UHGV virus genome: UHGV-0069047
Source of the DNA: a virus
Direction: 5' to 3' (one strand)
DNA: 40,276 nt
Numbering within the stretch: the first letter of the stretch is position 1; each line of letters starts with the position of its first letter. The notes beneath the pieces were generated by a model, which had not been told where the DNA came from, did no database searches, and saw nothing but the letters and a program-made list of their open reading frames with translations. The translations under genes and the position numbers were made by a program. Shown here one piece after another: positions 1 through 40,276 of the stretch.

Positions 1-49
1 TTAATGTAAGTACCGTCCACAGCGTGGGACATACTTCAAGGAACCTTTT

Positions 50-241
50 GTGAGTCAGGCAACCAGTATGCGAAAACGACACCGATTTAACAGTCGCATG
101 ACCCGTATCGTACTGCTCATCAGCTTTATCTTCTTCTTTGGCCGTTTTATCTACTCGTCCGTCGGTGCCTGGCAGCACCATCAGAGCAAAAAAGAAGCTC
201 AGCAATCCACACTCTCCGTCGAATCACCGGTACAACGTTAG
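50..241 (+). CDS. possible small membrane protein (63 aa), origin uncertain
   Basis: ORF with one hydrophobic helix (IVLLISFIFFFGRFIY); non-ATG start; no family recognised. Confidence 0.2.
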   Translation: MSQATSMRKRHRFNSRMTRIVLLISFIFFFGRFIYSSVGAWQHHQSKKEAQQSTLSVESPVQR

Positions 242-551
242 CGGTTACCTTCTCCACTTTCACAGAACATAACGGCACTTCGCTGTCGGATGCTTTTGCT
301 GTTTGGGATTATCAAAGCGGCAGATATTCTTTCATCTTAAATTTTACGTCTTTATCCTGACTGATGTTTATCCTGTTTGGCTGCGAAATAAATATAAAAT
401 TAATATATATGTTGTGATGATATATTTTTATAAATTATTCCCTGCGTGAATTTTAATAAATTTAATCTATCCCTTTATACGCAATACATTTACTTTCCTC
501 TTTTGATGATCTTAAATGTCTTATTTTTCGTAATGTGTATAACAAGGAATA

Positions 552-1070
552 GTGATGAAATTTAAAAAATGTCTTCTGCCTGTGGCAATGTTAGCGTCAT
601 TCACTCTGGCAGGATGCCAGTCAAATGCTGACGATCATGCTGCCGATGTTTATCAAACCGATCAACTGAATACCAAACAAGAAACTAAAACCGTTAATAT
701 TATTTCCATTCTTCCCGCAAAAGTTGCCGTAGACAACTCCCAAAATAAACGGAACGCACAAGCCTTCGGCGCGCTTATTGGCGCAGTCGCTGGCGGTGTT
801 ATCGGCCACAACGTCGGGTCTGGCAGCAATTCCGGAACGACGGCAGGTGCAGTTGGCGGCGGAGCTGTAGGCGCGGCAGCGGGTTCTATGGTGAATGATA
901 AAACCTTAGTGGAAGGTGTTTCTTTAACCTATAAGGAAGGCACCAAAGTGTATACCTCTACCCAGGTGGGTAAAGAGTGCCAGTTTACGACAGGTTTAGC
1001 CGTTGTTATTACCACGACGTATAACGAAACGCGTATTCAGCCAAATACCAAATGTCCTGAAAAGAGCTAA
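552..1070 (+). CDS. lipoprotein with glycine-zipper region
   Basis: Signal peptide plus lipobox (LAGC), Gly/Ala-rich zipper (GAVAGGVIGHNVG); AT-rich upstream region. Confidence 0.55.
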   Translation: MMKFKKCLLPVAMLASFTLAGCQSNADDHAADVYQTDQLNTKQETKTVNIISILPAKVAVDNSQNKRNAQAFGALIGAVAGGVIGHNVGSGSNSGTTAGAVGGGAVGAAAGSMVNDKTLVEGVSLTYKEGTKVYTSTQVGKECQFTTGLAVVITTTYNETRIQPNTKCPEKS

Positions 1071-1085
1071 TAATCAGGAGGAGTC

Positions 1086-1625
1086 ATGAAGAAAGTTTTT
1101 CTTTGCGCCATCTTAGCCTCCTTAAGCTATCCGGCTATCGCCTCATCATTGCAGGATCAACTCTCTGCTGTCGCAGAAGCGGAACAGCAAGGTAAAAATG
1201 AAGAGCAAAGGCAGCATGACGAATGGGTCGCGGAGCGCAACAGGGAAATCCAGCAAGAGAAGCAACGTCGCGCAAATGCCCAGGCCGCCGCTAACAAAAG
1301 AGCGGCAACGGCAGCGGCAAATAAGAAAGCTCGTCAGGATAAACTGGACGCCGAAGCCTCTGCGGACAAAAAACGCGATCAAAGTTATGAAGATGAGCTA
1401 CGCAGCTTAGAGATTCAGAAACAAAAACTGGCGCTGGCGAAAGAAGAAGCCCGCGTTAAGCGAGAAAACGAATTTATCGATCAGGAACTGAAGCACAAAG
1501 CTGCGCAAACCGATGTGGTGCAATCTGAAGCTGACGCCAACAGAAATATGACTGAAGGCGGTCGCGATCTGATGAAAAGCGTGGGCAAAGCAGAAGAGAA
1601 CAAATCGGACAGCTGGTTTAATTAA
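1086..1625 (+). CDS. secreted Lys/Ala/Glu-rich coiled-coil protein
   Basis: N-terminal signal peptide, low-complexity charged helical body; SD GGAGGAG before ATG. Confidence 0.5.
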   Translation: MKKVFLCAILASLSYPAIASSLQDQLSAVAEAEQQGKNEEQRQHDEWVAERNREIQQEKQRRANAQAAANKRAATAAANKKARQDKLDAEASADKKRDQSYEDELRSLEIQKQKLALAKEEARVKRENEFIDQELKHKAAQTDVVQSEADANRNMTEGGRDLMKSVGKAEENKSDSWFN

Positions 1626-1664
1626 TCGATGTTAGTAACTTCAATCCTATAATTCTTGAAGATA

Positions 1665-1696
1665 AAAAACCCTCTGTAGTAACAGAGGGTTTTGTT
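1665..1696. terminator. rho-independent terminator (A-run, hairpin, T-run)
   Basis: ACCCTCTG-tagtaa-CAGAGGGT followed by TTTTGTT, just after the 1086..1625 gene. Confidence 0.6.
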
Positions 1697-1819
1697 CATT
1701 CATAGTGCAGGGTCAAATCATTCCCACTCAATTATTTACGACATACATAACCAATTGACTGATAACAACTTTCTGCAGCCTGATTTTCACCGTACCGTTT
1801 TATATACCGTCACCGAAAA

Positions 1820-2317
1820 TCAGTACCACGATTTTTGCTTCTTCAGTGAATCGTATTGCTGTTCGCAGGATTCTCCTGCAATCCGATACTTTTCAGCCTC
1901 AGCTGCTGTTGCGTTGTAAACTCGGTTGCTTTCTTCAAGCATGTCGGCGAGCACACCGATGACCTTGCTGGCTGGCGTGCCAGTGGGGAAAGATCCGGTA
2001 TAGTGTTCGGCGAGTCGCTTGGTTTTGTCAAGCTCGGCGCGCATGCTGTCAGCAGCGGCATTAGCATGCTCAGCATCAACACGCGCCACATCGATACGGG
2101 ATTGTGCTTCACGTTCAATTTGTGTTTTCTCCTGATCACGTTGTGACCTGGCCTTATCATCAGCCTGTTTCTGATCTTCCTGTGCCTGCGCATACCCGGC
2201 GTCGTACTGACGACTGCCGTGTGCATTCCAGGCTACAACTCCTGATATGACCAGAACAGCAAGCATCGCCATGATAACCAACTGTTTCCAGTATGCTTTT
2301 GCGAATGCCCAGATCAT
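1820..2317 (-). CDS. Rz-like i-spanin
   Basis: N-terminal TM helix then charged coiled-coil; start overlaps endolysin stop (ATGA); last gene of lysis cassette. Confidence 0.6.
1843..2091 (-). CDS. Rz1-like o-spanin embedded out of frame in Rz
   Basis: Alternative frame inside Rz encodes lipobox LLTAC followed by Pro-rich mature peptide; start (M46, M51 or M54) uncertain. Confidence 0.45.
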   Translation of the reverse strand: MWRVLMLSMLMPLLTACAPSLTKPSDSPNTIPDLSPLARQPARSSVCSPTCLKKATEFTTQQQLRLKSIGLQENPANSNTIH

Positions 2318-2943
2318 ACCGCCAGCACCTTACTGGCAGTGATGTATCGCGCGCGCCGGTCATCAATGCCGTTCCGGCCACCATTGATAAGCAGAGTTAC
2401 ACGTGCAATATCTCCGGTATACTTCATGCAGCCTTTGCTGGAGAAGAACCACGCCGCGCTTCGAGCCGCGTATTCGTCCTGCGCCAGCAGTTCAGGATTT
2501 TCCAGCAGGTCCACTTTCAGGCCGTTTCCACAGTCACGATAGTTATTCAAACCGGTAATCTGGATAAGTCCGCGCCCACGGTAGTTCCAGCCATCGCCAG
2601 GAGCATTGTTGCCCATGCGTTTGCTGTACACCAGATTGGCAATCGCTCTCTGGCGCTCAGGTGGCAATGGTGGTTCGCCTGCGCGTCGCCCCAATGCGTT
2701 GGCCTGTCCCTGAGTGAGACGCCCAGCCCGAACAAAGTTAGCCAGTCCGCTGACGCTGTAGTTGAAATTTTCCTGCAACCGGGTGAAACCTCCAGACTCA
2801 TGCCCGACCTGAGCAATAAACATTGCCTGATCTTCTGGTTTGCTGATACCAAACTCTTTCATCGCAGAAGTTATATGCGAGAACCAGCGTGCGGCCAGCG
2901 CCTCGCTAATACCAGCAGCTCGCTGGAATTGTTTAATCTCCAT
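2314..2943 (-). CDS. endolysin, GH19 chitinase-like lysozyme
   Basis: Motifs QVGHESGGF and [12 protein letters not shown]; start taken at internal Met MEIKQF with SD GAGG. Confidence 0.75.
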
Positions 2944-3241
2944 GTTTAGACCTCGATACTTTGAAAATTTGAACGACGTTACCGCGCGTTTTAATAACCG
3001 CAGCGAGCATGACAGCGTTGATAATGACCTCAGATAAATCCACAGCCATTGGCGTGCGGAACCAGATTGCATAGGCAACACGAACCGGAATACTGGCCGC
3101 AGCAACAATCAGGAAATAAGCAAGCCATCCTCCCCACCTTCGGTGTTGAGAGCCGTTACGCCGGAATGTGACAACGCGAATTGCTATGCCAGTGCAAATA
3201 ACTGCATTGGTGATAAGCAAAACAAGCTCATTAGTTACCAT
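2933..3241 (-). CDS. holin-like membrane protein
   Basis: About 100 aa with 2-3 hydrophobic helices, directly upstream of endolysin. Confidence 0.45.
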
Positions 3242-3641
3242 CGTCTTTTCTCCCCGGAATTAACTCGCGTGGATTATCGGAATGGTGATAGAGCCAGATG
3301 CCAATGCGCACTGCGACTATTGCTGACACGAATGCGCCAGCAGAGAAGACGATCCCTTTCTCGAAAGAGTCCTGAGTGATGGTAGGGATCAGGCTGGCAA
3401 AGCCGATAAGGATCGACGCTGTGGGTTTATAGAAGAGAAGGCCGCAGAGGAAGCTGAGCAGGGACAGGAGAACCCGGCGACGTATTGGATACTCAACTGC
3501 CGAGGTAACAAAAATTACCGCACCAGCGAGTGAGCCTAACGCCACTTCTGGCGGGACGCCAGCGATAACAGCCGCCAGAGAACCCATACTAAGCCATTGA
3601 TTTAATGATTCACTGGTTAATCCGGCTGACATATTAACCAC
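3231..3641 (-). CDS. holin-like membrane protein (holin or antiholin)
   Basis: Multi-TM small protein, first gene of lysis cassette. Confidence 0.45.
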   Translation of the reverse strand: MVNMSAGLTSESLNQWLSMGSLAAVIAGVPPEVALGSLAGAVIFVTSAVEYPIRRRVLLSLLSFLCGLLFYKPTASILIGFASLIPTITQDSFEKGIVFSAGAFVSAIVAVRIGIWLYHHSDNPRELIPGRKDDGN

Positions 3642-3729
3642 CGTTTATTGTGCATAAAAACCCCCTTAGAAGATGAGGTCCATCATACACAATAAACCAT
3701 TTACGGATAATAATTACCTAAATTTGGTC

Positions 3730-6381
3730 TTATTTTGATTCCAATAGTTCGAGTCGCTCTTCAATACGATCGCATCGACGGCGCTGATATGCAGCCTCAA
3801 GCCAAGCGCACTGGTCAGGCCGTATACCCCATGAACTACCCGCTTTTTTAACCAGCCTCTGTTCTCCGGTGTCATATTCGACGGTGACCAACTCACCAGA
3901 CGTATCGGTAATCTCTTTAGTCGCGATTACCGGCTCAAAAATATCATCCCACTCGTCATAGCAAAGAAGGCCAAATCTGGTTCCATCAATTCCGTGCGCC
4001 AAGAATACATCCCTTACCTGCTGAGCCATGACGCCAAAATGCCATCTGGCACCATCGCCCTTCATGGATATAGCGTCGAGCCATCGATACGCCACAACAG
4101 AAATATCGCCCCAGGCATCAAGAATGCTGTCTCTATCAGAAGAAAGCATTTCACTTAAATCTGATATTGCCTCGGGATTGGTTTTCAGCGTGGCATCTGA
4201 TGAAACGGTTGGGGCATTTGCAAAGTAGGCGTCTTTAATACGAAACGATGCCTGACCAAAATTATAGGTATTGTCAGCAAACGGGCGAAGACCTGTATCA
4301 TAAAACCGCCAGCGTATGGTTCCTCCCAATGCTGTCGGGTCGCTGTTGCATGCAATATCCACCGTGGTGGCAGACCTAAACACAGAAGAACTACCGCCCA
4401 ATACCAAGCTATTTGCGCTAGCTGTAGCCTGCTGGTCAAGGACCAATATTTTCTGAGAGTTTGTAGTTGCACCGGCATATGATGATGCAGTGATGCGGTT
4501 TAATTGGTTTGTATCAGGATCTGCGTTTTGCTGAATGGTTAAGTTAGATGCCCACTGTGCCGGTCGCTGGCGCACAAATACAAAGTCACCAGAAGGATTA
4601 GTTGCAACCAAATAACTAATGCCACTATCAGATGAATAATAGTTGACTATAAAAGTCTGATTATTCGCATTCAGTATTTCAACATATGTGCTGGAAGGGA
4701 TTGCCACGCCAGATATATCAGCAATGCTGACAGTCCCTGTGTAAAAATTAAATGCCTTCTGACTCATCTCCTGCATATAGCGAAGAATTTCAGTCATGTT
4801 AGTGAACAACGTACCATCTACAGGGTTAACAATCCCCTTCGCACTACGGGGATATACCCCAATGCTCGCGTGATCGATATCAAATCCGCGGTAAAGCCTG
4901 GATGCAGGTGTAAAATCGATAGCATCTTTATCAGTGGAGAAATCTTCGAAAATAACCAAACCTGAATTGTAAGGTTCAGAGCCAGTTCTTTCCTGATGAA
5001 TGTAAAGTGAATAAATGGATTTTCCATCCTGAGAAACACAAACGCCTTCATTTTCTATGCGAGTGACGTTCAATCCTGCGGCTTTCATTAAATCCATCAT
5101 GGCCTGAGGATGAAGCATTGATTCAGTTCGCTTTGTACCGTCAGGGTTAAAAACTTTGCTGCCCTGATATTCGTTATATCCTGCGCTTCCTGCCCCATCA
5201 GCTATGAAGCCGCCATAGCCGCAGACAAAGTAGTTATCACCTACCGCAATACCCTGACGCTTGTTGAAATAAGGCGCATAAGGTGAGGTGCTTTTAGTTA
5301 CATACCCAACATCATGTAACGGCAGCGTTATAGTTGACAGGCGATTGAAACCACTGTCGAACACTGCAAGTACAGTTCTTGTGATTTTCTGTCCTACTTC
5401 TGGCGCATTCTGCTCAACGAGCCATATACCTCTTCTGTAGCTGAACTGGTTGAATAATCCAACATCATGGTTTTGTACAAGAGGCAGATTGCTTCCGTAT
5501 AATGCCCCCTCCATATTAAATTCACGCAGTATTCCGTTTGTGTGACCAACAAACATTTTTTTGGGGCCATAGTCTGACGTAACCACGATTCCTTCAGCAG
5601 CGAAGCCTGGGCCGCCAGCCTGAACATAGAAATAACCTTGATAAATACCAGATATGTTAAATACTGCGACGACATTATTCGTCTGTTTAGGCTCAAATGG
5701 ATAAGTGATGTATATCAAATCTTCGCTAACGCAGAATCCTTGAGGATACATATAAGTTGCTGACGGGTTAGCAGCCATAATCGCATCATATTCAGGAAAA
5801 AGAAGCGGCATCGTAGCTACAATCTTTCTTTGGTGATTTGTAAAAATATCGTTTTTAGCGCTGTTAGGTGTAGGCGTTACACCTCCAGTAAAAAGATCAT
5901 CAACATAACCTTTATTGACAGCATCGTTTCTGTCAGTGGCATTTGCTAGATTTGATATCTTATTATTTTTTGCATCATAATAGTTAGCCAGAATGCTTGG
6001 TTTTATAAGTGCTAACCTCATCCATGAAAAACACTTTTGAATAAGCATTGTCAGTTTATCGAACGCGTCTTCATGTACCTCAGCGAAGAACTTACCCTGA
6101 TTACGCAAATCAGTATCCTGCGTAACCGGGATCTCTCGTGATATAGAAATATGATAACCGTTAGCCAACGCCTTCGACAGAATTACATTACCGCCATTAT
6201 ATCCTCCAGCATTGGTTACTGTGTAGTCAGTATCCAGAACCAATTCTGTTACGTTCCCGTTCAGGTCAGACACCTGAACAACCAGGTCTGATTTTCTGAA
6301 AATTCGAAAAGTATACGGAAACGATGTCGTAACGCCGTTACCTGTGTATTCGTTGTGGTCAACTTCGGTTGAGACCGTCAT
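3730..6381 (-). CDS. tailspike with C-terminal intramolecular chaperone (peptidase S74-like) domain
   Basis: 883 aa; conserved tail-fibre-like N-terminus; C-terminal block (SDRDSILDAWGD...GIRPDQCAWLEAAYQRRR) resembles the autoproteolytic chaperone domain of endosialidase-type spikes. Confidence 0.75.
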   Translation of the reverse strand: MTVSTEVDHNEYTGNGVTTSFPYTFRIFRKSDLVVQVSDLNGNVTELVLDTDYTVTNAGGYNGGNVILSKALANGYHISISREIPVTQDTDLRNQGKFFAEVHEDAFDKLTMLIQKCFSWMRLALIKPSILANYYDAKNNKISNLANATDRNDAVNKGYVDDLFTGGVTPTPNSAKNDIFTNHQRKIVATMPLLFPEYDAIMAANPSATYMYPQGFCVSEDLIYITYPFEPKQTNNVVAVFNISGIYQGYFYVQAGGPGFAAEGIVVTSDYGPKKMFVGHTNGILREFNMEGALYGSNLPLVQNHDVGLFNQFSYRRGIWLVEQNAPEVGQKITRTVLAVFDSGFNRLSTITLPLHDVGYVTKSTSPYAPYFNKRQGIAVGDNYFVCGYGGFIADGAGSAGYNEYQGSKVFNPDGTKRTESMLHPQAMMDLMKAAGLNVTRIENEGVCVSQDGKSIYSLYIHQERTGSEPYNSGLVIFEDFSTDKDAIDFTPASRLYRGFDIDHASIGVYPRSAKGIVNPVDGTLFTNMTEILRYMQEMSQKAFNFYTGTVSIADISGVAIPSSTYVEILNANNQTFIVNYYSSDSGISYLVATNPSGDFVFVRQRPAQWASNLTIQQNADPDTNQLNRITASSYAGATTNSQKILVLDQQATASANSLVLGGSSSVFRSATTVDIACNSDPTALGGTIRWRFYDTGLRPFADNTYNFGQASFRIKDAYFANAPTVSSDATLKTNPEAISDLSEMLSSDRDSILDAWGDISVVAYRWLDAISMKGDGARWHFGVMAQQVRDVFLAHGIDGTRFGLLCYDEWDDIFEPVIATKEITDTSGELVTVEYDTGEQRLVKKAGSSWGIRPDQCAWLEAAYQRRRCDRIEERLELLESK

Positions 6382-6485
6382 GTTAAATCTCCAGATAGTC
6401 GCAGCACCCGTTGCGCCGCATATCTGGTTATTCTATTACCCAAAAAACCATATATGGATAGAAAGACTGTGAATATGAATAGATA

Positions 6486-6500
6486 TTACCTTTCAGGTAA
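6486..6500. promoter_or_regulatory. operator-like palindrome TTACC-TTTCA-GGTAA
   Basis: Perfect 5-N5-5 inverted repeat, intergenic. Confidence 0.5.
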
Positions 6501-6537
6501 TTTGCAAAACGTGCTGGATAGCAAACAAATTATTTGC

Positions 6538-6557
6538 TACTGTATAAATATACAGTT
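6538..6557 (+). promoter_or_regulatory. LexA (SOS) box upstream of antirepressor module
   Basis: TACTGTATAAATATACAGTT matches CTGT-N8-ACAG with AT-rich spacer, 5 nt before the first ATG. Confidence 0.6.
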
Positions 6558-6577
6558 ATTGCATGGAGAAGATTAAG

Positions 6578-6835
6578 ATGCAGCAGTATAACTATCCACT
6601 GGAAGACGGATTTACCGAAAGGATTCACACGCCGGGAGGCGTCAGGTCACTGGTGGAGGGATCGCACTTGATGAAATTACTCCGGGATCTCGATAAGGAT
6701 GGATTTAATGTCGATGGCCCACTTGCCGAACTGACTGCACTGATTAACTACGTCACCAGCTCACAGATGTCTATGCAGGATCTGCAAACACATCTCGACT
6801 ATTGTGCCGAACAATTACGAAAGCAAACCAGATAA
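6578..6835 (+). CDS. small protein homologous to the C-terminal domain of the adjacent antirepressor
   Basis: Aligns with the C-terminal ~70 aa of the 7153..7809 product; SD GGAGAAG before ATG 6578. Confidence 0.45.
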   Translation: MQQYNYPLEDGFTERIHTPGGVRSLVEGSHLMKLLRDLDKDGFNVDGPLAELTALINYVTSSQMSMQDLQTHLDYCAEQLRKQTR

Positions 6836-6866
6836 GGTTTGCAATTACCAAGTGGAGTGCTTATAT

Positions 6867-6881
6867 TTACCTTTGCGGTAA
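6867..6881. promoter_or_regulatory. operator-like palindrome TTACC-TTTGC-GGTAA
   Basis: Perfect inverted repeat, upstream of antirepressor gene. Confidence 0.45.
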
Positions 6882-6972
6882 ATTTACATCGCACTCCTCT
6901 TGTGCCATAGTAATCAGGCACTGGCAAAATCCAGTGCCGGGATTGGTCTCCCGGATTACTAAGTGGCGCATA

Positions 6973-6995
6973 CCACGCCAGACGTGGTTTTTTTA
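6973..6995 (+). terminator. rho-independent terminator
   Basis: CCACG-ccaga-CGTGG followed by TTTTTTTT. Confidence 0.55.
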
Positions 6996-7152
6996 TGCGT
7001 ATAGCACAGTCATGCCAGAATTATGGTGGGCTGAATGGGGGTCCGAAAGGACGCCGGTACCACTTAGGCCGGTAAGACCAACTCCGTTCAGTTCACCACC
7101 ATCTGATTGGTCTCAGCGGTGGTGATGTAATTCGCTAAGTGGAGACGCCATC

Positions 7153-7809
7153 ATGAACGCTCAACTCATCCCCGTATTCAACGGCACTATATCTAACGAA
7201 ACAGCCCTACTTTGTAATGCCCGCGATCTGCACGCTTTTTTAGGTGTTAAAAAGGTGTTTGCAGCATGGATTACAAATCGCATTTCAGAATACGAATTCA
7301 TTGAAAATCAAGACTATATTTTGCTTTCCAATTTGGGAAAGCAAACATCTGGTAGAGGCGGACACAACCGCAAAGAGTACCACCTCACCCTTGATACAGC
7401 CAAAGAGCTGGCGATGGTCGAGCGTAACGAAAAAGGTCGCCAGGTGCGACGCTACTTCATTGAATGCGAGAAACGTTTAAGACAACAAGAAACAAAAGTG
7501 GAGAAGGTCTTGTCAGGCTTCATGCCCGCCATTATGGAGGCGATCAAGCTGGAAGACAAAAAAGAATACAGTGCACCGCTGAAGCCCGGCTACCGGAGCC
7601 TGATTCATTCGCCGTCTGGTGTTCTCGGCCTGACGGAGAACTCACTGCTGATGAATTTGCTGAACCAGTTACAGGAAGACGGGCATGACGTATCGGGCGC
7701 GGCGGCGGAACTGACCACCATGTTCTGCTACATCGTTGGTGTGAGCAAATGCCTGCGTGATATCCAGACTCACGCGGAGTACATCAACGACAAAGCAGGA
7801 TTCTTCTGA
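7153..7809 (+). CDS. antirepressor (AntA-type N-terminal domain)
   Basis: N-terminal block (IPVFNGT...[10 protein letters not shown]...[32 protein letters not shown]) matches the AntA/AntB antirepressor domain as I recall it; SD GGAGACG. Confidence 0.65.
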
Positions 7810-7853
7810 CTAGCGGCGGCACAGGGATGTGCCTTTAAATAATTCTGTACAGA

Positions 7854-7896
7854 TTGCAGACTGGGGGTGAATAGAGTACTATTACCCCAAAGGTAA
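7854..7896 (+). promoter_or_regulatory. sigma70-like promoter (TTGCAG-17-TACTAT) overlapped by operator TTACC-CCAAA-GGTAA
   Basis: -35 at 7854-7859, -10 at 7877-7882, palindrome at 7882-7896, strong SD GAGGGGG follows. Confidence 0.5.
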
Positions 7897-7922
7897 ACCG
7901 AGAGTTTACATGAGGGGGAAAC

Positions 7923-8111
7923 ATGGAAATCAACATCATTACATTGCTGAAGGCCATTATTGGCGGAGCGGGCTTAGGCTTTGCCCTACCAGGCGGATTA
8001 TCTTTCCTGCTTCCTGCTTTTACTGTTACAGCTGGGATAGCCTATGCATTTGCTGTGGCTGGTGCTGTTGCACTCCCTGCTATCTATGCCGCAAAGAAGT
8101 TAGCCAACTAA
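7923..8111 (+). CDS. small hydrophobic membrane peptide (62 aa)
   Basis: Strong SD; Gly/Ala-rich, two predicted TM helices. Confidence 0.5.
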   Translation: MEINIITLLKAIIGGAGLGFALPGGLSFLLPAFTVTAGIAYAFAVAGAVALPAIYAAKKLAN

Positions 8112-8112
8112 A

Positions 8113-8445
8113 ATGCCTGATTTATCTTGGCTTGCGCCCAGAGATGCACAGCAATTGACAAGGTTTTATTTCATACTGTGCATTGCTTATCTTGCTGTTC
8201 ATCTGATATGGGATGCCGTTTGCAAAGATACGCCTCCTTTTTCTTTGGATAAGTTGCAATACAAGATGAATGAGGTTTATTCATCATCTACTTTTGCAAC
8301 CAGCGCATTCTTCATTGTTATTCTGTTCGATATGAAGAATCCACTGAGAACTTCAGATGCTTTCATATTCCCATTAATTATTGCTGCTCTAACTGGCTTT
8401 ATGATCTCATTATCAGCAATAGTGCCAAAGAAAGTAAATAACTGA
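8113..8445 (+). CDS. membrane protein (110 aa)
   Basis: ATG 1 nt after upstream stop; three hydrophobic helices; terminator follows. Confidence 0.5.
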   Translation: MPDLSWLAPRDAQQLTRFYFILCIAYLAVHLIWDAVCKDTPPFSLDKLQYKMNEVYSSSTFATSAFFIVILFDMKNPLRTSDAFIFPLIIAALTGFMISLSAIVPKKVNN

Positions 8446-8448
8446 ATA

Positions 8449-8470
8449 AGCCCGCGTTGCGGGCTTTTTT
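8449..8470 (+). terminator. rho-independent terminator
   Basis: AGCCCGC-gttg-CGGGCT followed by TTTTTT. Confidence 0.65.
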
Positions 8471-8542
8471 ATGGACGAAACAAAAGTCAGTGCTACACTC
8501 ATTGACGCCACATTGAGGTGGCTTATAGATGGAAATGTCACA

Positions 8543-8704
8543 ATGAAAAAAGCATTTGCTGCACTGTTCGTTTTGTTGTCTCTGGTAGCTTCAACTCAGG
8601 CCTTTGCCGGTCGTTGTCAGCACGACAGCGATACTGCCGCTGACGGCTCCCGCTGCGGTGGGCGTTCTGCGGATTCCCGCCCGGGCGGCGGTGGCATTCG
8701 TTAA
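8543..8704 (+). CDS. small secreted peptide (53 aa precursor, 2 Cys)
   Basis: Signal peptide MKKAFAALFVLLSLVASTQAFA then Gly/Arg/Cys-rich 30-aa tail; start at internal ATG 8543. Confidence 0.4.
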   Translation: MKKAFAALFVLLSLVASTQAFAGRCQHDSDTAADGSRCGGRSADSRPGGGGIR

Positions 8705-8726
8705 AAACAAGGCCGCGAAAGCGGCC
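8703..8726 (-). terminator. hairpin terminator for the minus-strand tail operon
   Basis: GGCCGC-gaaa-GCGGCC with T-run on the minus strand (TTGTTTTT). Confidence 0.5.
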
Positions 8727-8727
8727 T

Positions 8728-8739
8728 GTGACATGTCAC
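8728..8739. repeat. 12-bp palindrome GTGACATGTCAC (copy 1 of 3)
   Basis: Perfect palindrome; identical copies at 26283 and 28583. Confidence 0.7.
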
Positions 8740-9032
8740 GTTCCTTTTCTGAATGATAGCCGTTCGAAAAATGATGACATTCCACCGCAGACAATAGCAA
8801 AGATGATCCCACCAAAGAAGAGAAGGCCAGCCTGCCACCACTCCCACCGCCATACATCCACAGCGCCAATCATACCAACAATCGCTCCAACAAACGGAAT
8901 ATAACTCACGACAAAAGCAACGGGAGCTGCAATTATCCAGTGCAACCCCCACCATGATTCAAGCCCAGCCATAATTGCTGCCAACTGAAAAAGACCAACG
9001 ACGATATAAACAATGAATCCTATAGCTTGCAT
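8736..9032 (-). CDS. multi-TM membrane protein (98 aa)
   Basis: Hydrophobic, Trp-rich; SD before ATG; at distal end of tail operon. Confidence 0.5.
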   Translation of the reverse strand: MQAIGFIVYIVVGLFQLAAIMAGLESWWGLHWIIAAPVAFVVSYIPFVGAIVGMIGAVDVWRWEWWQAGLLFFGGIIFAIVCGGMSSFFERLSFRKGT

Positions 9033-9044
9033 GTAGTCACCTAT

Positions 9045-9218
9045 TTACCCAGTAAAAATCAGAGGCCTCCCCTCAATAAGGCTTGCAACAAGAACGACTC
9101 CCTGCACAACAAAGATGAACCAGCAAATAGCTTGAGTCTGAGGGTTAAGAAAATATTTGTAGCGGTCAATAAATAACAACCCACCAGAAATTATCACACT
9201 CAAAATAATTAAAAACAC
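9045..9218 (-). CDS. possible small membrane protein (about 57 aa, non-ATG start)
   Basis: Hand-translated ORF between the 824-aa gene and the 8736..9032 gene; hydrophobic; not in the supplied ORF track. Confidence 0.25.
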   Translation of the reverse strand: MFLIILSVIISGGLLFIDRYKYFLNPQTQAICWFIFVVQGVVLVASLIEGRPLIFTG

Positions 9219-9227
9219 AACACTTCC

Positions 9228-11702
9228 TTATTGCGGAGTGACATCCTGAGGTCGCCACCAGTATGTCTGGTTAAACTCTTTCTTCGAACGTTGCTCCATT
9301 TTACGCAGATAGCCTGGTGAAAAATACTCCTGCATCTGGTTAAAGATCATGTGATCGAGAGCCGCCTTCAAGTACCAGAGATTCGCACCTGGCATCAGCC
9401 CCTTCCCCAGCTTAACCAGATCACCACCAGTCTGCTCGTTCTTCCCTTCCACAGCATTTAGAGGTATGCCCTGAGCTATCTTCACTACGTCATCAACCAG
9501 ACCAGCTACCGGGCCAAGCATCGACGCCAGCGCGCCGCTCCCGTACCTAGTGTGGTCAGAGAAAAGAAAATCACCGTACAACCCAGCCCCACCACCTTTT
9601 AAAAATGCATTTATCCAGAATTTAACCATGTGGTCACCGGTCATTTCCTTTGGATTTCTGCCATTAATAAGATCAGTAATCTGCATGGAAAGAGCACCAA
9701 GCATGGTTGTGCTTGCTAAAAACGTTGCTATATATGCTGCACGCCCACCAGCAGACGGCATCCCCATAGCTCTATGCCAGTGACGCATGACAACGGAGAT
9801 CGGAAACGACTTAAACAGGAATACGCTACGGGTTAGTTCTCCCTTCCATGTCCCACGCTGGATGCCTGAACCGGTAACCATCTGCTCACGCGCACCAGGA
9901 GTGATGACCGCCATATCCACTTCTTCGGTCACCGCCCCGAGCAACTTGCGCATCGCTTCAAACTTCACGCGCTCTGGTGCTCCGAGATGCTCTACAGCAG
10001 CATCAGGAATGCGCATGATGCTTTCCGGCGTCAGCATCGTGTTGTTGCCTTTTCCCCAGTCCTCCTGTTGCGCCAGCTTCCATACGCTCCAGTCTGTGTC
10101 AGTAATCCCTTTGCTTTTCAGGATACGAAAATCAGAATCATCGAGGCTACGAAGGTCTGGTGTCCGTGACACTACTTCTCCCAGGCTTCCCATCATGGTT
10201 ACGCCATAGGCGCGCTTGTGCGCATCTGACCATGCTGTAAGCCCACTGGCACGCATTACCGCCGTTGCAGCCCAACGAGACACAGACGGCCCCATATTAT
10301 CCATCGCCCAGCGGTTAACGCTGCCAAGTAGAGATTCCATCGCCAGACCAGCGCGGCGCGCCCGCGCAAGTTCTGTACGGTTCGTTGGGTCCATAGCTTC
10401 AAGCTGGTTGCGGAATAACTGGTTCATTGGAAGGTTGGTAACCTTCGCAGACAGATACATGGTTCCAAGATCAGAGAACGATGACAGCAACGCGGATCCG
10501 AGTCTGCTGGCAACCAGCCAGTTGCGGATATTGTCAGACCATCGCGCGATGTGCGGATTCGCTACAGGCTGTGTCTTTCCGGAAATAAAGTTGTACAGAT
10601 TCTCTGTGTTGTTCGCCAGCCGCTCGACTTTACCGGTTTTACTCGGGTTAGCTGTTGCCGTTTCTGCCTTCACCTGATCAAGAAGAGAGCGGAAAACATG
10701 ATCGGGGTTTGGGCCATATGTTTCCACCAGTGCAATATCTTTACTGATACCTTCCAGGTGACCGACCATGATTTCCCATAGAGAGCGATCGCCATAAAGT
10801 TGTTGATATTGCAGATAGGAATCTGCATCTTTGAAATGTATCTGTCGTGATGCATTACCACGGTTAGCACGTGCGCCGGAAATTCGCATTCCGGTATCAG
10901 TAAGCTTATTCAGCCCACCAGTAGCGATCGTGTTATAAGCCTCTCCAAGAAATGAAGACAACTCGGCATCGTTCATCAGTTGTCCATCGGCTCGGATATA
11001 ATATTTGCGATCCAGCTTACCTATAACATCGCTAACCCACTTATCCTTTGATACCGCCCCAACCTTTTCCATAGAATGATGTTGAGGGATCCCCCAGTTT
11101 TCGAGATAGCCAATGTCCCCACCAGCATCATTAAACCGGCGGCGCAGTAGCTCTGTCACTTCTCTCCACGCCTTAGCACCTTTTCTTGCTTTAGCATTGC
11201 CAGTATTTTGCCCTCGCATTTCATATACCAGGTCACGCACGCCAGCTTCATCTTCAAACAGGCCAAAAAAGCGAGGATCAACTGCTTCAAATGCCTCCTG
11301 CAATTGACTCAATGCATAATCACGAGTGGCTTTTGTTCTGGATTCAACAGAGAGGAAATTCGATTTACCGTCTGCATTAAAAGCAATAGTACGGTTAAGA
11401 GCGCCAAGTTTCCCATCAGCCCCTTGATAGCTATTGATAAATTTATCCAATCTCTGACGTGCGGCTATAGTGAGGGCCACACGACGTTTCTTTAATGCCG
11501 CTTCTAGCTGTAATTCTTCAGATGCCAATTGTGCTGCACGATATAGCCGCTCTGATTCGGAAAGTTGTCTCCACGACATCGGGTCATCACGAGCAATGGA
11601 GCGCATATTTCGATAAATGCGGTCTTCAATGTTCTGTATTTCTCGCGCCGTTAACGTGCGCTGCGCCGCCTGCTGGACCGCTTGTATACATTCCTGTCTC
11701 AT
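9228..11702 (-). CDS. large internal virion / ejection protein (824 aa)
   Basis: Position after tail tube genes in T7-like order; no specific domain recognised. Confidence 0.5.
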   Translation of the reverse strand: MRQECIQAVQQAAQRTLTAREIQNIEDRIYRNMRSIARDDPMSWRQLSESERLYRAAQLASEELQLEAALKKRRVALTIAARQRLDKFINSYQGADGKLGALNRTIAFNADGKSNFLSVESRTKATRDYALSQLQEAFEAVDPRFFGLFEDEAGVRDLVYEMRGQNTGNAKARKGAKAWREVTELLRRRFNDAGGDIGYLENWGIPQHHSMEKVGAVSKDKWVSDVIGKLDRKYYIRADGQLMNDAELSSFLGEAYNTIATGGLNKLTDTGMRISGARANRGNASRQIHFKDADSYLQYQQLYGDRSLWEIMVGHLEGISKDIALVETYGPNPDHVFRSLLDQVKAETATANPSKTGKVERLANNTENLYNFISGKTQPVANPHIARWSDNIRNWLVASRLGSALLSSFSDLGTMYLSAKVTNLPMNQLFRNQLEAMDPTNRTELARARRAGLAMESLLGSVNRWAMDNMGPSVSRWAATAVMRASGLTAWSDAHKRAYGVTMMGSLGEVVSRTPDLRSLDDSDFRILKSKGITDTDWSVWKLAQQEDWGKGNNTMLTPESIMRIPDAAVEHLGAPERVKFEAMRKLLGAVTEEVDMAVITPGAREQMVTGSGIQRGTWKGELTRSVFLFKSFPISVVMRHWHRAMGMPSAGGRAAYIATFLASTTMLGALSMQITDLINGRNPKEMTGDHMVKFWINAFLKGGGAGLYGDFLFSDHTRYGSGALASMLGPVAGLVDDVVKIAQGIPLNAVEGKNEQTGGDLVKLGKGLMPGANLWYLKAALDHMIFNQMQEYFSPGYLRKMEQRSKKEFNQTYWWRPQDVTPQ

Positions 11703-11707
11703 TTAAT

Positions 11708-13510
11708 TTAACCTCTCAAGAAACACGCCACAGCGACATCAAACAGGCTGGAATCCTGTATTGCCTGCTCACTTTCCCTGTTCGCTTCATCCAGTACTTC
11801 ACGCGCGCTGCGCGATTGTGGATTACCATCATCATCCAGCACGGTGATTATCATGTCAGGTGATTCAAGCAGCGAGTCTTCAGCTATGCGCAGATCAATA
11901 TCTCCCGCCTGATCCGCCATCATTTTTTGTTCTGCCTGTTGCAATATTTTATCAGGCTCAAAAGGAGCTACTTCGTCTGGCGTCCTGACCTCTGCTGTTT
12001 TATAGAATGAAACAGCCTGAGCATTAAGTTCACTTTCTGCCTGTTGTCTCCGAGCCAGTTCTGCTCGAGCTTCAAAAAACTGACCGCCAGGCTCGTGCGG
12101 TGCCAACGCGTTACGAGAAAATTCCAGGCGTTCTTGTGCCTGCCGGATTCGTTGGTCAATATCGCGAAGTCTGGCCTGTTTATCTGATCGAGCACGAGAT
12201 AAAGCCTTACCGCTACCGGTTGGCTCTTCTGCAAGAATTTGTGCGCGCTGTTCAGTGAGATTTTCAATAATTCGTTGGCTATTAGCGATTTCAGACTGGT
12301 AAACCTGTCTATCGCCACGCGGCAAAAGCTGCGCGGCCTGTTCTTCAAGCAACCGATTTTCTATAGCGCGCGCCGTTACTCCATCATCTACAGATGACAG
12401 AGCCTCATTAACTGCCTGAGACAGCAGACTCTTGCGCCCAGGAATTTCACTGAAAGATGCAGACTCAACAATGCTGGCAACGTCTACATCTCTCCCCTGG
12501 CTAACATCAGACATGGCTTTTCGCAGAGCCTGAATGTGAGAATTACGCGAAAGCACGTTGATCGGCACGCCAGGAGCAATATCAATTTCAGCATGATGAG
12601 CGGCATTCGCCGCCAGTGCAGCATCGATATCAACTGGTGAAAAATTTGGTGTGCTTGTAGACTCGCCGCGAGAGTTAATAAATCTGCCGACACCACCAAA
12701 CGCCACCCCAAGAACAGCATCAATAGCAATTGCCTGTCGATCCAACACATCATACTGGTTAGCCATTTCGCTATAGCCACCATCACGAAGCGTTTTTGCA
12801 GTAAGCCCACGCTGTGCCATACCGAACGCAATATTTGTACCTGCGGCATAGGCAATATCTGGCGTTGCACGTACTGCTGTTGCTGCGGCGCGTCGCACTG
12901 AACTCTCACCCGTCCGCGCAAGCTGAGCCGCCACACCTTCCGCCAGCGCACCACCAGCACGTAACCCGAGGCTCATAGGGATCAGTGTTCCGGCACCAGC
13001 AGTAATGCCCTGCACTAATCCCGCTTCCTGCGCCGTCCTGAAATCAACACCCTGTGCTGTCAGCCGTTCAAACTCAGAAAAACCCTGTAGCGAAGTTACC
13101 GCCGCTGCACCTCCGACAGGACCACCGAGCGTTGTACCGACAACAGCCTGCCCGCCCATATCGAACAACCCATAAAGAACCTGCCCGGCGGTTCCGGTTG
13201 TCGCGGCATCAGGCGTCAGCCGCTTAACCTGCTGCTCTGCTAGTTTTCTCTGCTCAGCAATGTATGAAACTGAAGTGTCATTGAGCAAGGTGTTTTCGTT
13301 AACAAACTGAGCAATCGGGGATACGATTTTATCCATCCCTGCCCATAGCAACTGATCTGGCTTTGCCACCAGCCCGGAGTACAAACCAGACAATGCCGCC
13401 CCTACAGCATTGTCGAAAAAACCAACATCGCTGTTAAAGCCAGCTGGATTTGATGCTGCTTCGTCAAGCTGCTGATTCTGGTTTACTGGATTAAGGCCAA
13501 AGTAACTCAT
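11708..13510 (-). CDS. internal virion protein (600 aa)
   Basis: Gly/Ala-rich N-terminal half, charged coiled-coil C-terminal half; position in virion module. Confidence 0.5.
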   Translation of the reverse strand: MSYFGLNPVNQNQQLDEAASNPAGFNSDVGFFDNAVGAALSGLYSGLVAKPDQLLWAGMDKIVSPIAQFVNENTLLNDTSVSYIAEQRKLAEQQVKRLTPDAATTGTAGQVLYGLFDMGGQAVVGTTLGGPVGGAAAVTSLQGFSEFERLTAQGVDFRTAQEAGLVQGITAGAGTLIPMSLGLRAGGALAEGVAAQLARTGESSVRRAAATAVRATPDIAYAAGTNIAFGMAQRGLTAKTLRDGGYSEMANQYDVLDRQAIAIDAVLGVAFGGVGRFINSRGESTSTPNFSPVDIDAALAANAAHHAEIDIAPGVPINVLSRNSHIQALRKAMSDVSQGRDVDVASIVESASFSEIPGRKSLLSQAVNEALSSVDDGVTARAIENRLLEEQAAQLLPRGDRQVYQSEIANSQRIIENLTEQRAQILAEEPTGSGKALSRARSDKQARLRDIDQRIRQAQERLEFSRNALAPHEPGGQFFEARAELARRQQAESELNAQAVSFYKTAEVRTPDEVAPFEPDKILQQAEQKMMADQAGDIDLRIAEDSLLESPDMIITVLDDDGNPQSRSAREVLDEANRESEQAIQDSSLFDVAVACFLRG

Positions 13511-16020
13511 TGCGGAATATCTCCGGAGAATCTCTGACGCTTCTGTGTCAGATCAAGAACAACAGGAGAACCATCATCTTTCAGCAGATAACCAGTACCA
13601 AGTTTCACCAGGTACTGACTATCGCCGTAACTTTGCAAACCATACTGACCAGGCGGTGTTTTTATCCCTGTGCCAACAACTTGTTCATTCCAAGCCTGAT
13701 TAACCTGCTTATCGAATTGCTCTGCAGACATTCCCCACGGCAAAAGAACATTCCCCATTCCGTTATAGTCATGCACGCCACCTGTAGCTACGTTAACAGC
13801 CTGTTTCCAGATATCATTGTCAATTTCGCCTGATACCACGCCTTTTTTCGCCATCACACCAGCGTAATAGTCCTTTGCGATCTCGTATGCCATTGATGCC
13901 CCCTGAGCATCACCAGCAAATGCATCCTTCACCATGTCAGAAAACTCAAGGCGAAGATCAGCATCTTTAGGCATCGGAATACCTTTCGCGTCATCAGTAC
14001 CTTTACGAGCCGCCGCGCCAGCAAGAATTGTCTGCGCAGCGGTTTCTGGAGACACGGAAACATCCGGATTAAACCAGTTTTTTTCTGCCAAAATACCACC
14101 TGGCTTATCCATCAGTATCCCGGCAACGGCAGCAGATGGAGCGTTGGCACTGATCTGCTGTAGTGCTGACATATACACCTGCCCACCACCAGTGCTCTGC
14201 CTGATGGTATCGAGATATGCTGCCTGTTGGGAAACGGGCGCATCACGAAAGAAAACACCGATCTGATTGGCCTCGTCTTTGGAAAAGAACGTCAGTGGAG
14301 TGCCATATGACTTAGCAAGGTCACTGACCTGAGCAGCACGCAAGGCAACGCTCTGTCCAAAGTTATCCTTATTGCTCATGTCGATAGGCTTTGCCTGTCC
14401 GGCGGCAAGAGAGAACTGTACAGGATCAGCCTGTCTCTGCTTTATCACCTGACTTGCAGCCGACACAACGTTGTCATAAAGAGCGGCTCGTGCCGCATAA
14501 CCCTCCCCTGTCTCACCAGTATCCGGGCGTAATTGCTCAACATATGCTGTAATGCTGCTTGTCGGCATGTTGCGGAAAGAGCCTATATACTGTCCGGCGA
14601 TTTGCGTATTTCTGAACTCGGTATATCGCAGGTTTCCTTCTCTGACTCCATAAGCTGCAATAAAATCAGCCTCACCAGGTGGGTTAGGAAATTCAACGCC
14701 ACGCATATACGCAGCTGTCGCATCGCGAACTTGGCTGTCAATCATCGTTTTATATTCAGCCTGCTGCTGCCGACGCAGTTGATCCGCCTGTCGCATAAAA
14801 CTTGCCTGCGCCTCAGGAGATGCCGCATCGAATGCTGCATTACCGGTATAGCGTTTGGTGTTGGTTGGAATTGTTGATAAACCAAGTGCTGCACTGACAC
14901 CAGCAGTTAGCTGCTGATCACTGTATGGCTGGCTACCGTTCTCATGATGGATAATGGCTGCACAAAGCGCCTTCAGGGTATCAGGATTAGATGCATCGAG
15001 AGGCTCATCAGCAGAAACGCCAAGTTGTTCGCACACTGCTTTGATATACGACATAGTGTCATTTTTATCAGTAGGCGGTGCCCAGCGATTAATTATCTCG
15101 CTGACGGTATCAATACCCTGCCTCTGATACGACATCAGGTTCCGCCCTAATGCACGAATCCCGTGTTCAGGTGTTTCGAATTTAGCAAATCGACCATCAT
15201 CACCGGTCTGGCCTACCCACGGATTGGTTTTGCTGTATTCGAGATTTCCTGGGTTATTGTTGCGTATGCCACGGGCACGCTCGGAAGAGTCACTATCTGC
15301 TACAGCACGGCGAGCTCCAGCAGCAGTATCACTTAACTCGCCATTACTTTGGATGAATGCGGTCGCATTGTTTGCCGACCACTGGGACAATGCTGCATCA
15401 GCAACCTTCTCTTTAAACTCGATTTTCTTGGCCTGGATTTGCTCGTCGCTCCAGCCATGCGCAATGCCGTAATCCTCAATTTGCTGGAAAGTTTGCTTAT
15501 TAGCCAATATGTATGCGGCGTTGTCGCCATACAATGCTGCGGCATTTTTACCATTGTTCAGCAGTGTCGCCTGAAACTGGCCTTCTTCGTAGGCATTAAT
15601 TTGCCCTATCTCGTGTCGCCCGGCCTGCGTAGTGAACTGAATGCGCTGCTGCTGCGCCTGCTGCATGAAAGCATTACGAGCCTGTTCATCCGGCAGCGAC
15701 ATAGCCAGTTGTTCGACCTGAGCATCAAACTGCTGCGTATACTCATGGCCTTTTCCAATAGCATTTTTCCCTTTCAGGTTAAGCAATCCTGTTTCAGGAT
15801 TATTCAGCAGATCGCTGCTTATCTGACTGAGGTTAAGAGATGCCTCCTGAGCCAGAGCGATATTGGCACGCTGTTTTGCCTGCCCCAAAACATCAATTGC
15901 CTCTGTCCCTGCCCGAACAAAAGCATCACCAATACCTTGCTGAGAAAACGTCTGCAAGCCTGCTGACTGGACTCCACGACTCTCAACCTGACGTCCGGAT
16001 ACTGTTGGTACGACTGGCAT
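13507..16020 (-). CDS. internal virion protein, possibly with a cell-wall-active domain
   Basis: Start taken at ATG 16020 overlapping upstream stop (TAATG); conserved block GIRNNNPGNL...; domain assignment uncertain. Confidence 0.5.
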   Translation of the reverse strand: MPVVPTVSGRQVESRGVQSAGLQTFSQQGIGDAFVRAGTEAIDVLGQAKQRANIALAQEASLNLSQISSDLLNNPETGLLNLKGKNAIGKGHEYTQQFDAQVEQLAMSLPDEQARNAFMQQAQQQRIQFTTQAGRHEIGQINAYEEGQFQATLLNNGKNAAALYGDNAAYILANKQTFQQIEDYGIAHGWSDEQIQAKKIEFKEKVADAALSQWSANNATAFIQSNGELSDTAAGARRAVADSDSSERARGIRNNNPGNLEYSKTNPWVGQTGDDGRFAKFETPEHGIRALGRNLMSYQRQGIDTVSEIINRWAPPTDKNDTMSYIKAVCEQLGVSADEPLDASNPDTLKALCAAIIHHENGSQPYSDQQLTAGVSAALGLSTIPTNTKRYTGNAAFDAASPEAQASFMRQADQLRRQQQAEYKTMIDSQVRDATAAYMRGVEFPNPPGEADFIAAYGVREGNLRYTEFRNTQIAGQYIGSFRNMPTSSITAYVEQLRPDTGETGEGYAARAALYDNVVSAASQVIKQRQADPVQFSLAAGQAKPIDMSNKDNFGQSVALRAAQVSDLAKSYGTPLTFFSKDEANQIGVFFRDAPVSQQAAYLDTIRQSTGGGQVYMSALQQISANAPSAAVAGILMDKPGGILAEKNWFNPDVSVSPETAAQTILAGAAARKGTDDAKGIPMPKDADLRLEFSDMVKDAFAGDAQGASMAYEIAKDYYAGVMAKKGVVSGEIDNDIWKQAVNVATGGVHDYNGMGNVLLPWGMSAEQFDKQVNQAWNEQVVGTGIKTPPGQYGLQSYGDSQYLVKLGTGYLLKDDGSPVVLDLTQKRQRFSGDIPQ

Positions 16021-16565
16021 TATGATCCTCCGGGTAATCTGGTTCCTGCTGCTGCCCCGATTGGCGCAGGAGTGCTTTGAGTAAACGGATTCCACGTCCC
16101 ACCAAACATCTGGTACGCACCGTATGCCTTCAGAGGCGCAGTGAGCAATGTTGTTGCTGCTCCCACATTCCCCTGTTTACGGGCTGAACTGGCTTCTGCT
16201 TTATAGTTGGCAGCCTGAACCTGATAACCGTAAGCCTCGCGTTGCGCGTTATTCACCGTCGTCAGCGAATCAAGAGCGCCAAACTGGGCAGTGTCGCCAA
16301 ATATATCCAGCGCGTTACCTGTAGATAAATCAGCGCCGGTAGCCCCCATTGTCGCCGCCTGTGTACCAAGCCGCTGTCGGGTCTCTCTGCGCCGTTGCTC
16401 AGCTTCAGCGTTACCTCTGTTTATTGCATCATTTGCCTGAGCTGTGGCTATATCTGCGTTCGCTTCTGCAACCTTCGAGGCATACTTTCCCTGTTGGTAC
16501 TGGGTGTATGCCTGAATGCCACTCATGGCGAGCATTGCGCCACCAGCAATAACCGGATCGCACAT
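16020..16565 (-). CDS. virion protein (181 aa)
   Basis: Ala/Gln-rich small protein inside structural operon. Confidence 0.45.
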   Translation of the reverse strand: MCDPVIAGGAMLAMSGIQAYTQYQQGKYASKVAEANADIATAQANDAINRGNAEAEQRRRETRQRLGTQAATMGATGADLSTGNALDIFGDTAQFGALDSLTTVNNAQREAYGYQVQAANYKAEASSARKQGNVGAATTLLTAPLKAYGAYQMFGGTWNPFTQSTPAPIGAAAGTRLPGGS

Positions 16566-17029
16566 TATTTTCTCTCCATGTGAAATCTGTGGAAATTAAG
16601 ACCAAGAGCACCATAAGGCGCGGCTTCTTCAAGCCTGAATCCAAGCCAGTGCAGCCATGCTTTGGCAACATGGTTTCGCTCGTCGACGTAGTTTTCCAGG
16701 CGCGGATAAACTGCCAGCATCTGCTGCAATACAGGTCGGCAGTGGCGAAGAAATGTCTTCTGATATTTTTCAATACGGCTGGTCCCGACCAGCCATGGCG
16801 TACCATTGCCACCGATCATTGACGCCGGAGATACACCAAACATGGTTACCAGTTCTCCGTTCGCGAACCCTGACCAGGACATAGTCGCAGTGCGAAGACC
16901 AACGCGCAGCGCATCTTCGGTAGTCATCAGCGATACCGCATACAGTTCGTCAATATCAGCCTGACGAACATCCGGCAAAATCATCTGAAGATGCTCTTCG
17001 GTAGTGGGAATAATTTGAACTTCGATCAT
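16565..17029 (-). CDS. virion-associated protein (154 aa)
   Basis: Position between tubular protein B-like gene and internal virion proteins. Confidence 0.4.
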   Translation of the reverse strand: MIEVQIIPTTEEHLQMILPDVRQADIDELYAVSLMTTEDALRVGLRTATMSWSGFANGELVTMFGVSPASMIGGNGTPWLVGTSRIEKYQKTFLRHCRPVLQQMLAVYPRLENYVDERNHVAKAWLHWLGFRLEEAAPYGALGLNFHRFHMERK

Positions 17030-19500
17030 CAGAATCCCCCAACAGTAAGGCGAGGAATAACGGCAAGAACAGACAGCGGCAACGGGTCAAGCTGACGGAT
17101 TTTTACACGTCCGTTTTTGCCCCAGTTACTGTCCAGTTTCACTTCTACTTTTCCGGTAGCATCATCAACAGGATCATCGTAGAACTCGAATTCACGCTGT
17201 GGATATTCGTACCATTTACCGCCGGGCGTAGTCGCCCAGATGCCGCGACTGGCATTCACAACCAGAGTAACTGACGGGATCGCCTGTTTTTTGTCCAGCA
17301 GCGTTTCCTGTCCGTTAATGTTGATATCCAGTGTTTCGAATTCAGCAGTTATTGGCAGGCCGATGTGCACAACAGCCCCCGGTGATTCCAGCGTGACGGC
17401 ACCTCCGGAAACCACTTTTTGTGGTTCCACGTTCGCATCAGAGAGGATGTTTACGGTCTGGCCTTCAAGATGAGACAAGCCGCCAAATGTCCGGCGCGCC
17501 ATCTGCCAGTTCGTGGTGGCCGCATTCCTGAGGGATGGCGGGACGTTCCTGTTGGCACGAACAACTACAGCGGTATTGCTTGTTACAGAAATAATGTCGC
17601 AACGTAATTCTTTTGACACTTCATCGCCAGTACCAGGATCAGTTACGGTATAAGGGAACTGTAGTTGCGCACCGACATCACTACTGGTGAAGTACGCACC
17701 ACCAGAAACACTGATTGTATATTCCGCGCTGTAATCCCATTCACCAGAACCACCAGTGATGGTCATCGTTCTGTCAGACGTATTTCTTCCATCATAGCTA
17801 AGGCCAGAATCAACAAAGAAAGCATCTTCATCGCTGGTAAATAAACGGCTGGACAGTCTCTCGATGTATCTCACTGTTTGCCCGTTAACGATTCGGTTAA
17901 CGACGAAATACACCGCATCTTCATTTCCTTCGCTGATACTGCATGTGCTTTCATATTTTCCGGTACTGGACTGTGGTGCCCATGCAAAAACCTGTTGATC
18001 ACGCAAATAGGTCATCACCAGTAATTTACCGTCATCACGAATGCAGAAGGCGCTGGAGTAAGGGACAATAGAGAAGCACCAGTCAACAATGCTGTGCTTC
18101 TGAAAAAGATGATTAGCAAGGATGGTCAGGTCGTTCCCCTGATAGCCGTCAACATCGAATGAGTAGGCCAGATCACGGACAACGCTGCCTTTCTCCTGGA
18201 CGAACAGAGCAATATTCGCCACAGCAATTGGTGGGACGTTGCTTGAGCCATTTGATCCCTGAGAGCTGAATGCAAATGATGATGGGGTTAACACTTTGTT
18301 CTGGTCGCCGGTGATGACGTACTCACCTCCGGAAGTCAGTGCCACCAGCGAACCGACATCAATCAGGTGGCGGATCTCATTAACCTGACGCCCGGCATAG
18401 GTGTAGATAATTCTGTCGTCATCCTGCGTAGGATTGCTTTTGCCAAAATCCTTATAATCCCCGGTACGGCTGGCCCAGATAGTCTGAGGGAACGCAGTCG
18501 ATGCGGCGAAGTAAAGACGTTGTTGATAATAAACAACAGTGCCAGGATAACCATTAACACTGTTCCAGGCATATTTAGCCCATTTATAGCTGGCATTATC
18601 CTCGCCAACGACCTGCGAAGGGATATAGGAAATCACCTCGGCAGTTGCAGTAGTGCCATTTACAGCAGTTATACGGGCAATGCCAAAACCACTGTGCAGA
18701 TACTCCCACTCAATGCCAGTATCATCATCACCGGAGCCGCCCCAGCCATCCCATGATGTGCCTTCTGTATGCGAAGGGCGCAAAGTGCCTGTTTTGCCTG
18801 CTGTAACGGCGCGATAGTAGTTACTGTCTGCACGGCGAATATCGCCAATCGACGTACTCTTACTGGTTTCCCATACCGGTACTGAATCCACTGCTGGCTG
18901 TTCCAGATAGAACAATTTGCCTACCTGCTCCGCGCCAAAAATAGAGGCGCTTGCCGTTAACGTAATTGTCCCGGTGCTGGCGCTGGCATAAACCGTCACT
19001 GACTCGTCAATATTGATATCTTCAAATGGCCCGTTCTTCGTTACCACATCAACCAGTTGCCAGTTGTCATGCGCATAGCGGCGCAACTCTTTCGGCGGGT
19101 ATGCCGGATGAACCAGCGTAAGCACGTCTGCGCTTTGCGTGAATTTAATTCTGAACAGATCGGCTTCAGTATATGGCGTGGCAATTTCATAAATAACATT
19201 GCTGCTGTTCAGCACCAACGCACCATCTTTGATAACGCGCATGTACTGGTGTCCGAACTCCAGAGCATAGGTCTGAACCGTCGAGAACTGGAACGGGATC
19301 AGGCGGCATTTCCGATTTGGGTATTTGGCGGCACCAACAAAACGCGTACCAGGTCGATTCTCAACGCCGCCATACTGCCGCACGATAAAGTTATCGCACT
19401 TGCGCAATGCCACCTGGTACTTCGCCATGTCGATACGACCATACAACGATGGTCCAATCTCACCACCGGCAAAGCTGGGCTGGATCCAACTGATAGCCAT
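17029..19500 (-). CDS. tail tubular protein B-like (nozzle)
   Basis: 823 aa; size, position and N-terminal pattern (MAISWIQPSFAGGEIGPS) resemble T7 gp12-type proteins. Confidence 0.6.
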   Translation of the reverse strand: MAISWIQPSFAGGEIGPSLYGRIDMAKYQVALRKCDNFIVRQYGGVENRPGTRFVGAAKYPNRKCRLIPFQFSTVQTYALEFGHQYMRVIKDGALVLNSSNVIYEIATPYTEADLFRIKFTQSADVLTLVHPAYPPKELRRYAHDNWQLVDVVTKNGPFEDINIDESVTVYASASTGTITLTASASIFGAEQVGKLFYLEQPAVDSVPVWETSKSTSIGDIRRADSNYYRAVTAGKTGTLRPSHTEGTSWDGWGGSGDDDTGIEWEYLHSGFGIARITAVNGTTATAEVISYIPSQVVGEDNASYKWAKYAWNSVNGYPGTVVYYQQRLYFAASTAFPQTIWASRTGDYKDFGKSNPTQDDDRIIYTYAGRQVNEIRHLIDVGSLVALTSGGEYVITGDQNKVLTPSSFAFSSQGSNGSSNVPPIAVANIALFVQEKGSVVRDLAYSFDVDGYQGNDLTILANHLFQKHSIVDWCFSIVPYSSAFCIRDDGKLLVMTYLRDQQVFAWAPQSSTGKYESTCSISEGNEDAVYFVVNRIVNGQTVRYIERLSSRLFTSDEDAFFVDSGLSYDGRNTSDRTMTITGGSGEWDYSAEYTISVSGGAYFTSSDVGAQLQFPYTVTDPGTGDEVSKELRCDIISVTSNTAVVVRANRNVPPSLRNAATTNWQMARRTFGGLSHLEGQTVNILSDANVEPQKVVSGGAVTLESPGAVVHIGLPITAEFETLDININGQETLLDKKQAIPSVTLVVNASRGIWATTPGGKWYEYPQREFEFYDDPVDDATGKVEVKLDSNWGKNGRVKIRQLDPLPLSVLAVIPRLTVGGF

Positions 19501-20108
19501 CAGGACAACCTCGCAATGGTAAACTCGTCAACCGGTGGCTGTGGTTCCTGTGATTCATTCTGGCTATGCGAACCAGCACTAAGAATCACGCGATTGTACA
19601 TCTTGAGAGCAAATGTACCGAGATCCGCATTCCCAGTCAGCGCCATGTTAATAGCTGCCGCAAGACGCCAGGCCAACGCCTCCATAAAAATGGCATCAAA
19701 CATGTTCACATCTGAAACGCGAGAGACATACTTGAGCCATGCCTGAGGCTGGTCTGTGTAGATCAACTTTCCTGTTCCGTTGGTGTCTGCACCAACTTCG
19801 TACTGAACGCGCATTGCTGCTGTTGGATTGCGTACACCAGGAAGCATAATTTCACTAATGCGCAGACAATCGGACGGGTACTGATACGCATATTCCCAGT
19901 CAGGCGGTGGATTGCTCGTATCTGCAAGCGCCACGCGTTTGGTAGCAAAGTTCCAGTCAAAATCAGAAAGCACAGCATCACGGCAGGCCTCAAAGTGCAG
20001 CGAACATTCCCCCGCTTCCTTGCTGGCTTCCGTCAGGCTGTTAATGCTGCGGCTGTTGCCAATATTGGACAGCGCACGATTACAGATCTCTACTACAGAG
20101 GCCATCAC
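19500..20108 (-). CDS. tail tubular protein A-like
   Basis: 202 aa immediately upstream of the gp12-like gene, as in T7 gp11. Confidence 0.55.
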   Translation of the reverse strand: MMASVVEICNRALSNIGNSRSINSLTEASKEAGECSLHFEACRDAVLSDFDWNFATKRVALADTSNPPPDWEYAYQYPSDCLRISEIMLPGVRNPTAAMRVQYEVGADTNGTGKLIYTDQPQAWLKYVSRVSDVNMFDAIFMEALAWRLAAAINMALTGNADLGTFALKMYNRVILSAGSHSQNESQEPQPPVDEFTIARLS

Positions 20109-20434
20109 TCACCTCCGTTACCGTACAGAGTTTCAGCCGCTGATTTTTCTACATCCCCGGAAACAGGAGCGATCGCCATATCAGTGATCTGCAGATCGGC
20201 GCTGCGATTAACGCCATCGTCAGTTTCTCTGGCAGACAGGCCTCGAATAACAGCCTTTGCAGTTATCATCACTTCTGTTCCGACGCCCTGAGGTTGCGCC
20301 TTCAGCTTATTCAATGTGTCGTTATTAAGAGTGATGCACAGCCCCCACGGGTATTCATCGCGAGTTCTGGTTTCTCCGCTCTCATCCTGGTAGCTGTCAG
20401 TGCCGGTTTTGAGGTTTACGAGTTCCATATACAC
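20105..20434 (-). CDS. hypothetical virion protein
   Basis: ORF in structural operon; start may be M3 (MELVNLK). Confidence 0.4.
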   Translation of the reverse strand: MYMELVNLKTGTDSYQDESGETRTRDEYPWGLCITLNNDTLNKLKAQPQGVGTEVMITAKAVIRGLSARETDDGVNRSADLQITDMAIAPVSGDVEKSAAETLYGNGGE

Positions 20435-20478
20435 TCCTGCAATAAAGGGGCCGAAGCCCCTTGTCTGATTCGCGAGGC

Positions 20479-20823
20479 TTACACGCCCAGTTCTTTACGC
20501 TTATCTGCGATCTTCTCGCGGAGCGTTTCGGCTTTGGCGTTATGGTGTGGCTTCTCGTTAAAGAGCAATTCGTACTCTTCACGGAGCTGCTCCAGTTCAC
20601 CATCATCTGACACATCGTTGATGATTTTGGTGCTGGTTTCTGCCATTGACACCTTTCCTGCAACTTTTGCTTTTGCCTGTCTGGCTGCATCGTTAACAGG
20701 TTCCAGTGCGCTACCAGGCTCACCTTCGTATTCGATTTCTGCCCCCTCCGGCCACAGTGTGTTATGGATATGAGAGAGGCGCAGAACGCGGTATCTTGGT
20801 TTCTCACCTGACATCGATATCAC
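20479..20823 (-). CDS. hypothetical virion protein (114 aa)
   Basis: ORF in structural operon, charged C-terminus. Confidence 0.4.
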   Translation of the reverse strand: MISMSGEKPRYRVLRLSHIHNTLWPEGAEIEYEGEPGSALEPVNDAARQAKAKVAGKVSMAETSTKIINDVSDDGELEQLREEYELLFNEKPHHNAKAETLREKIADKRKELGV

Positions 20824-20824
20824 C

Positions 20825-21262
20825 TTAACCAGTTACTTTTGAGCGGATCGGGTACGGCGTATTGGCATCAACATCCAGACTGATACCCGCAGTGAATTTG
20901 CCGGCCGTTAGTGGGCCAGTTGCGACGGAGTAGTTAACACGCAAATATCGCTGAACACCGGCAGGCACCTTTGCAGAAACAACTCGTTTACCTGCTATCA
21001 GGGTAGCCTTTGCCAGTGCGCCACTATCATAAATAGTGGACCATGAGCTGTTATTCTCACTCGTCTGCAACTGGATGTTTACAGTTGCCTCACCACTTGC
21101 CGTGGCGGCTTCGTTAACCAGCGCCCAAAACTCAAGCGGATAACCCACGCCGATATCTCGACGGCTCCCATCAATTGGACCGAGATCGATTACGTCAGTA
21201 GAAGCTGCGGTATTCGTAACCGCCTGAGCTTCGGAGAACATCAACAGTTTGTCGGTGATCAT
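20825..21262 (-). CDS. possible minor capsid or decoration protein (145 aa)
   Basis: Immediately downstream of major capsid gene. Confidence 0.4.
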   Translation of the reverse strand: MITDKLLMFSEAQAVTNTAASTDVIDLGPIDGSRRDIGVGYPLEFWALVNEAATASGEATVNIQLQTSENNSSWSTIYDSGALAKATLIAGKRVVSAKVPAGVQRYLRVNYSVATGPLTAGKFTAGISLDVDANTPYPIRSKVTG

Positions 21263-21313
21263 CTTCTTTCTCCATTAGTGGGTCTGTTACGACCCACAGG
21301 TTAATAACAGGCG

Positions 21314-22306
21314 TTACACCACGCGGGCTTCTGTTTCCAGAAGTGCATCAGTTTCACGGATTGGTACACCACGGAATGACGTCCACCACTCGCCTTCAGT
21401 CTCTTTTACGCTAATCGCCAGAGATGTTTTCTCCAGAGACTGCAGATCAAGAGCCTGGCCTACAGTGCGGTTCATGTAGAACACCGGGCGACCCATGCCA
21501 CGGTTTGGAATGCGATGCAGTGCTTTAACCATCAACTTCGCAATATTTGCGGCAGAGGAAGGTTCTGAAAGATTGCTGACATCGATGTTTGCAATGCGAA
21601 CAACATAACGCCAGTCACGCAGAGCAAGTCCGTTATCCCATTTGTAATGGGTGCGATAGCCTTCGTACTTGCCGCCATTAGCATCTTCCAGTGTCACCTG
21701 GCCTTTATCTTCCATCTGGATTCCAGCCTTCTGCCCTTTCGGGAAGATGCCATGCACGGTGTTTTCTCCCCACACCACTAACCAGATTGAGGTGTTATCT
21801 GTACCCGTGCCACCAGCATCAATGATGTTCTGAGCATTACCCGCAGACAGGCTGGAATAGCGGGAGGACAGTCCCATAAACTGCTGAGGGTTAACGCTGG
21901 AATCACCATAAAACAGAGTCTGCGCCATCTGCTGATTCATCGCTTCAATAAATGCGCGGTCTTCAGACAGGCGGAATTCGGCGGTATTGCCGTTCAGATC
22001 AGCCAGTGACTTATCGACTTCCGCATAGGTTTCCAGCATGCCAACGGAATCGGTGACCTGCACTGTGGTTGATTTGCTTGGCTGTACGCCATAGTTCAGC
22101 AAACGCCAGGTGGCTGAAGGTAAACCAGAACGAATGGTGGTTCGGTGTCCGGTAGGAAGGTTCCCTTCGACAAAAGGCATATCCTGAAGGATCGGGTTAG
22201 TTTGACCGAGAAGCTCGATAATCTTATCGACTTTCCCGTTTGGATCGACGCGCTTACCCCAGTCAGCCAGCGTTAGCGCAGTTAAGCCTTTAACAGCCAT
22301 TGTCAT
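21314..22306 (-). CDS. major capsid protein
   Basis: 330 aa, follows scaffold gene; typical size and position. Confidence 0.7.
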   Translation of the reverse strand: MTMAVKGLTALTLADWGKRVDPNGKVDKIIELLGQTNPILQDMPFVEGNLPTGHRTTIRSGLPSATWRLLNYGVQPSKSTTVQVTDSVGMLETYAEVDKSLADLNGNTAEFRLSEDRAFIEAMNQQMAQTLFYGDSSVNPQQFMGLSSRYSSLSAGNAQNIIDAGGTGTDNTSIWLVVWGENTVHGIFPKGQKAGIQMEDKGQVTLEDANGGKYEGYRTHYKWDNGLALRDWRYVVRIANIDVSNLSEPSSAANIAKLMVKALHRIPNRGMGRPVFYMNRTVGQALDLQSLEKTSLAISVKETEGEWWTSFRGVPIRETDALLETEARVV

Positions 22307-22314
22307 TTCCTCTC

Positions 22315-23016
22315 TTATTTGCCATAGAGCACTTCGGCCGCACTACGCTGGCCTTCATTACCACCGGTGACCATGCCATCTTCAGACATCGCCTTTCCGA
22401 TTTTCACGAACGTCTTGACCAGATCAGGGTGATTACCCAGCCCGGTGGTGTTCAGATATTCTTTGAGTTCAGGTGTCCCGAACTGGTCAAGCGCACGCTG
22501 TGCGGCGCTAAGGTTAGAAATCAACTTGTCGCCACCGATTTCTTTGTCAGCTTTTACATCAGCAGCCCACTGCTCGGTCGTTTTCTGCCAGGCTTCTGCC
22601 TGGCGCTGCTGAACACCTGCCAGAATCTTCGGATAAGCATCAACCAGCTTTTGCGCTTGCTCGTTGGTCAGGTTAAGTTCTCGCGCCACCGGCTCGAATT
22701 CCTTCAACGCTTCTGTATCCAGCTCTACGCCTTCGGCAGCCTGAAACTCGTACTTCTCCGGCGCACCCTCTGGTTTATCGCCGTCCTTTTTTTCATCCTG
22801 CTTATCGTTTTCATGCTTTTTGTCATCAGCAGGTTTATCGCCATCAGCAACAGGTTGTGGCTTATCACCTTCCTGTTGTGATGGATCACCAGCTGGATCA
22901 GGGTTATCACCTGCAGGCGCTGACGGTTCTGACGCAGCCGGAGCTGCCCCACCATCGACTTGTTGCTCATTGCAAAGACGGCGATACAGCAAACGCTCAA
23001 ATAAACTCATGATCAC
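22315..23016 (-). CDS. scaffolding protein
   Basis: Acidic, Pro/Ala/Asp-rich low-complexity N-terminus and helical C-terminus, between portal and capsid. Confidence 0.6.
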   Translation of the reverse strand: MIMSLFERLLYRRLCNEQQVDGGAAPAASEPSAPAGDNPDPAGDPSQQEGDKPQPVADGDKPADDKKHENDKQDEKKDGDKPEGAPEKYEFQAAEGVELDTEALKEFEPVARELNLTNEQAQKLVDAYPKILAGVQQRQAEAWQKTTEQWAADVKADKEIGGDKLISNLSAAQRALDQFGTPELKEYLNTTGLGNHPDLVKTFVKIGKAMSEDGMVTGGNEGQRSAAEVLYGK

Positions 23017-23309
23017 TCCTGTTCACTGGCCTCTTTGGCCATCTTCAAATACTGTTCAGGGCAATGCGCCATAACGCGCTGAAACAGTTCCAGCGCCAGA
23101 TTGCGTTGCCCCTCATTAAATGCCATTGCCATAGCGTCCATCGGTGAGATAGCGGAAAACACACGACCTTTCTCCAGCACAGACCAGACAACGCGACGCC
23201 CCTGTTCACTGCTCATGACAAAGCGAATGTCATCAATTTCACGCTGTGCCATGTCACGTTGCTTACGGGCGTTTTCTTCTTTCAGTTGATCGTCTTCGTA
23301 ATCTGTCAT
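23013..23309 (-). CDS. hypothetical head-assembly protein (98 aa)
   Basis: Overlapping starts/stops with portal and scaffold genes. Confidence 0.45.
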   Translation of the reverse strand: MTDYEDDQLKEENARKQRDMAQREIDDIRFVMSSEQGRRVVWSVLEKGRVFSAISPMDAMAMAFNEGQRNLALELFQRVMAHCPEQYLKMAKEASEQE

Positions 23310-24985
23310 TGTGATTGCCCACCCTGACCACTAACTGCATTCGCCATAGCTGACAAAACACTCGGATCCGAAGTTTTAGCTTCGCTTAGCGTCTTGGCAC
23401 CCTGTGCCGCCGCCATCCCCATCGCCATCATTTGTTGCTGCTGTTGCTGCTGTGCCCGTTGCTGGCGAGCATGCTCAACCTGTTCCTGCGGAACAATGAC
23501 GGTTGGAGACACTCCGGACATATCAGCGAATGCATCGATCGCCTGATCAACGTTGAGTTTGTCGAGAGCTTCTGGTTTCGCTTGCGCAAGTTGACCAATG
23601 AAGTTAACCGTGGACGCCAGACTGGACAGGCCGATAGACTTCTGCGCCTGAGCCATGACGGAAATGTATTCGACCTTCAGGGGCATGCCTTCCATCGCGT
23701 CAGGCGGTGGCGGCAGCATGTTTTTACGCACCATCATCGAGAAAGCGCGGTCAATGAGAGGATTAAGACATTCGTCGTTCAGACGCTCCAGAACCGGCCC
23801 CAACATCAGAAGTTTTTCTTCTTTCATTTCGATCACCGCTTCAACAGGCATCGAGCGGGTATTGATGTTCTGCAACATCATGAACAGATCGACAAAGTAG
23901 GCGCTGTTAATGATTTGACGAGTGTCCTGAATGTCTGCCACCAAATCTGCTGTACTGGGATTAACCAGATAAGCAGGCCTGAAGCCATCCTGACCAGTAA
24001 TCTGATCGATATACGTGATGTCGCCAGGAAGAAGGGAGGCGCGCTGATTCTTGAGGGAAGTCGGAGCAACCATCGGCGGATTGGTGGCTTTATCAATCAA
24101 CTGCGACTTGCGCTTCTGGAGAAGCTGCAATGCCTTAACAGGTCCAAGCGCCAGCATGCCCGGGCATGATGATCCATAAACATCTTCGCCGTTAACTTCC
24201 CAGCGCGGAGCCATAATTGGAAACTCATCGAATCCGGACTCACGCAACAACTTGTCGTTATCGCCACCAACCTCGTAATAAACCGATTTGAATGGCTTGT
24301 TCTTGCTATCCAGCTTCGATGTATCGCGGTCAATGTTCGGGTAAACCGAATGCATCACTTCAATCCACTTCTCGTAGGTGCCGCTTTCCCACATGCTTTT
24401 TACGGATTCGCTGACGTTATTTAGCCCGAACTCCTGAACAAGCTGACGAACAGTCATAGAGAACTTGCGAAAACAGGTGTCCACACTGCCACGAGGTGAG
24501 TTAGCCAGGTAGTAACTGCCTATCGGGAATGGCATTGTGCGAATGATGTCCTCGTCATCCTCCAGCACTGCCATTGCACCAGTGCTGTATGTGCCGAGGC
24601 TTCCGTATAACTGCGGCAGCGACTGATAGAGATTCGACTTATTGAACATATCGTTCATGCGGTTCTGCACCGCCTCAAGCCACAACTTAACAGGGCCATA
24701 ATCCATCATTTCAGGATCTGGCGTAGCCAGGCGAAACCACGGACGCGCGGGGCTTGTGATGCCTGACATCATGCCGCTGGCGAGAGTGCGCGCCGCCATA
24801 GTCCCGGTCGAATCAATAATGCGTGTATTGCGTCGATCGTTACGGTTGACCTCAGAAGTCAGAAAGCGGGAACCACGCGGGTTGATGTAATCACTCAACT
24901 CGCGCCAGTGCGGCTCGAACGACTGACGCTCGCTTTCAAGTTGTGCGAACTGTTTGTTCAATCGCTCTTTAGTTGTTTCCGCCAT
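23306..24985 (-). CDS. portal (head-to-tail connector) protein
   Basis: 559 aa; resembles podovirus head-to-tail connector family; poly-Gln C-terminal tail; SD GGAG. Confidence 0.75.
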   Translation of the reverse strand: MAETTKERLNKQFAQLESERQSFEPHWRELSDYINPRGSRFLTSEVNRNDRRNTRIIDSTGTMAARTLASGMMSGITSPARPWFRLATPDPEMMDYGPVKLWLEAVQNRMNDMFNKSNLYQSLPQLYGSLGTYSTGAMAVLEDDEDIIRTMPFPIGSYYLANSPRGSVDTCFRKFSMTVRQLVQEFGLNNVSESVKSMWESGTYEKWIEVMHSVYPNIDRDTSKLDSKNKPFKSVYYEVGGDNDKLLRESGFDEFPIMAPRWEVNGEDVYGSSCPGMLALGPVKALQLLQKRKSQLIDKATNPPMVAPTSLKNQRASLLPGDITYIDQITGQDGFRPAYLVNPSTADLVADIQDTRQIINSAYFVDLFMMLQNINTRSMPVEAVIEMKEEKLLMLGPVLERLNDECLNPLIDRAFSMMVRKNMLPPPPDAMEGMPLKVEYISVMAQAQKSIGLSSLASTVNFIGQLAQAKPEALDKLNVDQAIDAFADMSGVSPTVIVPQEQVEHARQQRAQQQQQQQMMAMGMAAAQGAKTLSEAKTSDPSVLSAMANAVSGQGGQSQ

Positions 24986-24999
24986 TTCAATGACTCCGG

Positions 25000-25206
25000 T
25001 TACTGACCAAGCAGCGTTTTACCGCTGGTATTAGCAGTTGATGTGTCGCCCTGAGAACCGGTAAGCAGCGTAGAACTACGACCAGCAGCAGCGCGACGGC
25101 GACGAGTTTCTTCGTCGCGGGCATCAACAACGGCGGCATCCTGCTCCTGTGGTGCTGCCTGAACTTCTGGTGTTGCAGGCACTGATGGTGAGCTACCCAT
25201 GCACAT
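25000..25206 (-). CDS. possible small Ala/Gln-rich protein upstream of portal
   Basis: Same initiation context as portal (GGAGTCATTGA-ATG); low-complexity product. Confidence 0.3.
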   Translation of the reverse strand: MCMGSSPSVPATPEVQAAPQEQDAAVVDARDEETRRRRAAAGRSSTLLTGSQGDTSTANTSGKTLLGQ

Positions 25207-25296
25207 ATCAATGACTCCGTACGCAATTAAATTATTACCAATTTAACCATATATGATTTATTTATCGTAGATAGTTGACATTTAACGCACAAATTA

Positions 25297-25311
25297 TTAC
25301 CTTTCAGGTAA
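25297..25311. promoter_or_regulatory. operator-like palindrome TTACC-TTTCA-GGTAA
   Basis: Identical to site at 6486; TTGACA hexamer 17 nt upstream. Confidence 0.5.
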
Positions 25312-25631
25312 GCAAAGAGTTCATTCCGGTTATTAACCTGACTGGCTTGTCGTTAAATTGAACAGGTGGAGTGAGCTTTTATTTTGAGCAGTACGGCGTA
25401 TGGCACATGCGCCGATAGCGGTCTGGATACGTTTAAGGGGCACCCTCCCTTGCTCGGGCAAACGAACCAGGTAGCCGGAATGTGCAAGCCCCGTTCATAT
25501 CGTCGGACCGAGGACTCACCATCCTGGCGATTCGGTGTGACGCCTCGGAAGAGACGAGGGTACAACGATGAGAGCATTTATGGAGCCGCGACAAAGTGTG
25601 GCGCCTTAACAGGCTAAGTGCTCTCAGCGTT

Positions 25632-25708
25632 GTGGCATTAGCTCAGTTTGACAGAGCAACCGCCTTCTAAGCGGTTGGTCGCAGGTTCGAATCCTGCATG
25701 CCACGCCA
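25632..25708 (+). tRNA. tRNA-Arg (anticodon UCU), phage-encoded
   Basis: Hand-folded cloverleaf: 7-bp acceptor GTGGCAT/ATGCCAC, D-stem GCTC/GAGC, anticodon stem ACCGC/GCGGT with loop CTTCTAA, T-arm GCAGG-TTCGAAT-CCTGC, encoded CCA. Confidence 0.85.
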
Positions 25709-25752
25709 GAATCACGCCTAAGGACCGTGATGCCAGAAGTTCCAGGTGCTTG

Positions 25753-25796
25753 GCGGTGATAGTTTCCCTTGAAGGACTATCACCGCCCTTTTTACA
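25753..25796 (+). terminator. rho-independent terminator after tRNA
   Basis: 12-bp stem GGCGGTGATAGT/ACTATCACCGCC followed by CTTTTT. Confidence 0.6.
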
Positions 25797-25871
25797 GCAG
25801 GACGCCATTGCGATGACTTCATGCTGTAAACCCGTGCAGCCACGGAAGGCAGAACTCATTGCTTCCAGTTC

Positions 25872-25895
25872 GCCCGGTTCGCCGGGCATTTTTTT
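25872..25895 (+). terminator. terminator or attenuator hairpin abutting the next gene's SD
   Basis: GCCCGG-ttcg-CCGGGC followed by ATTTTTTT, then AAGGTGAG SD and ATG 25907. Confidence 0.55.
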
Positions 25896-25906
25896 AAGGT
25901 GAGATT

Positions 25907-26278
25907 ATGAACGACCAGCAAATCGAAAAAGAAATCGTTGAGAAAGGCAAAACGGCACCGCGCGTTACGCCAGACCATATCGAAGGCATTATTGCTCAGG
26001 AGGCATATTTCACAGCAGAAGATGGTGCCTTTGGCAAAGCCATAAAAGCGAAACATACTGGCGGAGAGGTAAACTACCAGCCGCACGAATCACTTTCTCT
26101 GCTGACGTTCTGCGTCCTGGTGCTGCGCAACGGCTTCACCGTCACCGGAGAGAGCGCCTGTGCAAGCCAGGAAAACTTTGATGCAGAAATTGGTCGGAAG
26201 ATTGCCCGGCAGAATGCTGTAAACAAAATCTGGATGCTCGAAGGTTACTTGCTGAAGCAGAAGCTAAGCGAGCAATAA
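25907..26278 (+). CDS. conserved hypothetical phage moron protein (123 aa)
   Basis: Strong SD; plus-strand gene inside minus-strand late operon; possibly gp49-like family, from memory only. Confidence 0.55.
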   Translation: MNDQQIEKEIVEKGKTAPRVTPDHIEGIIAQEAYFTAEDGAFGKAIKAKHTGGEVNYQPHESLSLLTFCVLVLRNGFTVTGESACASQENFDAEIGRKIARQNAVNKIWMLEGYLLKQKLSEQ

Positions 26279-26282
26279 CACC

Positions 26283-26294
26283 GTGACATGTCAC
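26283..26294. repeat. 12-bp palindrome GTGACATGTCAC (copy 2 of 3)
   Basis: Perfect palindrome 5 nt after stop of the 25907..26278 gene. Confidence 0.7.
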
Positions 26295-26298
26295 AAAC

Positions 26299-26326
26299 AG
26301 CCAGCCGATGAGCTGGCTTTGTTTTA
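26299..26326 (+). terminator. rho-independent terminator
   Basis: AGCCAGC-cgatga-GCTGGCT followed by TTGTTTTA. Confidence 0.6.
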
Positions 26327-26368
26327 TCCTCATCAGAGGATATCAACGACATTATCCCCACCAGCGGA

Positions 26369-27844
26369 TTAAGCATATGGATCGTAATCTGTGATGGCCT
26401 TGCCTTGCTGGTTCTGCTGCCCGGGAATTCGCAGACGCTTCGACACAGGGAACGCAAACGTCAGCAGTAGCGCATCGCCTTTACCAGGAGAACGCCCAAG
26501 CCGCTCCTTGATATCTTCCTTCGGTTCGATAACGATTTTACCGTCCACTCGAACTTTGTACTCTGCCGCAGACAGGTCGTCCGCTGTTTCCTGGTCATCC
26601 AGCATGCCGCCCAGCCTCAGCCATGTCTTGCATGAGTTGAACATCTCCCCACGCTTGTTGAGCATCTGCGGGTCAGTAGACGCGCCACCGAACGGAACAA
26701 GTTGCCATGTGCGCCCCCAACCATCACCGATTGACTTCAGACCGGTACCGTAACCGAAGTCGATGAACACCGCGTCAGCCTGATACTGGTCTTCAAAGTC
26801 AGCGATACGCTTCGCCATAATCAGATCGTCGGTAGTCTTGTTGCCAGTCCACAGCACCTTACTGTGTAGCCCCTGCCGCAGGTATATCACCGCGTCATCA
26901 ACGCCTGAATATGCCGGGTCAACACCGATTATCACCGGAGCATGCGCCACCTGCGCAGCGGTTACCACCCGTTTCATTGCCTCATCAGTAAGACCGGTAG
27001 GGATAAACTGCAATTCAGATGCATCAGGGAATATGCCGCGCACACGGATTTTAACGAAGTCGCTGTCTTCCCCGTAGTCATCGACCCATTTCTGCAACTG
27101 CTGTTTGTTAGTGCCTTCCACCGTCCGGCTGTCAATCTGCGCAGTTTTCCAGCGGTGTTTATATTTGCGGAAACATTCGCGGAAACGCCCGGTGTTACGT
27201 GTAGGGTTTCCGAACGCCACCCAGATAATCTCAGTGTCTTCGTCCGTAAGCGCACCCTCAGCAACTTCCCACACCAGATCCGCAATGTTCGACGCTTCAT
27301 CGAATACCACGATGATGCGTTTGCGCTCGTTGTGTAGTCCGGCGAATGCCTCAGTGTTGTGCTCAGACCAGGGGATTGCGTCAGCTCGCCACCGCTTGTC
27401 GTGCCCAGGATCATTGCTGTACATCGCGGTAGCGGTACAGGTAAACCAGTCTTTCGTGATAGCAAGGTTCGACCACTTGATAATTTCCGGCCAGGTCTTC
27501 GTTCGTAGCTGGTTGTCGGTGTTGGCGGTCACCACGACCTTACAATCCTCGCAAGTGGACATGCCCCAGTTGATCAGCATTGAGATGAATGCGGATTTAC
27601 CAATACCGTGACCAGAAGCGCGTGCCAGCATAAGCGGCTGATAGCGCGTCTCTGGATTCTGCAGGTGATCACGTATCTCTCGGAACGCATCAGCCTGCCA
27701 CTGACGTGGACCGGTGGCATGTGCCAGTTCAGTCCCCTCTTCCCCCCACGGGAACGCATAGAGGGCATAGCCAAGCGGATCGTGAGTGAACCCTGCAATA
27801 TCCTCGATCAACTGCTCTTCAGGAGATAACGCTGCATCTGTCAC
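26369..27844 (-). CDS. terminase large subunit
   Basis: 491 aa; N-terminal ATPase-like and C-terminal nuclease-like regions; start overlaps terS stop. Confidence 0.8.
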   Translation of the reverse strand: MTDAALSPEEQLIEDIAGFTHDPLGYALYAFPWGEEGTELAHATGPRQWQADAFREIRDHLQNPETRYQPLMLARASGHGIGKSAFISMLINWGMSTCEDCKVVVTANTDNQLRTKTWPEIIKWSNLAITKDWFTCTATAMYSNDPGHDKRWRADAIPWSEHNTEAFAGLHNERKRIIVVFDEASNIADLVWEVAEGALTDEDTEIIWVAFGNPTRNTGRFRECFRKYKHRWKTAQIDSRTVEGTNKQQLQKWVDDYGEDSDFVKIRVRGIFPDASELQFIPTGLTDEAMKRVVTAAQVAHAPVIIGVDPAYSGVDDAVIYLRQGLHSKVLWTGNKTTDDLIMAKRIADFEDQYQADAVFIDFGYGTGLKSIGDGWGRTWQLVPFGGASTDPQMLNKRGEMFNSCKTWLRLGGMLDDQETADDLSAAEYKVRVDGKIVIEPKEDIKERLGRSPGKGDALLLTFAFPVSKRLRIPGQQNQQGKAITDYDPYA

Positions 27845-28569
27845 TGATTGCCATCCTGACGTTCTTTCAGTCTCTTCCTGGCTGCCGCTATGCGATCAGC
27901 AATTGTCACATTCACATTAACATCCAGGCGTTCTTTGAATGCGTTGACGTCGACGTGCTTACCAATCAGTTCGAGGTTTTTCACCTTGTCGGGCCATTTC
28001 ACCTTCTTCAGGATATGCTCGACATCCTCAACAGAGAGATCCGCCTCGCCATTCTCTTTTTGCAGAGAGGCCTGAGTCGTCTTGATAGTAGCGATATCCA
28101 TCGCGCTGAGAGAGGTGCGCCATACCTTAGGCCACTCAGCGATCGGCTTCATCCCGCCGTCGTCGTTCAAGATATCCAGGACATCCATCTGGTCGATCTC
28201 TACCAGGCGCATGAGGACGTAATCAGCGCTGACGCGCATTCGTTTGTTGCGCTCCTCCATCAACTCGGCAATCCGTTTTTGAATGCGTTCATCGCGCATC
28301 ATGACACTGGCTTTAACTGCCGCTGTATTTGGGGAGAATCCTGCGTTAATCGCTGCCTGAGTCTGGTTTTCAGGCGTTTTGATGTATGACTGGCAATAAG
28401 CCTCCTGCATTGCTGTTAGTGGCTTAAATTGCGTTGATTTGCGTTTATAGGTTTTAGGTTCAGCAGGCATCATAACCACCGTGGTAATAGTTACCGTTGT
28501 GGTAATAGTACCATGCAAAATAAAGCCGCCATAGTTGGCGGCAGTATTCAAAACCATCAAATTCATCAT
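27841..28569 (-). CDS. terminase small subunit
   Basis: Immediately upstream of and overlapping terL; true start may be the internal MMPAEP (near 28473). Confidence 0.6.
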   Translation of the reverse strand: MMNLMVLNTAANYGGFILHGTITTTVTITTVVMMPAEPKTYKRKSTQFKPLTAMQEAYCQSYIKTPENQTQAAINAGFSPNTAAVKASVMMRDERIQKRIAELMEERNKRMRVSADYVLMRLVEIDQMDVLDILNDDGGMKPIAEWPKVWRTSLSAMDIATIKTTQASLQKENGEADLSVEDVEHILKKVKWPDKVKNLELIGKHVDVNAFKERLDVNVNVTIADRIAAARKRLKERQDGNQ

Positions 28570-28582
28570 GCATAATCTACTC

Positions 28583-28594
28583 GTGACATGTCAC
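28583..28594. repeat. 12-bp palindrome GTGACATGTCAC (copy 3 of 3)
   Basis: Perfect palindrome overlapping the stop of the 28591..28941 gene, just upstream of terS. Confidence 0.7.
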
Positions 28595-28941
28595 ACTATT
28601 AATTTCGTTTCATGCCAGCCTTTAGTCACCCAGCATTGCGAGTCACCATTACACGGGCATGAATTAACTGGAACTCTCTCGCCGCACTTACCGCAACATT
28701 TTCTGCTGATCGATTTTATACGCCCGCGCACGCGTGCATCATCCTGGCGGATCAGTAACGCTATATACTCACCAAATTCGTAAGGCGCACGCCCGGGGCG
28801 ACGCGTGGCACAGTTACGCTCCAGCATTTCAATTTCCTGAGCATCAAGCACAATTTCCAGCTTACGCACACCAGATGCAGCTTGTCTGGCTCTCTGAGCG
28901 GCTTTGCGCTCTGCTGCTGATTTAGCCATTACCATATCCAC
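28591..28941 (-). CDS. hypothetical protein with Cys-rich C-terminus
   Basis: Basic helical N-terminus; C-terminal CCGKCG...CPCNGDSQC zinc-ribbon-like cluster. Confidence 0.4.
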   Translation of the reverse strand: MDMVMAKSAAERKAAQRARQAASGVRKLEIVLDAQEIEMLERNCATRRPGRAPYEFGEYIALLIRQDDARVRGRIKSISRKCCGKCGERVPVNSCPCNGDSQCWVTKGWHETKLIV

Positions 28942-29014
28942 CCAATTTCACCAGACATGATTCTCGCAATCACTATCATCACCAAAGTGATAATCACAAC
29001 TTTAACTGGCGGCA

Positions 29015-29896
29015 TTATTCACCATCCTGCTCCGGCGGTTCTGGTAGCGGCATCCAGTGTGACGGTTTCCACGACGCACCAGGAATTATCCACCCATCAT
29101 TAGCGTCAGGATGCCCCGGGATGTAAGTCGCCCATTTCATTCGCCAGTCACCTTTCCTGTCAAACTCCACGGCAACAAGAACGGCTGTTTTGGTATCCGG
29201 CATTCGCTCACTACAGCTTATCCAACTATCCGGAGTTGCCGGATAGTTGCCAGACAGTGCGTTCTGCAATCGTTCCAGCTTAACGTATTCCTGAACCCTG
29301 TTTCCGTCGCACGCCTGAAGCCATTGCACAGCCTTTTGCGCATCAGTGTGAAAGGTACAAGTGCGACCGTCATCAAATTGCATTTCGTAGAGGTCAGCAA
29401 CCTGTTTAAACTGCGTTTGTGGCGACTTGTAAGTTTGGTTTACAGGTTCGGCACCATGAAGCATGGCGGCGCGGCAGGAGTTAAGCGCGTTTTGCACGCG
29501 TTTAGCGTTCTGTACTTCGTATTTAGGTGCGGCTGCCAATGCCCATAGCCAACCAATTTCATAGCTATCAGCTTTTGATAGAGCACATTCCATTTCCAGT
29601 GTTATTTTCTTAGGTACGAGTTGCCAATCATCTGGCACTACCGGTGCTGGCAGCTCGCGATACAGCGAGATTACACGACGCGGGTCCGCATATTTATCTG
29701 GCGGACACTGAAATATCTCACCGAAACCATACTTCCTGACATCGCGCAGTTCCTCTTCATCAGTCCATGCCACCGGTTCTGCTTCCAGCGATGCCAGCGC
29801 AATCCGTGCCAGTTCCATTTGTTCACCACGGGTAAGCCCGTTTTCAAGCGGATTTTTAATGAACAATTCAATACGTTCTTTGGTAATAGTGGTCAT
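29015..29896 (-). CDS. DUF551-like Ead/Ea22-region protein
   Basis: C-terminal block (WISCSERMPD...WMPLPEPP) resembles DUF551 as I recall it; start overlaps upstream stop (ATGA). Confidence 0.5.
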   Translation of the reverse strand: MTTITKERIELFIKNPLENGLTRGEQMELARIALASLEAEPVAWTDEEELRDVRKYGFGEIFQCPPDKYADPRRVISLYRELPAPVVPDDWQLVPKKITLEMECALSKADSYEIGWLWALAAAPKYEVQNAKRVQNALNSCRAAMLHGAEPVNQTYKSPQTQFKQVADLYEMQFDDGRTCTFHTDAQKAVQWLQACDGNRVQEYVKLERLQNALSGNYPATPDSWISCSERMPDTKTAVLVAVEFDRKGDWRMKWATYIPGHPDANDGWIIPGASWKPSHWMPLPEPPEQDGE

Positions 29897-30102
29897 GTGT
29901 TAATCCTCAAAACTTTATGCCCGGGCGCAAAAGTACGTGTTTTGTCTTTGCTTATTCGCCAGCCATCCTTGCGCGCCTCTTTTGCACAGCCAGCCCATGA
30001 CGTACCTATATACTCACCGAAGTCTGGCACTGGATATACACCTTCCGTGCACTGACGGCAGTCACAATAGAGATGCATGGTGTAACTTGCGGCAATAGCC
30101 AT
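29893..30102 (-). CDS. small Cys-containing hypothetical protein (69 aa)
   Basis: Start at MAIAAS with SD AAGGAGA; translationally coupled on both sides. Confidence 0.4.
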   Translation of the reverse strand: MAIAASYTMHLYCDCRQCTEGVYPVPDFGEYIGTSWAGCAKEARKDGWRISKDKTRTFAPGHKVLRINT

Positions 30103-30103
30103 A

Positions 30104-30625
30104 TCATTCTCCTTTGATGCGAATGCCTGTTGCAATGCTGTTTATGATGCTGTCAGTGCATGGGGTAGAAAGCTGGGCATCTCCAGCAATTTTCATGACC
30201 TCAACATCCGCATATCGAATACCGAGGTGTATCAGACCGGCTATACCTGACTTAAGTCGAACATTTTCCATAAACAGATCTTTTTCCCGCTGTTTAGCGG
30301 CTTCCAACTCCATCGACAATTTTTCCAACTGCTCTTTATGCTTCTTGTATTCCTGATACGCGTGCCAAGACTGACCTTTGCGCACACTATCAGTGATATC
30401 AGCAACCTGCTCCGGTGTTAGCGTGGTCAGTGGCTGTGCTGGAAAAATCATCACTTTCCCGGCATCCCAATCAAAACCCGCCTGAATTGACTGAACCTCA
30501 ACTGATGGTGTTGAACCGATGCGACCAGGCGAATGAACAACGATCGTTACATCCATATCGCGACGATGGCTGTGGTTGTTGGACAAAATACGATTCACCA
30601 ACTCAGAAAATTTGGAAAATTTCAT
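30104..30625 (-). CDS. Ead/Ea22-like protein
   Basis: Start at MKFSKF overlapping upstream stop; coiled-coil segment; C-terminal GIRIKGE tail shared with the 30947..31435 product. Confidence 0.45.
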
Positions 30626-30945
30626 GCTGATCCCTCTTTCTCTCCCCGGATAATTCTGTTGCACACATCCACACACTCGTCGCAGATGAAAACGGCGTCC
30701 CCAGCAATTAACTTTTTGACGGCGTACTGGGATTTGTTGCAGAAGCTGCAACAAAGTGTTCGCCTGACTGATAAGGATGGAGCGCCAGATGTCAGCCGCT
30801 CCATATCGTTCTTGCGACGCAATATCACACGGCTGAACTCAACCAGTTTCTCCGGGGATATCTCCTCCTCCGTAGCAAGCGCCTCTAATCGTTCGAGTAT
30901 GTGGAAGGCTTTTTTCTGGGTAATTGCAGAATGCGATGTGGTCAT
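30622..30945 (-). CDS. ClpX-type zinc-finger domain protein
   Basis: C-terminal [34 protein letters not shown] closely matches the ClpX N-terminal zinc-binding domain pattern; start MTTSHS with SD. Confidence 0.55.
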
Positions 30946-30946
30946 C

Positions 30947-31435
30947 TCACTCTCCTTTGATGCGAATGCCAGCGGCGCGGGAATCATTCCATCGCTTTAC
31001 TTCTTCACGAATTACGTCAATGCATTCTTTCGAATCCATTAGGTAATCTTCATCAAAAAGACGTTCCTGTTCGTTTTCTATCGCAACAATGATTGCTTCA
31101 ACTAACTTTTGTGCCTGAGAATCACTTTCTAACTCTGCTATGCGCTTACTTCCATCCGAGATAACGCCCTCGTAATACTCACGCTGCTCGTTGAGTTTTG
31201 ATTTTGCCAACTCCAGTTGTTTTGTTAGTTCCGCAATACGGCAAACATCGTTGATACGCGTTTCCTCTAATGCGTTGATCTCATCCAACAATGCCAGCGC
31301 GATATCTGGCGAAAAGTGCTTCATAAAATCGTTAAGCGCATTAATTCGCTGATCGAAAGGCATTACAGGTGCTTCACCAGCAATTTTTGTTTTTTCAGCG
31401 ATTTCACGAAGCTTTTGATAATCAATCTTGCTCAC
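30947..31435 (-). CDS. Ead/Ea22-like coiled-coil protein
   Basis: 162 aa helical protein ending in GIRIKGE. Confidence 0.45.
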
Positions 31436-31958
31436 TGACTGCCTCCTTCTTAATCAGTTTACACAGGTGCTCCACAGCCACAGAGAGTGCATCCACCGCT
31501 CGTTTATCCAGGCTCGGGGCCAGAGCAACCAGTTCATTTATTGCAATCTGAATACCCTGCGCTCGCGATTTTTCCAGAATGGCGTCAATAGCTGGCGTGT
31601 CGGGCATGAGTGGCGATTCATCCGCAGGCGAATATTCATCAGAAATGTCGGCCTGCTCTCCATGAAATACATAGCAACTGCCCTTGATAAACCGCTTCAA
31701 TGCGACATTCTCCGCCGCAAGCGCCGAAAACTTCTCGTGTGCCAACTTAACAGCCGCATCAGCCTGCTTAATTGACTCAATCGCTTTCTGCTGGTCTTCG
31801 GCCAGCGCATTAGCACGCACCAGTTGCACTTCCAGTTGCGTTGCCAAATCGCTGATCAGCTTTGCCACACTGCGCATATCAACGGCACCACATTCTGCTT
31901 TCAGTTCCGAAGCCATCTCATGCCCGGCGGAAACTAACCCTTTGATATTACTTTCCAT
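31422..31958 (-). CDS. hypothetical protein (178 aa)
   Basis: ORF in nin/Ead-like region; helical. Confidence 0.45.
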   Translation of the reverse strand: MESNIKGLVSAGHEMASELKAECGAVDMRSVAKLISDLATQLEVQLVRANALAEDQQKAIESIKQADAAVKLAHEKFSALAAENVALKRFIKGSCYVFHGEQADISDEYSPADESPLMPDTPAIDAILEKSRAQGIQIAINELVALAPSLDKRAVDALSVAVEHLCKLIKKEAVSEQD

Positions 31959-32019
31959 CTTTACCCTCGCTTATCCACATAACTTATTGATTACATTGAT
32001 AACTAAAAAGATCGTCGAT

Positions 32020-32364
32020 TCAGAACTCTTCGATATTCCAGCCACCACCTGCTTTCTTTGGTTTAACCGTTACCCCGATGATTCGGAACGGATACTGATC
32101 TGCGGCGACTTTGGTTTTCACCCTGGCGTCGTCGGTCCAGAAACCTTTCACTTCGTGCAGTTCCATCTCTCCGGTGGCGAGCATCACAGCGAAATCTGGC
32201 GTATAGAACGTGTTGTCAGCTAACCGCAGCTTGATACCCTCAAATCGATACCAGACGATTTCTCCTGCACGTTTACGCATCTCAAGGTGCTGACAATACG
32301 CAGATTCTGTTTTGTTCATCTGGCCTGTTTTGAGTCGACCAAGAGCCTGTATCTGTTTTCTCAT
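32020..32364 (-). CDS. small PD-(D/E)XK-like nuclease (DUF1064-like)
   Basis: Motifs YTPDF and ELHEVKG resemble a D...ExK nuclease core. Confidence 0.4.
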   Translation of the reverse strand: MRKQIQALGRLKTGQMNKTESAYCQHLEMRKRAGEIVWYRFEGIKLRLADNTFYTPDFAVMLATGEMELHEVKGFWTDDARVKTKVAADQYPFRIIGVTVKPKKAGGGWNIEEF

Positions 32365-32429
32365 GATTTACCCCTGAGGTAATTAAAAACCACATAAGAC
32401 ACGAAATCAATAGATTTTAGAATATTTTA

Positions 32430-32444
32430 TTACCTCATAGGTAA
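32430..32444. promoter_or_regulatory. operator-like palindrome TTACC-TCATA-GGTAA
   Basis: Perfect inverted repeat in the intergenic region between P-like gene and downstream genes. Confidence 0.45.
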
Positions 32445-32481
32445 TTATTGAGACGTAAAAAAATGCGCTATCGCGCTGGTA

Positions 32482-33282
32482 TTACTTGATAAATCCTGCC
32501 GCCTTTCCCCGCCTGTATTCCTCCATCAGCCACTGCGCCGGTGTTATTCCCCCCAGGGTGGCGGCGTTAGGCATGCACCCGAAACTTCGCCCTGATGGAT
32601 GGTAAACGTCTCTCCCTGTGTCCGGAGGTGTACTCATGGGTTCTGGCTTTGCCTGTATGCTGATCACCGGATCGGGTATCTGCTGTCCGGAAGCTACCTT
32701 TTTCGCCCAATCATCGAGCAGCCTGCGCGCGTGTTTCTCAACCTCAATCTCGCTAAGCTGGCGCTGATACATTGCACGGCGGGTATCACATACGACCCAG
32801 TACATAACCGGATGTCGCCACGGAAATCTTTCGGGACCACCAGGATATAAACTTTTTTCCTTGCTGTACCGGTGAAACTCCGCCATCACATCGTCAATGG
32901 TGACGCCAAGAACCATCTTGCTGTCTTTGCACCACTTGATAAATTGCCCTGGCGACGGCCAGAACGGAGATTCGCTGGCGCGGGCGTGGCGCATACCAGC
33001 AGAAACCTGTTCACGGGTTCGGATCCCCCCTTCGGCAAACGCAGCAATCCACTGCTGTTTTGCAGCAACTTCCTGCTCTGGCGTCTTCAGGTTGGTTACC
33101 ACTGCCGCCGGAAACAGTTGTTTCAACTGTTTGAAAAGGGCATCAACAAGCCTCTCTGCTGACATGTTCACTACGTTGTCATTGTTGGTGTACTGATGCT
33201 CATAACCTGACATGCGAGAAAGGGCTTCTCCGTCACGGTTTTGTATCGCGGTAAAAACGTTGTTCACAAGAAATCCTCCCAT
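32482..33282 (-). CDS. replication protein, lambda P-like helicase loader
   Basis: Block AGMRHARASESPFWPSPGQFIKWC matches lambda P (NAGMRVARRQNRPFLPSPGQFVAWC) from memory; exact start uncertain. Confidence 0.7.
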   Translation of the reverse strand: MGGFLVNNVFTAIQNRDGEALSRMSGYEHQYTNNDNVVNMSAERLVDALFKQLKQLFPAAVVTNLKTPEQEVAAKQQWIAAFAEGGIRTREQVSAGMRHARASESPFWPSPGQFIKWCKDSKMVLGVTIDDVMAEFHRYSKEKSLYPGGPERFPWRHPVMYWVVCDTRRAMYQRQLSEIEVEKHARRLLDDWAKKVASGQQIPDPVISIQAKPEPMSTPPDTGRDVYHPSGRSFGCMPNAATLGGITPAQWLMEEYRRGKAAGFIK

Positions 33283-34079
33283 GCTTCAGGGCTGTTCCAG
33301 TGCGGAACGTTGTTATCAGGTAATGTTGATTGCTTCTGTCTGCTAATCTGCAGCCGCCTTGCCAGCTTCTGCTCCCACTGTGCCTGATGGTATGCCTTAC
33401 CCTCAGCCATCCAGTAAATTCTGAACTCTGCAAGTTCCTGTGCCGTTGGCAGACTGTCCAGGTAGATCCCCTGCAATGAGCTTTTCCGAAGAAAGTCATC
33501 TGATGGTTGCCATTGTTCATGCATGACAAATTTGCCTAATTGCCCTGGCCCACCAGGAGGAACAAAGTTATTCATCACGGCGTTGTTTGCGCCGGGGTCA
33601 TGAGGCACAGAATCCCCGCTTTTTGTCCTGCTCTCCCTCTCTTGGTTAAATGACTGGTTATATGACTGGTTCTGGATCCCGTTTTTGGGATCATTCAACA
33701 TCCCGTTTTTGGGATCATTCAACATCCCGTTTTTGGGTATATTCCCGTTTTCGGTAACATTACCGCTTTCGGGTTCATTACCCCCTTCCCGGTTGCCTTT
33801 AATGTTCCCGTTTTTGGTTATATTAAGAGAGAAAACCCGCACTCTTTTCGTCGCTCCCTTTCTCTCTCCGGTATCTGAAATAAGCCCCATTTTCATGAGC
33901 GATATAAGCCCGGCCTGCACGGTTTTTTTATTCATGCAAGTGTCTTTAACGAGGCGTTCTATGCTGGGGTAGCAGAGGTTATATTCATCGGCTCTGTCAG
34001 CCATCGAGAGCAGTATGAGCTTTAATGACGAGCTACCTGGATCTGTCTCCCAGGCCCAATCTGTTGCATGTCTGCTCAT
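33264..34079 (-). CDS. replication initiator, O-like
   Basis: N-terminal winged-helix-like region, internal iteron array encoding repeated PKNGMLND peptides, directly upstream of P-like gene. Confidence 0.6.
   Translation of the reverse strand: MSRHATDWAWETDPGSSSLKLILLSMADRADEYNLCYPSIERLVKDTCMNKKTVQAGLISLMKMGLISDTGERKGATKRVRVFSLNITKNGNIKGNREGGNEPESGNVTENGNIPKNGMLNDPKNGMLNDPKNGIQNQSYNQSFNQERESRTKSGDSVPHDPGANNAVMNNFVPPGGPGQLGKFVMHEQWQPSDDFLRKSSLQGIYLDSLPTAQELAEFRIYWMAEGKAYHQAQWEQKLARRLQISRQKQSTLPDNNVPHWNSPEAWEDFL
33676..33824. repeat. origin-like iteron array inside initiator gene
   Basis: Two perfect 24-bp units ATCCCGTTTTTGGGATCATTCAAC, then about four degenerate CCGTTTT-GG-type units. Confidence 0.65.
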
Positions 34080-34094
34080 GATTAATCTCCGCTA

Positions 34095-34358
34095 TCAGCT
34101 TGAATGTTGTGGGGAGGAATTAATCATGATCTGCTTAATCTCTGCCCTGATACGACGGTTTGATTCCATGGTGCACTCAACACAGTGTCCATTGTAAACC
34201 CAGCGTTCACTGTCATGTCCGTGCTTACATGTTTTTCCGGTGTAGTAGCGTTTAAGTCCGCGCTTTGCGGCATCAATACGTGTAATGATTTCCATGGTAA
34301 GCCCTGTTATTAGTATTGGGATTACGGTTATTTTGTGCTGACACAAAAAAAAGATCAA
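34095..34358 (-). CDS. small zinc-finger protein at the cII position
   Basis: Likely start at MEIITR; CKHGHDSERWVYNGHCVEC cluster; between cro-like and O-like genes. Confidence 0.4.
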   Translation of the reverse strand: MIFFLCQHKITVIPILITGLTMEIITRIDAAKRGLKRYYTGKTCKHGHDSERWVYNGHCVECTMESNRRIRAEIKQIMINSSPQHSS

Positions 34359-34375
34359 CCATATTTGGTTTTTTA

Positions 34376-34390
34376 TTACCTTTAAGGTGC
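34376..34390. promoter_or_regulatory. imperfect operator-like site TTACC-TTTAA-GGTGC
   Basis: One half-site variant; adjacent AACCATATTTGGTT palindrome. Confidence 0.35.
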
Positions 34391-34445
34391 GAATAGATAT
34401 GAAAAGACCGCCGGGTGGCGGTCTACAGAGGGGTGTAGCTGGATA

Positions 34446-34676
34446 TCATGAGTAGAAGAAGTATGCCAGTTCTGCTTTTGAGCGCAACCATTGTCTTGTT
34501 TTACAGGCTTTAAAAAGCCCGTTCATCAATACTTTACCTGGCATTTTGCGCTTACCTGTTAAGTGAGTCTGGATATAGTGACTCGTCGTTCCGGCTTCCT
34601 GTGCGAAGGCTTCACGCTCATCCGGAGTAAGTGCAAGCCAGTGCTTTTTGAAATCGAAATGTCCGTTATCGCTCAT
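34446..34676 (-). CDS. Cro-like HTH regulator
   Basis: 76 aa with HTH-like segment; divergent from repressor gene; first gene of the replication-side operon. Confidence 0.5.
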   Translation of the reverse strand: MSDNGHFDFKKHWLALTPDEREAFAQEAGTTSHYIQTHLTGKRKMPGKVLMNGLFKACKTRQWLRSKAELAYFFYS

Positions 34677-34712
34677 AGCTATTGCCTGATATTTATTTCA
34701 GATAATAAATAT

Positions 34713-34775
34713 TCACCCATAAGGTAACAAAAATCAAGGATAGTTACCTATGAGGTGCATTTACCTGTTGGGTAA
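34713..34775. promoter_or_regulatory. OR-like operator cluster in the immunity switch
   Basis: Three sites: TCACC-N5-GGTAA (34713-34727), TTACC-N5-GGTGC (34744-34758), TTACC-N5-GGTAA (34761-34775). Confidence 0.55.
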
Positions 34776-34830
34776 TATTGCTTTAAATTGAATCATCTAC
34801 TGATTCATATATGAGGCGATTTTCCAGAAA

Positions 34831-35415
34831 ATGAAAAGTATCCAGGACGTCCGCAGGCAAAATCTCAACGACTTGATCGACCGTGAATTCAATGGTGTTC
34901 AGACGCGGATGGCAGAAAAACTTGGAACTCAGGCAAATCTGGTAAACCGCTGGGCTCTTGGCAAGAAGGTTATCGGCGACCAGGTTGCGCGAAAAATTGA
35001 AGCTGCCGCCAATAAACCACGTAACTGGCTTGATATCGATCGCTCGCTTTCTCAGGAAGGTTTTCAGCCTGTCGGCCCAAGCGACATTGGTCAGCTGGCG
35101 GCTCACAACCTGGAACGCTGGATGAGCGAAAGCCGCGACCTTTCAACACAGGGAAAACTTCACCGCGCATCCGGCGTCGCCCAGGTGACAATCAGCCGCC
35201 TGTTAAACAATGAGGTCAGCGTTTCCATTTCCACCCTGGAGAATGTTGCATCCGCATTCGGGCGTCACGGCTATGAATTACTGATTCACCCGCACGACCC
35301 TGCGACCATCAACTATGACCGCTCGCGCTACGCATTGTTACCCGAAACCGAGAAAGCAAAGATCGAAAGTTACATTGAATTTGTCATCAACCAGAACGAA
35401 AAAAACAAACAATAA
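34831..35415 (+). CDS. prophage repressor-like protein lacking an S24 peptidase domain
   Basis: 194 aa with two HTH-like segments, no Ala-Gly / Ser-Lys autocleavage module; divergent from cro-like gene. Confidence 0.55.
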   Translation: MKSIQDVRRQNLNDLIDREFNGVQTRMAEKLGTQANLVNRWALGKKVIGDQVARKIEAAANKPRNWLDIDRSLSQEGFQPVGPSDIGQLAAHNLERWMSESRDLSTQGKLHRASGVAQVTISRLLNNEVSVSISTLENVASAFGRHGYELLIHPHDPATINYDRSRYALLPETEKAKIESYIEFVINQNEKNKQ

Positions 35416-35436
35416 AATCATATTTTTCAGTAAGTA

Positions 35437-35461
35437 AGCCGCCTTCTGGCGGCTTTTTTAT
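35437..35461 (+). terminator. rho-independent terminator after repressor gene
   Basis: AGCCGCC-ttct-GGCGGCT followed by TTTTTTA. Confidence 0.65.
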
Positions 35462-35472
35462 TGTCTACACAA

Positions 35473-40276: not shown

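Follow-up and report, generated by a model that had tools for sequence, protein, structure and literature searches.

The segment 34446-35415 of the virus genome UHGV-0069047, which was analysed over its whole stretch of 40,276 nucleotides (the window), carries two divergent genes, one encoding a 194-aa repressor, Rep, and the other a 76-aa protein in the position of Cro. The genes are separated by a gap of 154 bp (34677..34830), and their coordinates confirm the original prediction, according to which a repressor faces a 76-aa Cro-like gene across about 150 bp with three operator sites. The region is composed as follows:

34831..35415, plus strand: rep, the ORF of the 194-aa repressor with two HTH-type segments
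34446..34676, minus strand: the ORF of the 76-aa protein in the Cro position, which opens the early operon leading into the replication genes
34405..34424, minus strand: predicted intrinsic terminator 3' of the Cro-position gene, with a terminator annotated in the corresponding place in phiV10
35436..35455, plus strand: predicted intrinsic terminator 3' of rep
34713-34727: predicted operator O1, TCACCCATAAGGTAA, one mismatch, overlapping the -35 of the Cro-side promoter-like site
34744-34758: predicted operator O2, TTACCTATGAGGTGC, two mismatches
34761-34775: predicted operator O3, TTACCTGTTGGGTAA, perfect arms, directly upstream of the rep-side promoter region
34702..34730, minus strand: Cro-side promoter-like site TTGTTA-17-TATTAT (consensus match only)

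This 1.3-kb region is 97–99% identical to its counterparts in phiV10, TL-2011b, the O157 typing phages 9 and 10, PAS61, ZX5 and others, with values of 97–98% for phiV10 and ZX5; the phages named belong to the genus Uetakevirus and are podophages of the epsilon15 type.

Rep is 100% identical to gp40 of phiV10, annotated as [quoted passage not shown], and to ORF21 of vB_EcoP_ZX5. Our Pfam searches identified HTH_3 in two stretches of the protein (the better one at residues 106–147, E-value 1.2e-9) and a YdaS/Cro-type HTH at residues 21–61, and the overall layout comprises an N-terminal HTH DNA-binding domain (approximately residues 1–72), a linker and a C-terminal HTH_3-like domain (approximately residues 89–190). 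Comparison with the PDB using phmmer revealed that the Rep protein of the Salmonella phage SPC32H (5D50_A) matches residues 1–190 (E-value 4e-42), and the C-terminal fragment 5D4Z_A matches residues 89–190 (E-value 4e-20); the SPC32H protein is thus a full-length homolog, with 41.8% identity in tblastn. Among 5.8 billion proteins we found 86 relatives of Rep, from Escherichia, Citrobacter, Lelliottia, Raoultella, Serratia and others, whose full-length members are about 190–235 aa long and which contain HTH-type Pfam domains only (86 of 86). Aligning nine members showed no variation at N36, L37, R40 and W41, which belong to the N-terminal helix motif NLVNRW, or in parts of the C-terminal domain.

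The absence of a LexA-like cleavage module from the repressor was the central claim of the original prediction, which proposed a domain search as one of its checks. This search returned HTH domains only, with no Pfam match to Peptidase_S24 (PF00717) up to E = 1, and neither an Ala-Gly nor a Cys-Gly cleavage dipeptide occurs anywhere in the 194 residues. Since both the S24 domain and the cleavage site are missing, Rep is not a repressor of the lambda CI/LexA type. The S24 domain is likewise absent from all the homologs according to Pfam (0 of 86), and tblastn over the whole window with approximate LexA and lambda CI queries revealed no S24-like ORF, the best E-value being 1.3. It could be argued that Rep is nevertheless an SOS-sensitive repressor, cleaved via RecA or by a partner protease in spite of having no recognisable S24 domain. 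Nothing in the sequence speaks for this idea, and the SOS-inducibility of phages that carry this repressor does not separate it from the antirepressor model. Against it stand the features listed above, the lack of any match to an ImmA/IrrE-type protease among the scanned ORFs adjoining rep, and the solved structure of the C-terminal domain of SPC32H Rep, a domain for oligomerization and Ant binding and not a protease. We regard cleavage of Rep as extremely improbable.

NCBIfam searches with the 194-aa protein yielded only weak, sub-threshold matches to antitoxin HTH families, and one GenBank record labels it as a VapI antidote. If these labels were taken at face value, the 194-aa protein would be an accessory XRE regulator or antitoxin, and the palindromes would belong to another protein, for instance the 76-aa HTH protein. 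However, the position of the gene and its divergent layout match rep of SPC32H exactly, and the annotators of epsilon15 and phiV10 name the protein a repressor, with the note on the epsilon15 repressor citing 5D50. Moreover, overexpression of the identical protein in ZX5 (ORF21; Li et al. 2022, PMC9782041) abolished free phage together with the lysis transcripts, the endolysin transcript falling by 99.99% and that of holin by 99.97%. We consider an antitoxin role just as improbable as cleavage, and retain the assignment of Rep as the immunity repressor.

The 76-aa protein in the Cro position matches phrog_35, "transcriptional repressor", with an E-value of 5.6e-13, and shows no sequence match in Pfam, NCBIfam or PDB. 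Its AlphaFold2 model, built with 19 homologs (pLDDT 84), consists of five helices. When the PDB was searched with this model in Foldseek, the top hits were the 434 repressor DBD, YdaS, P22 c2 and restriction-modification controller proteins; the query-normalized TM-scores of the first three of these are 0.54–0.63 at E-values of about 1, and this fold call is only indicative. E-values of this order are usual for a protein as short as this one. Going by position and predicted fold only, the HTH protein most likely plays the role of Cro on the operators of Rep, and the label "Cro-like" is reasonable in terms of position and fold class.

We defined the operator motif as the 15-bp palindrome TTACC-N5-GGTAA and counted mismatches against it. 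The window contains 10 perfect copies, versus 0.01 expected, and 42 copies with up to two mismatches, versus 10.3 expected. At the latter threshold about 0.04 copies are expected per 154 bp; the presence of three operators in the gap between rep and cro is far beyond chance. Two further elements lie next to this region:

34376..34390: degenerate operator-like site TTACCTTTAAGGTGC, past the cro terminator and ahead of the replication genes
35473..35549, plus strand: early-left promoter cassette, with operators at 35473-35487 and 35535-35549 around TTGACA-17-AATCAT (35507-35535)

A site resembling TTACCTTTAAGGTGC can be seen in the corresponding place of the SPC32H sequence. The early-left cassette precedes the recombination operon, and its promoter is a good match to the consensus. 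A second pair of operators, at 32430 and 32368, flanks a promoter-like stretch ahead of the DUF1064 gene; both pairs (35473/35535 and 32430/32368) have a spacing of 62 bp, as in SPC32H. Other operators are found ahead of terS (28473 and 28491), the portal operon (25297) and genes beside ant (6867 and 7882). In SPC32H the same half-sites occur in the same relative places, with three between rep and the gene in the Cro position, others after rep and one before ant. The genome-wide distribution of operators is already known at the level of annotation, since the GenBank record of epsilon15 marks the equivalent positions as "protein_bind: repressor". The promoter scan returned no match to the sigma-70 consensus for the promoters of ant and rep. 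Two other candidate sites were discarded. The LexA-like box CTGATATTTATTTCAG in the rep/cro gap (34686-34701), considered as a second SOS input, is probably a chance occurrence, because SPC32H and epsilon15 do not share it; the box agrees with CTGTATATATATACAG at only 8 of 16 positions and lacks the conserved T4 and A13. We also took as chance an operator-like site with two mismatches that falls within the coding sequence of cro (34552-34566).

The original prediction combined the immunity switch with a LexA-controlled antirepressor elsewhere in the same DNA. This element is indeed present in the window, in the form of the following features:

6578..6835, plus strand: ant, encoding an 85-aa small antirepressor, with the conserved start and its GGAG ribosome-binding site at 6578 (the mechanical ORF starts at 6563)
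6538-6557: LexA box TACTGTATAAATATACAGTT, a perfect CTGT-N8-ACAG, 22 nt upstream of the ant start codon
6486-6500: perfect Rep operator TTACCTTTCAGGTAA in the divergent region between ant and the tailspike gene, about 40 bp upstream of the LexA box

Ant is 87% identical to the SPC32H Ant protein (tblastn) and matches chain 5D50_E of the PDB with an E-value of 4e-46, so that Rep and Ant of this phage are homologs of both chains of one crystal complex, 5D50. Ant has no significant Pfam match, and among phage families it matches phrog_450, phrog_15539 and phrog_1760 only. The gene adjoins an 883-aa ORF in the tailspike position (3730..6381, minus strand). The box TACTGTATAAATATACAGTT occurs once in the window, and SPC32H, epsilon15 and ZX5 each have a CTGT-N8-ACAG box in this position. 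Alignment with these three phages reveals that the operator, the block that follows it, the LexA box and the GGAG with the start codon are all conserved, and in the GenBank record of epsilon15 a repressor site is annotated in the corresponding intergenic region between gp19 (the Ant homolog) and the tailspike gene.

With a probability of about 0.9, this locus represents the immunity region of a phiV10-type Uetakevirus, predicted to operate as an SPC32H-type Rep/Ant/LexA switch. On every feature that can be tested in the sequence the switch belongs to the SPC32H family: the two Rep proteins are full-length homologs built of the same two domains, Ant is closely similar, the TTACC/GGTAA half-sites, the three rep/cro operators and the 62-bp operator pairs after rep are shared, and ant is preceded by an operator and a LexA box and adjoins the tailspike gene in both phages. 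Since this system has already been worked out and crystallized in the related Salmonella phage (Kim & Ryu 2013, J Virol 87:11775; Kim et al. 2016, PNAS 113:E2480; PDB 5D50, 5D4Z), our result is a rediscovery rather than a new prediction. The two phages differ in that their Rep proteins are only 42% identical and in that the operator spacers are mixed here versus A/T-rich in SPC32H, and it is therefore possible that the present phage carries a different immunity allele. SPC32H also lacks the module with C4 RNA and an AntA-Ant protein that this phage carries beside ant (see below).

By analogy to SPC32H, we propose the following course of events. In the lysogen, the N-terminal HTH domain of Rep would occupy the TTACC-N5-GGTAA palindromes, as suggested by the NLVNRW motif, almost unchanged in the family, and by half-sites that are the same in SPC32H; its sites would comprise the three between rep and the Cro gene, the pairs flanking two early promoters and the single or adjacent ones before ant, terS and the portal operon. 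Because Rep has no S24 autoprotease, it would be out of direct reach of RecA*, and the host LexA would sit on the perfect SOS box directly upstream of ant. DNA damage would remove LexA and allow the 85-aa Ant to be made, which would then act on the C-terminal domain of Rep and break up the DNA-binding tetramer, and with the loss of Rep the lytic promoters would fire. The contact between Rep and Ant is one that we infer from SPC32H, given that the two Rep proteins share 42% of their residues, though the Ant proteins share 87%.

The functional evidence comes from relatives. Kim and Ryu are said to have found in 2013 that SPC32H Rep is not cleaved, and that a point mutation in the LexA site renders the sister phage SPC32N lytic. 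A review counts this work on SPC32H among the studies of S. enterica prophages that use LexA-released antirepressors, and outlines a course in which LexA cleaves itself, the antirepressor is made and the repressor is inhibited by protein-protein contact (PMC7380047). According to two further papers, SPC32H Rep binds DNA as a tetramer, which is disrupted when tetrameric Ant takes two Rep dimers (PMC9638917), and the C-terminal domain of Rep serves both tetramerization and Ant binding (PMC9986798). In ZX5, whose lysogen is inducible by mitomycin C, overexpression of ORF4, a long Bro/Ant-domain protein distinct from the small Ant, decreased the prophage titre about 1000-fold, lowered lysogeny and reduced rep transcripts by 75% (PMC9782041). 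These data, obtained with an identical Rep, fit antirepressor-dependent induction. They also fit positive autoregulation of rep from O3, which we suggest because rep transcripts drop when Rep is antagonized and O3 lies just upstream of the rep promoter region.

The overall arrangement resembles the CI/Cro region of lambda (OR1-3, PRM/PR) in having a divergent pair of repressor and Cro genes with three operators in between, and a second set of operators beyond the repressor gene, ahead of the recombination operon. Unlike in lambda, operators are also scattered before the late and packaging genes, and Rep lacks S24 and would form its tetramer through a different C-terminal domain. By analogy, induction would here amount to reversible sequestration of the repressor and not to its cleavage. 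The switch works like those of a group of temperate phages, Gifsy-1, Gifsy-3, Fels-2 and coliphage 186 (Tum), in which LexA-controlled antirepressors reportedly act on non-cleavable repressors, as Lemire and colleagues (in 2011) and Shearwin and colleagues (in 1998) are said to have described. Common to them and to the present phage are a repressor without an autocleavage module and, by prediction in the present phage, a LexA-repressed antirepressor and inactivation by protein-protein contact. The Pfam and PHROG matches of Ant indicate no sequence kinship with the Gifsy and Tum proteins, and the likeness is one of logic.

Directly after ant we found a second antirepressor module, with these elements:

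6867..7809, plus strand: the whole module, with an operator, isrK, C4 and an AntA-plus-Ant-domain ORF in this order
6867-6881: perfect Rep operator, overlapping a promoter-like site
6918-6994: isrK-type RNA (Rfam score 67.7 bits, gathering threshold 50)
7019-7103: C4 antisense RNA (Rfam score 61.2 bits, gathering threshold 45)
7153-7809, plus strand: ORF of a 218-aa fusion of an N-terminal AntA domain (Pfam AntA E-value 4e-26) and an Ant-like C-terminus

The C4 RNA contains two stretches with complementary sites on either side of it: CCACTTAG is complementary to 6959-6966, within isrK, and to 7135-7142, before the 218-aa ORF, and AGACCAA is complementary to 6943-6949, within isrK, and to 7107-7113, again before the ORF. 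Of these sites, 7135-7142 directly adjoins the GGAG ribosome-binding site of the 218-aa ORF. The immI region of P1 and P7, which comprises the c4 antisense RNA, icd and ant, has the design a1/b1 - c4 - a2/b2. Judged by its predicted elements, the second module is a P1 immI-like isrK/C4 antisense-RNA cassette, and it shares with P1/P7 immI and with isrK-anrP of Gifsy-1 an operator-controlled promoter, a1/b1 (here isrK), a C4 with two complementary loops, a2/b2 at the ribosome-binding site and an antirepressor gene. It differs from P1/P7 immI in that its antirepressor has a C-terminal domain like that of SPC32H Ant. This domain covers the last approximately 85 residues of the 218-aa protein, which are 37–40% identical to the small Ant; residues 135–216 match phrog_450 with an E-value of 4e-36. 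Over its last approximately 88 residues the protein does not differ from ORF4 of ZX5, the anti-repressor of that phage, whereas the N-terminus of the long antirepressor is AntA here and Bro-N in ZX5 and phiV10, which encode the same Rep.

The presence of this protein has consequences for the original prediction, which held that induction depends entirely on an antirepressor. The kind of pathway agrees with the SPC32H literature and stands; the word "entirely" applies only to what was shown for the SPC32H homolog. The present phage has a second Ant-domain protein, controlled by a C4 antisense RNA, and may thus possess several antirepressor routes. One could go further and suppose that Rep is inactivated chiefly by the long AntA-plus-Ant-domain protein, acting by itself or as an amplifier, and that induction is not purely gated by LexA. 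Such a role would be in line with the homology of its C-terminal domain to Ant, with the shared C-terminus of ZX5 ORF4, whose overexpression so strongly reduced the prophage titre in the presence of an identical Rep, and with a module that is equipped with a Rep operator and a promoter-like site of its own and contains no LexA-type box CTG-N10-CAG. However, the small Ant and its LexA box are conserved throughout the genus, whereas the long gene is mosaic, with a variable N-terminus; SPC32H, whose annotation is empty from ant to the structural genes, apparently manages with the small Ant alone; and a gene under Rep repression would be able to reinforce induction, not to start it. We therefore consider it unlikely that the long protein is the main inactivator, if clearly less so than cleavage of Rep or an antitoxin role, and prefer the LexA-gated small Ant as the trigger.

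More tentatively, we suggest that the antirepressors of phiV10-type phages may act in a circuit of two stages, and that a single Ant might cross-induce different Uetakevirus prophages; we regard this wider proposal as possible, yet still doubtful. In the first stage, the LexA-gated small Ant would trigger the loss of Rep. In the second, the other Ant-domain protein, with its variable AntA or Bro N-terminus and a gene gated by a Rep operator and a P1-like C4 antisense RNA, would either lock the decision in or provide anti-immunity upon superinfection. Cross-induction by one Ant is conceivable because Ant is about 85% conserved while Rep proteins that are about 42% identical read the same half-sites. 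Antirepressors of the Gifsy phages do cross-induce different prophages. As a discovery, the switch itself carries little weight, with Rep already annotated and experimentally handled and the predicted mechanism published for SPC32H. Its value is rather for annotators, who would describe the phiV10-type prophages in E. coli O157 and in further strains as induced by LexA and Ant and not by cleavage of a CI-type repressor, a reading that bears on the engineering of reporter phages and on predicting which stresses are inducing. One known inducer is the microcin Mcc1229, which acts on prophages of the phiV10 species according to a study of DNA-damaging bacteriocins (bioRxiv 2026).

Matches to the palindrome TTACC-N5-GGTAA, the predicted operator of the immunity repressor Rep, are intergenic and lie upstream of almost all transcription units, including terS and the portal operon, and hence Rep may directly repress the late genes. 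In the GenBank record of epsilon15 the equivalent sites are already marked as repressor-binding. The sites start at the following positions of the window:

6486, 6867, 7882, 25297, 28473/28491 and 32368/32430: Rep-type operators
34376, 34713/34744/34761 and 35473/35535: further Rep-type operators

At 35473-35549 and 32368-32444 a promoter-like sequence is flanked by two operators whose start positions differ by exactly 62 bp, and pairs with this same spacing surround promoter-like sequences in the Salmonella phage SPC32H (33604-33680 and 35972-36048 of L002, the SPC32H sequence). This spacing, approximately six helical turns, would suit a single Rep tetramer spanning both operators. The antirepressor Ant (6578-6835) is 87% identical to its SPC32H counterpart, whereas Rep (34831-35415) shows only 42% identity; nonetheless, the two phages share the motif NLVNRW in the N-terminal recognition helix as well as the half-sites of the operators, which makes cross-immunity or cross-induction between them conceivable.

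Between a 17-nt stretch 3' of the cro terminator (34386-34402) and the -35 region of the early-left promoter that follows rep (35498-35514), complementarity reaches 88% (TCATATCTATTGACACC versus TCATATCTATTCGCACC, minus strand); this suggests that a duplicate of the promoter/operator cassette precedes the replication genes. A CTG-N10-CAG sequence (CTGATATTTATTTCAG, 34686-34701), located in the 5' region of the gene in the cro position, was rejected as a LexA site; it is probably a chance occurrence, because its fit to the LexA consensus is poor and neither SPC32H nor epsilon15 shows conservation of it.

Beside ant we found a cassette (6867-7809) whose predicted elements resemble P1 immI:

6867: Rep operator, the first element
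6918-6994: isrK-type RNA
7019-7103: C4 antisense RNA
7153-7809: 218-aa fusion of an AntA N-terminus and an Ant-like C-terminus

Both the a1/b1 sites of isrK and the a2/b2 sites at the RBS of the 218-aa ORF are complementary to the C4 loops CCACTTAG and AGACCAA.

A tRNA-Arg gene (anticodon TCT; 25632-25708, plus strand), with neighbouring structural genes running the opposite way, has its parallel in the annotated tRNA-Arg of SPC32H.
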